58,391 nucleotides of DNA from an uncultured Armatimonadetes bacterium (lineage in GTDB: Bacteria > Armatimonadota > Armatimonadia > Armatimonadales > Armatimonadaceae): the NCBI GenBank assembly GCA_903881535.1, contig CAIRTT010000055.1, positions 1 through 58,391 of the forward strand, written 5' to 3'. The position numbers were made by a program, and so were the translations under genes. Positions 1-58,391 of the stretch are shown here, one piece after another; within the stretch, counting starts at the first letter, position 1, and every line of letters begins with the position of its first letter. The notes under the pieces were generated by a model that saw nothing but the letters and a program-made list of their open reading frames with translations, was not told the DNA's origin and ran no database searches.

Positions 1-128
1 ACATTTTGTTGATTGGGCTTGTCTCTATTCTTGCCGCAGGCTTTGTTGGCTGGGGAACGCTGGAATTTATTATGTACAAGTTGAAGAACTAACATGGCAG
101 AGGAAAAACTGGACTCTACGCTTGAAAA
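1..128. repeat. terminal overlap, copy 1 (identical to 58264..58391)
   Basis: Bases 1..128 recur exactly at 58264..58391. The break lies inside the 57867..58355 ORF, whose last codons and stop recur at 1..92. This indicates a circular or permuted assembly. Confidence 0.9.
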
Positions 129-705
129 GGTTTTGGCTTATGTAGACAGCCCGTTCAAGTTAATAGCAATCATTGTCATGGGCTTGGTTGCATTTGCGGG
201 GTATTTTGTTTGGCAGAATCAAACCGTGCTGATTGGTGCGTACCAAGAAAGCAAAAAAATGCCAACGATCTACGAAGAACGTGTAGACGATGCGGCAAGT
301 GTTTTGTTCAAACAGACTGACGCAAGGTTTGTTGCCATCTTCAAAGTTAATCCAATTCTGGGGACGCGAATCTTGCACCGCTTGTACACTAAGGACGGGC
401 GAAGCAAAGAGATGGAAGGTTTGGACGTTGGCTTGTTTACAGCGAATGTAGCGAACAACAATGATGTGGTGAAGTTAATGGCTGGCGAGACGCCATGCAG
501 TTCGTATCTAAGGCCGCAGTCTGAGTTGGGTATTTGGTATATTTCGCAGGGTGTTTCATTTACCTGCCGTATCAGTGTCCCGCCAGACCGTAGTCGGTTT
601 ATTGGGCAGATCACGGCAGGCTGGGCAGAGCAGCCGGAGAATATGGAGCATGTAGTCTCTATGTTAGAAATCGCAGCAACTATGCTTGTAAAAAGGGGTA
701 ATTAA
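94..705 (+). CDS. membrane-anchored protein of unknown function, lysis-cassette neighbour
   Basis: 203-aa ORF with its ATG 1 nt after the upstream stop. One N-terminal hydrophobic helix (PFKLIAIIVMGLVAFAGYFVW) precedes a globular domain of about 150 aa. A GAF-like impression is unverified. Confidence 0.6.
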   Translation: MAEEKLDSTLEKVLAYVDSPFKLIAIIVMGLVAFAGYFVWQNQTVLIGAYQESKKMPTIYEERVDDAASVLFKQTDARFVAIFKVNPILGTRILHRLYTKDGRSKEMEGLDVGLFTANVANNNDVVKLMAGETPCSSYLRPQSELGIWYISQGVSFTCRISVPPDRSRFIGQITAGWAEQPENMEHVVSMLEIAATMLVKRGN

Positions 706-1200
706 ATGGATTGGTTAAAGACTATTGCACCCACCATCGCTACTGCGCTGGGTGGCCCTCTTGCTGGACTGGCAATTGAAGCCGTGTCAAAAGCCATCGG
801 GATCGACCCCAAGGACGTTCAGTCCACAATCAGCGAAGGCAAATTGACTGCTGACCAGATCATGCTTTTGAAGCAGGCCGAGATCGCTATGGCGGCGCGG
901 GCGCAAGAAATGGGTCTGGACTTTGCCAAACTCAACGTGGAAGACCGCAAATCTGCCCGTGATATGCAGATTGCAACCAAAAGCTATTTGCCTCCAACCT
1001 TGGCGGTAGGCGTGACTGTTGGATTTTTTGGCATACTTGGTGGCTTGATGTACGGTCAGATAGAACACGCCCCCCAAATTGACATCATGCTGGGTTCACT
1101 AGGCACTGCTTGGACAGGCATCATCGGATTTTATTTTGGTAGCAGCGCATCAAGCCAAAACAAAGACAATCTCCTCCATCAATCAACACCCACAAAATGA
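706..1200 (+). CDS. putative holin (GTA_holin_3TM / DUF3154-like)
   Basis: 164 aa. N-terminus is MDWLKTIAPTIATALGGPLAGLAIEAV, with a central KSARDMQ motif and C-terminal hydrophobic helices. It lies directly upstream of the nuclease and endolysin genes. Confidence 0.55.
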   Translation: MDWLKTIAPTIATALGGPLAGLAIEAVSKAIGIDPKDVQSTISEGKLTADQIMLLKQAEIAMAARAQEMGLDFAKLNVEDRKSARDMQIATKSYLPPTLAVGVTVGFFGILGGLMYGQIEHAPQIDIMLGSLGTAWTGIIGFYFGSSASSQNKDNLLHQSTPTK

Positions 1201-1625
1201 ACTTACTTCCACTAGCCTTGTTGTGCCCTTTTCTGGCTATGGCCGAGCCAGTGGGCGTGATTTATAACGCAGTTATCAACCGGATCATTGATGGTGACAC
1301 TGTAGTAATCCAAGCCAACTACTTGCCAAAGCCACTAAAGCCTGAAATTGCGGTTCGTATATACGGTGTAGACACCCCAGAGAAAGGTTTCCGCGCCAAG
1401 TGCAAAGAAGAAGATGACAAAGGCCATGCCGCTACCGACTTCACAACTGCCGCCATTAAATCGGCAACTAAGTTTCAGGTGTCGCTTTTGGAGTGGGACA
1501 AGTACGGCGGACGGGTGCTTGGCGACATTATTCTGGACGGCAAGAGCCTTCGTAAGATGCTGATTGACCAAGACATGGCCAGAGAATACTTTGGCGATGC
1601 AAAGAAACCGTGGTGTACACAATGA
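1197..1625 (+). CDS. secreted staphylococcal-nuclease (SNase/thermonuclease)-like nuclease
   Basis: Signal-peptide-like N-terminus MNLLPLALLCPFLAMAEP. SNase motifs IDGDTVVI, VRIYGVDTPE and GGRVLGDI are present. ATGA overlap with the holin-like gene. Confidence 0.8.
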   Translation: MNLLPLALLCPFLAMAEPVGVIYNAVINRIIDGDTVVIQANYLPKPLKPEIAVRIYGVDTPEKGFRAKCKEEDDKGHAATDFTTAAIKSATKFQVSLLEWDKYGGRVLGDIILDGKSLRKMLIDQDMAREYFGDAKKPWCTQ

Positions 1626-2215
1626 TTACTGCTGAACAACTGGCAAAGCTAAAGATTGACCCCGAGTGGCTGGAGCCTTTAAACGACACGTTCCAGCGGT
1701 ATGACATCAGCACTCCCTTGCGGATGGCTGCGTTTATTGGCCAGTGCTCCCATGAATCCGGCGGCTTTAAGGTCTTGCGGGAAAACCTGAACTACTCCGC
1801 AGAACGGTTATGCAAAGTATGGCCTAGTCGTTTTCCTTCATTAGAAGCGGCTCAACCTTTCCACAGAAACCCGGACATGATTGCCGATAAGGTGTACTCT
1901 GGCCGGATGGGCAACAATGAGGAAGGTGACGGCGCTCTGTACGTGGGCCGGGGCTGTATCCAACTGACGGGAAAAGACTCCTACACGCTGGCTGGAGATG
2001 CGCTTGGAGTAGATTTCATGCATAGCCCTGACCTTGTGGCCATCCCCAAGTACGCAGCCCTGACCGCAGGCTGGTTTTGGAACAAGCGGGGGCTGAATAA
2101 AGAGGCCGATGCCAGGGACTACACGGGGATGACAAAGAAGATCAACGGTGGCACAATTGGTTTGGACGACCGCGTTGCGCATATCAACACGGCCCTTGGT
2201 GTTTTAACTGCTTGA
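1622..2215 (+). CDS. endolysin, glycoside hydrolase family 19 (chitinase-like)
   Basis: Motifs FIGQCSHESGGF, GRGCIQLTG and KKINGG. The ATG at 1622 forms an ATGA overlap with the nuclease stop. An alternative GTG start lies at 1610. Confidence 0.85.
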   Translation: MITAEQLAKLKIDPEWLEPLNDTFQRYDISTPLRMAAFIGQCSHESGGFKVLRENLNYSAERLCKVWPSRFPSLEAAQPFHRNPDMIADKVYSGRMGNNEEGDGALYVGRGCIQLTGKDSYTLAGDALGVDFMHSPDLVAIPKYAALTAGWFWNKRGLNKEADARDYTGMTKKINGGTIGLDDRVAHINTALGVLTA

Positions 2216-2223
2216 GGTAGACC

Positions 2224-4101
2224 GTGCCATTACAAAAAGTCTTGCTCAAACCCGGCGTAAATAGGGAAAATACTCGTTACACCAACGAAGGCGGGTGGTA
2301 TGAGTCGGACAAGGTTCGTTTTCGCCAAGGTACACCCGAGAAAATCGGGGGCTGGACACAGTACAGCACTTCAACATTTCTAGGCCTTTGTCGATCGCTA
2401 TGGAACTGGTTCACACTGGCAGGCCAAAACCTTGTGGGAGTCGGCACAAACCTGAAGTTTTACATTAACCAGGGCGGAGCATACTATGACATCACGCCCA
2501 TTCGCGCATCGTCTACGATCAACAATAATCCATTTGTCGCTACCCTTAGTTCTTCTGTCATTACCGTAACCGACACCGCGCATGGCGGAGCCACGGGCGA
2601 TTTTGTGACATTCAGTGGTGCGACGAGCCTGGGCGGCAATATTACCGCCGACGTCCTTAACAAAGAATATCAGATCACTGTCCTGACAGTTAACAGTTTC
2701 ACCATCACGGTGGCAGCTACGGCCAGCGCAGCTGACGTTACAGGATCCCCTGGCGGCGGCGCATCAGTAGTTGCTGCATATCAAATTGCTATTGGCCCTG
2801 AAATCGAAGTCCCACTCGTGGGTTGGGGCGCGGGCGGCTGGGGCTATGGGCCATGGGGCGTTGGTACTTCAGCGGTCAACTCTCTTCAACTTTGGAACCA
2901 ATACAACTTTGGTGAAAACCTCCTGTTTGGCCCGCGCGGCGCGGGCATTTATTACTGGGTAGCCAGCACTGGCGTAGTGGTCAGGGGCGTAAATCTCACC
3001 ACGCTTGGTGACGCAAATACGCCCGTAGTGCAGAACTTCATCATCGTGTCGGACACGTCCCGCTTTGTGCTTGTCATGGGAACAAACGACCCCTATGCGG
3101 TGAATCCCACTGCCATGGACCCCATGCTTATTCGTTGGTCCGACCAGGAAAACCCTTTTGTGTGGATACCGTCGGCTACCAACCAAGCAGGTAGCATCCG
3201 CTTGTCTCACGGCTCTAAAATTGTCACGGCCATTCAAACTCGACAGGAAATTGTCACGTTTACCGATCAGGCGGTGTATTCTGTCCAATACCTTGGCCCG
3301 CCCTATATTTGGGGAACCCAGCTCTTGGGCGACAACATTTCGGTGTTGAGCTCAAATTGCGTGGCTCTTGCTTCAGGCATCATTTATTGGATGGGCGTGG
3401 ACAAGTTCTATATATACGATGGCCGCATACAGACACTCAATTGCGATTTGCGACGTTATGTGTTTGGGGATATTAATCTTGCACAATCAGAACAAGTGTT
3501 TTCTGGCACAAGCGAGGGGTTTAATGAGGTTTGGTGGTTCTATTGCTCGGCTAATTCCACCACCGTGGACAAGTACGTAATCTACAACTACCTTGAAAAG
3601 CTCTGGTATTACGGCACGATGGCGCGCACAGCATGGTTGGACTCCGGCTTGCTGCCCAATCCAATTGCAGCCACATATCTCAAAAATATTGTCAACCAAG
3701 AAGCTGGCGTAGACGATAACGCAACGGGAACTCCTGCAGCAATTGAAGCCTACATTTCATCGGCTGAATTTGACATTGGTGATGGCCACAACTTTGGCTA
3801 TATTTGGCGTGTGTTGCCTGATTTGACATTTGGCGATTCTGTGGTTTCCCCTAGTGGCGCACAACCCCAGGTCACAATGACGCTTTATCCCATGGCAAGC
3901 TCGGGTTCGGGCGTGGGCACCTCCGCTTCTGCTGGCATTACAAAAATAGCGGAATACAACATCACCGAAGAGTTTACGGGGATTGTGTACACGCGGGTAC
4001 GGGGTCGGCAGATGATCTTGAAGATGAGTTCCAACCAGATTGGTACAAGTTGGCAACTGGGTGCTCCACGTATTGACATTCGACCTGATGGCAGGCGCTG
4101 A
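2224..4101 (+). CDS. virion structural protein (tail-associated, podovirus type)
   Basis: 625 aa with a GTG start and GAGG 6 nt upstream. The conserved-looking N-terminus is MPLQKVLLKPGVNRENTRYTNEGGW. The Gly/Trp motif GWGAGGWGYGPWG is shared with the 51647 protein. Confidence 0.55.
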   Translation: MPLQKVLLKPGVNRENTRYTNEGGWYESDKVRFRQGTPEKIGGWTQYSTSTFLGLCRSLWNWFTLAGQNLVGVGTNLKFYINQGGAYYDITPIRASSTINNNPFVATLSSSVITVTDTAHGGATGDFVTFSGATSLGGNITADVLNKEYQITVLTVNSFTITVAATASAADVTGSPGGGASVVAAYQIAIGPEIEVPLVGWGAGGWGYGPWGVGTSAVNSLQLWNQYNFGENLLFGPRGAGIYYWVASTGVVVRGVNLTTLGDANTPVVQNFIIVSDTSRFVLVMGTNDPYAVNPTAMDPMLIRWSDQENPFVWIPSATNQAGSIRLSHGSKIVTAIQTRQEIVTFTDQAVYSVQYLGPPYIWGTQLLGDNISVLSSNCVALASGIIYWMGVDKFYIYDGRIQTLNCDLRRYVFGDINLAQSEQVFSGTSEGFNEVWWFYCSANSTTVDKYVIYNYLEKLWYYGTMARTAWLDSGLLPNPIAATYLKNIVNQEAGVDDNATGTPAAIEAYISSAEFDIGDGHNFGYIWRVLPDLTFGDSVVSPSGAQPQVTMTLYPMASSGSGVGTSASAGITKIAEYNITEEFTGIVYTRVRGRQMILKMSSNQIGTSWQLGAPRIDIRPDGRR

Positions 4102-4763
4102 TGGCCACCAGCCCAATTCAAGTTATTGTCCCGGAGCCGCCCAGCCTGCCACTGGGCACGGACCAGTACGAGCGCCGGTATCAAGATCAATATTCCAACG
4201 TTCTGCGACTGTATTTTAACCGCCTGACCAATGCGCTGAGTTCCTTGTTTGGAACAGCGGGGGGCAAGGTCCTTGGTTTTCCTTACGGGGCCTTTGAAAG
4301 CACTGTCTCCCAAACAGCCACCGCCAACATCGCCACATTGTTGACATTAAACACAACGGACTTTTCCAATGAAGTTTCGTTAGAAACGCTGTCAAAGATT
4401 AAAGTAGTCAACCCCGGCCTGTACAACTTGCAGTTCAGCGTACAAATACAGAACTTGGACAATGCCCCACAGGATATTTTTATTTGGCTGAAGAAGGGTA
4501 ATGGGGCCACCATCACCGATATTGTGGGCTCTACAGGCATTGTAGGCTTGCCCGCCCGTAAAGACCCAGCAGACCCCGCACACAATATTGTTGGCTGGAA
4601 TTACTTTATCAATATGGCCAAGGATGATTTCATCCAGATTTACTGGTCTACCACCCATGCCTCCATGAGCATCCCTGCTTATGCGGCATCTGGTACACCC
4701 ACCAAACCGTCTACGGCATCTGTCGTAGCTACACTTTCATTTGTCTCGGCTGTGTACACGTGA
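4101..4763 (+). CDS. virion structural protein, unknown function
   Basis: 220 aa with a TGATG overlap with the upstream gene. Placement in the structural block is the only evidence. Confidence 0.5.
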   Translation: MATSPIQVIVPEPPSLPLGTDQYERRYQDQYSNVLRLYFNRLTNALSSLFGTAGGKVLGFPYGAFESTVSQTATANIATLLTLNTTDFSNEVSLETLSKIKVVNPGLYNLQFSVQIQNLDNAPQDIFIWLKKGNGATITDIVGSTGIVGLPARKDPADPAHNIVGWNYFINMAKDDFIQIYWSTTHASMSIPAYAASGTPTKPSTASVVATLSFVSAVYT

Positions 4764-4811
4764 TACCATCGACCAACCCATTTTTCGCCCGTTTTAGGCA
4801 AGAGGACTGAC

Positions 4812-7800
4812 ATGGCAACAGCACCCCAACAAGGCATTATGGCGCTTCCAGAGAATGATGAAGTGGGCAAGCCCACTATTTCTCTTGAAGATTCCTACGA
4901 CGCCTCAAAAAGCGCTCTTCAAGAGGTTGCGCCAAAAGCTGCATCGGACATGGATGCTATTGTTGCTCAGCTGCGCCCACAGTTGGAAAAACTGACGGAT
5001 GAACAGTTGGATCAGATGATTGCAATTGTTAAATCCTTGCATGACCACCCGCAAGACTACGAAAAAGCCATCAAAGATCTGACTTCCAGCGGCCAGTTGG
5101 AAGCAGGCGATCTGCCTGACAAATACGACCCAGAGTTCTTGGCAGTGGCATTGAGCCTGTTGATGGAAACCAAGCGCTCTCGCAAGGGCGGCGGCTCTAT
5201 GCCCATGGCCCAAGCGCCAATGCCCCCGGAGCAACAGTTTGCCCGCGGCGGTATTGCCAATGCAGCCCAATCTATGGCTGCGCAAGGCCGTTTTGGCGAC
5301 TCCATGTTGGCGCACATTTCGCCAAAAGAAGCCGACCTTTTAAAACAGCATGGCGGTGCGGGGACCATTAACCCTGCAACGGGCCTGCCCGAATATTGGA
5401 ATCCGCTACAAGATATTGGGAATGCTTTTAGGAGCATCGGCAACGCAGTCAAGAGCGTCCTACAAAGCTCCGTGGGCCGGGTCATTGCCACAGTTGCACT
5501 GGCCGCGTTCCTTGGCCCAGGGGCCTTTGGCATTACAGGGATGGGGCTATCTGCTGGCGTAGCTGGCGCAGCTGCTTCTGGCCTTGTCACCGCGGCAGCG
5601 GGCGGCAGTCTTAAGGACTCTTTGAAATCCGCCATGATGGGTTACTTTGCCGCCCCCGGCGGTCCTGTTTCCAATTATGTAAGTGGCGCAATAGGTGGTG
5701 CAACAGGTCTCGCCGGAACCGCTTTGAATGCCGCAACCAGCGGCGTTATTGGCACGGCCGGCGGCTTGTTGTCTGGCCAGAAGCTGAGCGATGCAGTTCG
5801 CAGCGGCTTGACTGCTGCTGCAGTTACCGGCGGCTCTCAATATGCTCAGGCTTCTGCTGGGGCACCAAACATGGCCCCGGTGGAAAGCCGCGGATTTACT
5901 GATGTTCCAGCTGCTCCTAATTTAGCGGTTACCCCAGAAGCTGCCGGTGCTCCTGTTGCAGCCTCCGGGACTGCTCCTAATTTAGCGGCTAACCCGACAG
6001 CGGCTGGTGCCCCTACTCCCGGGGCAAACGTTTCCGTTTCAAACGTTGAGTTTGAGCCAAATCCAAACTATAAAGCACCTGCCCCTTCCCCCGCAGGTAC
6101 AGTAGAAGCGCCACACGTCCCATCGGTGGGCGAAGCTGCCTCCACCATTGGCAAAGGCCTGGGCATCGGCGAAGGCAATTCATTTAATTTGGACACATTG
6201 AAACAAGGTGCATCGGACCTATTTTCTCCGTCGCTATCTAAAGAACAGTTGATGCAGACAGATGCATATAAGAGCGCGATTAACTCGGGATCCTCGATGT
6301 CCAAGGCCCTTGACGAGGCCGGCAAAGTCTACAACCCTGGAATGCTGCGCTCCTACGGCCCCGGCGTGGCCGCAGGTATTGCTGCGTTGGGCGCAACCGG
6401 TGGTTTCTCCCCAAAATCGGTGCCTATGTCGGCCGAAGCACGTGCAATGATTGATCACTTCAATGCCCAACGCGCGGATGTAGCCAACAATCCTGGAAAA
6501 TACAAATTGCAAAATGTGCCGGGAGCACAGTACGACGAAAAAGGCAACATTATTGGCAATCAGGCATGGACGCCCACTCGTATTTCCCCACAAGATACAT
6601 CCGTTGCAACTCCCAAATACTATTCCCACGGCGGGATTGCTGCGCACTTTGCGGATGGGGGTGCGGCTGACCCCACTGATGCAGAAACATTGAGAGCTCA
6701 AATCCAAGCAGGCCCCCAGACGCAAGATGCCTTGAATCGGGCACTTACGACATACACACCTGAGCAGCTGTATGCGGCGTTCCCTGAATTCGCCTCTTCT
6801 AACCGCGAAGAAGGGCTCGCCCAGTATGCCAAGGCAGCAGAAGACGCACGCCAATTTATGGCTGGGTCTTCATCAGAAACTGGAATAGCTAACACCGCGC
6901 CAACCTTAACCCCACCGGCAGAAGACTCCAGTCGAGAAAAAGCCAGTAGCGCAGGCGGCACTAGCACAAAACTGGACCCCAATGATGCAAAAGCATTGAG
7001 GGCCGCAATTCAAGCAGGGCCACAAACACAGGATGCGTTAAACGAGGCTTTTATGACGTACACGCCTGCGCAGTTGCAGGCCGCTTTCCCTGAGTATGGA
7101 TCAGTTGAAAAATACAACACCGCTTCGGGAAAAGCATATAGCGACATGGAAATAAAAGCCCGCGAAGCAGGGCGCGAGGCAATGTTTGGCCCCGGAGGTT
7201 CTGCACAGGGCCGAAGCGTAGTTGTCAGCCCTGACGACTGGTCTAACCCCAATCATGTCCTTACTCCAGCGGAACAAGAAGCAAAACGTCTTCAGGATTT
7301 GGTTTCTGGGTATAAGGGCGTATCTAAGGTTCCTCAGGCTGAAATTGATGCGGCAAAGGCTGCGGCCCAGCAAGCGGTCAAAGACGGAAAGCTGTCACAA
7401 GCAGATTACGATTTCTTGGTTTGGCGGACAAACGAAATCAACCCAATGTCGCAGCAGAAGATTGGTCAAGATTATGCTACGCAAGGAACAAACCCCTATA
7501 GCCAAGAAAGCTGGAGCATAGCAAAAGAAGCCAACGCAAAAGCTGCCCGGCAAGCGCAACTGTATAAAGACAACGGCCTTCAGTTTCAAACGCCTGATTG
7601 GCAGACCCCTGGTTATGCAGACAGGCAAGCCAAGCGGGACGCAGACCAAGCAGCAAGGGATGCCGCACAGCTTGCGGCATGGAATGCAATTCCCGCTAAC
7701 CAACGACCGGTTGTAGGCCCGGGCAATGTGACATCCCCCGGACCCGTAACATCCCCCGGACCAATAACATCCCCCGGACCAGTAACACCCCCTGTTCAAA

Positions 7801-8285
7801 CACCGGGACCGGTAGTCGTGCATCCACCTGCGCCATATGTGCCGCCAGGGCCTACAACTTCTACCGCCCCGCCCGTAGTAGCTGCCCCAAGCCAGCAAGG
7901 ATACCCAGTTGATGTAACGAAATTGGCCGGGTATAACACGTCATGGACGCCTGCGCCAAACCCGTGGGCCAACATCTTTACACCTGTCACCCAAAAGTAC
8001 AACGTCAACCCCTACAATGTTACGCCCCCAACTGGAACCTCTCCGACTGGGAAAGCGACGGGCGGTATTGCTACTTTGGCGTCTAAAGGTTATCCTCGAC
8101 GCACAGGACAAGTAGAAGGCCCGGGGACCGAAAAGTCTGATTCCATCCCTGCAATGCTGTCTGACGGCGAGTTCGTCATGACCGCGAAAGCTGTACGTGC
8201 TGCAGGTAGTGGCGACCGTCGCGCTGGTGCGAAAAAAATGTACGCACTCATGCATCAATTGGAAAAAAACGCTTCTCGAGGCTAA
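4812..8285 (+). CDS. large Ala/Pro/Gly-rich virion protein (internal/ejection candidate)
   Basis: 1157 aa with internal duplications and (V/I)TSPGP tandem repeats. Contains repeated GGIA motifs, GDSMLAHISPKEADLLKQHGGAGTINPATGLPEYW, and the C-terminal motif DSIPAMLSDGEFVMTAKAV. Confidence 0.55.
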   Translation: MATAPQQGIMALPENDEVGKPTISLEDSYDASKSALQEVAPKAASDMDAIVAQLRPQLEKLTDEQLDQMIAIVKSLHDHPQDYEKAIKDLTSSGQLEAGDLPDKYDPEFLAVALSLLMETKRSRKGGGSMPMAQAPMPPEQQFARGGIANAAQSMAAQGRFGDSMLAHISPKEADLLKQHGGAGTINPATGLPEYWNPLQDIGNAFRSIGNAVKSVLQSSVGRVIATVALAAFLGPGAFGITGMGLSAGVAGAAASGLVTAAAGGSLKDSLKSAMMGYFAAPGGPVSNYVSGAIGGATGLAGTALNAATSGVIGTAGGLLSGQKLSDAVRSGLTAAAVTGGSQYAQASAGAPNMAPVESRGFTDVPAAPNLAVTPEAAGAPVAASGTAPNLAANPTAAGAPTPGANVSVSNVEFEPNPNYKAPAPSPAGTVEAPHVPSVGEAASTIGKGLGIGEGNSFNLDTLKQGASDLFSPSLSKEQLMQTDAYKSAINSGSSMSKALDEAGKVYNPGMLRSYGPGVAAGIAALGATGGFSPKSVPMSAEARAMIDHFNAQRADVANNPGKYKLQNVPGAQYDEKGNIIGNQAWTPTRISPQDTSVATPKYYSHGGIAAHFADGGAADPTDAETLRAQIQAGPQTQDALNRALTTYTPEQLYAAFPEFASSNREEGLAQYAKAAEDARQFMAGSSSETGIANTAPTLTPPAEDSSREKASSAGGTSTKLDPNDAKALRAAIQAGPQTQDALNEAFMTYTPAQLQAAFPEYGSVEKYNTASGKAYSDMEIKAREAGREAMFGPGGSAQGRSVVVSPDDWSNPNHVLTPAEQEAKRLQDLVSGYKGVSKVPQAEIDAAKAAAQQAVKDGKLSQADYDFLVWRTNEINPMSQQKIGQDYATQGTNPYSQESWSIAKEANAKAARQAQLYKDNGLQFQTPDWQTPGYADRQAKRDADQAARDAAQLAAWNAIPANQRPVVGPGNVTSPGPVTSPGPITSPGPVTPPVQTPGPVVVHPPAPYVPPGPTTSTAPPVVAAPSQQGYPVDVTKLAGYNTSWTPAPNPWANIFTPVTQKYNVNPYNVTPPTGTSPTGKATGGIATLASKGYPRRTGQVEGPGTEKSDSIPAMLSDGEFVMTAKAVRAAGSGDRRAGAKKMYALMHQLEKNASRG
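7728..7799 (+). repeat. 18-bp tandem repeat x4 encoding (V/I)TSPGP
   Basis: Units are gtgacatcccccggaccc, gtaacatcccccggacca, ataacatcccccggacca and gtaacaccccctgttcaa, read directly from the sequence. Confidence 0.85.
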
Positions 8286-8288
8286 AAC

Positions 8289-9740
8289 ATGGCAGATCCA
8301 ACAGTCACCCAACAGATAGTCTCCGAAAGCCCCGCAATAGAGGCTTATAAAACGGGCCTTTTAGAGGCGGGAAAAAACCTTACAGATGCCACGGCAAAAA
8401 ACTATGCCGCGGGAAACCCGCTTCTTCCAAACTATCAAGTTGCAGGCCTTTCGCAGGACCAAAAAGATGCGATGGCCATGGGCAAACAGGGCATCGGGGC
8501 GTATACCCCGATGGTTACTGCCGGGGGCCAGAGCCTTGGTGCAGGGGCCTCGTTCCTTGGCCAAGCTGCTAATACGCTGCAGGCCGCAGACACTCGCAAC
8601 CAGTTTGGTGGCGCTCAGGAGTTATACAACCAGGCCGGCCAGACAGCGGGCCAAATTGGTAACTTAGCCAACGTAGCCAACACGGGCCTTGATTACATTA
8701 ACGCAGGCTCCCAGGGCCTTGCACAGGCTCAGCAGCAAGCTGCCTCCGCCACACAAAACGCCGAGCCACAGTTTACAGCAGGTCAGGACACACTGCGGCA
8801 AGGTATTGGTGCATTGCAGGGTGCGGCTCAGGCGTATGATCCCAATAGCGCCCAGGGTTTCATGAATCCGTATCAGCAGCAGGTCATTGATGCGTCCATG
8901 CGCCAAATTGATCGGCAAAATGCAATTGCCCAACAGGGTGTGCAGGCCCAAGCGGCACAGGCGGGCGCGTTTGGCGGCTCTCGCGACGCGATTCAACGCG
9001 CCGAAATGCAAAGAAACGCAGCTGACCAGAAAAACTCCGTCATTGCTAACTTGATGAATCAGGGCTATACACAGGCTCAGGCCCAAGCACAGACCGCATT
9101 TGAGCAACAGCAGGGCCGTCAATTGCAAGCAGGTAGCGCCATTGGCCAAGCCGGGGCAACTCAGGGTTCTTTGGCTGCGCAGCAAGCAGGTGTGGGCCAA
9201 TCGGGTGCCAACTTGCAAGGGCAGTTGGCCAGCTCCCAAGCAAATCTGGGTGCCCAAACGGGCCAACTGGCCGGCACACAAGCGGGGATTTTGGGCCAAC
9301 AGGCTCAATCGCAGGGGGCCTTGGCCCAAGGTATTGGCAACTTGGCTGCTCAGCAGTTTGGCGTGGGCCAACAGATTGCCGGCGGTATTGCTTCAATCGG
9401 CACTCAAGCAGGCAATTTGGGCATGCAGCAAGCGCAGCTGGGCAGTATTGGCCAGCAGATGCAGTCCAACGATGTCAACGCTTTGTCCGCGATCGGTGCT
9501 CAGCAGCAAAAGCAAACCCAAGCAGAGACCGATGCGGCCCGCGCAACCAACGTGCAAAACGCCATGCAGCCTTACCAGCAGTTGGGTTACCTGTCGGATA
9601 TTTACAAAGGGGCCCCATCGACGCAAATGGCTGTTACGCAGCAAAGCGCCCCAGTGCCAAGCGCATTCCAGCAGATTGCCGGATTGGGTATTGGTGCATT
9701 GGGCTCCGTCGCCGCTGCCAGCAAGGCTGGACTTTTCTAA
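8289..9740 (+). CDS. Gln/Ala/Gly-rich low-complexity virion protein
   Basis: 483 aa, strongly Q/A/G biased, in the structural gene block. Confidence 0.5.
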   Translation: MADPTVTQQIVSESPAIEAYKTGLLEAGKNLTDATAKNYAAGNPLLPNYQVAGLSQDQKDAMAMGKQGIGAYTPMVTAGGQSLGAGASFLGQAANTLQAADTRNQFGGAQELYNQAGQTAGQIGNLANVANTGLDYINAGSQGLAQAQQQAASATQNAEPQFTAGQDTLRQGIGALQGAAQAYDPNSAQGFMNPYQQQVIDASMRQIDRQNAIAQQGVQAQAAQAGAFGGSRDAIQRAEMQRNAADQKNSVIANLMNQGYTQAQAQAQTAFEQQQGRQLQAGSAIGQAGATQGSLAAQQAGVGQSGANLQGQLASSQANLGAQTGQLAGTQAGILGQQAQSQGALAQGIGNLAAQQFGVGQQIAGGIASIGTQAGNLGMQQAQLGSIGQQMQSNDVNALSAIGAQQQKQTQAETDAARATNVQNAMQPYQQLGYLSDIYKGAPSTQMAVTQQSAPVPSAFQQIAGLGIGALGSVAAASKAGLF

Positions 9741-9746
9741 GGAAGT

Positions 9747-12221
9747 GTGATGAACGAAGAGATCCTCAAACGCGACATGTTTTCTAAACCCCTGTCAAAG
9801 GATGCCCGTAACAGTGGCATCATGTCAGGCTTTGAAGACGATATTGATACCTACGGGGAAAACCCTAAGGAGGGGCCCGAGGGCCAAGAAGAACAGAACC
9901 TTGAGGACATGCCGCCCATGGCGCGCACTCCTCAAAACCCTGAAATTCTGATGAACACGCTACGTGGCGATATGCGCTCAGTTGACGCTCGCTACGAGGA
10001 ACTGGCACAGATGGTTGGGGAGCAGGCAGCGCAGGATACTCCCCCTGAAGTGTTGGCCATGCTGCAAATCCAACTTGGCCAGCAAGGTCAACAAGGCGGC
10101 GGTATTGGCGGATTGCCACAAGGTGCAGGCATGATGCCTCCCCCAATGCCCGGCCAAGGAGCTCCCGGCCCACAAGGCGCGGCCCCCGGCGGCATGTCCC
10201 CTATCCCACAAGGACCAATGCCTGCCGCTGGAGGACCCCAAGGCCCTTTTCCGGAGGGCGGGGCTGAGCAGGCTCCGCCGCAGCATTTAGCACACGGCGG
10301 AGAAGTCGGATACTACCCTCCAACAGCTGACGGCATGCCTCCAATGCATGCAGCTTTGGGTGCGTTGATCACTCCTGCCATGCGTTATGGCCAGATGGCC
10401 GCGGAGCGCGTGGGGCCAATCCTGTCCTCTGCAAATGCAACTTTGGGCCGTGCGTTTGCGCAGCCTTCGATGACGCAGCCTTTCCTTGAAAACGTTCGTG
10501 GCCCAGGTGGCCGCTTTACTGCCGAGCAAATACAGCGCGGCGGGGAGATGGTGTACCCCACTTTGACCCAGGGCATGATGAACAGCGCCGCCACATTGGC
10601 GGACAAATACCCACGGATAAGCGCTCTTGGCGGATCGGCGGCAGCCCTGCTGGGGCTGAACAGCTTGCGACCTGATGCTGAAGGGCAAAGCGGTACTTCA
10701 GCACTGGCTGAACAGATTCCTACGGACACGGCAGAAGAGCGCGCAGCACGTATCGAGCGCGCGCGCCAAGAACCTGCGGTCAAAATGAGCTTTGATCAGC
10801 CGTTTACGACTACAAAATCTGATCAGTTTAAATTGCGTGAAGGACCACGGCCCATGCCCCCTGTTGCTGCCCCCGGGGAAGTTGCAGCGCAGGAACCCGC
10901 ACCGCAGGGCGACACGTTGGGCGACTTCATGCAGCAAAAATTGGATGAAGCAAACGCACGTCCAGCATTTGCTGAAGAAGCAAAAACAAATCAGCAATTT
11001 ATTAAAGATGCATTGAAAAACACGGGCACCAAGAGCCGTTTCCAACGTATTGAAGATGCTGCAAACGAGAACATTCCGTTGTTTTCCAAGTTCCTTGGCG
11101 AAGACAAAGAAACCGCCAAAACGAACGCTCTGCTGTTGTTGGCCGATGCAGGCTTTCGTTTTGCCGGTAGCCGTCAGCCTACGGTGGGCATGGCGCTGTC
11201 CGAGGCCCTCAGTGGGGTGCCAAAAGGTTTTGCTGCCTTGGCACAACAAGCAGAAGACCGCAGGATCAAGATCAACACGGTTGCACTGCAGTCTGCGATG
11301 TCCGATGTGGCGCAGCAGGACAAAGATGCCCAAGCCATCAAGATGGAAATCTTGAAAGGCGACATGAAAATGTTGCTGGAGCAGGCGAAGAATGGGCAAA
11401 CGCAAGTTGAGGATGGTGGTGGCGGTCTTCGTATTGCCAAAAACAAACAAGGCGGCTTTATGGGGGTGTCTATTGACCCCAATGACCCAACCGTCAGGAG
11501 TTCGTTGGCAAGCCGCTATACCTTGCGGGACACAGACAACCCTTACGTCGAAAACCGTGGCCAAGCGCCAACATCGGTGGAAACCGATAAGCCGGAACGC
11601 GTTAAGCTAACCAGCACATTGCGCGCCTTGGACAACAGTTTGTCCACATTGGACAACCTCAAGGGAACATACGCAGGGCTGTATAGCCCCGGTACATGGT
11701 TCCAGGACAAGGTCAACAACTTGTTGGTTCCTGTTTCTATGGGCACTATTCGTCCGGATGTTAATCAAGTGGATGCGGCCACCCGCGTCAGCACAGGCTT
11801 GAACACAATCCTGAAGAATATTGCTTCTGCAAATGACAGCGGCCGAGTTGCTGTGCAAGAACAAGAATGGGCCCGTGATACCGCCAAAGGTATTTCTGAC
11901 CCTAACGCGTTCTTCTCCAACAAGGAAATTGCTGCCAAACAGTTCAACAGCATGGAGGCCATGCTGCGCAACTCGCGTCAGCAGGTCTTGACCCAGCTGG
12001 GGTACGAGAATAATGACTATGTCATGCGCACCCCAAATACGGGTACACAAAGCGATCCGTTTACGGTGCCCAAAGACCCTGCGGAACAGAAACGCATGTT
12101 TGTTTTCCTTGGCAGCACGATTGGAAAGCTCCAGGATCCAAAAGCGACTGTGTATTTGCAGCTGCCTAATGGCAAAATAGATGCATTCAACCCAACCCAA
12201 CTGCGTGGATTGATTCAGTAA
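9747..12221 (+). CDS. large virion protein, unknown function
   Basis: 824 aa with a GTG/ATG start at 9747/9750. Has a Pro/Gly/Gln-rich N-terminal third and the motif LAHGGEVGYY. Confidence 0.5.
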   Translation: MMNEEILKRDMFSKPLSKDARNSGIMSGFEDDIDTYGENPKEGPEGQEEQNLEDMPPMARTPQNPEILMNTLRGDMRSVDARYEELAQMVGEQAAQDTPPEVLAMLQIQLGQQGQQGGGIGGLPQGAGMMPPPMPGQGAPGPQGAAPGGMSPIPQGPMPAAGGPQGPFPEGGAEQAPPQHLAHGGEVGYYPPTADGMPPMHAALGALITPAMRYGQMAAERVGPILSSANATLGRAFAQPSMTQPFLENVRGPGGRFTAEQIQRGGEMVYPTLTQGMMNSAATLADKYPRISALGGSAAALLGLNSLRPDAEGQSGTSALAEQIPTDTAEERAARIERARQEPAVKMSFDQPFTTTKSDQFKLREGPRPMPPVAAPGEVAAQEPAPQGDTLGDFMQQKLDEANARPAFAEEAKTNQQFIKDALKNTGTKSRFQRIEDAANENIPLFSKFLGEDKETAKTNALLLLADAGFRFAGSRQPTVGMALSEALSGVPKGFAALAQQAEDRRIKINTVALQSAMSDVAQQDKDAQAIKMEILKGDMKMLLEQAKNGQTQVEDGGGGLRIAKNKQGGFMGVSIDPNDPTVRSSLASRYTLRDTDNPYVENRGQAPTSVETDKPERVKLTSTLRALDNSLSTLDNLKGTYAGLYSPGTWFQDKVNNLLVPVSMGTIRPDVNQVDAATRVSTGLNTILKNIASANDSGRVAVQEQEWARDTAKGISDPNAFFSNKEIAAKQFNSMEAMLRNSRQQVLTQLGYENNDYVMRTPNTGTQSDPFTVPKDPAEQKRMFVFLGSTIGKLQDPKATVYLQLPNGKIDAFNPTQLRGLIQ

Positions 12222-15200
12222 TGGCAACCATAATGAACGCCCGAGGTGAAATGGTCGACCTGACGACAGGGGATGTTGTCGGCCGATCAGAGACTGCGCC
12301 CGTGAGCCAAGAACCACGGTCCGCTGCAGCCCCAGACCTGCCGGTCCCTGAGGGCGACAAGCTAACAGGTTTGGTCAACAACCTGTCCTGGGGCTTTAAC
12401 TCTGCACTTTTTGCTCTCCCCGATGCTGCCACCCGAATGATCGGAAAAGGGCTTGGGTTGGACGAAAAGCAGGTGTTTCAGCTGGGCAAGTTTTTTAACC
12501 GAGGTGAAGTCAACCCTGCCAATGCCGAGCAGCGGTACAGCCGCGCAATTGGAGAAGGTTTGGGCGGAACCTTGCCTTTTACCGGATTACTGGCCTATGC
12601 GGCAAAAGCTGCCCCTATGGTCAAAGTTGCAGAACCTGCTGCGGGCACCTTAAAACAAGTGGCCAATGAGGCCCTCCGGTTTGTCCAAGATAACCCCCGT
12701 TTGGCTGCGGCCACTGATCTGGTCTTTGGTGCAGGCTACGAGACCATGCGCCAAGCGGTCGAAGAAAACGTCGACCCAAACAACCCCAACAAAGGGCTAT
12801 ATAAAGAGCTGATGCCCGCCGCAGCCTTTATTGGCATGCCCATGGCCGTGGCCAATCTGCCCAGTGTGCGCATGGCGGGCTGGGCAAAGAACAAGCTCCA
12901 AGGCGCTTCTGCCAACATGGGCGAGATTGAAAAAGAAACCCTGCAAAACCTCCCCGGAGTGTGGCAGTTGCCCTTGGTCAAAATCGTCCCAACGATGTTG
13001 ATGAAGAACGCGGAAAACAAGCTCGCAAAAGTGTTTGGTCCCATCTCAGAAAGCCCCGAGGCGCAAGAAGCATTAAAGCGCTTGGAAACAGCCCTGATGG
13101 ACCCCGATATTGCCAATGCCGGTTTCCTGTTTGATGCAGCCGAAAAGACAATGTATACCCCCTTGCTTCAGCGCAAGGCGGAGTTGTTGCAACAGTTGGG
13201 GCCCAAGGAACTGGAAGTCACCAAGACCCGTATCAACGAAAATCAGCGCAAACTGCAGGTCCTGTTTGACTCGTTCTCGCCAGAAGCCCGCAAACCTATC
13301 GAGGACGCTTTTCTGGCGGCTCAAACAGAGCGCCAGAACTTTTTCACTAGCTTGTTGAAACAACAAAAGGGCATGACCGACGCGGAAATTATGTCGGTAT
13401 CCGAGCGCCTTGGACCACAGAACATTGACCTGCTAAACGATGAGCTACGTGGTGTTTTGATGTCCCGTATGGAGATGGATGCCAGTGGCCGCGAAAAGAT
13501 CTTGTCCCGCATGGGACTGCGCCAAGGAACCTCTCCTGAGGGACTTCCAATGCCTACCCGCGAGGACGGGAAATCCCTGTTCCAATCGGCAGACATGGAA
13601 GATGCGGCTACTGCCCTGATACAGAAGTACCGTGTCGAACGCCCCTCTATGCGGGCGGATGTGCCCGAGCCCATCCGGTTGCTGGAAAACTTTGTCAAGA
13701 CCCAGCAGATGGCCCGCGAAAAGCTGGAAAGCAGAATGCTTACACAGCTCACGGACAACGCCATTTCTGAGCAGCTGGCTTCGGCCGGCAAAGACCTTCC
13801 TGCTGACTTTCAAAAGGCCATTCGGGATTCGGTCGTCAAAATGGTTCGCGGCGAGAAGGTTAAAGGCAAGGGCCGCGGCGTGTCCGTTGGCGAATTGGCC
13901 GGCACCCCTGACGGCAATGGAAACCTGTCCATTCCAACAGGCATCCCTGGCCGCAAGATCACGATCAATCCGGAGCAGCTGCGCGCTGATGCTGCGCGAA
14001 TTGCAGAAGCCGATACAGGCATTGACATCAACCTGCCGGAAGCCCTGGATTACCTGCAAGCAGCCATTCGTTTTCGCAACGATTCACTGGCCCGTTACAA
14101 CGCTGCGATGCACCGCGGGACTACCCGCATCACCGATGCACAGCGCCACCTTGATACAGGCAGCGCCGTATTCAACGATGTTGAGAAACTGATCCTGGGC
14201 CACGTGCCAAAGATCGCGCGCGAGTACGAAGGCATGAAGATGGTGCTGGATGACTACCGCGCCGGATTTGAGCAAAACTTGCCACTGCTCATGGCCCAGA
14301 AGAAGGGCCGCGGCGATGAGTTTTTGCTGCCCAACGAGGCCTTGTTGCAGAAAGCGTTCTCCAACGCCGATAATTTGCGCCAATTAAACGTGTCCCTGAT
14401 GGGCTCGCCTGATGCAAACGGCCTGCTTGAGCGCGGTGCGGTGGATTGGCTGCGCAGCAAGGGCGTAGTTACCAGCGAAGGCTTGGTCGACCCTAAAAAG
14501 GTCCGTTCCGTGCTGGACAAGAACCGCAACATTGTTGAGGCATTGCCCGCCGATGTACAGGCCAAGCTCAAAAACGAAGTGGCCCTGGCCGATGACTATG
14601 CCACCCGCATGGGAGAGCTAGACACACGGCGCGTGAATGCCAAGAACAACGAGCTCGACACGCTGTTGGCCAAAGCCACACGGCCCGGCGCTGACCCCAA
14701 GCAGACCTTGGTCAAAGCGCTTCAGGACCCGGCCACCATGAACACGTTGGTCACCCACTTGGCCAACGACCCTGAAAACCTCGCCGCGCTACGGCGCTCC
14801 GTCTACGACATTGCCACTGAAGGGGCTCAAGGCGGCGGCGCGCTTAAGAACTTCATTGACCAGAACGAAAAGTCATTGCGTGTCTTATTTAAAGACACTG
14901 CCCACTTTGACAACCTCAAGACCCTGGCCGACCTGCAGCGCCGCGTCAATGCGTTTGCGGATGTCACCGGACAGATCCCTGCGTTTGAGTCGTTAGATTC
15001 GGCTTTAAAGCGTGTTTTTGGCTCAGGCATCCAGTTCCTCACGACCACCATGCGCGAGGCCGCTGTGGGCCGAATTAACCCCTCCACGGGCGCTTTGGCA
15101 TTGATGGTGCGCTTGACTGGTGGACTTGAGAACCAGCTGTACCAGCGAATCTTTACCCGTGCCTTGGAAGACCCCGAGTTTGCCAAGCGGATTACGCACG

Positions 15201-15586
15201 TGGGCACCCCGGAGGAAGCCAAGAAGGTGGCTGCATCGCTGCAGAACATCGGCATCCCTGTGTCTAAGTACGCTCCCGGCGTTGCACGTGCCACGGCCCT
15301 CGAAGCAGGGCGCGAAGCCCGTGCTGGCCAGGAGCTGCCAACTGCTGCGGCAGGCAAGCCTGTCATGCCCGAAACAAGCGCCCGGGATATGCTCAAGCGG
15401 GCCATGCCGCCCGCACCGCCAACACGTGGATCGCAGTTCAATCCTCGCCTGCCCACTACCCCGCCGGCCGCGCCGCAGAACACAAATTTGATGTACCCAG
15501 CGCTGTTTCCGAACGATCCAATCAGCGGTATGCTTCAACAACGGGCCGCGGCTCAGCAGCGGCCTCCGGGCGCGCCACCACAGTAA
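12221..15586 (+). CDS. large alpha-helical virion protein (internal core/ejection candidate)
   Basis: 1121 aa with a TAATG overlap with the upstream gene, a helical-looking composition and a Pro-rich C-terminus. Confidence 0.5.
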   Translation: MATIMNARGEMVDLTTGDVVGRSETAPVSQEPRSAAAPDLPVPEGDKLTGLVNNLSWGFNSALFALPDAATRMIGKGLGLDEKQVFQLGKFFNRGEVNPANAEQRYSRAIGEGLGGTLPFTGLLAYAAKAAPMVKVAEPAAGTLKQVANEALRFVQDNPRLAAATDLVFGAGYETMRQAVEENVDPNNPNKGLYKELMPAAAFIGMPMAVANLPSVRMAGWAKNKLQGASANMGEIEKETLQNLPGVWQLPLVKIVPTMLMKNAENKLAKVFGPISESPEAQEALKRLETALMDPDIANAGFLFDAAEKTMYTPLLQRKAELLQQLGPKELEVTKTRINENQRKLQVLFDSFSPEARKPIEDAFLAAQTERQNFFTSLLKQQKGMTDAEIMSVSERLGPQNIDLLNDELRGVLMSRMEMDASGREKILSRMGLRQGTSPEGLPMPTREDGKSLFQSADMEDAATALIQKYRVERPSMRADVPEPIRLLENFVKTQQMAREKLESRMLTQLTDNAISEQLASAGKDLPADFQKAIRDSVVKMVRGEKVKGKGRGVSVGELAGTPDGNGNLSIPTGIPGRKITINPEQLRADAARIAEADTGIDINLPEALDYLQAAIRFRNDSLARYNAAMHRGTTRITDAQRHLDTGSAVFNDVEKLILGHVPKIAREYEGMKMVLDDYRAGFEQNLPLLMAQKKGRGDEFLLPNEALLQKAFSNADNLRQLNVSLMGSPDANGLLERGAVDWLRSKGVVTSEGLVDPKKVRSVLDKNRNIVEALPADVQAKLKNEVALADDYATRMGELDTRRVNAKNNELDTLLAKATRPGADPKQTLVKALQDPATMNTLVTHLANDPENLAALRRSVYDIATEGAQGGGALKNFIDQNEKSLRVLFKDTAHFDNLKTLADLQRRVNAFADVTGQIPAFESLDSALKRVFGSGIQFLTTTMREAAVGRINPSTGALALMVRLTGGLENQLYQRIFTRALEDPEFAKRITHVGTPEEAKKVAASLQNIGIPVSKYAPGVARATALEAGREARAGQELPTAAAGKPVMPETSARDMLKRAMPPAPPTRGSQFNPRLPTTPPAAPQNTNLMYPALFPNDPISGMLQQRAAAQQRPPGAPPQ

Positions 15587-15597
15587 TGGAGTAAAAA

Positions 15598-15987
15598 ATG
15601 GAAATGATTGGACAACTGGTGGGCACCTTGTTTTTAAGCAGGGAAGTAGCCCACCGCGCCCATTTGGCGGTGAAGCCCGTCATGGGCAGCTTTGCTATGC
15701 ACACCAGCCTTGGCGAGTTTTACGACAGCGTCACCGAAATGGCCGACCGCCTGACAGAGGTATATCAGGGCCGTATGGATACCCTGATTGAAATCCCGTA
15801 CCTTGATTTTCCTAAGTCAGAGAACCTTCCAAAAGATATTTTAGGAATCTTGGAAGATCACCTCGACGACATTGAAAGCCTGCGCTACACTGCTGTGGAC
15901 AAGAAGGAAACGATGCTGCAAAACGTGATCGATGAGATCGTTGAGCTTTACAGCCACACCTTCTACAAACTTCGCAATTTCCGCTAG
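15598..15987 (+). CDS. four-helix-bundle Dps/ferritin-like protein (tentative)
   Basis: 129 aa with GGAG upstream. The pattern AHRAHL...SFAMHTSLGEFYD...ADRLTE resembles Dps-like phage proteins. This is from memory only. Confidence 0.45.
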   Translation: MEMIGQLVGTLFLSREVAHRAHLAVKPVMGSFAMHTSLGEFYDSVTEMADRLTEVYQGRMDTLIEIPYLDFPKSENLPKDILGILEDHLDDIESLRYTAVDKKETMLQNVIDEIVELYSHTFYKLRNFR

Positions 15988-16063
15988 ATCTGCGGATTGC
16001 AACAGGCAGTTGCCAGGGGGATAAAGAGACGCGGGCCTACTCCACCTGCGTTTCTCCTGGACT

Positions 16064-16792
16064 TTATGGGCTCACAGGCTGACCATCGGCCTGTGAGCTC
16101 TTTTCTTTGTGGAACCGCTCTACGCGCCGCATCCAAGCGTCCTTGTACTGCGAGAACTCCCGCCCACACGTGACAAATTCTTGCGTCGCACCCGTCTGGT
16201 CCACCATCATCACCACACCGTGATCGATGTCCGTTCCATGCTTGACGTTGTGTGCTACAGCGTACGCGGCCAACTGCAGGAAGTAGTCCTCAATCCAGTT
16301 GCGCTGCTTCATTTTATTGGCTTGTTTGAAGTCAATGATTGAGGGGTTGTTTTTGTACACCGCCACGCAGTCAGATGTGCCTGCATACAGCCCCGGGTGG
16401 TACAGCATCACCTCTGCGCCCCAGACCTCTTGGACGTGCGGAAAGAATGTATCAATGAGCTTGTAGCCCATCCAATAACCACGGACCGCGAGCCATGTGC
16501 GCGGTGTTGGCAGATCGCGGTTCAGCAGCAGCCGCTCCACCACGTTGTGCATGTGGGTGCCCACCGTAGCCGCGTCATTTTTGATGCGCTCCGCTTCTTC
16601 TGGACCAATGCGCGCGGCCCACGAATCAAGGTGCTTGGCGTCTTTGGTGCTCGACAGGATACTGGTGACACTGGGTAGACGTGTCGATTCACCGGGGTGT
16701 ACGTACACACGTCCTTCGGGTGCGTCGATTCTTTGCAGTTTTTCGTACACGTAGCGTTTGTGAACAGGGATGAGTTGCATTAGATGAGCCAT
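16064..16792 (-). CDS. PD-(D/E)XK RecB/Cas4-like exonuclease
   Basis: 242 aa. Motifs are GTHMHNVVE and GTSDCVAVY...IIDFKQ...YFLQLAAY (the D...D/E-x-K...Q..Y pattern). Confidence 0.7.
   Translation of the reverse strand: MAHLMQLIPVHKRYVYEKLQRIDAPEGRVYVHPGESTRLPSVTSILSSTKDAKHLDSWAARIGPEEAERIKNDAATVGTHMHNVVERLLLNRDLPTPRTWLAVRGYWMGYKLIDTFFPHVQEVWGAEVMLYHPGLYAGTSDCVAVYKNNPSIIDFKQANKMKQRNWIEDYFLQLAAYAVAHNVKHGTDIDHGVVMMVDQTGATQEFVTCGREFSQYKDAWMRRVERFHKEKSSQADGQPVSP
16070..16108 (+). terminator. rho-independent terminator for the rightward block, embedded in the 3' end of the converging nuclease gene
   Basis: 10-bp perfect stem (gctcacaggc / gcctgtgagc) with a 9-nt loop, followed by tcttttcttt. Confidence 0.6.
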
Positions 16793-18231
16793 TCTTTCAG
16801 TTTTTCTCCCAGCACTTGGCTGGCGATATTGATCTTGCCGCGCAGGGCCTTGACGATGTGCTCGTCAACTGTGCCCGGAGTGATCAGGTCCACGTAGGTT
16901 ACCTTGTCCGTCTGCCCGATCCGGTGAGCTCGGTCCTCGCTCTGCAGCCTCACTTCCAAGTCGAAGCTGTTGCTGTAGTAAATGACCGTCTTGGCTTGAG
17001 TTAAAGTCAGGCCGTACCCGCCGGTACGAGGGTTGCCCACGAAGAACCGCAGGTCGCTGTTCGGGTCCTGAAACTTCGTCACGATTTCCTGTCGTTCCTG
17101 GGTTTCCGTGTCCCCGTAGTACGTCGCCACACTGGTCATCCCGTACTGCTTTTGGATCGCGTGTTTGACCCGTTCGATGTCCTTGCGATAGTTGGCCCAT
17201 ATGATTACCTTTTCTCCAGTTTCTTCAAGCACGTTCATCAATTCATCAATTCTATTGCTGGGAATATCCAGCTCTGTGCCGTCGTCGAGCTTGACGTGGC
17301 CGCAGCAGATCTGATGCAAGCGCATGAGCTGTGTCAATGCATTGTTGGTCGTCATGAGCCCCCCGTTGACCTCGGCCAGGGCCATGAGCTTCATCTGGTT
17401 GTAGGCCTTTTCCTGCTCCTTGGTGAGCTCGATTTCCCGCATCGTGTAGACCTTGTCAGGCAGGTCCAGGCACTCATCTTTGGTCACGCGAAATGCAAAC
17501 TGATCGAGCTTTTCTTTGAGCTCATCGAGCCTGCGAAAACCCACTACCTGCTTAAATGTGTGCGTGGACATTTTGCGTTCCACAGTGACCGCGTAACGCG
17601 CTTGGAATGAGTAAAAACTGGCGGCGTTCAGATACTGGTTTCCAAGGAATTCGCACTGCGCATAAAGGTCCAGCGGGGTCTTGGTTACTGGCGACCCCGT
17701 AGCAATGCGCCTGTACCGCGCATCACGGCCCACCTTGATGATGCTCTTGGTGCGCTTGGCCTTTTCGTTCTTAATCGTGGTGCTCTCATCAACGGCCATA
17801 AATGCTGTGGTGACACGCAAAAAAGTACGCGCAAATGCAGTGCCTTTTTCGGTGCTGAAAGCCTCGATATTCATGATCAAAATACGCAAGTCATCGACTG
17901 CATTGAGCATGACGCTCATCTCATGCTGCTCCGCTTTGCGCGCCGTGGGCGACCAGCAGGCCATTTTGTAGGGCACATGATCGGGCATATGCTCGGGAAT
18001 CTGGTCCTTGTACCAGTTCCGATACACCCCCTTGGGGGCCACAATTAGCATGGCGTTTATCTTGCCCGTGTCGTACAGCATGGCTGCATTGTTGATAAGC
18101 ATAAAGCTCTTACCAGTGCCCATTTCTGCAAACAAAGCAACACCTTCATCTTTCCAGAAACGGTGCAAATATGCCCCTTGGTGGGCGAACGGTTTGTTCT
18201 TAAACGGGTATCGTTGGAGGGTTAAATCCAT
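16780..18231 (-). CDS. SNF2-family (SF2) DNA helicase/translocase
   Basis: Motifs FAEMGTGKS, AVDESTTIKN, TGSPVTKTPLDLY and QSEDRAHRIGQ. I place the start at MDLTLQ (18231), because the longer ORF to 18303 would run over the divergent promoter. Confidence 0.85.
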   Translation of the reverse strand: MDLTLQRYPFKNKPFAHQGAYLHRFWKDEGVALFAEMGTGKSFMLINNAAMLYDTGKINAMLIVAPKGVYRNWYKDQIPEHMPDHVPYKMACWSPTARKAEQHEMSVMLNAVDDLRILIMNIEAFSTEKGTAFARTFLRVTTAFMAVDESTTIKNEKAKRTKSIIKVGRDARYRRIATGSPVTKTPLDLYAQCEFLGNQYLNAASFYSFQARYAVTVERKMSTHTFKQVVGFRRLDELKEKLDQFAFRVTKDECLDLPDKVYTMREIELTKEQEKAYNQMKLMALAEVNGGLMTTNNALTQLMRLHQICCGHVKLDDGTELDIPSNRIDELMNVLEETGEKVIIWANYRKDIERVKHAIQKQYGMTSVATYYGDTETQERQEIVTKFQDPNSDLRFFVGNPRTGGYGLTLTQAKTVIYYSNSFDLEVRLQSEDRAHRIGQTDKVTYVDLITPGTVDEHIVKALRGKINIASQVLGEKLKEWLI

Positions 18232-18260
18232 AATCTTTCTGCCTTTCTTTAAAACAGGTG

Positions 18261-18319
18261 TTGACAACCTGCAAAAGTATTGTACACTAACCCTACGTTT
18301 CAAGAAAGGATAGTGTAAC
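18261..18319 (+). promoter_or_regulatory. sigma70-type promoter plus conserved leader for the replication block
   Basis: TTGACA (18261) - 16 nt - TACACT (18283), then AGAAAGGATAG (18303..18313) 6 nt before the GTG at 18320. Confidence 0.6.
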
Positions 18320-18649
18320 GTGTCTAAAGTTTATGTAGTGCAAGAGATGCCCAATCACGACATCGCCTCTGCAATGAAGTTCGGTGAGTTGCAAGTTTTG
18401 CTGCCCTCCAATACTCAAGTTGCTTTTTCCACCGCGCCAGTTGTGCGCCGGCTGCGAAACAAGCTGCGAGAGTACAAGGATGGCGATTACCTGCTGCTGA
18501 CCGGTGATCCCGTAGCAATTGGCTTGGCCTGCTCAGTTGCCGCGTTGTATAACTCTGGCCGGATGACACTTCTCAAATGGGATCGCCGTGAGAGAATGTA
18601 TATCCCCGTGAAAGTCGATGTAACACAGAATGGAGAAAGTGATGACTGA
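18320..18649 (+). CDS. hypothetical protein
   Basis: 109 aa with a GTG start after the conserved leader. Confidence 0.6.
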   Translation: MSKVYVVQEMPNHDIASAMKFGELQVLLPSNTQVAFSTAPVVRRLRNKLREYKDGDYLLLTGDPVAIGLACSVAALYNSGRMTLLKWDRRERMYIPVKVDVTQNGESDD

Positions 18650-19196
18650 TATCAATGATATGTTTGAACAGGATGCGGGTGCCCTTGTTGTCAAGAATGA
18701 GGACCTGTCTTCCGTAGGTGCTTTGGCCAAGCGCGCCAAAGAGCTGGAGAAAGAAATCTCTGAGCTCGATGACGTGATCAAAGAGCGCAAAGAGCAGCAG
18801 CGCAAGTTGCTGGAAGAGACCATCCCTGCAATGCTGCAGGAACTGGGCATGGCCAAGTTCACCATGGCTGACGGATCAGAGATCACAGTCAAGCCTTTTT
18901 ACAGTGCATCCATCAAGGATGAAAACCGTGCGGTGGCATACGAATGGCTGCGTCAGAACGGCTACGATGACATCATCAAGAATACAGTGTCTGTGCGCTT
19001 TGGTCGTGGTGAAGACGATCTGTGCGAGACACTCCTGAACCAATTGCGCACGGGCAACTACCCAGTTGAACAAGCGCAAAAGGTCGAGCCCCAGACCCTC
19101 AAAGCCTGGGTGCGCGAAATGGTGGAAAAGGGACGCGAGTTCCCCACCGAAACCTTCTCGGTCTACATCGGCCAGAAGGCAACCATCAAATCATGA
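18642..19196 (+). CDS. coiled-coil protein, replication/recombination module, unknown function
   Basis: The ATG at 18642 has GGAG 7 nt upstream. The ORF-track start at 18630 lacks an RBS. The N-terminal half looks like a coiled coil. Confidence 0.55.
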   Translation: MTDINDMFEQDAGALVVKNEDLSSVGALAKRAKELEKEISELDDVIKERKEQQRKLLEETIPAMLQELGMAKFTMADGSEITVKPFYSASIKDENRAVAYEWLRQNGYDDIIKNTVSVRFGRGEDDLCETLLNQLRTGNYPVEQAQKVEPQTLKAWVREMVEKGREFPTETFSVYIGQKATIKS

Positions 19197-19212
19197 ACTA
19201 AGGAAAACCATC

Positions 19213-19986
19213 ATGGCAAAGACAGACGTAGCAGTAAAAGAGACCAACGCATTGGCATTATCCGGTGACTTTGAGCAGGACGCCTCAGGCGGTTTTGAGA
19301 GCATGGGCCAGGAAGACTTTGCGCTTCCATTCCTTCGCCTCTTGACCAACACTTCTCCTGAAGTGGGTGAGGTAGACGGCGCATTGCCCGGCATGATTCT
19401 CAATAGCGTGACAGGCGAGTTGTATGACGGCAAAAAGGGCATCGAGGTCATCCCTTGCGCTTATGTGCGTCAGTACATTGAATGGGCCCCACGTGGCTCT
19501 GGCAGCGGTGCTCCCGTGGCCATCTACACAGCAACCTCGGACATCCTGAGCCGCACACACCGCGAGCCAGGGGACAACAAGGATTACTTGGAGAATGGCA
19601 ACTACATCGAGAACACGGCCAACCACTACGTGATGGTCATCAACAATGACGGCTTTCCTGAGGCCGCATTGATCAGCATGAAGTCCACGCAACTCAAGAA
19701 GTCGCGCAAGTGGAACAGCATGATGATGTCCACCAAGTTGATGGGTAAGAACGGCCCGTACACCCCTCCGATGTACAGCCAAATCTTTCGTCTCACAACA
19801 CAAGCCGAGTCCAACGACAAAGGCAAGTGGTTCGGCTGGGAAGTCGAGAAGGTCGGCCCTATCGCTGACATGAGCTTGTACCAAGCTGCACGGGCCTTTG
19901 CCCAGCAAATTGGCGCAGGCGAGGTGAAGGTTAAACACGAAGCCGACGGCGTCCCAGGCGGCGGCAACGGACCAGCACCCTTCTAA
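19213..19986 (+). CDS. conserved replication-module protein, unknown function
   Basis: Start at MAKTDVAV with AAGGAAAA upstream. The longer Arg/Ser/Pro-rich N-terminal extension from 19066 overlaps the previous gene and looks non-coding. Confidence 0.55.
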   Translation: MAKTDVAVKETNALALSGDFEQDASGGFESMGQEDFALPFLRLLTNTSPEVGEVDGALPGMILNSVTGELYDGKKGIEVIPCAYVRQYIEWAPRGSGSGAPVAIYTATSDILSRTHREPGDNKDYLENGNYIENTANHYVMVINNDGFPEAALISMKSTQLKKSRKWNSMMMSTKLMGKNGPYTPPMYSQIFRLTTQAESNDKGKWFGWEVEKVGPIADMSLYQAARAFAQQIGAGEVKVKHEADGVPGGGNGPAPF

Positions 19987-20109
19987 AAGGATCGGGGCCG
20001 AAAGCGGATGCTGCGCGCCTTACCCGTTACAGAAACTGCGGCTTGACGCTACGGTTAACGGATTCGCCCACAGTGCAGCGAGTAGGCCCCACCTACCGAG
20101 AAAGAGACG

Positions 20110-21642
20110 ATGACCGACATTACAAAATTCAAGGCAATATTCAGCGGTCTGGATATAGCCTACGGTACATACCGTATCAAAAAGGAGCGCGGTGATGGAA
20201 AACAAGCGGGGCAAGCCACGGTGGTTAGGAAACCGCCCATTGATGAGCTCTGGGAGCAGCATCTGGTTGGTGTTGACCCTTCCCTTGGGATTATTCCTAT
20301 CCGTGCTGACAATACTTGTATTTGGGGCTGTATCGATATTGATCAGTATCCCTTTGACCATAAAGGACTGGTGGAACGCCTTGCGGCGATGAAATTACCA
20401 CTGGTTGTTTGCCGATCAAAATCTGGGGGAGCCCATGTCTTTTTATTCACGCGGGAGCCCACACCTGCCCGAGATTTCCAGGCGTATCTCAAGAATGCTG
20501 CAGCGCTTCTTGGCGAGGCCGGCCGTGAAATCTTCCCGAAACAAGCTGAAATCCTGGTCGAGCGCGGAGACACCGGCAACTTCCTTAACCTTCCATACTT
20601 CGGGGGCGACTCTGGGACGCGTTACGCATTCAACGCTGATGGTACGGCGGCAACTCTCGAAGAGTTTTATGGGCTCTACGAAGCAAATGTCCAAGACCCG
20701 GGGTTTGCTTTTCCTGAGCCGCCAAAGGCACCTGACGCGCCCATCAAAGATGGTCCCCCGTGCCTGCAAGCCCTCTGTACTCAAGGCGTCCCAGAAGGGA
20801 CTCGAAACAATGCTCTGTTTAACATCGGTATTTACCTCAAGAAAGCCCATCCTGGATCTTGGGAAGATCAGATGGTCGAACATAACTTCAAGTACGTTTC
20901 GCCGCCTCTGCCAAATAATGAAGTGCAGCTGCTCGTCAAGCAAGCTGGTAAAAAGGATTACCACTATAAATGCAAAGATGCACCGTTGAATAGTTTTTGC
21001 AACAGCGGCCTGTGCCGCACACGCAAACACGGGATTGGCGGCAGTGGCCCTGATTCGCCAGAGATCGCATCGCTTTCCAAGTACGCCAGTGAACCGCCCC
21101 TGTGGTTCCTTGACATCAACGGACGGCGCATCGAGCTCGACACCGACAGCCTGTTCCTGCAAGCAGCATTTCAAAAAGCCTGCATGGAAAAACTCAACGT
21201 TCTTCCCCCCACCTTGCGCAAACAAGATTGGGAGCAGATGCTCAATGCATTGCTGAAAGAGATGATCGAAACCGAGCAGATCACTGTGGCCAGTGAGGAC
21301 ACGAGCCTGACCGGCCGCTTCATGGACCTGCTCGAAGAGTTCACCACTCACATGCAAAATGCAATGGACCGCGAAGAGATCATCATGGGCCGTCCCTGGA
21401 CGGATGACGATGAAGCCATGACGTACTTCCGGATGAAGGACCTCGAATCGCACTTGAAGCGCAACAACTTTGTGGGCCTGAGCGCCCCCAAGATGGCACA
21501 GCGTCTTCGCGATATGCAGGGTGAGCCCATCAGTTTATTTCTGAAGGGCCGCACCGTGCGTTGCTGGCGCATTCCCCGCTTTGAAAAGCAGGATGCACCG
21601 TTTACCACCCAGACTGTACGCGTACAAGGAGCACCATTTTGA
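20110..21642 (+). CDS. archaeo-eukaryotic-type primase (AEP, prim-pol-like) with C-terminal domain
   Basis: Motifs GCIDIDQYPF and CRSKSGGAHVFLF...NLPYFGG. No Walker A motif is seen in the C-terminal half. Confidence 0.7.
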   Translation: MTDITKFKAIFSGLDIAYGTYRIKKERGDGKQAGQATVVRKPPIDELWEQHLVGVDPSLGIIPIRADNTCIWGCIDIDQYPFDHKGLVERLAAMKLPLVVCRSKSGGAHVFLFTREPTPARDFQAYLKNAAALLGEAGREIFPKQAEILVERGDTGNFLNLPYFGGDSGTRYAFNADGTAATLEEFYGLYEANVQDPGFAFPEPPKAPDAPIKDGPPCLQALCTQGVPEGTRNNALFNIGIYLKKAHPGSWEDQMVEHNFKYVSPPLPNNEVQLLVKQAGKKDYHYKCKDAPLNSFCNSGLCRTRKHGIGGSGPDSPEIASLSKYASEPPLWFLDINGRRIELDTDSLFLQAAFQKACMEKLNVLPPTLRKQDWEQMLNALLKEMIETEQITVASEDTSLTGRFMDLLEEFTTHMQNAMDREEIIMGRPWTDDDEAMTYFRMKDLESHLKRNNFVGLSAPKMAQRLRDMQGEPISLFLKGRTVRCWRIPRFEKQDAPFTTQTVRVQGAPF

Positions 21643-21908
21643 AAAAGATCGAAGGCTACGATGAAGCTATTTTGGGCCCCGTCTCCAAGTGGGATGGGAA
21701 TGAGCAAATTGCGGTGTTGGCATACGACGCCGAGGTAATCCGCAAAATGATGATGCGAGACGGCATGGATGCAGCCGACGCAAGGGAGTACATCGAATAC
21801 AACATTGAGGGTGCTTACATGGGCAAGGACACGCCCCTACTGGTCTGGACTGATGATCTGTGGTGGGACGAAGAAGAGGACCTTGACTGGACAGCAGGGA
21901 ATGACTGA
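21639..21908 (+). CDS. small acidic conserved phage protein
   Basis: 89 aa with a TTG start and AAGGAG 7 nt upstream. Overlaps the primase stop. Confidence 0.6.
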   Translation: MKKIEGYDEAILGPVSKWDGNEQIAVLAYDAEVIRKMMMRDGMDAADAREYIEYNIEGAYMGKDTPLLVWTDDLWWDEEEDLDWTAGND

Positions 21909-23403
21909 TATCCACAAAATATTCGGTCCCCCAGGGGCCGGTAAGACAACCTATTTGCTCAACGTTGTTGACAGAGAATTGCTTGCCGGCACCCACCCGA
22001 TGCAGATCGGGTATTTCAGCTTTACGCGCAAAGCGGCCAACGAAGCCAAAGATCGGGCCGTGCGCAAATTTCCGCATCTGAATGAGAAGATTGATTTTCC
22101 ATTCTTTCGTACTTTGCATAGCTTGGCTTTTCGTTGCCTGACGGTCAAAGCCGATGACATCCTGCGGCCAGAACACTACAAAGAGTTTGCAGAGCAAGCC
22201 GGCATCCAGTTGAATCTGTCCAACGATTCCGACGACGACTTCATCAAAGCCGACAACCCTATACTCAACGAAATCAATCTGGCCCGCATCCGCGGCGAAG
22301 ACCTGCGCACCCACTACAACAAGTGCGGCCTGGACATTGAGTGGTATCACTTCGAGTTTGTAGAGCGGACCTACCGCCACTACAAAACAGCAAAGAGTTT
22401 GCTTGACTTTACCGACCTACTCGAGCTCATCGTGCTTGAGCCCGACCACCTGCCCCGCCTTGAAGTGCTGATCGTTGACGAAGCCCAGGACCTGTCCCGG
22501 CTGCAGTGGATGATGGTCGAGGCCCTCGCCAAACGCGCCAAGCGTGTATTCATCGCAGGCGACGATGATCAGGCCGTGTTCACTTGGGCCGGCGCAGATG
22601 TCAAGAGCTTCCTGGCCTTTGACGGAGCCATCACAATCCTTGAGCAGTCCTACCGCGTACCGTCCCTTGTCCACCGCTTGGCCAACAGCATCGTCAACCG
22701 AATCAAGCAGCGCCAGCCAAAGACATGGAAGCCCCGAGACTTCGAGGGCAAGGTCATGACCTACATGCGCTTTGAGGATGTCTACATCGACGAGGGCCAG
22801 TGGCTCATCTTGGCCAGCACCAACTACCTGCTCGACCCTGTCTACAACCACCTGAAAGCCTCCGGCATCCTGTTTGAGCGCAGCGGCGTTCCCAGCCTTT
22901 CTCCGCAGATTGCACAGTCCGTGGTGGATTGGGAGCGCCTGCGCAAGGGGCTGCATATACCCTACGAGGCGGTGAAAAACCTTTACCGGTACGTGGACAC
23001 CAATCTGGTCCAAAAGGGCTTTAAAACGTTTAAATCAGGCGATCCTGATGGGTCCTATTCGCTGGCAGACCTGAAGGCGCACCATGGCCTGCTCGACTCG
23101 CCCGTGTGGCACGAAGCACTGACCAAGATTGCTGACGACAAACGCGACTACCTGATCGCGCTTCTTCGCCGCGGCACCCGCCTATCGGAGCCGCCACGCA
23201 TTAAACTGTCCACCATCCACGGAGCCAAAGGCGGGGAGGCGGACAACGTCTTACTGCTCATGGACCTCTCCCCCAAATTCGCCAAAGAATATGCCATCGA
23301 TGCGGACAACATCCACCGCCTGTTCTACGTCGGGGTGACCCGCGCTAAACAAGCATTGCACTTGGTGATGCCCAAACACATAGACAAAGGATTTCGCCTG
23401 TGA
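21901..23403 (+). CDS. UvrD/Rep-like SF1 DNA helicase
   Basis: Start at MTDIHKIFGPPGAGKTT. Motifs LIVDEAQDL, FIAGDDDQAVFTWAGA, TIHGAKGGEADNV and FYVGVTRAKQAL. Confidence 0.85.
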   Translation: MTDIHKIFGPPGAGKTTYLLNVVDRELLAGTHPMQIGYFSFTRKAANEAKDRAVRKFPHLNEKIDFPFFRTLHSLAFRCLTVKADDILRPEHYKEFAEQAGIQLNLSNDSDDDFIKADNPILNEINLARIRGEDLRTHYNKCGLDIEWYHFEFVERTYRHYKTAKSLLDFTDLLELIVLEPDHLPRLEVLIVDEAQDLSRLQWMMVEALAKRAKRVFIAGDDDQAVFTWAGADVKSFLAFDGAITILEQSYRVPSLVHRLANSIVNRIKQRQPKTWKPRDFEGKVMTYMRFEDVYIDEGQWLILASTNYLLDPVYNHLKASGILFERSGVPSLSPQIAQSVVDWERLRKGLHIPYEAVKNLYRYVDTNLVQKGFKTFKSGDPDGSYSLADLKAHHGLLDSPVWHEALTKIADDKRDYLIALLRRGTRLSEPPRIKLSTIHGAKGGEADNVLLLMDLSPKFAKEYAIDADNIHRLFYVGVTRAKQALHLVMPKHIDKGFRL

Positions 23404-25265
23404 AAACCATGCCCCTGTTCCCTACGCGCACCGAATGGGTTGCGCCCGAGACCTTCCCCCGTTTAGACGATGCAAAGGAGATTGCAATTGACCTCGAAAC
23501 CTGCGACCCGCACTTGGAATCGATGGGGCCCGGTTGGCCTCGTAATGATGGCTTTGTCGTCGGCTATGCAGTGGCCGTCGATGGCTGGTCCGGCTATTAC
23601 CCTGTTGCTCATGGTGGTGGTGGCAACTTGGATAAGCGACTTGTGGAACGATGGGTTGCTGATGTCCTTAAAACCCCCGCCGACAAAATCATGCACAACG
23701 CCGCCTACGACTGCGGATGGCTGCGCGCCAGTGGGTTCACCATTAATGGACGCGTCTGCGACACCATGCTCGCGGCCCCATTGCTCGATGAGAACCGGTT
23801 CAATTACTCTCTGAATTCTCTTGGATTTGATTACCTTCAAGAAATCAAAAGCGAAGCAGGGTTGAAACAAGCCGCGGCCGACTTCGGGGTGCATCCCAAA
23901 AAGGAGCTGTGGAAGCTGCCTGCGATGTACGTCGGAGAATACGCCGAGCAGGATGCAGCCCTGACATTAAAGCTGTGGCAGCATTTTAAGATCAAACTCC
24001 GCCAAGATGAGTGCGAATCCATCTTCGATCTGGAGACAAGGGTTTTCCCTGCCCTGCTGGACATGACTTTTCGTGGTGTTCGGTTTGACCGAGAAAAGTG
24101 TGGCCGTTTGATTGAGCAGCTGCAAAGCCGAGAGCAGAGCCTGCACAAAGAGATCAAGGCCATGGCCGGCATCCACGTCGATGTCTGGGCCGCACAATCG
24201 ATCGCCGTTGCCTTTGACCGCTTAAATCAAGCCTACACAAAGACGAGCCAAGGCGCACCGAGCTTTACCAAGGGTTTCCTTGACGGCTGCAGCCACCCGA
24301 TTGCCAAGCTGATCGTGGAAGCCCGCGAGGTGAACAAGACCCACGGCACGTTCCTCAAGCCCTACATGGAATTCAGCGCCAAGACAGGGCGCGTCCACAC
24401 GCACTTCAACCAGATGCGCAATGAGGACGGCGGCACCGTCACCGGACGACTGTCCGCGGCCAGCCCCAACTTGCAGCAGGTGCCTGCCCGCCACGAGATC
24501 ATTGGACCGATGGTGCGAGGACTGTTTCTGCCCGAAGAAGGGCAGCTGTGGGCATCCAACGATTTCAGCTCACAGGAGCCACGCCTGTTGGTGCATTACG
24601 CATCGCTCTTGGGCCTGCCTGGGGCCGACAAGATGGTTGACGCCTACCAAAACGATGCGCTTACCGACTTCCACCAGATGGTGGCCGACATGGCCGGCAT
24701 CAAGCGTAAGCAAGCAAAGACCATTGGCTTGGGGCTGATGTACGGCATGGGTGTGAACAAACTGTCCGCGGAGCTCGACTTGGACCTTGACGAAGCCAAG
24801 GACCTGATCGCCACCTTCCACCAAAAGGTGCCCTTCCTCAAAGGCACAGTGACCGCGGTGATGAAGCGCATTGAGCATCCGGCAACAGGGGGCGCAATAC
24901 GTACCTTGCTTGGCAGGAAGTGCCGCTTCCCGTTGTGGGAGCCGATGGAATGGGGCGTGAACAAGGCGCTGCCGCGGGAGCAAGCCGTCATTGAATATGG
25001 CCAACGGATCAAGCGCGCCGGCACCTACAAGGGGTTGAACAGGTTGATTCAGGGGTCAGCCGCGGACCAGACCAAAGCAGGCATGGCGGCGCTGTATGAA
25101 CAGGGCTATACCATGCTGCTGCAGGTGCACGATGAATTGGTGCTGAGTGTGGACAACAAAGAGCAAGCTGAGGCTGCTGCAGAGATCATGGCCAAGGCCG
25201 TGAACCTTGGGGTTCCCAGCCGCTGTGATGTGGAAGTGGGCCCGAACTGGGGCGAGGCGAAATAA
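23400..25265 (+). CDS. family A DNA polymerase with 3'-5' exonuclease domain
   Basis: Exonuclease motifs DLETCD and HNAAYD. Polymerase motifs DFSSQEPRLL (A), RKQAKTIGLGLMYGMG (B) and LQVHDELVL (C). Confidence 0.9.
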   Translation: MKTMPLFPTRTEWVAPETFPRLDDAKEIAIDLETCDPHLESMGPGWPRNDGFVVGYAVAVDGWSGYYPVAHGGGGNLDKRLVERWVADVLKTPADKIMHNAAYDCGWLRASGFTINGRVCDTMLAAPLLDENRFNYSLNSLGFDYLQEIKSEAGLKQAAADFGVHPKKELWKLPAMYVGEYAEQDAALTLKLWQHFKIKLRQDECESIFDLETRVFPALLDMTFRGVRFDREKCGRLIEQLQSREQSLHKEIKAMAGIHVDVWAAQSIAVAFDRLNQAYTKTSQGAPSFTKGFLDGCSHPIAKLIVEAREVNKTHGTFLKPYMEFSAKTGRVHTHFNQMRNEDGGTVTGRLSAASPNLQQVPARHEIIGPMVRGLFLPEEGQLWASNDFSSQEPRLLVHYASLLGLPGADKMVDAYQNDALTDFHQMVADMAGIKRKQAKTIGLGLMYGMGVNKLSAELDLDLDEAKDLIATFHQKVPFLKGTVTAVMKRIEHPATGGAIRTLLGRKCRFPLWEPMEWGVNKALPREQAVIEYGQRIKRAGTYKGLNRLIQGSAADQTKAGMAALYEQGYTMLLQVHDELVLSVDNKEQAEAAAEIMAKAVNLGVPSRCDVEVGPNWGEAK

Positions 25266-25335
25266 GTTGTTGGTGGTTCACATGAAGCAGTGTTCTGAAT
25301 TCATAACGGCGCTAACCCGTCGTTCCACCAACAAC
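25266..25335. terminator. inverted repeat filling the convergent intergenic gap (candidate bidirectional terminator)
   Basis: gttgttggtgg (25266..25276) pairs perfectly with ccaccaacaac (25325..25335). The 48-nt interior contains smaller palindromes (ttcacatgaa, tgaattca). Confidence 0.4.
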
Positions 25336-25641
25336 TTAAAAGTTTAACCACGTTTTTATTTTTTGCCAAAGCGTTGGCGTTGTTTTTTTCTGATCATCGA
25401 ACAAATCGAGTTGCTCCAGAATGAACATGTACTCGCCTTTGCCGCCGCGGGGGCTTTGCTGCAGCTCCGCGCGCAGCCGACCTTGAGACTGTAGGTATAA
25501 ACCCGCACGACGGATCACGGACGACGGGACACGCAGATCTCTGCCCAGCTCACTGGTCCTGGCCGTGTAGCCCACCTCACGCAGGTGGAACATGATCATG
25601 CGCTGCACTTCGATCGAGGTGTATTTCCTTGGTTCGCTCAT
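25336..25641 (-). CDS. winged-helix-like DNA-binding protein (tentative)
   Basis: 101 aa, the last gene of the leftward operon. Confidence 0.5.
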   Translation of the reverse strand: MSEPRKYTSIEVQRMIMFHLREVGYTARTSELGRDLRVPSSVIRRAGLYLQSQGRLRAELQQSPRGGKGEYMFILEQLDLFDDQKKTTPTLWQKIKTWLNF

Positions 25642-25925
25642 CGCGCATTCCCCTCGAGCCTGTCGGCCACCAGGGTCGCGTATCCTGCGATATCGCGCCA
25701 GCTGTCAACGTTATCGGGGTTGCCGTTGACAATGCGGCCGATCTTGTGAACGATCATGTGCATGGCCTCCTCTTGGTCAGGCTCGAATCTTGTCCCCACT
25801 AAGTCGCAATGCTGTTGCAGGACTGATTTGAGCTTGATCATGACCGTTGCGCCATTGATGAACAGACCATACTGCGTCTGCCGCGTGTCCAGAATGGTGT
25901 CGACTTTGGATTTTTTCTTTGCCAT
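25638..25925 (-). CDS. DUF6378-like phage protein (tentative)
   Basis: 95 aa. The pattern RQTQYG...MHMIVHKIGRIVNG...DSWRDIAGYATL is recalled from that family. Confidence 0.5.
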   Translation of the reverse strand: MAKKKSKVDTILDTRQTQYGLFINGATVMIKLKSVLQQHCDLVGTRFEPDQEEAMHMIVHKIGRIVNGNPDNVDSWRDIAGYATLVADRLEGNAR

Positions 25926-25928
25926 AAT

Positions 25929-26114
25929 TTACTTTCTGTTAATTGAAGGTTGATCAGCGCTCTTGGCGAACACGCTGTAGTAGCCGGCAGGCTGGGTCCC
26001 AAGCATCAGCCGAAGTTTCTCGGCCCCGCCCCATTCCCTGAACTTCTTCCACTCAGAGTCAGATAGGCGCACGGCCCGCGGCTTAAGGTCCTCAGGCGGC
26101 TTTGGTCTTGGCAT
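25929..26114 (-). CDS. small protein, possible DNA-binding
   Basis: 61 aa with the motif RAVRLSDSEWKKFREWG. Confidence 0.5.
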   Translation of the reverse strand: MPRPKPPEDLKPRAVRLSDSEWKKFREWGGAEKLRLMLGTQPAGYYSVFAKSADQPSINRK

Positions 26115-26268
26115 GATGCGCTCTCGAGTAAATGGTGAAAAATGTGTTCTTTGCCAAACTAGCTTGACGGCGCGCGGCGTCCGATGCCTTGATGTTTTTG
26201 TCCTGCAAAATGATGCTTGGACGGGGGTTTTCTTTCCACAGAAAGGGGGAGTCAGGGTGTTCTTTCAT
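26092..26268 (-). CDS. hypothetical 58-aa protein
   Basis: Hand-translated as MKEHPDSPFLWKEN...HHAKTKAA. Below the ORF-track cutoff. ATGA overlap with the upstream ORF. Confidence 0.4.
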   Translation of the reverse strand: MKEHPDSPFLWKENPRPSIILQDKNIKASDAARRQASLAKNTFFTIYSRAHHAKTKAA

Positions 26269-26435
26269 TTCACTTCCTTGCGTAAACGCTCCAACTCTTC
26301 CTGCGTAACAAACGGGATCCCTGTCGGGAAATCATCGCGCAGTCGTTGCATCTTTAGGCTGTAAGCCACAGCCATGCGCCGTACCCGCGACTCCATCTCA
26401 ATGCGGTTGAACTCGTCGTCTTCCTCAGTTCTCAT
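26265..26435 (-). CDS. hypothetical 56-aa protein
   Basis: Hand-translated as MRTEEDDEFNRIEMESRVRR...LRKEVK. ATGA overlaps at both ends. Confidence 0.5.
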   Translation of the reverse strand: MRTEEDDEFNRIEMESRVRRMAVAYSLKMQRLRDDFPTGIPFVTQEELERLRKEVK

Positions 26436-26608
26436 GCTTTCTCCTGTTTAAAGTACCATTTCCATTTGCGTTTCTTGGCTATCATGTCCAGCATTTTTTT
26501 GACGTACAGCTCAAGAGGGACGCCAGCTTTTTTCACCAATTCAACCTGCGTCCGGTTCAAAATTATTCTGCTGACTTTGTCTTGGCCCCTGACCTTTCTA
26601 ACGATCAT
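26432..26608 (-). CDS. hypothetical 58-aa basic protein
   Basis: Start at MIVRKVRGQ, chosen for its ATGA overlap with the upstream gene. Confidence 0.5.
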   Translation of the reverse strand: MIVRKVRGQDKVSRIILNRTQVELVKKAGVPLELYVKKMLDMIAKKRKWKWYFKQEKA

Positions 26609-26976
26609 GTGCTCTTCTCCTTGAGTATGCGTTCTGCCCATTTAGCTCCGCAGTAAAACATTGGTTCCGCACCTTCTCTCAATTCATCCGTCAGCCCTAC
26701 CCACTCACGCTTTGGATACAAAGGCCACACCTGCCCAAGCGGTGTAAACAGGGGGTCGTTCTTGTCAGTACTGACATGGTGGTTGGTGGGGTCGTACCAT
26801 GCTGTTGGTTTATCCATTGTGCGCTGTAACGATTGTGTAAAGTTTTCTAATTCAAGCACTTCGTTGATACTTCGGGCTTGTAGCTTTTGAATTGATTTAC
26901 TCATGCCGCGAAATAGGTTGTCCCTAACAATAAGCAGTTGCTCAGTAATCATGTGCATTCGTTCTTCGTCGGTCAT
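26605..26976 (-). CDS. hypothetical protein
   Basis: 123-aa ORF, translationally coupled to its neighbours. Confidence 0.6.
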   Translation of the reverse strand: MTDEERMHMITEQLLIVRDNLFRGMSKSIQKLQARSINEVLELENFTQSLQRTMDKPTAWYDPTNHHVSTDKNDPLFTPLGQVWPLYPKREWVGLTDELREGAEPMFYCGAKWAERILKEKST

Positions 26977-27281
26977 GTGTTCCCCCTGTTTCGAATAGCA
27001 TCAGCGCAATGAATAGGATCAGGGCATTGCACATTTTCATCCGATTTTCCCCATGCACGATATAAATCTTCACAAAGCATTGCACACGCCTCACGCTCTG
27101 CTGCTGCAATGTCGCGTTCGTACTCACCCCAGTTTTCTGGCGTCCATGTTCTATTGCGCTCATCAGCACGAATAATGGCTTCGAAGCGTTCAAGGCATCC
27201 ATACTTGCCGTTACAAGTGCAATCGCGCAAACCCGCCTCCCGCGCCATTTCCATAATGGTTCGTTTACGCCATCCAGTCAT
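26973..27281 (-). CDS. hypothetical Cys-rich protein
   Basis: 102-aa ORF with several Cys residues (CTCNGKYGC, CAMLC, QCPDPIHC). Confidence 0.6.
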   Translation of the reverse strand: MTGWRKRTIMEMAREAGLRDCTCNGKYGCLERFEAIIRADERNRTWTPENWGEYERDIAAAEREACAMLCEDLYRAWGKSDENVQCPDPIHCADAIRNRGNT

Positions 27282-27436
27282 TCTGAGTCCTCCAACGAGT
27301 CGTTAATCAGTTGTTGCTTGACGATCTCCAGCACACCAATCACAGTGGACATGTACAGGGTCTCATCAAACTCGTGGATGTCTTCCAGCAGTCTGTCAAC
27401 AAGTGCTTGGGCCACTGCGCCTTGGTTCAGGTTCAT
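27278..27436 (-). CDS. hypothetical 52-aa acidic protein
   Basis: Hand-translated as MNLNQGAVAQALVDRLLEDIHEF...DSLEDSE. ATGA overlaps at both ends. Confidence 0.55.
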   Translation of the reverse strand: MNLNQGAVAQALVDRLLEDIHEFDETLYMSTVIGVLEIVKQQLINDSLEDSE

Positions 27437-27684
27437 GCTTCACCCCTCAGTTGTTTCTGTTGCTCTTCATAGTCGGCTTGCCATTTCTTGCGCAGTTCTT
27501 GGCACTCTCCGCAGTGGCACTGGAATGTCCACTCGTCAGGGTCAGCAATGCCGCCCTCCGCCTTGACCGGTGCGCGGCCATAGTTATACGGTCTGGTTGG
27601 CTTGAGCGGCTCTATCCGATCAAACTGGCTCTTGCCCGCTTCGTAAAAATCCTTCTTCTTCCCTGTGCTGTTGTCTATACTCAT
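27433..27684 (-). CDS. hypothetical protein
   Basis: 83-aa ORF, coupled to its neighbours. Confidence 0.6.
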   Translation of the reverse strand: MSIDNSTGKKKDFYEAGKSQFDRIEPLKPTRPYNYGRAPVKAEGGIADPDEWTFQCHCGECQELRKKWQADYEEQQKQLRGEA

Positions 27685-27902
27685 TTCTTCCTCGCTTTCA
27701 GCATGGCGTCGGCAAACTCATATGCCATTTGTGCGTATGCGTCATAATTCCCAGCCCACTTGCCCGCATTTGCATGGAGCATCGAGGGCAACGCCTTGGC
27801 CGCAAAGTAGTCGCGTAGGGTCATGCCATTACTGCCGCCAATAATTTGTCCATTTCTGGGGTCAGTAATAAGACCTGTTGGGAATGCTGGTTCGTTTTTC
27901 AT
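27681..27902 (-). CDS. hypothetical protein
   Basis: 73-aa ORF, coupled to its neighbours. Confidence 0.6.
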   Translation of the reverse strand: MKNEPAFPTGLITDPRNGQIIGGSNGMTLRDYFAAKALPSMLHANAGKWAGNYDAYAQMAYEFADAMLKARKK

Positions 27903-28120
27903 GATGACTCCAACCCTCTGTCAAACGCCCATTTGTTGGGATCAACCCGCTCAGGTACAAATCGGGTGAGCAGCGTCGCTAGATACGTCTGCTTATCCTT
28001 CATCGCATACAGTGTGCGCATATCGCTGTAGTCCAACGTTATGCTTTTCACAGCCAACCCCATAGTCGGGCCACCCACCTTGGTAGATCGCTCGGTCCCA
28101 TCGTTTAAATGCAAAATCAT
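27899..28120 (-). CDS. hypothetical protein
   Basis: 73-aa ORF, coupled to its neighbours. Confidence 0.6.
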   Translation of the reverse strand: MILHLNDGTERSTKVGGPTMGLAVKSITLDYSDMRTLYAMKDKQTYLATLLTRFVPERVDPNKWAFDRGLESS

Positions 28121-28323
28121 TTGTTGCTCCTTTGTTCACGGCAAGCCTGCCGCTGCTCTTTGGTTATATCCGGATGCCCCTCCGGCAAGGAACAGTCCAC
28201 ACGGCCCATGTCCCCAATACCGGTAGCCAACACCACACCCAATGCCAACAGCGCCATTACCAACACAGCTGACCCTAAGTACCACGCCACTAACTCCACT
28301 TGATGTCTTAAACTCATCGCCAT
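28117..28323 (-). CDS. small membrane protein
   Basis: 68 aa with one hydrophobic helix (LVAWYLGSAVLVMALLALGVVLATGIG). Confidence 0.6.
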   Translation of the reverse strand: MAMSLRHQVELVAWYLGSAVLVMALLALGVVLATGIGDMGRVDCSLPEGHPDITKEQRQACREQRSNK

Positions 28324-28439
28324 ACCCCTTTGATTACAGTTTTGCCCTGCTTGGGCGGTTTGTCCTGCTTGACCGGCTGCGCCGAAGGATGTACCGTGCG
28401 CGCCGGTACATGGACCACGGACCGCGCAGCATGGACCAC
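28314..28439 (-). CDS. doubtful short ORF (GTG start)
   Basis: The 75-aa track ORF overlaps the upstream gene by about 100 nt. Only a GTG-initiated 41-aa version fits the gap. Coding character is weak. Confidence 0.25.
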   Translation of the reverse strand: MVHAARSVVHVPARTVHPSAQPVKQDKPPKQGKTVIKGVWR

Positions 28440-28440
28440 G

Positions 28441-28659
28441 TCAGTCTTCAGAACGAAGGTGAAAGCGAGAAATAAACTCGCTGCTCTTGATATCCCATGC
28501 ATGTGCCTTGCTCCCGCATCTGTGCTCTTCAGCTTGACCAATCACACGAAACAAACGCCAACAATCGTTGCATCTCCAACGAATATCTACCCGCTCATTT
28601 CGCCCCATGTCTATCCGCGTGAATACCACACGCTCCACATTGCTCTGCCTATTCATCAT
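28441..28659 (-). CDS. small zinc-ribbon-like protein
   Basis: Start at MMNRQSN with GGGAGGAGGGGG upstream. Contains a CNDC...HRC pattern. Confidence 0.55.
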   Translation of the reverse strand: MMNRQSNVERVVFTRIDMGRNERVDIRWRCNDCWRLFRVIGQAEEHRCGSKAHAWDIKSSEFISRFHLRSED

Positions 28660-28813
28660 CCCCCTCCTCCCATTCGTACACCGAGATCTCCCCAGGATCA
28701 AAACCAAGGCTCAAATAAACTTCGTCCAGAACCTCGGGCCCCGACTCACCCTCCTTGACATAATGATCACTGCGGCCAGAATCGTAGTTGATATACACAT
28801 GAAAGCGCTTCAT
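28649..28813 (-). CDS. hypothetical 54-aa acidic protein
   Basis: Hand-translated as MKRFHVYINYDSGRSDHYVKEGESGPEV...YEWEEGDDE. ATGA overlap with the upstream gene. Confidence 0.55.
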   Translation of the reverse strand: MKRFHVYINYDSGRSDHYVKEGESGPEVLDEVYLSLGFDPGEISVYEWEEGDDE

Positions 28814-29109
28814 AGATCACCCCCACGACTGTCCCAAATAGCTTGCTCAATCTCTTCAAACAGAGAGTCCCCCAATACGCCCGTCAGGCTCACACCCACC
28901 TCACCAAACAAATAGACGTACTCAATGGAGATCGCCTCCTCCACAGCAGGCTCGTAAAACGTGCCCTTCTCCGGCGGCGTGTAATCAAAGTAGATGTCCA
29001 AAGGAACATCGCACAGCTCCGTGTGAAACGCAAAATGGTTCAACCCCACCAAGTGCGAACGGTCCACCGGTATACCGGCAACTGGTACATCAGCATTTAT
29101 ATTTTTCAT
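28810..29109 (-). CDS. hypothetical protein
   Basis: 99-aa ORF, coupled to its neighbours. Confidence 0.6.
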   Translation of the reverse strand: MKNINADVPVAGIPVDRSHLVGLNHFAFHTELCDVPLDIYFDYTPPEKGTFYEPAVEEAISIEYVYLFGEVGVSLTGVLGDSLFEEIEQAIWDSRGGDL

Positions 29110-29348
29110 ATCTTTCCCCTTAATGTGCTCGTAAATGCCGGCTTTGCCGGTTGATGGCGACCATACGAAGCCAACAGCTCCGCTTGCTCACGCAAAATAT
29201 TTGAATCCATAGGACGCGCCATCTTCCAACGGTCCCCCAAAAAACGAATTGACTGCACCCACTTGCGCATGTTGGCGCGCTGCATGTCCCGAGAGACATG
29301 GCCCACGGACCAGAGACGACGGGCCTGCACTAAACGTGTCGTGTTCAT
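29106..29348 (-). CDS. hypothetical protein
   Basis: 80-aa ORF, coupled to its neighbours. Confidence 0.6.
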   Translation of the reverse strand: MNTTRLVQARRLWSVGHVSRDMQRANMRKWVQSIRFLGDRWKMARPMDSNILREQAELLASYGRHQPAKPAFTSTLRGKI

Positions 29349-29587
29349 TGCAAAGTCTCCTTCGAGCGAGACATGAAGTCATCGTGTAAAGCCTCAATGC
29401 CCTGCATCAAGGTGCGCTTGGGCATCCCCATGCCAATGCTTAAAACGGTGGCAGCAGCCATTAAACCAAGAACGCAATCGACAGGTTTTCCAATTTGTTC
29501 CTGAGAAAACCGTACAAGGATTTCAGCATTTTGCATCGCTGTTAGCATCATGTCTTGGGAATCTACGGAGTCGTTACTAGTTGTCAT
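29345..29587 (-). CDS. hypothetical protein, first cistron of the leftward operon
   Basis: 80 aa, preceded on the minus strand by AGAAAGGATAG (complement of 29591..29601). Confidence 0.6.
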   Translation of the reverse strand: MTTSNDSVDSQDMMLTAMQNAEILVRFSQEQIGKPVDCVLGLMAAATVLSIGMGMPKRTLMQGIEALHDDFMSRSKETLQ

Positions 29588-29590
29588 TAG

Positions 29591-29646
29591 CTATCCTTTC
29601 TGTGTTGAGAAGGTGTTATTATCAGGGTACAAGCGACACGTGTCAA
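29591..29646 (-). promoter_or_regulatory. strong sigma70-type promoter plus conserved leader for the leftward operon
   Basis: On the minus strand: TTGACA (29646..29641) - 17 nt - GATAAT (29623..29618), then AGAAAGGATAG. Confidence 0.7.
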
Positions 29647-29673
29647 GAAGAAAATAGAAAATATTTTGGGGAT

Positions 29674-29764
29674 TTTATTGTGGGAAACCCTTATGGGAAT
29701 ATATACAGGGTGGGAATGTACACAGGGTGTGGATTTATACAGAGTGGTGGTCTATATGTGGGTT
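29674..29764. repeat. iteron-like array of imperfect 13-18-bp direct repeats
   Basis: Units are atatacagggtggga, atgtacacagggtgtgga, tttatacagagtggtggt and ctatatgtgggtt, plus weaker units upstream (ttattgtggga, cttatggga). Confidence 0.6.
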
Positions 29765-29801
29765 TTGATCTAAGGAGGGGGGTTTTTATGTGTTTTTGCG
29801 G

Positions 29802-30021
29802 TTCCCTATAGAACTTTTTAGGGTAAGAGGTGTTTTTATTTTTTTAAAACGTCAAAATGGCGTAATAGACGTAATGGTGTAAGAAGTGAGTGTTTATGCG
29901 GGTTGTGGACTAGACGGTGACATTACAGGGGTAGTTGAGAGACGTAATTACTGGGATGTCCCAGACTTTTTTTTTGGAAGGTTTTTTTTTCATCGATACC
30001 CCTAAAAAGTTCTATAGGGAA
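29802..30021. repeat. 22-bp perfect inverted repeat pair separated by 176 bp
   Basis: ttccctatagaactttttaggg (29802..29823) is the reverse complement of ccctaaaaagttctatagggaa (30000..30021). The interior holds an AT-rich tract, AGACGTAAT x2 and T9-GGAAGG-T9. Confidence 0.85.
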
Positions 30022-30070
30022 ACAAGATTGGTTTTGGAGAGGGGAAAGGGCCTTGGACCATGGAGCGCGC

Positions 30071-30098
30071 TTGACATTGTTGTTGCAGCCGCTACATT
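30071..30098 (+). promoter_or_regulatory. sigma70-type promoter for the rightward terS block
   Basis: TTGACA (30071) - 16 nt - TACATT (30093), 33 nt upstream of the ATG at 30131. Confidence 0.55.
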
Positions 30099-30130
30099 GG
30101 TGTTCATTGAAATTGCATGGAGCAAAAGTT

Positions 30131-30361
30131 ATGTTACAAATAGAGAAAGATATTCCTGTTCCGGAGCAGACAACGAAGTATCCGTTCAAGGATATGGAGA
30201 CGGGCGACAGCATCTATTTTGAGGATGAGAGACAGGCCAACAGTGCCCGTGTATCGGCATTGCGGTTTGCGGGCCGTCAGGAGGCCGTCTGGGGCTTTAC
30301 GCTGCGAAAGACGGACCCAGACAGGGATAAGGTAGGATGGCGGCTCTGGAGGACTGAATAA
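30131..30361 (+). CDS. small conserved phage protein
   Basis: Start at MLQIEKDIPVPE with GGAG 9 nt upstream. The track start at 30053 would overlap the promoter. Confidence 0.55.
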   Translation: MLQIEKDIPVPEQTTKYPFKDMETGDSIYFEDERQANSARVSALRFAGRQEAVWGFTLRKTDPDRDKVGWRLWRTE

Positions 30362-31026
30362 TGGGCAAGAAGGACGTTTGGAATGTGCCCCCTGTCACGC
30401 CTGATAAGGCGCGCAATAGGTTGGCCACTCCCGTCAAACCCCTGAAGAAGTACAAAAGCCTTAGCGACAAGGAATGGACCTTTGTTCAGGAGCTTGTTGC
30501 GGGTGATGGACGGGTGACCATGAAGGAGGCAGCGCTTCGCGCAGGCTATACGGAAGTGAGCGCCTCTGTGATGGCGTGGAAGCTCACGAACCCTGATATC
30601 AATCCTCACGTGGTGTCGGCAATTCAGGCTTACCGTGCTGAATTGGCATCCAAGTACAACACGTCCTACGAGCGGCACATGAAGGACCTGCAGACGATCA
30701 GGGACAAGGCTCTGGAAGCAGGTGCGTACGCAGCTGCTGTACAGGCCGAATATCGCCGTGGCCAAGCCTTGGGTACGATCTACGTAGAGCGCAAGGAAAT
30801 CAGGCATGGCACGATCGACAGCATGAGCAAAGAGGAAGTGCAGCGCAAGCTGGACGAATTAAAACGGCTATATGGCGGTCCCCCACCGACTGCCTTGATT
30901 GATGCCGATACCGGAAAGGTGCTCGACAGTGTCGCAAGAGAAAAAGACCCCGCTTTTGAATCTGGAGTGGAAGAACCTCCGACTGACATTTTTGAACTGG
31001 ACCCCTCCGATGGCCCAGACTCCTGA
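30361..31026 (+). CDS. terS: terminase small subunit (Terminase_2-like)
   Basis: Pattern LSDKEWTFVQELVAGDGRVTMKEAALRAGYTEVSASVMAWKLTNPDINPHVVSAI, followed by a coiled-coil region. Confidence 0.7.
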   Translation: MGKKDVWNVPPVTPDKARNRLATPVKPLKKYKSLSDKEWTFVQELVAGDGRVTMKEAALRAGYTEVSASVMAWKLTNPDINPHVVSAIQAYRAELASKYNTSYERHMKDLQTIRDKALEAGAYAAAVQAEYRRGQALGTIYVERKEIRHGTIDSMSKEEVQRKLDELKRLYGGPPPTALIDADTGKVLDSVAREKDPAFESGVEEPPTDIFELDPSDGPDS

Positions 31027-31444
31027 GGCGCGCTTTTCTGCACGTGTTCGCGATGGCTTGGGCGCGGTCGGATGCGATGTGGAGCGAATCGAAAACAGGG
31101 TAAACCTTGGCGTGTCCGACATGGTGGTCGGCGTGGGTTCGCGCTATGTCACGATCGAGCTCAAAGCGGTTACCGCGGGGCTTAAGGTTACGCTGCGCCC
31201 CCACCAGATTGCCTTTTTGCTTCGCCATGGCCGCGCCGGCCGGCCGGCGTTTGTGCTTGTGTGGCAAGCAGCGCGCAAGGATAGCCCTGACTTTGTCCAT
31301 TTGTACCGCGGGCGCGATGCGATTGCCCTTGCTGAATCGGGTTTGCGCCTGATGCCTATGGCCGCATGGCCAAGCCGTGGCCTACCATGGCAAGAGCTGA
31401 AGGATGCCTTGATAGATGATGACTATCAGGGGGCTGAAAATTAA
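31010..31444 (+). CDS. VRR-NUC / PD-(D/E)XK nuclease
   Basis: Start at MAQTPEARF, a 17-nt overlap with terS. Contains GVSDMVV...VTIELK...LRPHQIAFL. Confidence 0.6.
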   Translation: MAQTPEARFSARVRDGLGAVGCDVERIENRVNLGVSDMVVGVGSRYVTIELKAVTAGLKVTLRPHQIAFLLRHGRAGRPAFVLVWQAARKDSPDFVHLYRGRDAIALAESGLRLMPMAAWPSRGLPWQELKDALIDDDYQGAEN

Positions 31445-31456
31445 AGAAAAAATCAA

Positions 31457-31524
31457 TTAGACAGGGCTCAAATTGGCGTAGAATTAACGCATCGGATCCC
31501 CCGATACCTAGAAAGGATAGAGAG
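31457..31524 (+). promoter_or_regulatory. cassette module A (promoter, short hairpin, conserved leader)
   Basis: TTAGAC (31457) - 16 nt - TAGAAT (31479). Hairpin atcgg/ccgat at 31491..31505. Leader TAGAAAGGATAGAGAG lies directly before the ATG at 31525. Confidence 0.6.
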
Positions 31525-31734
31525 ATGAAAACCTTAACCCATGAACAAGAGGCATTCGTTCAGGCTTATGCGCGAATCGTTGCGGTGGCATCCGAGGAAG
31601 TCGTTCGGATTTACTTTGAGATGGACGATGACGATAAGTTTTATGAAACATACCAACATGAGTATGCAAGCGTAACGGATGCCTATCTGCTGTGGGACGC
31701 TGCCCGCCGTTACGAAGCAGGGGAGACAAAATGA
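31525..31734 (+). CDS. hypothetical protein
   Basis: 69-aa ORF after module A. Confidence 0.6.
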   Translation: MKTLTHEQEAFVQAYARIVAVASEEVVRIYFEMDDDDKFYETYQHEYASVTDAYLLWDAARRYEAGETK

Positions 31735-32099
31735 AAAACGTTTACGCTTATTTCAGGGACTGTAAAAACTGCGGCTTAGAAATCCCTGACTTTGACCAAT
31801 TCGCCCGATATAACGCCGTTGAAATTGATCCGGTTTTTGTTTTTTATGATGACCTTGGGAACGTTAACGGGTACGAGCGAACCGATGAGGCGGAAATTAA
31901 ATTGCACCCTTATTGGAATGTGGTGTATAGCGTGTATTTGCACCACGACGCAATGCACCCCGACAATCGCGGCTTTGGTGGTGCCCAATGCGTTGGAGAC
32001 TTTCCTTCGCTTGAGATTGCTCAGACCTTCGCGGCTTTTATGGATCAGCTGCTAAACCTTGCAAACTACATCAAAACAACACCGGAGAAAACAGCATGA
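31731..32099 (+). CDS. hypothetical protein
   Basis: Start at MKNVYAYF with GGGAGA upstream and an ATGA overlap. Confidence 0.6.
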   Translation: MKNVYAYFRDCKNCGLEIPDFDQFARYNAVEIDPVFVFYDDLGNVNGYERTDEAEIKLHPYWNVVYSVYLHHDAMHPDNRGFGGAQCVGDFPSLEIAQTFAAFMDQLLNLANYIKTTPEKTA

Positions 32100-32260
32100 C
32101 CGTTTCCGAATTGCTTGCTCAGTTTAAAGATGTCGCCGGCGACACACTGGTTTATGTCTGGTTAGGTGGCGAAAGGCACCCAGTTTTGAACGTGGATGAT
32201 TCTTTTTTAAGCCCAAAAGACGGCGGATTTATTGAAATAAATGTGTTGACCGATGCTTAG
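32096..32260 (+). CDS. hypothetical 54-aa protein
   Basis: Hand-translated as MTVSELLAQFKDVAGDTLVYVWLGGERHPVLNVDD...NVLTDA. ATGA overlap. Its 3' end carries the module B promoter. Confidence 0.5.
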   Translation: MTVSELLAQFKDVAGDTLVYVWLGGERHPVLNVDDSFLSPKDGGFIEINVLTDA

Positions 32261-32311
32261 GTTGTGTTATACTTAACCCTGTGGAATAACCCACACTTAG
32301 AAAGGATAGAG
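32246..32311 (+). promoter_or_regulatory. cassette module B
   Basis: TTGACC (32246) - 16 nt - TGT-TATACT (-10 at 32268). Hairpin tgtgg/ccaca at 32280..32295. Leader CTTAGAAAGGATAGAG lies before the ATG at 32312. Confidence 0.65.
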
Positions 32312-33016
32312 ATGTTAAAAACTGTAGCCGTCATGTCTAATAAAAAGACCGGTCCCATTGCAGGCACTTACCGCAGTGGGGCGCATGAGACCTATGCAAC
32401 ATGCCCTAAAACGTGTGGATTGCATCCAAAAAGCGAGACCGGATCAGAACAGATTGATCCGGAATACTTGGCGGCATTGCTTGAAGCCGTACCGCGTAGG
32501 GGCATTGCATGGACTTATTCACACTTTGACGCTAAGGGTTTACCCATGTGGGAACAGGGCAAAACTGTGATCAATGCAAGCTGTGACACGGAAGCCGAAG
32601 CCGTGGCAGCTGTGAAAATTGGCCGGCCGGCAACATTTGCCGCGCCCTTGAATACCGCGGACCAATGGCCCAAAACTGTGGAAGGCGTTAAATTTGTCCG
32701 GTGCCCTGCCGATATGTCCGAATCATTCACGTGTCAACAATGCGGGAATGGATCCCCACTGTGTGCCCGCGGTGACCGTGATTTTGTTGTGGTGTTTGTT
32801 GCGCATGGTAGCGGTGCCAAAAAAGTAGGAACCGATCAAGAGGGCGGATGCTATGCTGCACAGGGTCCGGTAGCTATGCAATGGCACGGAACCCGCAAAA
32901 CAGGTGCCGCCAATGACGCTCAGGCCTTGCGCGCTTTCGCTAAGTCTCTCCCGTTCGGGTCCATGCTGCGCCATCATGTCGCCGGCGATATTGGACGGGA
33001 CCGGATCCAATGCTGA
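32312..33016 (+). CDS. Cys-rich protein, GP88-like (tentative)
   Basis: Start at MLKTVAV after the conserved leader. Contains CPKTCG, FTCQQCGNGSPLC, GGCYA and LRHHVAGDIG. Confidence 0.5.
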   Translation: MLKTVAVMSNKKTGPIAGTYRSGAHETYATCPKTCGLHPKSETGSEQIDPEYLAALLEAVPRRGIAWTYSHFDAKGLPMWEQGKTVINASCDTEAEAVAAVKIGRPATFAAPLNTADQWPKTVEGVKFVRCPADMSESFTCQQCGNGSPLCARGDRDFVVVFVAHGSGAKKVGTDQEGGCYAAQGPVAMQWHGTRKTGAANDAQALRAFAKSLPFGSMLRHHVAGDIGRDRIQC

Positions 33017-33210
33017 TATTTGCCGTACTAATCATGCTCATTTTGTGGTGGATTGTTGACTTATTCGATCCTAATGGTTAACCGGACCGGCAAAACCCGC
33101 GGTTCCTGCCGGTTTCCCTCTGTGGTTATGCATTTATTGCATAACCTTGCTGAGTTAAGCCGGTCAGGGTAAACCTGCCCCGTGGTCCCTGTTGCTTGCT
33201 GCGTTAAACG

Positions 33211-33244
33211 TGGCGCTTGGCGCTTGGGCCGTGGCGCTTGGCGC
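33211..33244. repeat. GGCGCTT boxes / 13-bp direct repeat tggcgcttggcgc x2
   Basis: Copies at 33211..33223 and 33232..33244. Further TTGGCGCG and GTGGCGCGCG copies lie at 33274..33298. Confidence 0.8.
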
Positions 33245-33257
33245 GGCTTGCAGTGAT

Positions 33258-33275
33258 AGTTAGTGCTCACTAACT
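33258..33275. promoter_or_regulatory. 18-bp palindrome agttagtgctcactaact
   Basis: 8-bp arms that are exact reverse complements around a 2-nt centre. Confidence 0.7.
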
Positions 33276-33298
33276 TGGCGCGCGGACCGTGGCGCGCG

Positions 33299-33320
33299 CA
33301 TTGTTTCACGTGAAACAATG
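33299..33320. promoter_or_regulatory. 22-bp perfect palindrome cattgtttcacgtgaaacaatg
   Basis: The two 11-nt halves are exact reverse complements, with a CACGTG centre. Confidence 0.8.
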
Positions 33321-33358
33321 GCCGCGGGCCGGCTATCGGGGCGCGTGGTTTGATAGGA

Positions 33359-33442
33359 AAATACAATGGGCCGTGGCCCACGGACCGCGGTATAATTGAG
33401 ACACTGCGGCACGGTGCCGCAGTACTTAGAAAGGATAGAGAA
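33359..33442 (+). promoter_or_regulatory. cassette module C
   Basis: AAATACAATGG (33359) - GC-rich palindromic 23-nt spacer - TATAAT (33391). Hairpin actgcggca-cgg-tgccgcagt at 33403..33423. Leader CTTAGAAAGGATAGAGAA. Confidence 0.65.
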
Positions 33443-33640
33443 ATGATGAGCTTTATTACACCTTCAAGGAAATACCACGTAGAGAGCCACGGTAACGGGT
33501 GGGCTTATGAGGTAACCCACCGCGAGAGCGGCGCGTCGTTCTGGGTTCAAGACCACGACGCGGAACAGCTGCAGCGTGACACGGACGACTTCACACAAGA
33601 GGATATCTTGTCTGAATATTTAGACATGTTGGGGGAATAA
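33443..33640 (+). CDS. hypothetical protein
   Basis: 65 aa, start at MMSFITPS after the leader. Confidence 0.6.
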   Translation: MMSFITPSRKYHVESHGNGWAYEVTHRESGASFWVQDHDAEQLQRDTDDFTQEDILSEYLDMLGE

Positions 33641-33641
33641 C

Positions 33642-33770
33642 ATGACGCACGACGAAATTCGGGAATACTACGATTCCCACCTCAACATGACGCTGCGAGA
33701 GCTCTCGCAAATGACCGGCTTGAGCATACCCGTGCTCAAGGCAATTATTTTGGAAGGGGCCGTTATATGA
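33642..33770 (+). CDS. 42-aa helix-turn-helix-like protein
   Basis: Hand-translated as MTHDEIREYYDSHLNMTLRELSQMTGLSIPVLKAIILEGAVI. ATGA overlap with the next gene. Confidence 0.5.
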   Translation: MTHDEIREYYDSHLNMTLRELSQMTGLSIPVLKAIILEGAVI

Positions 33771-34165
33771 GCTGCTTTGTTGTTTCCCCACTGCACATCG
33801 ATATCCTTGTATCGTGGGCCATGGCCCACAAGGCCCCGTGCTTTCCGGCACCCTTGACGCCCGTGATGGTTGCTAACCTGTTGGCTGACGCCAACAATCA
33901 GGCTTATGCAGAACGCTACAAGGAACCAGTGACAAACCACTACCGGTTTGAATTTCGAGAGACCGCGGGAAAGGTGCCGGCCCTGCAGATTCTTAAGGCC
34001 TGTCGCTCCCTTAAGTACCAGTGCAGCGACTGGCGCGAGTGGAAAGAAAGCCGCGCGTTTCAACTGGTTGACGCTATTGAGAGTATGGCAATTCATAAGC
34101 TCCCAGGCTATGACGACATGTTGTGGGAGCTGACCCCGTATCTGCGGAACAGTCTTCCCGCATAA
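33767..34165 (+). CDS. hypothetical protein
   Basis: 132-aa ORF. Confidence 0.6.
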   Translation: MSCFVVSPLHIDILVSWAMAHKAPCFPAPLTPVMVANLLADANNQAYAERYKEPVTNHYRFEFRETAGKVPALQILKACRSLKYQCSDWREWKESRAFQLVDAIESMAIHKLPGYDDMLWELTPYLRNSLPA

Positions 34166-34167
34166 CG

Positions 34168-34190
34168 CTATCGGGGCCATGCCCCGATAG
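34168..34190 (+). terminator. GC hairpin after stop codon (terminator-like, no U tract)
   Basis: ctatcgggg-ccatg-ccccgatag: a 9-bp perfect stem. Confidence 0.45.
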
Positions 34191-34192
34191 AT

Positions 34193-34275
34193 AAATACAA
34201 TGGCCCGCGGGCCATTGTCCGCGGTATAATTGATTCAACCAACAATCAGTTGGTCAACCTAGAAAGGATAGAGAA
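34193..34275 (+). promoter_or_regulatory. cassette module D
   Basis: AAATACAATGG (34193), 16-bp palindrome atggcccgcgggccat, TATAAT (34225), weaker hairpin accaac/gttggt (34238..34254), leader CCTAGAAAGGATAGAGAA. Confidence 0.65.
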
Positions 34276-34704
34276 ATGTCAAACCCCTTCCGTAAACACG
34301 TCAGCAACCTGTTCGGCTCACGCGGCTGTGATATCGACAGCGCATTGAATGACGCTAATGAAATTGTGCAGGCCCTGCCGGTCGAATCACGCGCGCATGC
34401 AATGACCGCGCTCATGATACTGGTCAACACTGCAGCCGGTGCCTTTGATCAGGCTCAGGGTCCAAGCCCTGAGAAGCTCGCAATACTGGACCTGATCCGG
34501 ACCGAGATAGGTAACTGGGCAAGTAGTAACCTTGACGATCACATTGACGGGTGGATCGGTGACAACTTGGACAATCACCTAGACAACTGGGCAACTAACA
34601 ACTTGGACATGGACCACAGCATTGAGGAGTGGATGAACAGCAACATACAAGGTACGGTTAGCGAAGCAATAGACAACATGGACCTAGTGGTTCGTGTGCG
34701 ATAG
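34276..34704 (+). CDS. hypothetical protein with NLD-x-H/W repeats
   Basis: 142 aa. The C-terminal half reads NLDDHIDGWIGDNLDNHLDNWATNNLDMDHSIEEW. Confidence 0.6.
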   Translation: MSNPFRKHVSNLFGSRGCDIDSALNDANEIVQALPVESRAHAMTALMILVNTAAGAFDQAQGPSPEKLAILDLIRTEIGNWASSNLDDHIDGWIGDNLDNHLDNWATNNLDMDHSIEEWMNSNIQGTVSEAIDNMDLVVRVR

Positions 34705-34706
34705 TT

Positions 34707-34793
34707 AAATACAATGGACCTCAGGCCACGGCCTGAGGTATAATCTAAGTACTGGATCAGCCGATCCAGTACAACTCAGAAAGAAGAAACACC
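34707..34793 (+). promoter_or_regulatory. cassette module E
   Basis: AAATACAATGG (34707), hairpin acctcaggc-cacg-gcctgaggt running into TATAAT (34739), UTR hairpin gtactggatc-agcc-gatccagtac (34749..34772), degenerate leader AGAAAGAAGAAAC. Confidence 0.65.
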
Positions 34794-35069
34794 ATGACTA
34801 AGATCCTCATTATCGACAGCACCCGTTATGCTTTACCTGCGGGCATGAGCACCAAGGACCAACAGGCATTAGCCGGCTTTCTGGTCACACTGACCAGAGT
34901 GGATTATGAATACTGCTACGGGGATGAAGAGAATGCCTACTACGCAAGAGACGGGGCAGCCATCAGCATCAGTGAGCAGGAGCTGATGACCAAAGCCGAG
35001 GCCAAAGCCAAAGCAGAAAAGACCCGCTTAGAGTACGAAGCGAAGAAAGCGGCACAAGAAAAAGTATAA
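34794..35069 (+). CDS. hypothetical protein
   Basis: 91-aa ORF with a Lys/Glu/Ala-rich C-terminus. Confidence 0.6.
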   Translation: MTKILIIDSTRYALPAGMSTKDQQALAGFLVTLTRVDYEYCYGDEENAYYARDGAAISISEQELMTKAEAKAKAEKTRLEYEAKKAAQEKV

Positions 35070-35097
35070 GCAACTGGGGGCCACGGCCCCCATTATT

Positions 35098-35153
35098 GTG
35101 TTATACTCTAAGTACTGAAGCACGGTGCTTCAGTACTTAGAAAGGATAGAGAG
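35098..35153 (+). promoter_or_regulatory. cassette module F
   Basis: TGT-TATACT (-10 at 35102), 15-bp perfect UTR stem (35108..35122 paired with 35126..35140, loop cgg), leader CTTAGAAAGGATAGAGAG. Confidence 0.65.
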
Positions 35154-35342
35154 ATGAACGCACTTACAACACCCGACCAGATCCAAGCCTACCGCAGGCT
35201 AACCCTAATCCAGATGCTCAAGCTGGAAATCAGGGGGATGCATAAGAAAGGCCGAAGCGCCTACAGTATCCTGAAAGAAGAGACAGGACTGAAGGGCACA
35301 AGGCAGCAGCTGCTAGAGCAGCTAACCAAACCCACACAGTAA
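35154..35342 (+). CDS. hypothetical protein
   Basis: 62-aa ORF. Confidence 0.6.
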   Translation: MNALTTPDQIQAYRRLTLIQMLKLEIRGMHKKGRSAYSILKEETGLKGTRQQLLEQLTKPTQ

Positions 35343-35411
35343 CGCAACAGCGCTCCGCGGCCCCGCGGAGCGCATGCATGAGCCTTCCGACAAGGGGGGA
35401 GGGCCATAACG

Positions 35412-35450
35412 AGGCCCTAGCTCTAGAGCTAGGGCCTTCTCCCTGTTTTA
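35412..35450 (+). terminator. 26-bp perfect palindrome followed by a T-rich tail (terminator closing the cassette array)
   Basis: aggccctagctct/agagctagggcct (35412..35437), then tctccctgtttta. A second hairpin, gcgctccgcgg/ccgcggagcgc, lies at 35350..35373. Confidence 0.55.
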
Positions 35451-35552
35451 GCCCCAGAATTATGCCCAGAGAACCTGGACCCCCACCCCCAGAAAAGGCC
35501 CCCTTGGTCCGTGATCCGTGATCCTGGGTTATATTTATAAAAATTTCAAAAC

Positions 35553-37043
35553 GTGGCCCTTGGTCCACGCACCTATATGCAGCCAATTCCTGACGATGTC
35601 CAAGCGGAGCAGTTAAAACTTGAACTGCGGTTACGTACTTTGGAGGCGCATGATCGTGCAACCACGGGCTTTTTAGATTTCTGTCGATATGTGTGGCCGG
35701 AGATGTTGGTTGGTGAGCATCATTTGCGGATTGCGAAGGCGCTGGACAGGGTGGTTTCTGGAGAGTGCAAGCGGTTGATGATTGCGATGCCCCCGCGCCA
35801 TGGTAAGAGTCAGATGGGCAGTTATTTGTTTCCGGCATATCTCATGGGCCGTGATCCGACGTCCAAGTTAATTGTGGGATCCCACACGGCGGAGTTAGCG
35901 CAGCGTTTTGGCCGGATGATCAGGAACCTTGTGGATGATGAGCGGTACAAGGAGTTATTTCCTGGAACGTCTTTGTCGGTGGATTCCAAGGCTGCGGGCC
36001 GGTGGTCCACGAGCCAGGGAGGGGAGGCGTTTTTTATTGGTAAGGGTGGTGCAATGACGGGCCGCGGTGGTGACGTGGTTATTTTGGATGATATTTTGGA
36101 TGAGCAGGATGCGTTGTCGGATACGGCGATGGAGAACACGTTTGAGTGGTACACGTCGGGGCCTCGGCAGCGCCTGCAGCCCAATGGTTCTATTGTGGTG
36201 ATTAATACGCGGTGGAAGACGGATGATTTGACGGGGCGTTTGCTTAAGCAGCAGGGGAACTTGAAGGCGGATCAGTGGGAGGTGTTGGAGTTTCCGGCGA
36301 TCTTACCCAGTGGCAATGCCCTTTGGCCGGGGTACTGGAAGATTGAGGAGTTGGAGAAGGTCAAATTATCGATTGGGATGCAGAAGTGGAATGCTCAGTG
36401 GCAGCAGCAGCCTACGGGATCGGAGGGTGCGATCTTGAAGCGGGAGTGGTGGAGGAAGTGGAAGAATGATGTACCGCCTGTTTGTGAGTATGTGATCCAG
36501 AGTTATGACACGGCGTACTCTAAGAAGGAGACGGCGGATTATTCTGTGATATCCACGTGGGGTGTATTTTTTCCCAGTGCTGATTCGGGGCCAAATTTAA
36601 TTTTGTTGAATGTGCGCCGTGGTCGGTGGGACTTCCCGGAGTTAAAGCGTATTGCCAAGGACGAGTATCGGTACTGGAATCCTGACAATGTATTGATTGA
36701 GGCGAAGGCTACGGGTACGCCGTTGCAGCAGGAATTGAGGAAGATGGGGATACCGATTCAGATGTATTCTCCGGGGGGCAGGCGGCATGGTCAGGACAAG
36801 GTGAGCCGTGCGAACGCTGTGGCTCCGTTGTTGGAGAGCGGGATGATTTGGTATCCTGAGGATGAGGAGTGGGCGCAGGAGATGGTGGAGGAGTGCGCCG
36901 CGTTTCCTGTTGGGAGTCACGATGACCAGGTGGATTCAGCGGTAATGGCTTGGACGCGGTTTCGTGCTGGTAATTTCATTTCGCTGGAAGATGATGACAA
37001 CGAAGAGAAAGAGCCGGATAATAGGATACTGGAATATTATTAA
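35553..37043 (+). CDS. terL: terminase large subunit
   Basis: Walker A-like MPPRHGKS, Walker B VVILDDILDE, and nuclease motifs SYDTAYSKKETADYSV and GSHDDQVDSAVMAW. The start is ambiguous (GTG 35553 or ATG 35577) and neither has an RBS. Confidence 0.9.
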   Translation: MALGPRTYMQPIPDDVQAEQLKLELRLRTLEAHDRATTGFLDFCRYVWPEMLVGEHHLRIAKALDRVVSGECKRLMIAMPPRHGKSQMGSYLFPAYLMGRDPTSKLIVGSHTAELAQRFGRMIRNLVDDERYKELFPGTSLSVDSKAAGRWSTSQGGEAFFIGKGGAMTGRGGDVVILDDILDEQDALSDTAMENTFEWYTSGPRQRLQPNGSIVVINTRWKTDDLTGRLLKQQGNLKADQWEVLEFPAILPSGNALWPGYWKIEELEKVKLSIGMQKWNAQWQQQPTGSEGAILKREWWRKWKNDVPPVCEYVIQSYDTAYSKKETADYSVISTWGVFFPSADSGPNLILLNVRRGRWDFPELKRIAKDEYRYWNPDNVLIEAKATGTPLQQELRKMGIPIQMYSPGGRRHGQDKVSRANAVAPLLESGMIWYPEDEEWAQEMVEECAAFPVGSHDDQVDSAVMAWTRFRAGNFISLEDDDNEEKEPDNRILEYY

Positions 37044-37075
37044 CGCCAAAGAACGGCAAAGAAGGACCGCGAACC

Positions 37076-40000
37076 ATGGCCCAAGACATTATTGAAAAGA
37101 TTCGTGCGGCGGCGCAGGCGAAGGGCGTGGACCCTGACACGGCGCTGCGCATTGCGGGGGTGGAGAGTGAGTACACCCCGTCTGCTCAAAATACACGGTC
37201 CACGGCTGGTGGTTTGTTTCAGGTGATTGATGATACGTGGAAGCGGTATGGTGGCAAGCCTGGGATGAAGCATGATGTGGATGAGAACATCCGCGTGGGC
37301 ACGGACATCTTGGCGGACAACATGCAGAAGATGAAGCAGGCATTGGGCCGTGCGCCGCGGGCCTCGGAAGTTTATGCAGCGCATTTTTTTGGTCCTCAGG
37401 TAGCGCAGACGGTGTTGGCTACGGATCCTGATACGGCGTTGAACAAGGTGTTGACGCCCAAGGTTTTGGAAGCCAATCCGCAGTTGAGAAAAAAGACGGT
37501 GGGCCAGTTTGTTGGCGAGTTGCAGGCCAAGTTTGATAAGGAAGCCCCGGCTAAGGCGGTAGAGACTCCCGCGCAAAAGGAAATGCCTGATTTTGAAGCT
37601 GTGGGGCGCAGTCAGTTAACTGCGCAGGCGACCCCTGCTCCGCAGGACAGGATGCAGCAGCTACAGCAGCGCGTTGCGCAGTTGGGCCCGGGCTACCAAG
37701 CGGCTTTGGCTGCGGCGGTGTTGGCTGAAGATGATGATGAGGAAGCGGATGCAAGGAAAGAGGGCCGTGCTCGGGAGATGTTGGCGCAAGAAAACGCAGC
37801 GCCGCCCCCACAGCTGCTGGCCAATTTGAATATTCGTGCTTCCAACCCATTCCCGGAGGCCAAGATGGCCGAGGGTGGGGAGGTCAAGAATGAGGATGAG
37901 TCTCTAAGCGAGGACCAAGGGCAGGTGTACCCGGGCCGCGAAGAGGTAAGCCCATTTGCTTATGCGGGCAAGCACAAGACATCCACTGCCGATATTGAAA
38001 GCCTGATGGCGGGCTTGAATGTGGACAAAGCCACATTGGGTATTAATGTGGCCAGAATGAAACAAGGCGACAAAGATACTTTGGCGGGGGCCTTGATGGC
38101 TGCGTACAGGGAACGCGTGGGGGACGCAACAGTCAATGCTTCTGTGTCGCAACCCATTGGTTCGGGCGCTGCGGGTACTTACATGGGCGGGGCCAATATT
38201 TCCTATCCGGTGGGCCAGGGCCACGTCATGGCCGGGGTCAATGGAATGCGGGATTCGGAGCAAGGACCACGGGTCACGGGCTATAACTTGGGTTACTCGG
38301 GCAAGGTAGGTCCCGGCACTTTGGATGCATCGATTAATTTCCCCAAAGGGGCAAGCCCCATGGGCCAGCTGCAGTATCGCATCCCATTGGCCGAGGGTGG
38401 AGAGGTCAAGGAGCCATCCATACTAAGTTTGCTGGATTACTCTCGGTCCACGGCCCATGAAATGTACCCCGGGGAGCAGGGGCAGGATGATAAACAGGAT
38501 GCGGCGCGGCATATGTTGGCTGCGGCCACTTTGGCCAAAAAGGTAGGGCCTGATGTTGCTGAATTTTTAGGCAAAACGCATGAATTTATCACGTCCCCTG
38601 CCAAGGCAGCGTTGTATGCCATGGGTTTGGGGAAGATGCCCAAGGATTATGAGCAGGATTTGCACAATAACCGCCGGGGGATTGAGGTGGGCAAGGGTGC
38701 AAAGAGCCAGGCCGACTTGGAGCGCCTGATTAATCTGGATGTAGAGCGCGCAGCCAAACAAAAGATGTCTGATCGCCCGTGGGTGTACCGCGCGGGCGGT
38801 GGGGATGCAGAGCCAACGGCTGAAGAAATTGCGGCAGCATCTCAGCCAGCTAGGGTAAACCCCATGATCCAACGTCAGGGCGAAGCGGCCCGGCGTTTGG
38901 CACAGATGCGGGATGTGAACACGCTGCCTGATCCACGGACCTATGCAGCTGCTTCGGGGTTCATGGGCCAGGCTCCTGATGAGCAGGGTTTTTCCGTCAT
39001 GCATCCTGATGCTGCGGCAATTCGCAAAGCAGGGCAAGCAGGGTTTGCTGGCAGTTTTGTAGCCCCGGCCTTGGGTATGGTAATGTCTGGAATGGCCCCG
39101 TCAAGGGCGGCGCTGGGAACCAACTTGGCCAAGATGGAAGGCGCAGTCAAGCCGCGCGGGGGCACGTGGATGCCGTCTGGCAGGTTGGACGATCTGCTTG
39201 ACAATTACGCAAACGAGGCGTCGCGAGCTAATCCACAAAATGCTGACATTTACCGTGACATTATGGAAAAGAAAGCGCGCAAATATTTTCAAAATGATTT
39301 TGGCACGGCAGACGACAAATTACGCGTCGCTATTGCCAAAGGGGAAATTTCTTTATTTGGTAAAGATGTAGAGACGTTGCCGCCGTATTTGCTGGAAGCT
39401 GCGCGCAATCCTAACGCTGTTGGCCACGAAATAGCCAAGCGTCATTTGGAAAAAGGATACGACACCGCTGCCGATGTCCGTGGACAAATGTACACCGCTG
39501 ACAAACCAGAAGCATACACGTTAAGACAAGTAAAGGAAAACGAGATTCGTCAAAAAATGGAGCAGGAAGGCGTTCCCTTGGAATATCAAAACCACCCGTT
39601 TTACAACACGGTTGATTCGTCAGACATATCCAAATACCCATCCAATTACGAACAAGTAGGCCGTCTTTTGGAACAAGCGGATAAGGGGGTGTTGCCACCA
39701 AACCTGCTTCGCGCGCTTCAACAAAACGAAGTCATGTATGACGTGGGAACGCCAAGCCTGTCGTTGTTTGACGCCCGAGAAATTGGCAAGGGGATTGCGG
39801 CCCTGGATCCAAGCAAACTTAAGAGCATGAGCTTTGAGCAGATGGTAATTGAAAGCGCCAAAAAACTTGAGCCAATTCGAGACTACAACGCAGCAATTGA
39901 AAAAGCAGCATCAGGCGCGCAAGTTCCAAAAGAAGTGTTGTTTCGTTTTACGCAACCTGTTGTGGATACCGATGCGGGCAAATGGGTACAACTGACCGAC

Positions 40001-40456
40001 GCAATGGCCACCAAGATGGAAGGCAAGCTGATGAAGCACTCTGTGGGCGGATATGCCGAGGGCGATAGCTACGGTACGATGTATACAGGCTTGCCATATG
40101 GCGGCAAAAAGGCGTTTGACGACGGCCTTGTCAAGGTGTTCTCGCTGCGCAACGAAAAAGGCTACCCTACCACCACGCTGGAGATGGCCAAGAGCGCCCC
40201 GGACCCAGATGCACCATGGATTGTCACGCAGATCCGCGGCAAATTTAACTCTCAGCCGCCTGAACAAGAATTTGAATCGATCTTTAAGTTTTTGGACAAA
40301 CAGCCTGCAGACATTCAGATTAAAGCTGGTTCATACGCAAACAATGTTCGCGGCGAACAGGCTCAAGGCGGAAGCCGTGTAAACTGGGAAAAAGCGTATG
40401 ATGACTACCGCTTCAACCCCGGCTCAGAGTACAAAGATGCGATCACCGAATTCTGA
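37076..40456 (+). CDS. 1126-aa multidomain virion-associated protein with N-terminal SLT lytic transglycosylase domain
   Basis: The N-terminus IAGVESEYTPSAQNTRSTAGGLFQVIDDTW matches the SLT catalytic Glu-Ser context. Also has two AEGGEVK motifs and ARHMLAAATLAKKVG...THE. The rest is unassigned. Confidence 0.6.
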   Translation: MAQDIIEKIRAAAQAKGVDPDTALRIAGVESEYTPSAQNTRSTAGGLFQVIDDTWKRYGGKPGMKHDVDENIRVGTDILADNMQKMKQALGRAPRASEVYAAHFFGPQVAQTVLATDPDTALNKVLTPKVLEANPQLRKKTVGQFVGELQAKFDKEAPAKAVETPAQKEMPDFEAVGRSQLTAQATPAPQDRMQQLQQRVAQLGPGYQAALAAAVLAEDDDEEADARKEGRAREMLAQENAAPPPQLLANLNIRASNPFPEAKMAEGGEVKNEDESLSEDQGQVYPGREEVSPFAYAGKHKTSTADIESLMAGLNVDKATLGINVARMKQGDKDTLAGALMAAYRERVGDATVNASVSQPIGSGAAGTYMGGANISYPVGQGHVMAGVNGMRDSEQGPRVTGYNLGYSGKVGPGTLDASINFPKGASPMGQLQYRIPLAEGGEVKEPSILSLLDYSRSTAHEMYPGEQGQDDKQDAARHMLAAATLAKKVGPDVAEFLGKTHEFITSPAKAALYAMGLGKMPKDYEQDLHNNRRGIEVGKGAKSQADLERLINLDVERAAKQKMSDRPWVYRAGGGDAEPTAEEIAAASQPARVNPMIQRQGEAARRLAQMRDVNTLPDPRTYAAASGFMGQAPDEQGFSVMHPDAAAIRKAGQAGFAGSFVAPALGMVMSGMAPSRAALGTNLAKMEGAVKPRGGTWMPSGRLDDLLDNYANEASRANPQNADIYRDIMEKKARKYFQNDFGTADDKLRVAIAKGEISLFGKDVETLPPYLLEAARNPNAVGHEIAKRHLEKGYDTAADVRGQMYTADKPEAYTLRQVKENEIRQKMEQEGVPLEYQNHPFYNTVDSSDISKYPSNYEQVGRLLEQADKGVLPPNLLRALQQNEVMYDVGTPSLSLFDAREIGKGIAALDPSKLKSMSFEQMVIESAKKLEPIRDYNAAIEKAASGAQVPKEVLFRFTQPVVDTDAGKWVQLTDAMATKMEGKLMKHSVGGYAEGDSYGTMYTGLPYGGKKAFDDGLVKVFSLRNEKGYPTTTLEMAKSAPDPDAPWIVTQIRGKFNSQPPEQEFESIFKFLDKQPADIQIKAGSYANNVRGEQAQGGSRVNWEKAYDDYRFNPGSEYKDAITEF

Positions 40457-40473
40457 TCACGTAAGGAACAACC

Positions 40474-42828
40474 ATGGCAATTGAAAAACTAATGCGCGCA
40501 GACGATCTCCCAGCCGGAGATGTGGATGTTGAGGTAGATGAAGGTCCAGCGTTGGACGTGGACATAGAGTTTGATCAAGATACGGGTGATGTAATTGTTG
40601 GGATTGGTGAAGGCGAGGACGATGTCCCGTTTGACGCCAACCTTGCAGAGGTGGTGGACAAATCAGTGCTCACGGGCATTGGCGCAACATTGCTTTCTTT
40701 GTTTGAAGCGGACAAAGCATCGCGCAAAGACTGGGAAGACCAGTACAGCAAGGGCTTGAAGCTCTTGGGCTTCAACATCGAAGAGCGTACCCGTCCATTT
40801 AAGGGTGCGTGTGGCGTGAGCCACCCTTTACTCTCTGAATCCATTGTGCAATTTCAGTCGCAAGCGCTCAAAGAGTTGTTGCCAGCCGACGGTCCTGTTC
40901 GCACACAGGTGCTGGGCAAGGAAACGCGTGAAAAGATCATGCAGGCCGAGCGGGTGAGCGACTTCATGAACTACCAGATCACTTCGGTAATGGAAGAGTA
41001 CACACCCGAGTTCGACCAACTGTTGTTTTACACAGGCTACGGCGGATCCACCTTCAAGAAGGTGTACTACGATGAGGCCAAGGGCCGCATGGTCTCTGCT
41101 TTGGTGCTGCCAGACGACCTGTACATCCCGTACAACGGCTCAAGCGTGATGAGCGAATGCGAGCGCGTGACGCACCGCATTTATATGTCCACCAACGCGT
41201 ACAAGAAGGCCGTGATGCGCGGTCAATACTTGGATACCGCGATGGCGCAGGCGACCAACATCGGTTCGCAAACGCAGATCAGAAAAGAAGTTGACAAGCT
41301 CACCGGTATTTCGGCCACATCGGACGAAGAAGAGTTGAGCCTGTTGGAATTCGAGATTGAGTATGACCTCGAAGGCTTTGAACACAAGGATGAAGACGGT
41401 GAACCCACGGGTATGGCGCTGCCGTACATCATCACAATGGATGAGAACTCCATGGACGTGGTGGGTGTCCGCCGCAACTGGAAAGAGGGCGACAAGCTCT
41501 TCCGTCCAAAGCAATACTACGTGCATTACATGCTGGTCCAAGGCCCTGGGGCGTATGGCCTGGGCTTTTTGCAGCTGGTGGGCGGCTTGTCAAAGACCGC
41601 CACTGGCGCATTGCAGCAATTGATTGATGCGGGCACGTTGGTGAACTTGCCTGCAGGCTTTAAGGCCAAGGGCGCGCGGATCATGAACGATGACGTGCCG
41701 ATTCAACCGGGCGAGTGGCGCGATATCGATGTGGGGGGAGCGGAGATTCAGTCTTCTATGCTGCCACTACCCTACAAAGAGCCAAGCCAGACGTTGTTTG
41801 CACTGCTTGGTTTCTGTGTGGACGCCGGCCGGCGCATGGCCAGCATCACCGACATGCAAGTCGGTGACAGCAACCAGAATGCTGCTGTGGGCACCACCAT
41901 TGCGCTCTTGGAAAAGGGCAGCTCGGTCATGTCCGCAATTCACAAGCGCCTGCACTACAGCCAGCGCCTGGAATTTCAATTGTTGGCCAAGGGTTTTGGC
42001 GAGTTCCTCCCGGATGAGTACCCCTACGATGTGCCGGGCGAAAGCCGCACCATCAAACGCAAAGATTTTGATGATCGCTGCGTCAGTGTGCTACCTGTTT
42101 CTGACCCCAACATCTTCTCGGTTGCCCAACGCATCACCATGGCGCAGACGCAGCTGCAGTTGGCTCAGAGCGCACCGCAAATGCACAACATGTACGAGGC
42201 CTACCGCCGCATGTATGAAGCAATTGGTGTGCGGGATATTGATGGCATTTTGAACACGCAGAACGTGGACAAACCCAAGGACCCAGCCAGCGAAAACAGC
42301 CAGGCATTGGATGGCTCTCCGCTTAAGGCATTCTCTGGCCAACAGCATGACGCGCATATCACAGCTCACTTGCTGTTTGGTATGTCTCCCATGATGGGCA
42401 GTATGCCCAACGTGGCCACCAACATCCAGAAACACGTCTTTGAGCACATCACGCTTAAGGCGGAAGAAGAAGTTGAAGCGGAGATCTTCCGTCAATACGG
42501 CGTGGACCCCGGCCGCATGGTTTCTGCCTTGCAGCGTGAAGCTATGGTGGCTCTAAAGGTCACCCAGTTCTACCAACAAGTCAAGCAGGAGCAGACCCAA
42601 CTGTCCGGCGGGGACCAGCCGCCACCTGACCCATTGGTCGAGCTCAAGAAACAGGAGCTGGCGCAGTCTGCGCAGCGTGATCAAGCTAAGTCACAGATGG
42701 AACAGGCTCGTTTGCAGTTTGATCAGAAGCGCGAAACGGACGACATGCAGGTGGATCAGGCCAAATTGGCGATTCAAGCTGCTAAAAATGGACCACAAGG
42801 AGCCCGAAATGCCAATCAAGCCCAGTAA
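40474..42828 (+). CDS. portal protein
   Basis: 784 aa. The call rests on position between terL and the scaffold/capsid genes, an acidic N-terminus and a Gln-rich C-terminus. Family recognition is by context only. Confidence 0.7.
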   Translation: MAIEKLMRADDLPAGDVDVEVDEGPALDVDIEFDQDTGDVIVGIGEGEDDVPFDANLAEVVDKSVLTGIGATLLSLFEADKASRKDWEDQYSKGLKLLGFNIEERTRPFKGACGVSHPLLSESIVQFQSQALKELLPADGPVRTQVLGKETREKIMQAERVSDFMNYQITSVMEEYTPEFDQLLFYTGYGGSTFKKVYYDEAKGRMVSALVLPDDLYIPYNGSSVMSECERVTHRIYMSTNAYKKAVMRGQYLDTAMAQATNIGSQTQIRKEVDKLTGISATSDEEELSLLEFEIEYDLEGFEHKDEDGEPTGMALPYIITMDENSMDVVGVRRNWKEGDKLFRPKQYYVHYMLVQGPGAYGLGFLQLVGGLSKTATGALQQLIDAGTLVNLPAGFKAKGARIMNDDVPIQPGEWRDIDVGGAEIQSSMLPLPYKEPSQTLFALLGFCVDAGRRMASITDMQVGDSNQNAAVGTTIALLEKGSSVMSAIHKRLHYSQRLEFQLLAKGFGEFLPDEYPYDVPGESRTIKRKDFDDRCVSVLPVSDPNIFSVAQRITMAQTQLQLAQSAPQMHNMYEAYRRMYEAIGVRDIDGILNTQNVDKPKDPASENSQALDGSPLKAFSGQQHDAHITAHLLFGMSPMMGSMPNVATNIQKHVFEHITLKAEEEVEAEIFRQYGVDPGRMVSALQREAMVALKVTQFYQQVKQEQTQLSGGDQPPPDPLVELKKQELAQSAQRDQAKSQMEQARLQFDQKRETDDMQVDQAKLAIQAAKNGPQGARNANQAQ

Positions 42829-42964
42829 ATTACAAAAAACAGCGGCAAAAGCACCTAAACCGGTGCAGATGCCGGGCCCTAAACCAGTTGCCAAGGCGGA
42901 TACCCAGCCGGGCGTAACCTACGTTTACCGAAAAGATGCTTTTAAAAAGGTAAAATTGGCATAA
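42809..42964 (+). CDS. 51-aa Lys/Pro-rich protein
   Basis: MPIKPSKLQKTAAKAPKPVQMPGPKPVAKAD... with AAGGAG 6 nt upstream. Overlaps the end of the portal gene. Confidence 0.45.
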   Translation: MPIKPSKLQKTAAKAPKPVQMPGPKPVAKADTQPGVTYVYRKDAFKKVKLA

Positions 42965-42969
42965 AAACC

Positions 42970-42997
42970 TTGCACGTTATATTTCCCAGTGCATAAT
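42970..42997 (+). promoter_or_regulatory. sigma70-type promoter upstream of the head-assembly genes
   Basis: TTGCAC (42970) - 16 nt - CATAAT (42992). Confidence 0.45.
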
Positions 42998-43051
42998 GCA
43001 TTCGGAACCCTTCGGACAGGGGAGAAACTGTCTGCTTCATTGGAGTAATCC

Positions 43052-43237
43052 ATGCTTGAGTTTGCTGAAGCTGTGCAAAGCAGCATTAGAAGGTTGCAAC
43101 GGGACACCGAAGCAATGCTTGTGGCTGGAAAACCACAAAATATGGAGCAGTACAAGTTCCTTCTTGGCCGTTTGGAGGGTTTTAGGTTTATCGATGAGGC
43201 TGTCAAAGACCTCTTGATAAAAAATCCTGATAACTGA
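43052..43237 (+). CDS. hypothetical protein
   Basis: 61-aa ORF with GGAG upstream. Confidence 0.5.
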   Translation: MLEFAEAVQSSIRRLQRDTEAMLVAGKPQNMEQYKFLLGRLEGFRFIDEAVKDLLIKNPDN

Positions 43238-43247
43238 GGGCCAATAC

Positions 43248-43700
43248 ATGGAAATGACTGCGTTAGAGAAGAAGTGGGCCGAAGAATCTGAGGCAGCTGT
43301 GGCAGAAACAGCGGTTGCCGAGATATCTGAGAGCGGCCAGAACACGGAAGCAATCGGGGAGAGCATCCTTGAGCACCTTCCGCAGCCTACAGGGTGGCGA
43401 ATCGTCATCCTTCCTTACCGAGGTGCGGCGAAAAGCAAGGGCGGCATTGCCTTGGCTGATTCGACCATTGAACGGGCACAACTTTCCACCACTTGCGGGT
43501 ATGTTTTGGCGGTAGGCCCTCTGGCTTACGCAGATGAAGCCAAATTTCCCAATGGGCCATGGTGCAAAAAGGGTGATTGGATTATTTTTGGACGATATGC
43601 AGGCGCGCGCATGAATATCGACGGTGGCGAGATCCGAATCTTGAACGATGACGAGATCCTGGCCACGATCAAAGATCCCGAAGACATTTTGCACATGTAA
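43248..43700 (+). CDS. GroES/Cpn10-like co-chaperonin with acidic N-terminal extension
   Basis: Hand alignment to E. coli GroES gives these pairs: RIVIL/RVIV, KSKGGIAL/KSAGGIVL, GYVLAVG/GEVLAVG, KKGDWIIFGRYAG/KVGDIVIFNDGYG, ILNDDEILATI/IMSESDILAIV. Confidence 0.7.
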   Translation: MEMTALEKKWAEESEAAVAETAVAEISESGQNTEAIGESILEHLPQPTGWRIVILPYRGAAKSKGGIALADSTIERAQLSTTCGYVLAVGPLAYADEAKFPNGPWCKKGDWIIFGRYAGARMNIDGGEIRILNDDEILATIKDPEDILHM

Positions 43701-43709
43701 GGAACAGAT

Positions 43710-44636
43710 ATGGCTATAGAAACCCCCGATTCTCAATTGGAATTTGACTTAGGAGCCGACGAGTCTGCGGCAGACGTAGTTATTGACACTGCGCCTCCGC
43801 AAGAAGACGGCTCCCTGTCCCTTTCCCCTGCCTCAGAGCAGGACAGTAAGCACCGCAGCGAGTTGGACCAAGTCAATGACAACGTCCAAAAGCGGATTGC
43901 TAAGCTAACAGGCCGCATGCGTGAAGCAGAGCGCCGTGAGCAGGCGGCAATCGAGTATGCCCGCGGCCTGCAGTCCCAAACCCAGCAGTTGGAACAGAAG
44001 TTAGTGAACACTGACTACAGCCGACTGAATGAGGCCAAGACCCGTTTAGATACTCAGCAAGCCACCCTCAAACAGATCATTCGCAAGGCGCGTGAAGAGG
44101 GTGACTACGACACTGAGGTGGAAGCACAAGAACGGCTGACCAATTTGACGCTTGAGCAGCGTCAAGTGGCTGGTTGGTTGCAGACGCAACAACAGCATGT
44201 CGAAAACTACCAGCGAAACCCTGCCCAGCAGTACCAGCCGCAGGCCCAGCAGCCTGCAAAGCCTGCTCCTAGCGAAAAAGCGGAGGGCTGGGCGGCTCGT
44301 AACTCTTGGTTTGGCCAGGATCGTGTGCTAACCTATGGTGCATGGGGAATCCATCAAACTCTTGTTGAACAAGAGGGGGTTGACCCAGAATCAGATGAGT
44401 ACTACACTGAACTTGACCGTCGTCTTCGGGATGAATTCCCGAAACGCTTTGCCGGTGAAAGCCAGCAACAAAGCCAATCCAGACAACAGCGTTCCGCACC
44501 CGCTGTTGCCCCTGCAACCCGTAGTTCGGGAGTGAATAGTGTGCGCCGTACTGTCCGGCTATCGCCGAGTCAGGTTGCTATTGCAAAAAAATTGGGTGTT
44601 CCTATTGAGGAATACGCCAAGTACGTGAAGGAATGA
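43710..44636 (+). CDS. scaffolding protein (candidate)
   Basis: 308 aa, coiled-coil and Gln/Glu-rich, placed between the portal and capsid genes. Confidence 0.55.
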   Translation: MAIETPDSQLEFDLGADESAADVVIDTAPPQEDGSLSLSPASEQDSKHRSELDQVNDNVQKRIAKLTGRMREAERREQAAIEYARGLQSQTQQLEQKLVNTDYSRLNEAKTRLDTQQATLKQIIRKAREEGDYDTEVEAQERLTNLTLEQRQVAGWLQTQQQHVENYQRNPAQQYQPQAQQPAKPAPSEKAEGWAARNSWFGQDRVLTYGAWGIHQTLVEQEGVDPESDEYYTELDRRLRDEFPKRFAGESQQQSQSRQQRSAPAVAPATRSSGVNSVRRTVRLSPSQVAIAKKLGVPIEEYAKYVKE

Positions 44637-45118
44637 ACATGAGCAAAATTACCATCGACAGAGCCGAACGCGGTGAGGAATCCCGTGATAAAGCAGTTCG
44701 TCGCAAGCCTTGGACACCCCCTTCTCGCTTGGACACACCTCCCGCCCCTGAAGGCTACAAGTACCATTGGATTCGCGCTGAAGTCAATGGTTTCCAGGAT
44801 AAGCAGAACGTGTACTCGCGTCTGCGTGAGGGCTACGAGCTGGTTCGCATCGACGAACTGCCCGCAGCCTACCAAGGGATGATGCCATCTGTTGAAGATG
44901 GCAAACACGCAGGCGTAGTTGCCGTGGGTGGTCTTCTCTTGGGCAAGATTCCGTTGGAAACCGTGGGTGAGCGCAACCAACACTACCGTCAGCGGGCCAG
45001 AGAACAGTTGGAAGCAGTTGACAACGAGATGATGCGAGAAAACGCACACTCTACAATGCGCATTCAGAACCCCGAGAGGAGTTCTAGGACCACTTTTGGT
45101 GGCCGACAGGCTGAGTAA
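44633..45118 (+). CDS. head-module protein, unknown function
   Basis: 161 aa with an ATGA overlap with the scaffold candidate. Confidence 0.5.
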   Translation: MNMSKITIDRAERGEESRDKAVRRKPWTPPSRLDTPPAPEGYKYHWIRAEVNGFQDKQNVYSRLREGYELVRIDELPAAYQGMMPSVEDGKHAGVVAVGGLLLGKIPLETVGERNQHYRQRAREQLEAVDNEMMRENAHSTMRIQNPERSSRTTFGGRQAE

Positions 45119-45153
45119 GCCTAAAGCCATTTTTTAATCTATAGGAGCTTCAC

Positions 45154-45735
45154 ATGGCAAACATGAATAAGCCTTTTGGTTTGCGTCCGATGGGTAACCT
45201 TTCTGCTACTGGTGCACAGAAGCAGTATGGCTACCAAATCGCCGATAACCAATCTGGCGCAATCTTCCAGGGCGACCTGGTTGTCGTCTATGACGGCTAC
45301 ATCATCAAGTACGACGCGGCTACGCACACTGCCCCTACCGGCGTGTTCAACGGTTGCCAATACTTGGATCCTACTCGTGCTAACAAGCCGACATGGAAAA
45401 ACTACTACCCCGGTAGCGTTGACATCACCCAAGGTCAAATTGACTGCGAAGTGGTGGATGACCCAAGCCAGTTGTTCTTGATCCAAGCTGCCGGCACCAT
45501 TGCCCAAGCTGACATCGGCAAAAACGCTGACCCAACCGCAAGCACTACTGGCGATACCACCACTGGTATTTCCAATGCTACATTGGGCACACCCGCAAAG
45601 ACTGCTGCATTGACTATGAAGATTGTTGGCTTGAGCAATGCTCCTGACAACGCTTTGGGCCAATATGCGGTAATGGTTGTTAAACTTAATCAACACCAGT
45701 ACGGTAGCGTCGGTGTTGCTGCTGATGGAGCTTAA
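45154..45735 (+). CDS. capsid decoration/cement protein (tentative)
   Basis: 193 aa with AGGAG upstream, immediately before the major capsid gene. Confidence 0.4.
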   Translation: MANMNKPFGLRPMGNLSATGAQKQYGYQIADNQSGAIFQGDLVVVYDGYIIKYDAATHTAPTGVFNGCQYLDPTRANKPTWKNYYPGSVDITQGQIDCEVVDDPSQLFLIQAAGTIAQADIGKNADPTASTTGDTTTGISNATLGTPAKTAALTMKIVGLSNAPDNALGQYAVMVVKLNQHQYGSVGVAADGA

Positions 45736-45737
45736 TC

Positions 45738-46649
45738 ATGGCAATTACCCGTTCCCAACTTGTAAAAGAACTCGAGCCAGGCCTGAACGCATTGTTTGGT
45801 TTGGAATACAAACGTTATGTCAACGAACACGAAGAGATCTTCTCGATCGAAACGTCTGACCGTGCGTTTGAAGAGGAAGTGATGCTGACCGGCTTCGGTA
45901 CTGCACCTGTGAAGACTGAAGGCGCTGGCGTTCAGTACGATATGGCTCAGGAATCGTTTACCGCTCGGTACACACACGAAACCATTGCTATGGCTTTCGC
46001 CCTGACTGAAGAAGCCGTCGAGGACAACCTCTACGACCGTCTGTCTGGTCGTTACACCAAGGCCTTGGCTCGTTCCATGTCCAACACCAAGCAGGTTAAA
46101 GGTGCTTCTGTGCTGAACAACGCATTTACTGCCGGCAACTATGCTGGTGGTGACGGTGTTGCTTTGTGCTCGACTGCTCACCCCACTGCCATGGGCCCCA
46201 ACTTCGCCAACACGCCTGCTGTGCCTGCTGACTTGAACGAGACTTCTCTCGAGCAAGCCATCATTGACATTGCAGCGTTTACAGACGAACGCGGTTTGAA
46301 GGTTGCTCTGACAGGTCGCAAGATGATTGTGCCTAAAGAGTTGCAGTTCACTGCGGAACGCCTGATGAAGTCCACTTTGCGTACAAGTACTGCTGACAAC
46401 GACATCAACGCGGTCAAGTCCATGGGCTTGATTCCTGAAGGTTTCGCTGTCAACCACTACCTGACAGACATCAACGCTTGGTTCATCATCACTGATGCTC
46501 CAAACGGCTTGAAGATGTTTGAGCGTTCACCAATCAAAACCGCTTTTGAAGGCGACTTTGACACTGGTAACGTGCGCTACAAGGCCCGTGAGCGTTACAG
46601 CTTCGGCTGGTCTGACCCACGCGGTATCTACGGTTCGCCCGGCGCGTAA
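45738..46649 (+). CDS. major capsid protein (HK97-fold type)
   Basis: 303 aa. The N-terminus MAITRSQLVKELEPGLNALFG...FEEEVMLTGFGTAPVKTEGAGVQYD is typical of HK97-like coat proteins. A strong terminator follows. Confidence 0.75.
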   Translation: MAITRSQLVKELEPGLNALFGLEYKRYVNEHEEIFSIETSDRAFEEEVMLTGFGTAPVKTEGAGVQYDMAQESFTARYTHETIAMAFALTEEAVEDNLYDRLSGRYTKALARSMSNTKQVKGASVLNNAFTAGNYAGGDGVALCSTAHPTAMGPNFANTPAVPADLNETSLEQAIIDIAAFTDERGLKVALTGRKMIVPKELQFTAERLMKSTLRTSTADNDINAVKSMGLIPEGFAVNHYLTDINAWFIITDAPNGLKMFERSPIKTAFEGDFDTGNVRYKARERYSFGWSDPRGIYGSPGA

Positions 46650-46697
46650 TATTTCTTCGGAAATATTTGAGAAGGGGGCCTTGTGCCCCCTTTTTAT
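46648..46697 (+). terminator. tandem hairpins after the capsid gene: UUCG-tetraloop hairpin plus rho-independent terminator
   Basis: aatatttc-ttcg-gaaatatt (46648..46667), then aagggggc-cttgt-gccccctt followed by ttttt (46672..46697). Confidence 0.75.
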
Positions 46698-46797
46698 TTG
46701 ATGTATATTGTCTTTAATCCGGGCTCATCCGGTGTTCTAACAGTCCCGGCTGACGACATGCAGACAGAACACCCTCACTTGCATGTAAGGATCTATC

Positions 46798-47319
46798 ATG
46801 GCAAATACCACCTTCACCGGCCCAGTTCGTTCCCTTAACGGCTTTCAGTCCGTCTCCAAAAGCGCAACCACTGGCGCAGTCACCGTAACGGCTACTTTTG
46901 ACGCTACCAGTAGCGTCACCAACTTGACTACTACGGCGCTGGTTTATAGAAACGAAAACCACCCTACAACCGCGGCTATTAACGCTACGGCCACGGCCAC
47001 TGCAGCACAGGTTGCAACTGGCTATATCACTTCCACTTCAGCAGCTCCCACGACCATTACGTTGCCAACAGGGACGCTGCTTGGCGCTGCCCTTGGAGCG
47101 ACCAAAGGCACCAATATAAACCTGTACATTGACAACACCGCTGGCGCGTCTACCGTAACTATTGCTGTAGCTACCAACGGTATTTTGTCCGCTGCCGCTG
47201 CCGCTGGTGCTGGCGCGGGTGCAGGCTTGTTGACTGTTCCTTCTGGTGCAACAGGTTTGGCCCGATTTACGCTGACATTTTCTAGTGCAACAGCTTATGT
47301 GTTCTCGCGTACACTTTAA
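46798..47319 (+). CDS. Thr/Ala-rich structural protein
   Basis: 173 aa. N-terminus is MANTTFTGPVRSLNGF. Confidence 0.5.
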   Translation: MANTTFTGPVRSLNGFQSVSKSATTGAVTVTATFDATSSVTNLTTTALVYRNENHPTTAAINATATATAAQVATGYITSTSAAPTTITLPTGTLLGAALGATKGTNINLYIDNTAGASTVTIAVATNGILSAAAAAGAGAGAGLLTVPSGATGLARFTLTFSSATAYVFSRTL

Positions 47320-47327
47320 TTGATCTA

Positions 47328-47348
47328 GGGGGCCTCGGCCCCCCGTTT
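47328..47348 (+). terminator. GC hairpin with weak T tail
   Basis: gggggc-ctcg-gccccc followed by cgttta. Confidence 0.45.
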
Positions 47349-47363
47349 ACAAGGAGATTAATT

Positions 47364-47867
47364 ATGGGTTTTCAATTTGACGTACTATCCGCGCACCTGA
47401 ACGGGAGTGGCCAGCTTGTCGCAGGCCGCGCCCGTTTAAAAGCGCTGATCCAAATAGGCAGTGCCACAGCAGGCACCGTCAACATTTGGGACACGACAAC
47501 TGCCCCTGCTGCAATGACTTATGCGCGCACGGGCACCACGGTGACGGTCACAAACAATGCTCACGGCCTAGTGACCGGGGATGTAGTTGGTCTAACCTTT
47601 GCCGCAGGCACAGGGGGCACGGCAACAAACGGTAATTATTCAATTACCAAAACTGGGGCCAACACCTACACCGTCGTAGACCTAAACTCCGGTTCCATTA
47701 CCGCGGGGGCAGCGGGAACCCAGGGTACGCGCTGGTTGATGTCGATAGACACCAACGCCACATCAGACGTAGTACCTTTGTTAATCCCCGGGGACGGCAT
47801 AGTTGCCCGAAACGGTATCTATGCCCAACTGAGCAATCAGGCCGGCATCACAATCTTTTACGGTTAA
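47364..47867 (+). CDS. structural protein, unknown function
   Basis: 167 aa with AAGGAG upstream. Confidence 0.5.
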   Translation: MGFQFDVLSAHLNGSGQLVAGRARLKALIQIGSATAGTVNIWDTTTAPAAMTYARTGTTVTVTNNAHGLVTGDVVGLTFAAGTGGTATNGNYSITKTGANTYTVVDLNSGSITAGAAGTQGTRWLMSIDTNATSDVVPLLIPGDGIVARNGIYAQLSNQAGITIFYG

Positions 47868-47877
47868 GGAGTCCATC

Positions 47878-48066
47878 ATGGGACGTGCAGCAAAAATGGC
47901 AGATGATCAGTACCAAGGCGAAGTTCAGCCCGGTGCGCAAAAGCAAGACATGAGCAAAGGCGGTCCCAAGCAGACCCCACGCAAGAATCAATACCAGGCC
48001 CCTAGTGCTTCGGTATCTCCACGTGGTGTTGGCCAAGCCCGCAATAAGCCTTGCAAGATGTACTAA
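47878..48066 (+). CDS. small basic protein
   Basis: 62 aa with AAGGAG upstream. Confidence 0.45.
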   Translation: MGRAAKMADDQYQGEVQPGAQKQDMSKGGPKQTPRKNQYQAPSASVSPRGVGQARNKPCKMY

Positions 48067-48075
48067 AGGAAAGCC

Positions 48076-48234
48076 ATGAAAGCTGGACTGTACGCAAACA
48101 TCCACGCCAAACAGGAGCGCATCAAAGCCGGTAGCGGCGAGAAAATGCGCAAAGTTGGTGTAAAAGGTGCGCCTACAGCAGCCGCTTTCAAGGCATCGGC
48201 TAAAACAGCCAAAAAGCCAAAGGCTCCAAAATGA
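48076..48234 (+). CDS. 52-aa basic protein (conserved GLYANIHAK-type)
   Basis: Hand-translated as MKAGLYANIHAKQERIKAGSGEKMRKVGVKGAPTAAAFKASAKTAKKPKAPK. AAAGGA lies upstream and there is an ATGA overlap with the next gene. Confidence 0.6.
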   Translation: MKAGLYANIHAKQERIKAGSGEKMRKVGVKGAPTAAAFKASAKTAKKPKAPK

Positions 48235-48473
48235 CTTCCCCCGCATGGCAGCGTAAAGAAGGTAAAAACCCTAAAGGCGGCTTGAACGCCAAAGGGCGCG
48301 CTTCTGCTAAGGCCCAGGGCATGAACCTGAAGCCCCCGCAACCTGAGGGTGGTAAACGCAAAGACTCTTTTTGTGCCCGCATGGAGGGCATGAAAGAAAA
48401 GTTGACCAGTGCGAAGACGGCCAAAGACCCGGATTCGCGCATTAACAAGAGCCTGCGGGCATGGAAATGTTAG
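48231..48473 (+). CDS. 80-aa basic protein
   Basis: Reads WQRKEGKNPKGGLNAKGR...SFCARMEGM...DPDSRINKSLRAWKC. Confidence 0.55.
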   Translation: MTSPAWQRKEGKNPKGGLNAKGRASAKAQGMNLKPPQPEGGKRKDSFCARMEGMKEKLTSAKTAKDPDSRINKSLRAWKC

Positions 48474-48713
48474 ATGGACTTGAACACTATTTGGTCAGCG
48501 GCGCTGACTCTTATAACTACGCTCATCGGAATAATGATGAAAGAGAAGTTTGCGGAGCTCAAGCGGCTAGACATTCTTCTCAACAAAACACGAGAGGAAA
48601 TAGCACGTGATTACGTTACTCAAACAGAAATTCAGCGCATTACTGACCACATTGACCAACGGTTTAACCGCCTTGAAGCAAAAATTGACCAGCTTATTCA
48701 AGCGGGGACCTGA
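48474..48713 (+). CDS. small membrane-anchored coiled-coil protein
   Basis: 79 aa with an N-terminal hydrophobic helix (IWSAALTLITTLIGIMM) followed by heptad-like sequence. Confidence 0.5.
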   Translation: MDLNTIWSAALTLITTLIGIMMKEKFAELKRLDILLNKTREEIARDYVTQTEIQRITDHIDQRFNRLEAKIDQLIQAGT

Positions 48714-49099
48714 TGCCAGCTAAATCAGCAAAGCAAAAGCGTCTGATGGATGCAGCGGCCCATAGCCCTGCATTTGCCAAGAAAGTAGGCATCCCACAGT
48801 CTGTGGCGATGGATTTTAGTGAAGCCAGTAAAGGCAGGAAATTCAGAAAAGGTGGCGAAATGAAAAATTGTTACAGCAAGGGTGGCCTGGCTACTCGTGG
48901 CGAAGGCATTGCTAAAAAGGGCTTTGCTAAAGGCGGCATGGCAGAAAAAGGCGTCCAAAAAGGCGGCGTTATCTCTGACCAATCTATGGGCGAAAGCGGC
49001 AAGATGCTGAGCCAGAACGTGCGCAAGAGCGTTCCTGGGGACACGGTTCAAGTCCGTGGTGTTGGCGCAGCTCGCGCGCGCAAGGCAACAATCTATTAA
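48713..49099 (+). CDS. basic protein with KGG repeats
   Basis: 128 aa containing RKGGEM, SKGGLA, AKGGMA and QKGGVI. Confidence 0.5.
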   Translation: MPAKSAKQKRLMDAAAHSPAFAKKVGIPQSVAMDFSEASKGRKFRKGGEMKNCYSKGGLATRGEGIAKKGFAKGGMAEKGVQKGGVISDQSMGESGKMLSQNVRKSVPGDTVQVRGVGAARARKATIY

Positions 49100-49102
49100 G
49101 CC

Positions 49103-49780
49103 ATGACTACTTCCGGCACCTCATCCTTCAACCTGGAATTTGACGACCTCATCAACGAGGCGTATGAACGCTGCGGCATTGAGGTTCGGAATGGTTATGA
49201 CATGAAGACGGCCCTGCGGTCGCTCAATCTGATTTTTGCAGAATGGGCCAACCGCGGGTTGAATTTGTGGACGATTGAGCAGCGCACTCAGGTGCTGACT
49301 CCTGGCCTGTATGTCTATGATTTGCCGGCGGACACCGTGGACGCGTTGTCCGCGGTCATTCGTCAGGGTACGGGGCAGCAGCAGATTGATATTGTGATTG
49401 ATCGAATCAGCCGCGCAGAGTGGTTGCATTTGCCAAACAAGAACACGCAGGCGCGCCCGGCGCAGTACTACATCCAACGCACTGTGCCGGCGCAGGTATA
49501 CCTGTACCCTTCTCCCCCAACCTCTCCTGAATATACGCTGGTGTATTACGCGATCAAACGGATTCAGGACGCGGGGGCGTATACCAACACCGCGGATATT
49601 TCTTTCCGGTTTTTGCCCTGTTTGACTGCTGCTCTGGCTTACTATTTGGCCATTAAAAAGGCTCCGGACCGTGTGCAAATGTTGAAAGCCTTCTACGAAG
49701 AAGAGTTTGCCCGCGCAGCCATGGAAGATCGCGACCGCGCCAGCGTGTATTTGGTGCCTACTTACAGTTCATGGCAGTAA
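49103..49780 (+). CDS. head-tail adaptor (tentative)
   Basis: 225 aa. The call rests on position after the head genes and an N-terminal pattern (LINEAYERCGI...LNLIFAEWANRGLNLW) recalled from adaptor proteins. Confidence 0.45.
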   Translation: MTTSGTSSFNLEFDDLINEAYERCGIEVRNGYDMKTALRSLNLIFAEWANRGLNLWTIEQRTQVLTPGLYVYDLPADTVDALSAVIRQGTGQQQIDIVIDRISRAEWLHLPNKNTQARPAQYYIQRTVPAQVYLYPSPPTSPEYTLVYYAIKRIQDAGAYTNTADISFRFLPCLTAALAYYLAIKKAPDRVQMLKAFYEEEFARAAMEDRDRASVYLVPTYSSWQ

Positions 49781-49781
49781 G

Positions 49782-50282
49782 ATGGGCGCAGGATACGCAT
49801 CAGGCAAGTATGCAATTGCGCTATGCGATCAGTGTGGCCAGCGCTTTAAGCTCAATGCCCTGATCAAGGACTGGAAGGGCTTTAAAGTCTGCCAGGAATG
49901 CTATGAGCCAAAGCATCCACAACTTGAGCCCAAACGCACGATTACGGAGCCCCAAGCCTTGTTCCAGCCCCGCACGGACACCGAGAACCGATTTACTCGT
50001 TGGGGATTCAACACCACAGCCATTTCTGCAGCCTTGTTGCAGGCCGTAAACGTCCAAGAGCCGGGATATTCGTTATTTGTAACCCAGAACATCCAAGGCA
50101 GGCCCTTGGGCGACATCACAGGCACCACAGGGGTTACGATTGCGGACTACAACGCCTACAATGCATGGTTGGCGGGCACTTTGGACAATCAGGCCCAACA
50201 GGGTTATATTGCCAATATCATGTACCCGTACATGTTGGCGTATGAGACCCTGTACAACGATTATCTGACAGGACAGCCATGA
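49782..50282 (+). CDS. zinc-ribbon neck/tail protein
   Basis: Start at MGAGYASGKY. Contains CDQCG...CQEC. Confidence 0.5.
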   Translation: MGAGYASGKYAIALCDQCGQRFKLNALIKDWKGFKVCQECYEPKHPQLEPKRTITEPQALFQPRTDTENRFTRWGFNTTAISAALLQAVNVQEPGYSLFVTQNIQGRPLGDITGTTGVTIADYNAYNAWLAGTLDNQAQQGYIANIMYPYMLAYETLYNDYLTGQP

Positions 50283-50944
50283 ACTATACACAGTTAAAAG
50301 CGGCGATCATTGCTTACACGGAAAATCTGGACGACGACTTTGCCGCAACAATTCCTGTTTTTGTGCAGCAAGCGGAGCAACGGGTGTATAACACAATCCA
50401 GTTTCCCTCCCTGCGGAAAAACATGACAGGGGTCATTAATTCTGGGATCAAATACCTGTCTTGCCCAAATGACTTCCTTTCGGTGTATTCAATTGCCCTG
50501 ATCAGTAGTTCGGGGGTCTATACATACCTTTTAAGCAAAGATGTGAATTACATCCGCGAGGTATACCCAAACCCAACTTCAGCAGCTGCTCCAAAATATT
50601 ACGCATTGTTTGGCCCAACTGTAGCGGGTAGCACTATCACAAATGAATTGTCGTTAATTTTGGGCCCTACTCCAAACGCCACGTATTCAACAGAGCTGCA
50701 TTACTACTACTACCCGGAGTCGATCACCACCGCTGGAACAAGCTGGCTTGGCGACAACTTTGATACGGTGTTGTTGTACGGTTCTTTGATAGAGGCTTAT
50801 ACGTACATGAAGGGGGAGCAGGACATGATGGTTCTGTATAACCAAAAATACATGGAAGCATTGCAGCTGGCCAAGCGCCTGGGCGATGGCTTAGAGCGCC
50901 AAGATGCATACCGGACCGAGCAGGTTCGGGTCCCAGTGACTTAA
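50279..50944 (+). CDS. structural protein, unknown function
   Basis: 221 aa with an ATGA overlap. Confidence 0.5.
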   Translation: MNYTQLKAAIIAYTENLDDDFAATIPVFVQQAEQRVYNTIQFPSLRKNMTGVINSGIKYLSCPNDFLSVYSIALISSSGVYTYLLSKDVNYIREVYPNPTSAAAPKYYALFGPTVAGSTITNELSLILGPTPNATYSTELHYYYYPESITTAGTSWLGDNFDTVLLYGSLIEAYTYMKGEQDMMVLYNQKYMEALQLAKRLGDGLERQDAYRTEQVRVPVT

Positions 50945-50958
50945 GTCAGGAGTTCAAA

Positions 50959-51150
50959 TTGATTGTTACCACCACCAAAGGCGACATGGACGATTCTCTT
51001 CTTGAGAAAAAAGAAGGTTCCGTTGATAATGACGTTGAATATACAACTTGGACTGAATACTGGTTGGATGGTGAACTTGTCCACCGTTCAGCGCATGTAT
51101 CGCTCAAGACTTCCCCTTTCTCTGATCTCGTAGCCGCTTCAATGGCATAA
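50959..51150 (+). CDS. hypothetical protein
   Basis: 63 aa with a TTG start and CAGGAG 6 nt upstream. Confidence 0.4.
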   Translation: MIVTTTKGDMDDSLLEKKEGSVDNDVEYTTWTEYWLDGELVHRSAHVSLKTSPFSDLVAASMA

Positions 51151-51160
51151 AGGAAATATC

Positions 51161-51637
51161 ATGGCAAACACACAATCCATGTGCACCTCGTTCTTGGGCG
51201 AGTTGATGACTGCAACCCATAACTTCGGTGCATCCCCTACTCGTGCAGGCTCTACCGCTGACACGTTTAAAGCTGCTCTGTATTTGGCTTCTGCCACTGT
51301 CAATGCAAGTACTACTGCGTATTCATCTACGGGTGAAGTGACTGGCACAAACTATACCGCTGGCGGCGTATCAATTACTAATGCAACGGCTCCAGCTTCT
51401 ACCAACTCGTCGGTTACGGCGGGCGTAGGGTACTGGACGCCTTCGGCAAACATTGTTTACACGACCGTCACGCTAAGTACCGCGTTTGATACCGTGTTGG
51501 TTTACAACAGCACTCAGTCTAACAAGGCTGTGTCTGTCCATACGTTTGGCTCTCAAACCATTACGGCTGGTACGTTTACATTGACTATGCCATCAAACAC
51601 GACATCCACAGCTTTGCTGCGCTTGTCTACAACCTAA
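51161..51637 (+). CDS. Thr/Ser/Ala-rich tail-associated protein
   Basis: 158 aa with AAAGGA upstream. Confidence 0.5.
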   Translation: MANTQSMCTSFLGELMTATHNFGASPTRAGSTADTFKAALYLASATVNASTTAYSSTGEVTGTNYTAGGVSITNATAPASTNSSVTAGVGYWTPSANIVYTTVTLSTAFDTVLVYNSTQSNKAVSVHTFGSQTITAGTFTLTMPSNTTSTALLRLSTT

Positions 51638-51646
51638 TAGGTTGTT

Positions 51647-52438
51647 ATGTCTCTGGGATGGGGCGACGGCGCTTGGGGTAGCGGGACTTGGGGCGGTGCT
51701 ATACCGCTCACGGGGAATGCTGCTTCCGGCAACGTTGGAACCCCTACCTCAAACATAACGGTAGCCCTCACGGGCGTGGGCGCAGCAGGCGCAGTTGGTA
51801 CGCAGACGGTCAACATCACGATAGCTCTGGCGGGTGTCGGGGCTTCGGGGGTAACGGGATCGGTTGTTGTCAGTAGCACCACCGCTTTGAGCGGTGTGTT
51901 GGCAAGCGGGTTTACAGGCACGGTTGTTGGAGCAAAGGATTTTGCACTGACGGGTGTAGCGGCTTCGGGGGCTGTGGGTACAGTAGTGCCAAGCGCTGCG
52001 GAAGGTGAGGACGGCACATTTGCTTCTGGATTGGTTGGGAACGTAGGACTTAGCGTAACGCTGGCATTGACGGGTGTTAACGCTGCGGGATTGCTGGGAA
52101 CTACGGCGGTTGGCAAGACAGCTAGTTTGACGGGGAACAATGCAACAGGCGCAGTAGGCGCGGTGGCGGTTCCTCTTGGCGGCAACTTAGCAACAGGTGC
52201 TGTTGGATCGGTTACTCAGAACATTACGATTGCGTTGACTGGTGTAGGAACGCAAGGGGCTGTTGGTACAGTTTCCATGACTGGACGAGGCGCAACCCTG
52301 ACGGGCAACGTGGCATCGGGATCATTGGGTACTATGGGTGTGTTTTACTGGAGTTTAATTGATGACAGCGAGACAGCAAACTGGCAGAATGTCGATACCG
52401 CGCAAACCCCCGGCTGGTCGGTTTTAAATACGCAATAA
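51647..52438 (+). CDS. fibre-like protein with about 16-17-aa LTGV-x-A-x-G-x-VGT repeats
   Basis: 263 aa. Starts with N-terminal GWGDGAWGSGTWGG, followed by at least 10 repeat units. Confidence 0.55.
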   Translation: MSLGWGDGAWGSGTWGGAIPLTGNAASGNVGTPTSNITVALTGVGAAGAVGTQTVNITIALAGVGASGVTGSVVVSSTTALSGVLASGFTGTVVGAKDFALTGVAASGAVGTVVPSAAEGEDGTFASGLVGNVGLSVTLALTGVNAAGLLGTTAVGKTASLTGNNATGAVGAVAVPLGGNLATGAVGSVTQNITIALTGVGTQGAVGTVSMTGRGATLTGNVASGSLGTMGVFYWSLIDDSETANWQNVDTAQTPGWSVLNTQ

Positions 52439-52447
52439 GGGTTTTTC

Positions 52448-54175
52448 ATGACTACAGCATATTCATCACTCCTTGGCTTGGCACTGCCAGTCACAGGAGA
52501 ACTCTCCGGCACATGGGGAGACATGGTTGACAACGGCATTACGTCGTATGTTGATATTTCTGTTGCTGGGACGGTAACATTAACAGGCGATGGCGCAGTA
52601 ACACTGTCCAACACCAACGGAACAAGTGCTGCCACCAACATCGTATCCACCCTATCAGGCGCAGGTACAGCATCAGCGCAGTTTGCCATTATCAAGGTTA
52701 CGGGTACGCTGACCACAGCCAAAGTCATTACTGCACCATCTACCAGTAAGACCTACTTGATTGTCAACTCCGCTACGGGCAGCACGGTTACTTTAAAGGC
52801 CAGTGGGCAGACGGGTATTTCCGTAGCTGTAGCTGAGACAGCCATTGCGTACTTCAACGGTACGGACTATGTTAAGGTTTCCTCGACAGTAGGCGTGTCA
52901 ACAATCACGTTTGGCTCGACGGGTTTGACACCAAGTACAGCTACTAGTGGGGCTGTAACGGTTGCAGGCACTTTGGCAACTACCAATGGCGGTACAAACT
53001 TAACATCGTTTACTTCCGGCGGGGCGGTATACGCCACTTCCACGAGTGCATTAGCTACAGGCACTTTGCCAAACACAGCGGGTGGTACGGGTCAAGCCAG
53101 CGCGTTTACTCAGTACGGCATCACTTACGCCAGCACCACAACAGCTTTAGCTACCACTGCGGCAGGTACGTCAACCACTGTTCTACACGGTAACGCTTCT
53201 GGTGCTCCGACATTTGGCGCAGTTTCACTGACTGCTGATGTTTCTGGAACCTTGCCTGTCGCTAACGGCGGCACAGGCCAAGCCACTGCGGCGGCGGCTA
53301 TTACGGCCCTGACAGGCTCACAAACAAGCGCCTACTATCTGCGCTCCAACGGCACAAACGCCACATTGTCGGCCCTTTCTGCGGCTGATTTGACAGGCAC
53401 TGTTGCTATTGCTACGGGCGGTACTGGTCAGACAACGGCGGCGGCGGCAATCACTGCGCTGACGGGAACTCAGACCTCGGCTTATTACCTTCGGTCTAAT
53501 GGCACAAACTCGGTCTTAGCGGCTTTGGCGGCGGCTGATGTGACGGGCACTTTGGCGGTGGCAAACGGCGGTACGGGTGTAACGACATCCACAGGTACAG
53601 GTTCGGTTGTTTTATCAACATCACCTACATTGGTTACGCCTTTGCTTGGCACACCGACATCGGGTGTAGCGACTAACTTAACAGGTCTGCCTTTGACCAC
53701 GGGCGTTACGGGTACTCTGCCTGTCGCTAACGGCGGTACTGGCCTTACAACCTTGACTGCGGGTTACATTCCCTACGGTAATGGCACATCGGCATTGGGC
53801 AACGAGTCCAACTTGTCCTATGACGCAACAAACAATCGTTTGGGTGTAGTCGGTACGGGTTACAGCCCTAACATCACATTGTCGGATGCTTCTACAGTCG
53901 CTTGGGACACCACAACAGGTCAAGTGGCTACCTTCACCTTTGTTTCCACAAACAGGACAATGGGAGCGCCTTCTAGCCTTGTCTCTGGTGCTTTCTATGC
54001 TCTGGCTGTGATCCAGAATGCTGGCTCTAACACACTTACTTGGAATTCAATTTTCAAGTGGACGGCTGGCGTTGCTCCTACCTTGTCCACTGCGGCATCT
54101 GCCAAAGACTATTTTGTATTCCGGTCAGACGGTACAAATTTGTATGAGCAAGGCCGTTCACAAGGTGTCGCATGA
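52448..54175 (+). CDS. tail fibre protein
   Basis: 575 aa, Thr/Gly/Ala-rich, with recurrent (LP)VANGGTG motifs and an internal 50-aa tandem duplication. Confidence 0.65.
   Translation: MTTAYSSLLGLALPVTGELSGTWGDMVDNGITSYVDISVAGTVTLTGDGAVTLSNTNGTSAATNIVSTLSGAGTASAQFAIIKVTGTLTTAKVITAPSTSKTYLIVNSATGSTVTLKASGQTGISVAVAETAIAYFNGTDYVKVSSTVGVSTITFGSTGLTPSTATSGAVTVAGTLATTNGGTNLTSFTSGGAVYATSTSALATGTLPNTAGGTGQASAFTQYGITYASTTTALATTAAGTSTTVLHGNASGAPTFGAVSLTADVSGTLPVANGGTGQATAAAAITALTGSQTSAYYLRSNGTNATLSALSAADLTGTVAIATGGTGQTTAAAAITALTGTQTSAYYLRSNGTNSVLAALAAADVTGTLAVANGGTGVTTSTGTGSVVLSTSPTLVTPLLGTPTSGVATNLTGLPLTTGVTGTLPVANGGTGLTTLTAGYIPYGNGTSALGNESNLSYDATNNRLGVVGTGYSPNITLSDASTVAWDTTTGQVATFTFVSTNRTMGAPSSLVSGAFYALAVIQNAGSNTLTWNSIFKWTAGVAPTLSTAASAKDYFVFRSDGTNLYEQGRSQGVA
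53261..53560 (+). repeat. 150-nt in-frame tandem duplication inside the tail fibre gene
   Basis: Units 53261..53410 and 53411..53560. By hand count 39 of 48 aligned residues are identical, many encoded by different codons. Confidence 0.8.
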
Positions 54176-56529
54176 CCTTCCCAGTACTCTCAGCTAACGG
54201 CCCATCGGGTTACAACTTAACCCGTTCTTTGCGTTTTCGGTCTAGCGCAAGTGCGTATTTACGTAGAGTGCCTACTTCGTCTACCAATGCCCAAAAATTC
54301 ACATTGAGTATGTGGAGAAAACTTGGCGTCTCAGAAGGAAAATATCTTGCCGCCGCAAACCAAGACACTTTGTATGTGACGTTTGATGAAATTTTAATTT
54401 CTTCTGGTAGCAATTTTATTGTAAGAAGTGGCGTGCTTGGTGTTAGCTATACATGGACTTTGACTAGCAATGCGGTGTTTCGTGACCCGTCTTCTTGGTA
54501 TCACATCGTAGTAGCCTATGATACAACTCAGGCAACTGATACCAATCGCGTAAAGGTTTGGGTAAACAACCAACAGCTTACATTTACAGGCACATATCCA
54601 GTTCAAAACTATTCAACAGCATTTGACACAACTGCCCCCCAATATCTTTCAAGCGCTGATGGATATTACGCAGAGGTTAATTGGGTTGACGGACAACAAT
54701 TAACCCCATCATCGTTTGGCTCAACCAACAGCACAACTGGCGTATGGCAACCAGCGGCGTACACAGGCACATACGGCACAAACGGGTTCTACTTGCCCTT
54801 CACGAACACCACAAGCACAACGACCTTGGGCTACGACAGTTCGGGCAACGGCAACAACTGGACAACAAATAACATCAGCCTGACTACAGGGGTCACATAC
54901 GACTCAATGATTGATGTACCGACACTGACCAGTGCGACTGCGGCTAACTACTGCACATTAAACCCTGTCAACGCATCATCGGCGGCTACATTAACCAACG
55001 GCAATTTAAAGATACGCAGTTCGGCACAAGGCACAAACTCGTTTGCAATAGGTACGATAGCCGTCCCTGCAAGCAAAATTTACTTTGAAGCAACTGCTGG
55101 CGATAACACGGGTGCGGTGGTTATTGTTCCTTTAGGTTTATATGCCATCACATCATCTGGCGGCAATTCATATACAGGGTTGTTTGACGGATGCCGATGT
55201 ATCAATGGCGATTTTGAATATGTCATTAACGGAAACCAAACATCGCTTGGCGGTGGGGGCGTAACTGCTGGCACTGTCATTGGGATGGCCTACGACCTTG
55301 TCAGCAATGTCATGTCGATCTACAGGAACGGTACTGCGGTCTTGACCAACCAAGCATTGGGCACTGCAAAAACCGCAATAATGGCTGGCGTTTATCGGGA
55401 CACATCAAATGATGTAGGTTGGGAGTTAAACTTTGGTCAGCAACCCTTTGCGTACTCTGCACCAAGCGGATACGTTGCGCTGAACACATACAACCTGCCA
55501 GCAAGCACAGTTCCAAACGGTGCGGCTTACATGGCGGCTACGCTGTACACGGGTACAGGTGCAACGCAGACAATTACAAACACGGTTGGCTCTGCTTCCT
55601 TTCAGCCTGATTTGTTTTGGGCTAAATCAAGACCAACAACTGACAATAACATTTTGTATGATTCTGTCAGAGGTGTTTCCAAGTATCTTTCCTCAAATTT
55701 AACTGTAGCCGAAGGAACCGCATCTGGTGTTACATCGTTTAACTCTAACGGAGTAACGGTAGGTAGTGACCCAGATAGTAATAGAAATGGCTATGCCTAC
55801 ATTGGCTGGCAATGGAAAGCTGGCGGCACTGCTGTATCCAACACCTCTGGCTCTATCACCTCATCTGTAAGCGCCAACACGACCAGCGGGTTCAGTGCTT
55901 TAACATTTACGTCACCATCTTCGGCTGGCAACTTTACTGTTGGGCATGGTCTTGGTGTTGCTCCACAGATGGTCATCACGAAAAGACGAGATTCAGCATC
56001 GCAATGGTGGGTGTGGAATATTGGTCTTGGCGACAATACCACTTCATATCTGTCACTAAACACTACAAATGCTGTTTTAAATGCAACAGGAATGTGGGGT
56101 TCTATTGGAAGAACAAGCTCACTGTTGGGTTTTTCAGATACATCGTTATCTACAAGCTCTACATTTGTTGTCTACTGCTTTGCCGCAATCAAAGGCTTTA
56201 GCGCATTTGGTAGCTACACGGGTAACGGGTCTACGGACGGGACGTTTGTATACACGGGGTTTAGGCCACGGTGGGTATTGGTAAAAAGCAGTAGCGCTAT
56301 TGGAAATTGGCAATTGCTTGACACTTCAAGAAGCACTTACAACGTAAGCAATGCAAATTTGTATCCAAATCTTTCTAACGCAGAAGTTAACGGCGGTAAT
56401 GAAGATATGGATATATTAAGTAATGGATTCAAACCAAGAAACGCCAGTGCTTCGTTTAACGTAAGCGGCACAACGTATGTGTACGCCGCGTTTGCCGAAA
56501 ACCCATTTTCCAACGCTTTAGCAAGGTAA
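54172..56529 (+). CDS. tail fibre / receptor-binding protein with LamG-like and SPRY-like regions
   Basis: 785 aa. Patterns are SLRFRSSASAYLRRVP...KFTLSMWRK...WYHIVVAYD (LamG-like), TLNPVNASSAATLTNGNL (SPRY-like) and LYTGTGATQTITN...FQPDLFWAKSR. Confidence 0.6.
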   Translation: MTFPVLSANGPSGYNLTRSLRFRSSASAYLRRVPTSSTNAQKFTLSMWRKLGVSEGKYLAAANQDTLYVTFDEILISSGSNFIVRSGVLGVSYTWTLTSNAVFRDPSSWYHIVVAYDTTQATDTNRVKVWVNNQQLTFTGTYPVQNYSTAFDTTAPQYLSSADGYYAEVNWVDGQQLTPSSFGSTNSTTGVWQPAAYTGTYGTNGFYLPFTNTTSTTTLGYDSSGNGNNWTTNNISLTTGVTYDSMIDVPTLTSATAANYCTLNPVNASSAATLTNGNLKIRSSAQGTNSFAIGTIAVPASKIYFEATAGDNTGAVVIVPLGLYAITSSGGNSYTGLFDGCRCINGDFEYVINGNQTSLGGGGVTAGTVIGMAYDLVSNVMSIYRNGTAVLTNQALGTAKTAIMAGVYRDTSNDVGWELNFGQQPFAYSAPSGYVALNTYNLPASTVPNGAAYMAATLYTGTGATQTITNTVGSASFQPDLFWAKSRPTTDNNILYDSVRGVSKYLSSNLTVAEGTASGVTSFNSNGVTVGSDPDSNRNGYAYIGWQWKAGGTAVSNTSGSITSSVSANTTSGFSALTFTSPSSAGNFTVGHGLGVAPQMVITKRRDSASQWWVWNIGLGDNTTSYLSLNTTNAVLNATGMWGSIGRTSSLLGFSDTSLSTSSTFVVYCFAAIKGFSAFGSYTGNGSTDGTFVYTGFRPRWVLVKSSSAIGNWQLLDTSRSTYNVSNANLYPNLSNAEVNGGNEDMDILSNGFKPRNASASFNVSGTTYVYAAFAENPFSNALAR

Positions 56530-56533
56530 CCCC

Positions 56534-57049
56534 ATGTTCGCAATCGTCCAAAACAACACCATCACTCAACTTGTACCCGAGGGCACAGCCTTCACGCTTG
56601 ATGAGGTTCAGTACCCCGCCAACTGGTGCAACCTGTCCACCCCAGAAGAAAAGACCGCTATCGGCATGGTCGATGTGATCTACGGTCAAGCACCGTCAGA
56701 CATCTATTACTGGGTAACGCAGAATGCGCCAGCCTTGGTTGACGGTCAGGTTGTAGTCACTTACACCTCAACCCCCAAGGACTTGGATCAAACCAAGGCC
56801 AACTGCAAGTCACAGATCAATGCCACGGCTTACAGCCTTCTGTTGCCTAACGACTGGATGGTAGTCAAGGCCACTGAGACAAGCACCCCGATTGATCCAG
56901 CATGGAATACATGGAGACAGTCCATCCGTGTTACAGCGGCTGATTCTGTGACTGCGGTCATGGCGGCGGCTGATATGCCAGCACTTGAAGCGGTGATGGG
57001 TAGCATCACTTGGCCTCACGATCCTGACTACATTTCACAAGTTGTATAA
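56534..57049 (+). CDS. fibre-associated protein (DUF4376-like, tentative)
   Basis: 171 aa. N-terminus is MFAIVQNNTITQLVPEG. Confidence 0.45.
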   Translation: MFAIVQNNTITQLVPEGTAFTLDEVQYPANWCNLSTPEEKTAIGMVDVIYGQAPSDIYYWVTQNAPALVDGQVVVTYTSTPKDLDQTKANCKSQINATAYSLLLPNDWMVVKATETSTPIDPAWNTWRQSIRVTAADSVTAVMAAADMPALEAVMGSITWPHDPDYISQVV

Positions 57050-57071
57050 ATAGCCATTCTGGAGTAAACGT

Positions 57072-57785
57072 ATGAAATGCGCAGCATTAATAACAGTCTT
57101 CACACTGGCCCTAACTGGTTGCGCACATGAGTACGCCGCATACGCCGAGGCCCACAAAGCCCAAGCGCAAGCACAATCAGCAAAATATGCCGCATTGGCT
57201 GAGATTGCAAAAATGGGCGACACCACTGCCAAAGTGGCCGCTGTAATGAGCATCAACGGGTTTGGTGGTGGTCAACAGCCACAAATCAACGCGCCCCGCA
57301 ACTGGGCTGACTACGCCCTGTCGTTTACTGGAGCTTTGCTACCTGTAATGGGTCAGGTCTATGCTGTACGCAGTCAGACCAACTTGGGCATCATTCAGTC
57401 TAACAATGCGACCGCGCTTGGTACTGCTCAGTCTAATAACGCCACCACTACAGCAACCAATACGGCAAACGCCTTTGCGGCAGTAGCTAACACCAGCGCC
57501 ACAGGCATGACCAGCATTGCAACTGCTGGATTTACAGCGGCTACTACCATTGCCGGAAAGATTCAAGCGCCACAGCCAAACATCACTTTGAGCGGTACTG
57601 GAGTGATCGGCAATGGAACATATACTTCAATGTCGGGTACTGGCGTTCTTGGCACTGGCACTTACACCACAACAGACACTCACGCAATCAGCACCTCCAC
57701 AAGTACCTCCACAAGTACCTCAACAAGCACAACGGCCAACCCCTCAACAAGTACTAGCCTTACCTGTACCACTGGCCCCTGTTGA
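57072..57785 (+). CDS. lipoprotein with Thr/Ser-rich C-terminal half
   Basis: Signal peptide plus lipobox MKCAALITVFTLALTGC. Also has a (ST)n run and duplicated GTGV(I/L)G(N/T)GTYT. Confidence 0.7.
   Translation: MKCAALITVFTLALTGCAHEYAAYAEAHKAQAQAQSAKYAALAEIAKMGDTTAKVAAVMSINGFGGGQQPQINAPRNWADYALSFTGALLPVMGQVYAVRSQTNLGIIQSNNATALGTAQSNNATTTATNTANAFAAVANTSATGMTSIATAGFTAATTIAGKIQAPQPNITLSGTGVIGNGTYTSMSGTGVLGTGTYTTTDTHAISTSTSTSTSTSTSTTANPSTSTSLTCTTGPC
57693..57728 (+). repeat. 12-bp tandem repeat x3 encoding the TSTS run
   Basis: Units are acctccacaagt, acctccacaagt and acctcaacaagc. Confidence 0.8.
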
Positions 57786-57866
57786 TCGTTGCGTCCGATG
57801 GGCGTGGGCTGGTGATGTGTACCACAGGATTGTGTGGTGTCTTGAGTGGAAAAGGGTTGAAAAAAA

Positions 57867-58355
57867 ATGATCGACCCAATAACCATTGGCGCTGCGTTTG
57901 CGATAGCCAAGAGCACGATTGCTGGCGTCAAAGAAGCCATCAAGCTCGGCAAAGACATTCAGGAATGCTCTGGTGATCTGCTTAAGTTCTTTGAGCACAG
58001 GGACACGGTAGCCAAAGCTGCGGTGCTGGAGAGGAAGAAACCCGGTTCAGAGTTTACCCAAGCGGCCAGTGCTGTGTTTCAGGCAAGGGCATTACGGCAG
58101 GCCGAGAAAGAATTGAAAGAGCAGTTGATTTACTCCGGCAACGGGGATGTGTGGGAAGCGATTCAAGCCGAGTACAACCTGATTGTTGCCCGGCGTAAGC
58201 GGGAAGAACGTGAAGCGGAGGCTAAAGCCAAACTGAAACGGGAAAATCTGGCGGAGACAGTAAACATTTTGTTGATTGGGCTTGTCTCTATTCTTGCCGC
58301 AGGCTTTGTTGGCTGGGGAACGCTGGAATTTATTATGTACAAGTTGAAGAACTAA
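57867..58355 (+). CDS. coiled-coil protein with C-terminal transmembrane anchor
   Basis: 162 aa. Has a charged helical region (RRKREEREAEAKAKLKRE) and then ILLIGLVSILAAGFVGWGTL. The N-terminus ITIGAAFAIA is mildly hydrophobic. Confidence 0.6.
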   Translation: MIDPITIGAAFAIAKSTIAGVKEAIKLGKDIQECSGDLLKFFEHRDTVAKAAVLERKKPGSEFTQAASAVFQARALRQAEKELKEQLIYSGNGDVWEAIQAEYNLIVARRKREEREAEAKAKLKRENLAETVNILLIGLVSILAAGFVGWGTLEFIMYKLKN

Positions 58356-58391
58356 CATGGCAGAGGAAAAACTGGACTCTACGCTTGAAAA
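58264..58391. repeat. terminal overlap, copy 2 (identical to 1..128)
   Basis: Exact 128-nt match to the start of the window. Confidence 0.9.

Follow-up and report, generated by a model that had tools for sequence, protein, structure and literature searches.

We found that the window, by which we mean the whole 58,391-nucleotide stretch of DNA analyzed here, contains an array of promoter cassettes in which an RNA hairpin begins at the predicted transcription start. These hairpins have a defined structure, a set register relative to the -10 element, a history of compensatory change, and a mismatch pattern that marks the RNA strand. On this basis we consider that they are probably 5'-terminal protective stem-loops of the ompA or T7 phi10 type, built into PeSL-like (promoter-early stem-loop) promoter cassettes that flank shuffled ORFans. 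Protection of the mRNA 5' end is a known strategy, which in this lineage is most likely applied in a very systematic way.

RESULTS

Six promoter cassettes lie between the terminase genes

The window derives from an uncultured freshwater-type phage of an abundant, aquatic, podovirus-like lineage that is related to pelagiphages. The best matches of its large terminase were to the metagenome-assembled phage DSL-LC04 (64%) and to the pelagiphages HTVC027P and HTVC023P. Between the small (terS) and large (terL) terminase genes, at 31.4 to 35.2 kb on the + strand, we found six cassettes, modules A to F, which drive small ORFan genes in a region of variable content (Table 1). Each cassette has, in order, a sigma-70-like -10 hexamer, 6 to 7 nt, a hairpin, 2 to 5 nt, the ribosome-binding block TAGAAAGGATAGAGA, and an ATG, with the block diverged in one cassette (module E). 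The window contains five exact copies of this block, compared to 0.5 matches expected when 3 or fewer mismatches are allowed. Pairing starts 7 or 8 nt past the -10 hexamer in all six modules, which places the 5' end of the hairpin at the predicted +1 or, in module D, at the next base; throughout this work, +1 was placed solely from the -10 spacing. Separate GC-rich stems are also present upstream, within the spacer between the -35 and -10 elements.

TABLE 1 Positions of cassette features in the window
Feature	Position	Strand	Remarks
Module A -10, TAGAAT	31479..31484	+	Read from sequence; TTAGAC -35-like hexamer upstream
Module A hairpin, ATCGG-atccc-CCGAT	31491..31505	+	Starts 7 nt past -10; leader -6.6 kcal/mol, z -0.8; weak stem
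Module A ribosome-binding block TAGAAAGGATAGAGA and ATG (31525)	31509..31527	+	
Module B -10, TATACT	32268..32273	+	TGT extended -10; TTGACC -35 at 32246
Module B hairpin, TGTGG-aataac-CCACA	32280..32295	+	-5.8 kcal/mol, z -1.9
Module B ribosome-binding block and ATG (32312) of DUF7227 gene	32298..32314	+	
Module C promoter	33359..33396	+	AAATACAATGG box (A-rich segment and -35-like TGGGCC), GC-rich palindromic spacer, TATAAT 33391-33396
Module C hairpin, ACTGCGGCA-cgg-TGCCGCAGT	33403..33423	+	9 bp; starts 7 nt past -10; -15.3 kcal/mol, z -4.0
Module C ribosome-binding block and ATG (33443)	33427..33445	+	
Module D promoter	34193..34230	+	AAATACAATGG box, palindrome ACAATGGCCC-gc-GGGCCATTGT (34197-34218), TATAAT 34225-34230
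Module D hairpin, ACCAAC-aatca-GTTGGT	34238..34254	+	6 bp; one unpaired base after predicted +1; -8.1 kcal/mol, z -2.0
Module D ribosome-binding block and ATG (34276)	34260..34278	+	
Module E promoter	34707..34744	+	AAATACAATGG box, 10-bp spacer palindrome 34718-34739, TATAAT 34739-34744; TGGACC-18 nt-TATAAT
Module E hairpin, ACTGGATC-agcc-GATCCAGT	34751..34770	+	8 bp from predicted +1; -11.7 kcal/mol, z -3.7
Module E 10-bp form, GTACTGGATC-agcc-GATCCAGTAC	34749-34772	+	Applies if upstream read-through RNA is counted
Module E diverged ribosome-binding block AGAAAGAAGAAACACC and ATG (34794)	34778..34796	+	
Module F upstream terminator-like hairpin and -10	35075..35107	+	TGGGGGCC-ac-GGCCCCCA, T-rich tail, then TGT-TATACT (-10 35102-35107)
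Module F hairpin, ACTGAAGCA-cgg-TGCTTCAGT	35114..35134	+	9 bp from predicted +1; -11.6 kcal/mol, z -2.7
Module F 15-bp form, CTAAGTACTGAAGCA-cgg-TGCTTCAGTACTTAG	35108-35140	+	Requires bases 5' of predicted +1
Module F ribosome-binding block and ATG (35154)	35138..35156	+	
Two strong GC-rich hairpins (35350-35373, 35412-35437)	35350..35437	+	Close the cassette array ahead of the large terminase gene

We found no match to an RNA polymerase family among the window ORFs, the largest of which is 1157 amino acids long. Because no phage RNA polymerase was detected, use of TATAAT by the host polymerase is the economical reading. Promoters of the N4 type rely on a giant virion RNA polymerase and on a hairpin that lies upstream of +1 and stands in for the -10 and -35 elements; this class was rejected, given the ORF content and the position of the hairpins 3' of a canonical TATAAT. 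Intrinsic terminators, in which a GC-rich stem is followed by a U-tract, were also rejected, since the stems have no U-tract after them and their tails read ACTTAGAAAGG or CAACCTAGAAAGG.

The window hairpins exceed chance expectation

We folded the window leaders as RNA from the predicted +1 and obtained z-scores by comparison with shuffled sequences. The preliminary description had reported three perfect hairpins, those of modules C, E, and F, and the sequence confirms them at the positions given in Table 1, each between its TATAAT or TATACT and TAGAAAGGATAGAGA; their leaders also fold well (Table 1). Weaker hairpins had been noted at the same place in modules A, B, and D, and these too are present, although the 5-bp stems of modules A and B have weak z-scores. 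When counted from the promoter of each cassette, the window stems are 5 to 9 bp long, and none of the six folds involves the Shine-Dalgarno sequence or ATG in pairing. When we looked for a -10 and, 5 to 7 nt further on, a perfect stem of at least 6 bp, we obtained five sites on the + strand, all at 33.4 to 35.1 kb, compared to an average of 0.6 in shuffled sequences, and none on the - strand; one of the five is the promoter-spacer stem of module E and not a leader hairpin. Thus, the hairpin pattern in the window is more than chance.

The flanking CTAAGTA and TACTTAG had been described as conserved, which comparison with a closely related contig (L001) contradicts: its orthologous module reads CCAATT in place of CTAAGT, and these bases are unpaired. 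The CTAAGT of this flank lies between the -10 and +1, and ACTTAG is the 5' edge of the conserved ribosome-binding block. Conservation of pairing therefore does not extend to CTAAGT/ACTTAG, and the apparent conservation of the flanks came in part from the block itself.

Related contigs share the layout and the register

We found the same layout in dozens of related IMG/VR contigs, which yielded 78 distinct hairpins. The general cassette consists of an A-rich/-35 box, an often palindromic spacer, a -10, 6 nt, and a hairpin of 5 to 13 bp (mean, 7.7 bp) at the predicted +1, followed by 3 to 9 nt ending in ..CAACCT/ACTT and then by AGAAAGGATAGAG-ATG; the promoter consensus of the relatives is aaaaatCAATTGGAC-17 nt-TATAAT. 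Cassettes precede many unrelated genes in these contigs, and shuffling among relatives is visible, with orthologous genes behind unrelated hairpins.

Of the 47 distinct leaders that have a strong -10, 25 (53%) begin pairing at offset 7 to 8, compared to ~10% of shuffled sequences; the mean folding z-score of these leaders was -3.8, and 42 of the 47 beat 95% of their shuffles. Across all 78 hairpins, pairing began at offset 7 to 8 in 46 and at offset 5 to 8 in 62, and an A occupied offset 7, the predicted +1, in 47 (60%). Perfect stems of at least 7 bp were found in 43% of 109 leaders and in 0.8% of shuffled sequences, while ~18% of the long leaders had no stem of 5 bp or more. An ACTG...CAGT stem base, which had been put forward as conserved, is present in three of the six window modules and is frequent in relatives, but it is not universal, since ACTG was found at offset 7 to 10 (predicted +1 to +4) in 23 of 78 hairpins (29%).

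We also found 21 promoters separated from the ribosome-binding block by just 14 to 15 nt. These leaders were too short for the stem search, and the subset that was folded formed no stem, which fits the idea that a long naked 5' end is avoided. We tried to use the distance to the upstream ORF to tell operon-internal blocks from promoter-proximal ones, but the TAG of the block closes spurious frames and spoils the assignment, and the attempt was given up. In HTVC027P, at least one junction has the form TTGACA...hairpin...AGAAAGGTATA; it was left out of the counts because its promoter register is ambiguous.

Stems change in a compensatory manner and carry an RNA-strand signature

Across the distinct hairpins, stem sequences vary freely and yet remain paired. 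On a minimum spanning tree that joins nearest variants, we counted 52 double changes from one Watson-Crick pair to another, 11 steps between Watson-Crick and G.U pairs, none between Watson-Crick and A.C, and 5 disruptive changes. Covariation was scored on two ungapped, loop-anchored subsets (A5 and A6), which replaced mis-registered MAFFT alignments (A3 and A4). The scores were 0.48 and 0.70, compared to 0.16 and 0.22 in shuffles; none of 500 shuffles scored as high, and sliding the pairing partners gave at most 0.14. The percentages of paired positions in these alignments are circular because the sequences were picked for containing hairpins. Individual comparisons gave a similar picture: the ortholog of module F in L001, ACCGCAGCA-cgg-TGCTGCGGT, differs from it by two double compensatory changes in 9 bp, and the module E hairpin, which is identical in L001, a close relative, occurs in other relatives in compensated form (GGACC/GGTCC) and in a G.U form (GATCT). 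The module C hairpin tolerates a G.G mismatch in one close relative. These data bear out the earlier proposal that divergent stems are kept paired by compensatory change, and the comparative data as a whole strongly support a selected hairpin at the 5' end of each cassette mRNA, as placed by the predicted +1.

The internal 1x1 mismatches were G.T or T.G in 13 cases and A.C or C.A in 2 (P = 0.007), and the corresponding totals over all sites were 33 and 7. Because G.U is tolerated and A.C is not, the mismatch spectrum indicates that the hairpin forms as sense-strand RNA rather than as DNA, which retains the RNA half of an earlier "RNA or single-stranded DNA" proposal and drops the DNA half. Correction of quasi-palindromes by template switching was rejected as a neutral source of apparent compensation, as it predicts neither the fixed -10 register nor the excess of G.U over A.C.

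DISCUSSION

A protected 5' end is the best geometric fit

A 5' stabilizer is the best geometric fit to these data because the hairpin starts at the predicted +1. A stabilizer of this kind should lie within ~1 to 2 nt of the transcript 5' end, as the hairpins do relative to the predicted +1 only. It should also need structure while leaving sequence free, and this was observed in the unrelated stems before orthologs, the covariation, and the double compensations; that it should form in the sense RNA is matched by the mismatch and single-step counts. We infer the start site and the use of host RNA polymerase, and propose that host polymerase would transcribe the cassettes from their sigma-70-like promoters to give mRNAs whose extreme 5' end is the stem-loop. 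With 0 to 1 free nucleotides, a paired 5' end would make the triphosphate a poor substrate for the pyrophosphohydrolase RppH, and an end that carries a monophosphate, if paired, would be out of reach of the RNase E 5' sensor and of 5' exonucleases such as RNase J. Poor access for these enzymes is expected to lengthen mRNA life. The hairpin may also leave the short conserved ribosome-binding block single stranded in a context-independent way.

Other roles for the hairpins

This last property could by itself be the function, in that a self-pairing 5' end would free the ribosome-binding block and give each shuffled gene a standard initiation rate, with stability secondary. Such a translation insulator or enhancer is compatible with a 5' stabilizer and does not exclude one, and it would account for the hairpin always ending 3 to 9 nt before AGAAAGGA, for the unpaired Shine-Dalgarno and ATG in the window folds, and for the variety of genes that the cassettes precede. 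We consider it unlikely as the main explanation, however, since it leaves the exact start of the stem at the predicted +1 unexplained and since a leader that simply lacks those 20 nt, like those of the short-leader promoters, would insulate equally well. It is highly improbable that the hairpins are sites at which RNase III or another endonuclease splits polycistronic read-through RNA into monocistronic mRNAs, as between the T7 early genes. The hairpins are intergenic, most cassettes have no intrinsic terminator between them, so that read-through RNA would carry the hairpins, and the read-through form of module F reaches 15 bp; however, the stems in the window and its relatives are far below about two helical turns, the 15-bp extension is not conserved in the L001 ortholog, a search of Rfam (E up to 1) over 29 to 36 kb gave no match, and the -10 register would go unexplained.

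Recognition of the loop or of the DNA itself would make different demands on the sequences. The window loops, from A to F, are atccc, aataac, cgg, aatca, agcc, and cgg, and among the 78 hairpins AGCC occurs 9 times, CGG 8, GGGC 5, and GGCC 4, with a recurrent GCA-cgg-TGC apex. A stabilizer for which any hairpin will do does not predict such nonrandom loops, which either common descent or a binding partner could explain. A phage or host RNA-binding protein that reads the apical loop, as a translational repressor, an activator, or a tag for cassette mRNAs, would fit the closure of AGCC, GGCC, AACC, and GGGC loops by C-G in 19 of 21 cases and of CGG/TGG loops by A-U in 14 of 14, as well as basal stems that vary around the enriched loops. 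Against this, the six loops of one genome share no single recognition motif, the loop is unique in about half of the 78 hairpins, descent from duplicated cassettes could explain the shared apices, and no candidate RNA-binding protein was identified, so we regard this reading as doubtful. A single translational regulator, as suggested earlier, is unlikely because the six hairpins of one genome differ in both stem and loop. With similar reserve, we suggest that the +1 hairpin and its favored loops (C-RGCC-G and GCA-YGG-UGC) could form a leader motif peculiar to this lineage. A factor of the phage or of the host would recognize it, so that cassette mRNAs are marked, timed, or protected as a class, and the hairpin would then be more than a generic stabilizer, namely a 5' tag reserved for accessory genes that are shuffled horizontally. 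At the DNA level, a palindromic operator would present the same recognition sequence at every regulated promoter. That the perfect palindromes overlap the predicted transcription start, that cassettes are clearly shuffled between relatives, and that recombination in the PeSL elements of T4-type phages takes place in or close to the stem-loops (PMC2839356) could suggest either an operator for a dimeric regulator over +1 or a site of cruciform formation or recombination that promotes the exchange of cassettes. We consider this very unlikely: a common operator is ruled out because the six palindromes of one genome differ, their centers are also paired, which half-site binding does not need, and the excess of G.T over A.C (13:2 for mismatches, 11:0 for single steps) is not expected of double-stranded DNA or of hairpins formed by either strand. 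Nor is the hairpin, as the variable part of the cassette and its worst patch of homology, a good candidate for the recombinogenic element that had been proposed; the conserved promoter and ribosome-binding blocks are better homology patches.

Significance

If the start sites are confirmed, 5' stabilization by these hairpins would offer a natural, many-times-replicated case of a phage equipping mobile accessory-gene cassettes, each with its own promoter, 5'-protecting hairpin, and standard ribosome-binding site. The PeSL idea, that regulatory cassettes enable gene shuffling, would thereby extend beyond T4-like phages to an aquatic, pelagiphage-related lineage. The ~80 natural hairpin variants are material for asking how much 5' structure mRNA protection needs, and the cassette could serve synthetic biology as a ready-made compact expression module.

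Comparison with known systems

In DNA searches we found no cultured phage that carries the cassette: megablast of positions 33000 to 36000 against cultured phages gave no match, and in blastn of 31440 to 35560 only the DUF7227 gene of DSL-LC04 matched. Our literature search turned up no directly usable prior description of the motif in HTVC023P-type phages.

Like the RNase III sites of the T7 early region, the cassette hairpins are intergenic in a multigene transcription unit of a phage. Sites of the T7 type, however, comprise ~20 bp of mostly double-stranded RNA in much longer, irregular helices, whereas the window stems, at 5 to 9 bp, are shorter and are registered to a promoter, which makes the processing role named in the preliminary description unlikely.

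The PeSL cassettes of T4-type phages are repeated composites in which an AT-rich segment and a sigma-70-like promoter are joined to a Shine-Dalgarno sequence and a start codon; they border ORFans in hyperplastic regions, have a GC-rich stem-loop by the promoter, and are shuffled between close relatives (PMC2839356, PMC4122927). The cassettes described here likewise repeat an AT-rich, sigma-70-like promoter and have at their 3' edge a Shine-Dalgarno sequence and a start codon, and they too lie in a variable ORFan region. In contrast, the PeSL stem-loop precedes the promoter and serves as a terminator (PMC2839356, PMC4122927), while the hairpin here is downstream of the -10, at the predicted +1, and has no U-tract, and the phage is not T4-like by its large terminase.

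When folded from its annotated start in the T7 record, the phi10 RNA forms an 8-bp stem-loop that begins at +1. The cassettes resemble the T7 class III promoter phi10 in having a conserved phage promoter, a stem-loop at +1, and a strong, unpaired ribosome-binding site, but T7 has its own RNA polymerase, while the promoters here are sigma-70-like and no phage polymerase was found. The T7 hairpin is much the same at several class III promoters, whereas every hairpin here has a different stem (among the T7 RNAs, phi10 alone was folded).

RNase E cleaves >10-fold faster at an accessible 5' monophosphate than when the 5' end is triphosphorylated or base paired (PMC3997798, citing Emory 1992, Bouvet 1992, and Bricker 1999), and 5'-terminal stem-loops stabilize the ompA and papA mRNAs (PMC3997798; Emory, Bouvet, and Belasco 1992). 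Like ompA hp1 and papA, the cassette leaders have a stem-loop at the extreme 5' end with virtually no unpaired 5' nucleotides, depend on structure over sequence, and continue into a short single-stranded stretch and a ribosome-binding site. Unlike ompA and papA, the element here, whose stabilizing effect is predicted, recurs as a module of a phage promoter cassette, with as many as six copies in one genome and further copies in many relatives.

The cassette hairpins are registered to the −10 hexamer

The window, 58.4 kb long, appears to be a complete tailed-phage genome. Besides the two terminases, its gene products include a portal protein, a capsid protein, a family-A DNA polymerase, a primase, and helicases; a phage RNA polymerase was looked for without success. 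For the large terminase, identity is 64% with that of DSL-LC04, a metagenome-assembled lake phage, and 51 to 56% with those of pelagiphages HTVC027P and HTVC023P, and no close DNA relative of the window was found among cultured phages.

The three hairpins of the preliminary description, whose coordinates proved exact when the sequence was reread, are part of six plus-strand cassettes (modules A to F) that lie between the small and large terminase genes. We anchored these cassettes on the −10 hexamer and the ribosome-binding block TAGAAAGGATAGAGA, for which the window contains five exact copies versus 0.5 matches expected at three or fewer mismatches. A spacer of 6 nt separates the −10 hexamer from the hairpin in five of the six modules, and one of 7 nt in module D, a rule not stated previously. 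The first stem base is the one at which sigma-70 RNA polymerase usually initiates, or the next one. The gap from hairpin to block is 2 to 5 nt. In RNA folds from the predicted +1, the hairpin forms in all six leaders with 0 or 1 free 5′ nucleotides, while the Shine-Dalgarno sequence and ATG are unpaired in every case. The leaders of modules C, E, and F are clearly stabler than shuffled sequences (z = −4.0, −3.7, and −2.7), and those of modules A, B, and D fold weakly (z = −0.8 to −2.0). When we looked for a −10 with a perfect stem of at least 6 bp after it, five sites emerged, all on the plus strand at 33.4 to 35.1 kb (shuffles averaged 0.6), and none on the minus strand of the window; one of the five is the promoter-spacer stem of module E rather than a leader hairpin.

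Features of the cassette region and its surroundings (window coordinates unless stated)
Feature	Position	Sequence or remark
Hairpin-less promoter	18240-18320	TTGACA-17 nt-TACACT, then AGAAAGGATAGTG
Three tandem 17-nt repeats	29694-29744	TGGGAATATATACAGGG; adjoin an inverted repeat
Perfect 22-nt inverted repeat	29802-29823, 30000-30021	Encloses 176 T-rich nt
Small terminase gene	30361-31026	
Translation-initiation block	31506-31527 and equivalents	
54-aa ORF	32096-32260	Absent from L001
Noncoding stretch, ~330 nt, upstream of module C	33017-33340	Dense CTTGGCGC...CCGTGGCGC direct repeats
34-nt near-perfect palindrome in that stretch	33293-33326	
GC-rich spacer palindromes	33366-33381, 34197-34218, 34718-34739, 35075-35092	
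Module A stem		ATCGG/CCGAT
Module B stem		TGTGG/CCACA
Module C stem		ACTGCGGCA/TGCCGCAGT
Module D stem		ACCAAC/GTTGGT
Module E stem		ACTGGATC/GATCCAGT
Module F stem		ACTGAAGCA/TGCTTCAGT
First array-closing hairpin	Within 35350-35437	GCGCTCCGCGG-cc-CCGCGGAGCGC
Second array-closing hairpin	35412-35437	26-nt perfect palindrome
Large terminase gene	35553-37043	
Extra ~290 nt behind module C genes	L001 3724-4017	

Related loci keep the layout and vary the stem

A terminase-based scan of IMG/VR gave 46 related loci, a ribosome-binding-block scan gave more, and the cassette architecture was found again throughout. For the 47 distinct leaders whose −10 is strong, the mean folding z was −3.8, with 42 beating 95% of shuffles, and the first paired base lay at offset 7 or 8 from the −10 hexamer (offset 7 is the predicted +1) in 53%, compared to about 10% of shuffles. 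With a stem finder limited to Watson-Crick pairs, we found 78 distinct hairpins of 5 to 13 bp (mean, 7.7), 46 of them starting at offset 7 to 8 and 62 at offset 5 to 8. Perfect stems of at least 7 bp occur in 43% of leaders and 0.8% of shuffles. The design is shared by DSL-LC04, whose ribosome-binding block differs (ACATACAGGAGAAA).

Offset 7 is A in 60% of leaders, and offsets 7 to 10 read ACTG in 29%. Thus, the ACTG...CAGT stem base, earlier described as conserved, is frequent but not kept throughout; it is a common initial transcribed sequence plus its pairing partner. Nor does the flanking CTAAGTA/TACTTAG hold up as a conserved element, as the CTAAGT that extends the stem in module F of the window is an unpaired CCAATT in L001, a close relative with 90 to 96% identity.

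The compensatory covariation proposed for the stems is strongly supported by comparison among relatives. The module F stem of the window is ACCGCAGCA/TGCTGCGGT in L001, with two double compensations in nine pairs, and orthologous genes of different phages have unrelated upstream hairpins that are each well paired. One hairpin type is also found ahead of different gene families, and the L001 module C stem has one G·G mismatch. In loop-anchored, ungapped alignments, covariation scores were 0.48 for 14 triloop and 0.70 for 21 tetraloop hairpins, compared to 0.16 and 0.22 for shuffles (0 of 500 as high) and at most 0.14 with slid partners; pairing weakens past ~8 to 9 bp. Because the aligned sequences were picked for having hairpins, the percentage paired is circular, and the independent evidence comes from the statistics on position and from comparing orthologs.

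A protective 5′ stem-loop is the best-supported role

For a palindrome at the DNA level, a transition is equally likely to leave G·T or A·C, and sense RNA tolerates only the G·U of these two mismatches. Internal single mismatches in promoter-linked hairpins were G·T/T·G in 13 cases and A·C/C·A in 2 (P = 0.007), versus 33 and 7 over all sites. When the nearest hairpin variants were joined in a minimum spanning tree, the changes comprised 52 double Watson-Crick-to-Watson-Crick, 11 Watson-Crick/G·U, 0 Watson-Crick/A·C, and 5 disruptive changes. This asymmetry points to a structure that would form in the plus-strand transcript, favoring the RNA half of the earlier RNA-or-single-stranded-DNA alternative over the DNA half.

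As judged from sequence, the best-supported role is that of a 5′-terminal protective stem-loop, since the stem keeps register with the predicted +1, varies freely in sequence, and leaves the ribosome-binding site open. The host polymerase would start transcription at the predicted +1, and the hairpin would stabilize the transcript. RppH favors single-stranded 5′ ends. RNase E cleavage is far faster if the enzyme has an accessible 5′-monophosphate to bind than with a triphosphate or a base-paired 5′ end (PMC3997798), and ompA and papA mRNAs are stabilized by 5′-end stem-loops (PMC3997798 and references therein). One class of cassette promoters lies only 14 to 15 nt from the block, leaving leaders too short for a stem; none formed in those folded, which fits the view that long naked 5′ ends are avoided.

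The earlier observation is confirmed and its interpretation partly supported. The suggested RNase III site is unlikely, as such a site calls for longer stems, the 15-bp form of module F is not conserved, and there were zero Rfam matches. Recognition of the loop as a protein tag draws support from the enrichment of AGCC, CGG, GGGC, and GGCC loops, against which stand six different loops within one genome. Both the diversity of the sequences and the G·U asymmetry argue against a DNA operator or recombination site. A translation insulator is compatible with 5′ protection and does not exclude it. An intrinsic terminator was excluded since the hairpin has no U-tract, and an N4-type hairpin promoter was excluded since no giant RNA polymerase was found and the hairpin comes after TATAAT.

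Other repeats and palindromes surround the cassettes

A second, GC-rich palindrome set lies inside or abutting the cassette −35/−10 spacers, an unusual position for upstream stems; that of module E (10 bp) runs from the −35 into the start of TATAAT. Of 123 distinct promoters in relatives, 61 carry a stem of at least 5 bp that ends within a few nucleotides of the −10, and no G·U bias was found in these spacer stems. They may be regulator sites or terminators packed in the next promoter, like those of PeSLs (promoter-early stem-loop cassettes of T4-type phages).

The inverted repeat beside the tandem repeats lies where minus- and plus-strand genes diverge; the repeat is kept in L001 and could be an origin, a pac site, or a genome end. 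GGNCCGYGG-type motifs cluster at 33.2 to 34.2 kb, and a noncoding stretch similar to that upstream of module C, rich in GGCCCGTGG, precedes the large terminase gene of DSL-LC04. The two strong hairpins that end the array just upstream of the large terminase gene are probably terminators insulating the structural operon.

The translation-initiation block extends beyond the Shine-Dalgarno sequence; its ~25-nt consensus, (a)CAACCT/ACTT-AGAAAGGATAGAG-A-ATG, is common to many contigs, with a similar block, AGAAAGGTATA, in HTVC027P, and may be a translational enhancer or a homology patch for cassette exchange. The hairpin-less promoter outside the cassette region shows that a ribosome-binding block need not be accompanied by a stem-loop.

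Comparison with known systems

T7 offers the textbook phage analogue of a +1 hairpin: folded from its annotated start, phi10 RNA has an 8-bp stem-loop from +1, followed by an open ribosome-binding site. The cassettes resemble PeSLs in being repeated promoter/stem-loop/Shine-Dalgarno units that lie beside ORFans in plastic regions and bring about shuffling (PMC2839356, PMC4122927). Here, the cassette genes are ORFans except for one DUF7227 protein, and small-gene insertions and deletions distinguish the window from L001. Unlike the hairpin of the window, which lies at the predicted +1, the stem-loop of a PeSL precedes the promoter and serves to end transcription (PMC2839356, PMC4122927), and the phage lineage is not that of T4-type phages. 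We file the hairpin as a probable 5′ stabilizer embedded in a PeSL-like cassette, a combination that varies two kinds of element already known.
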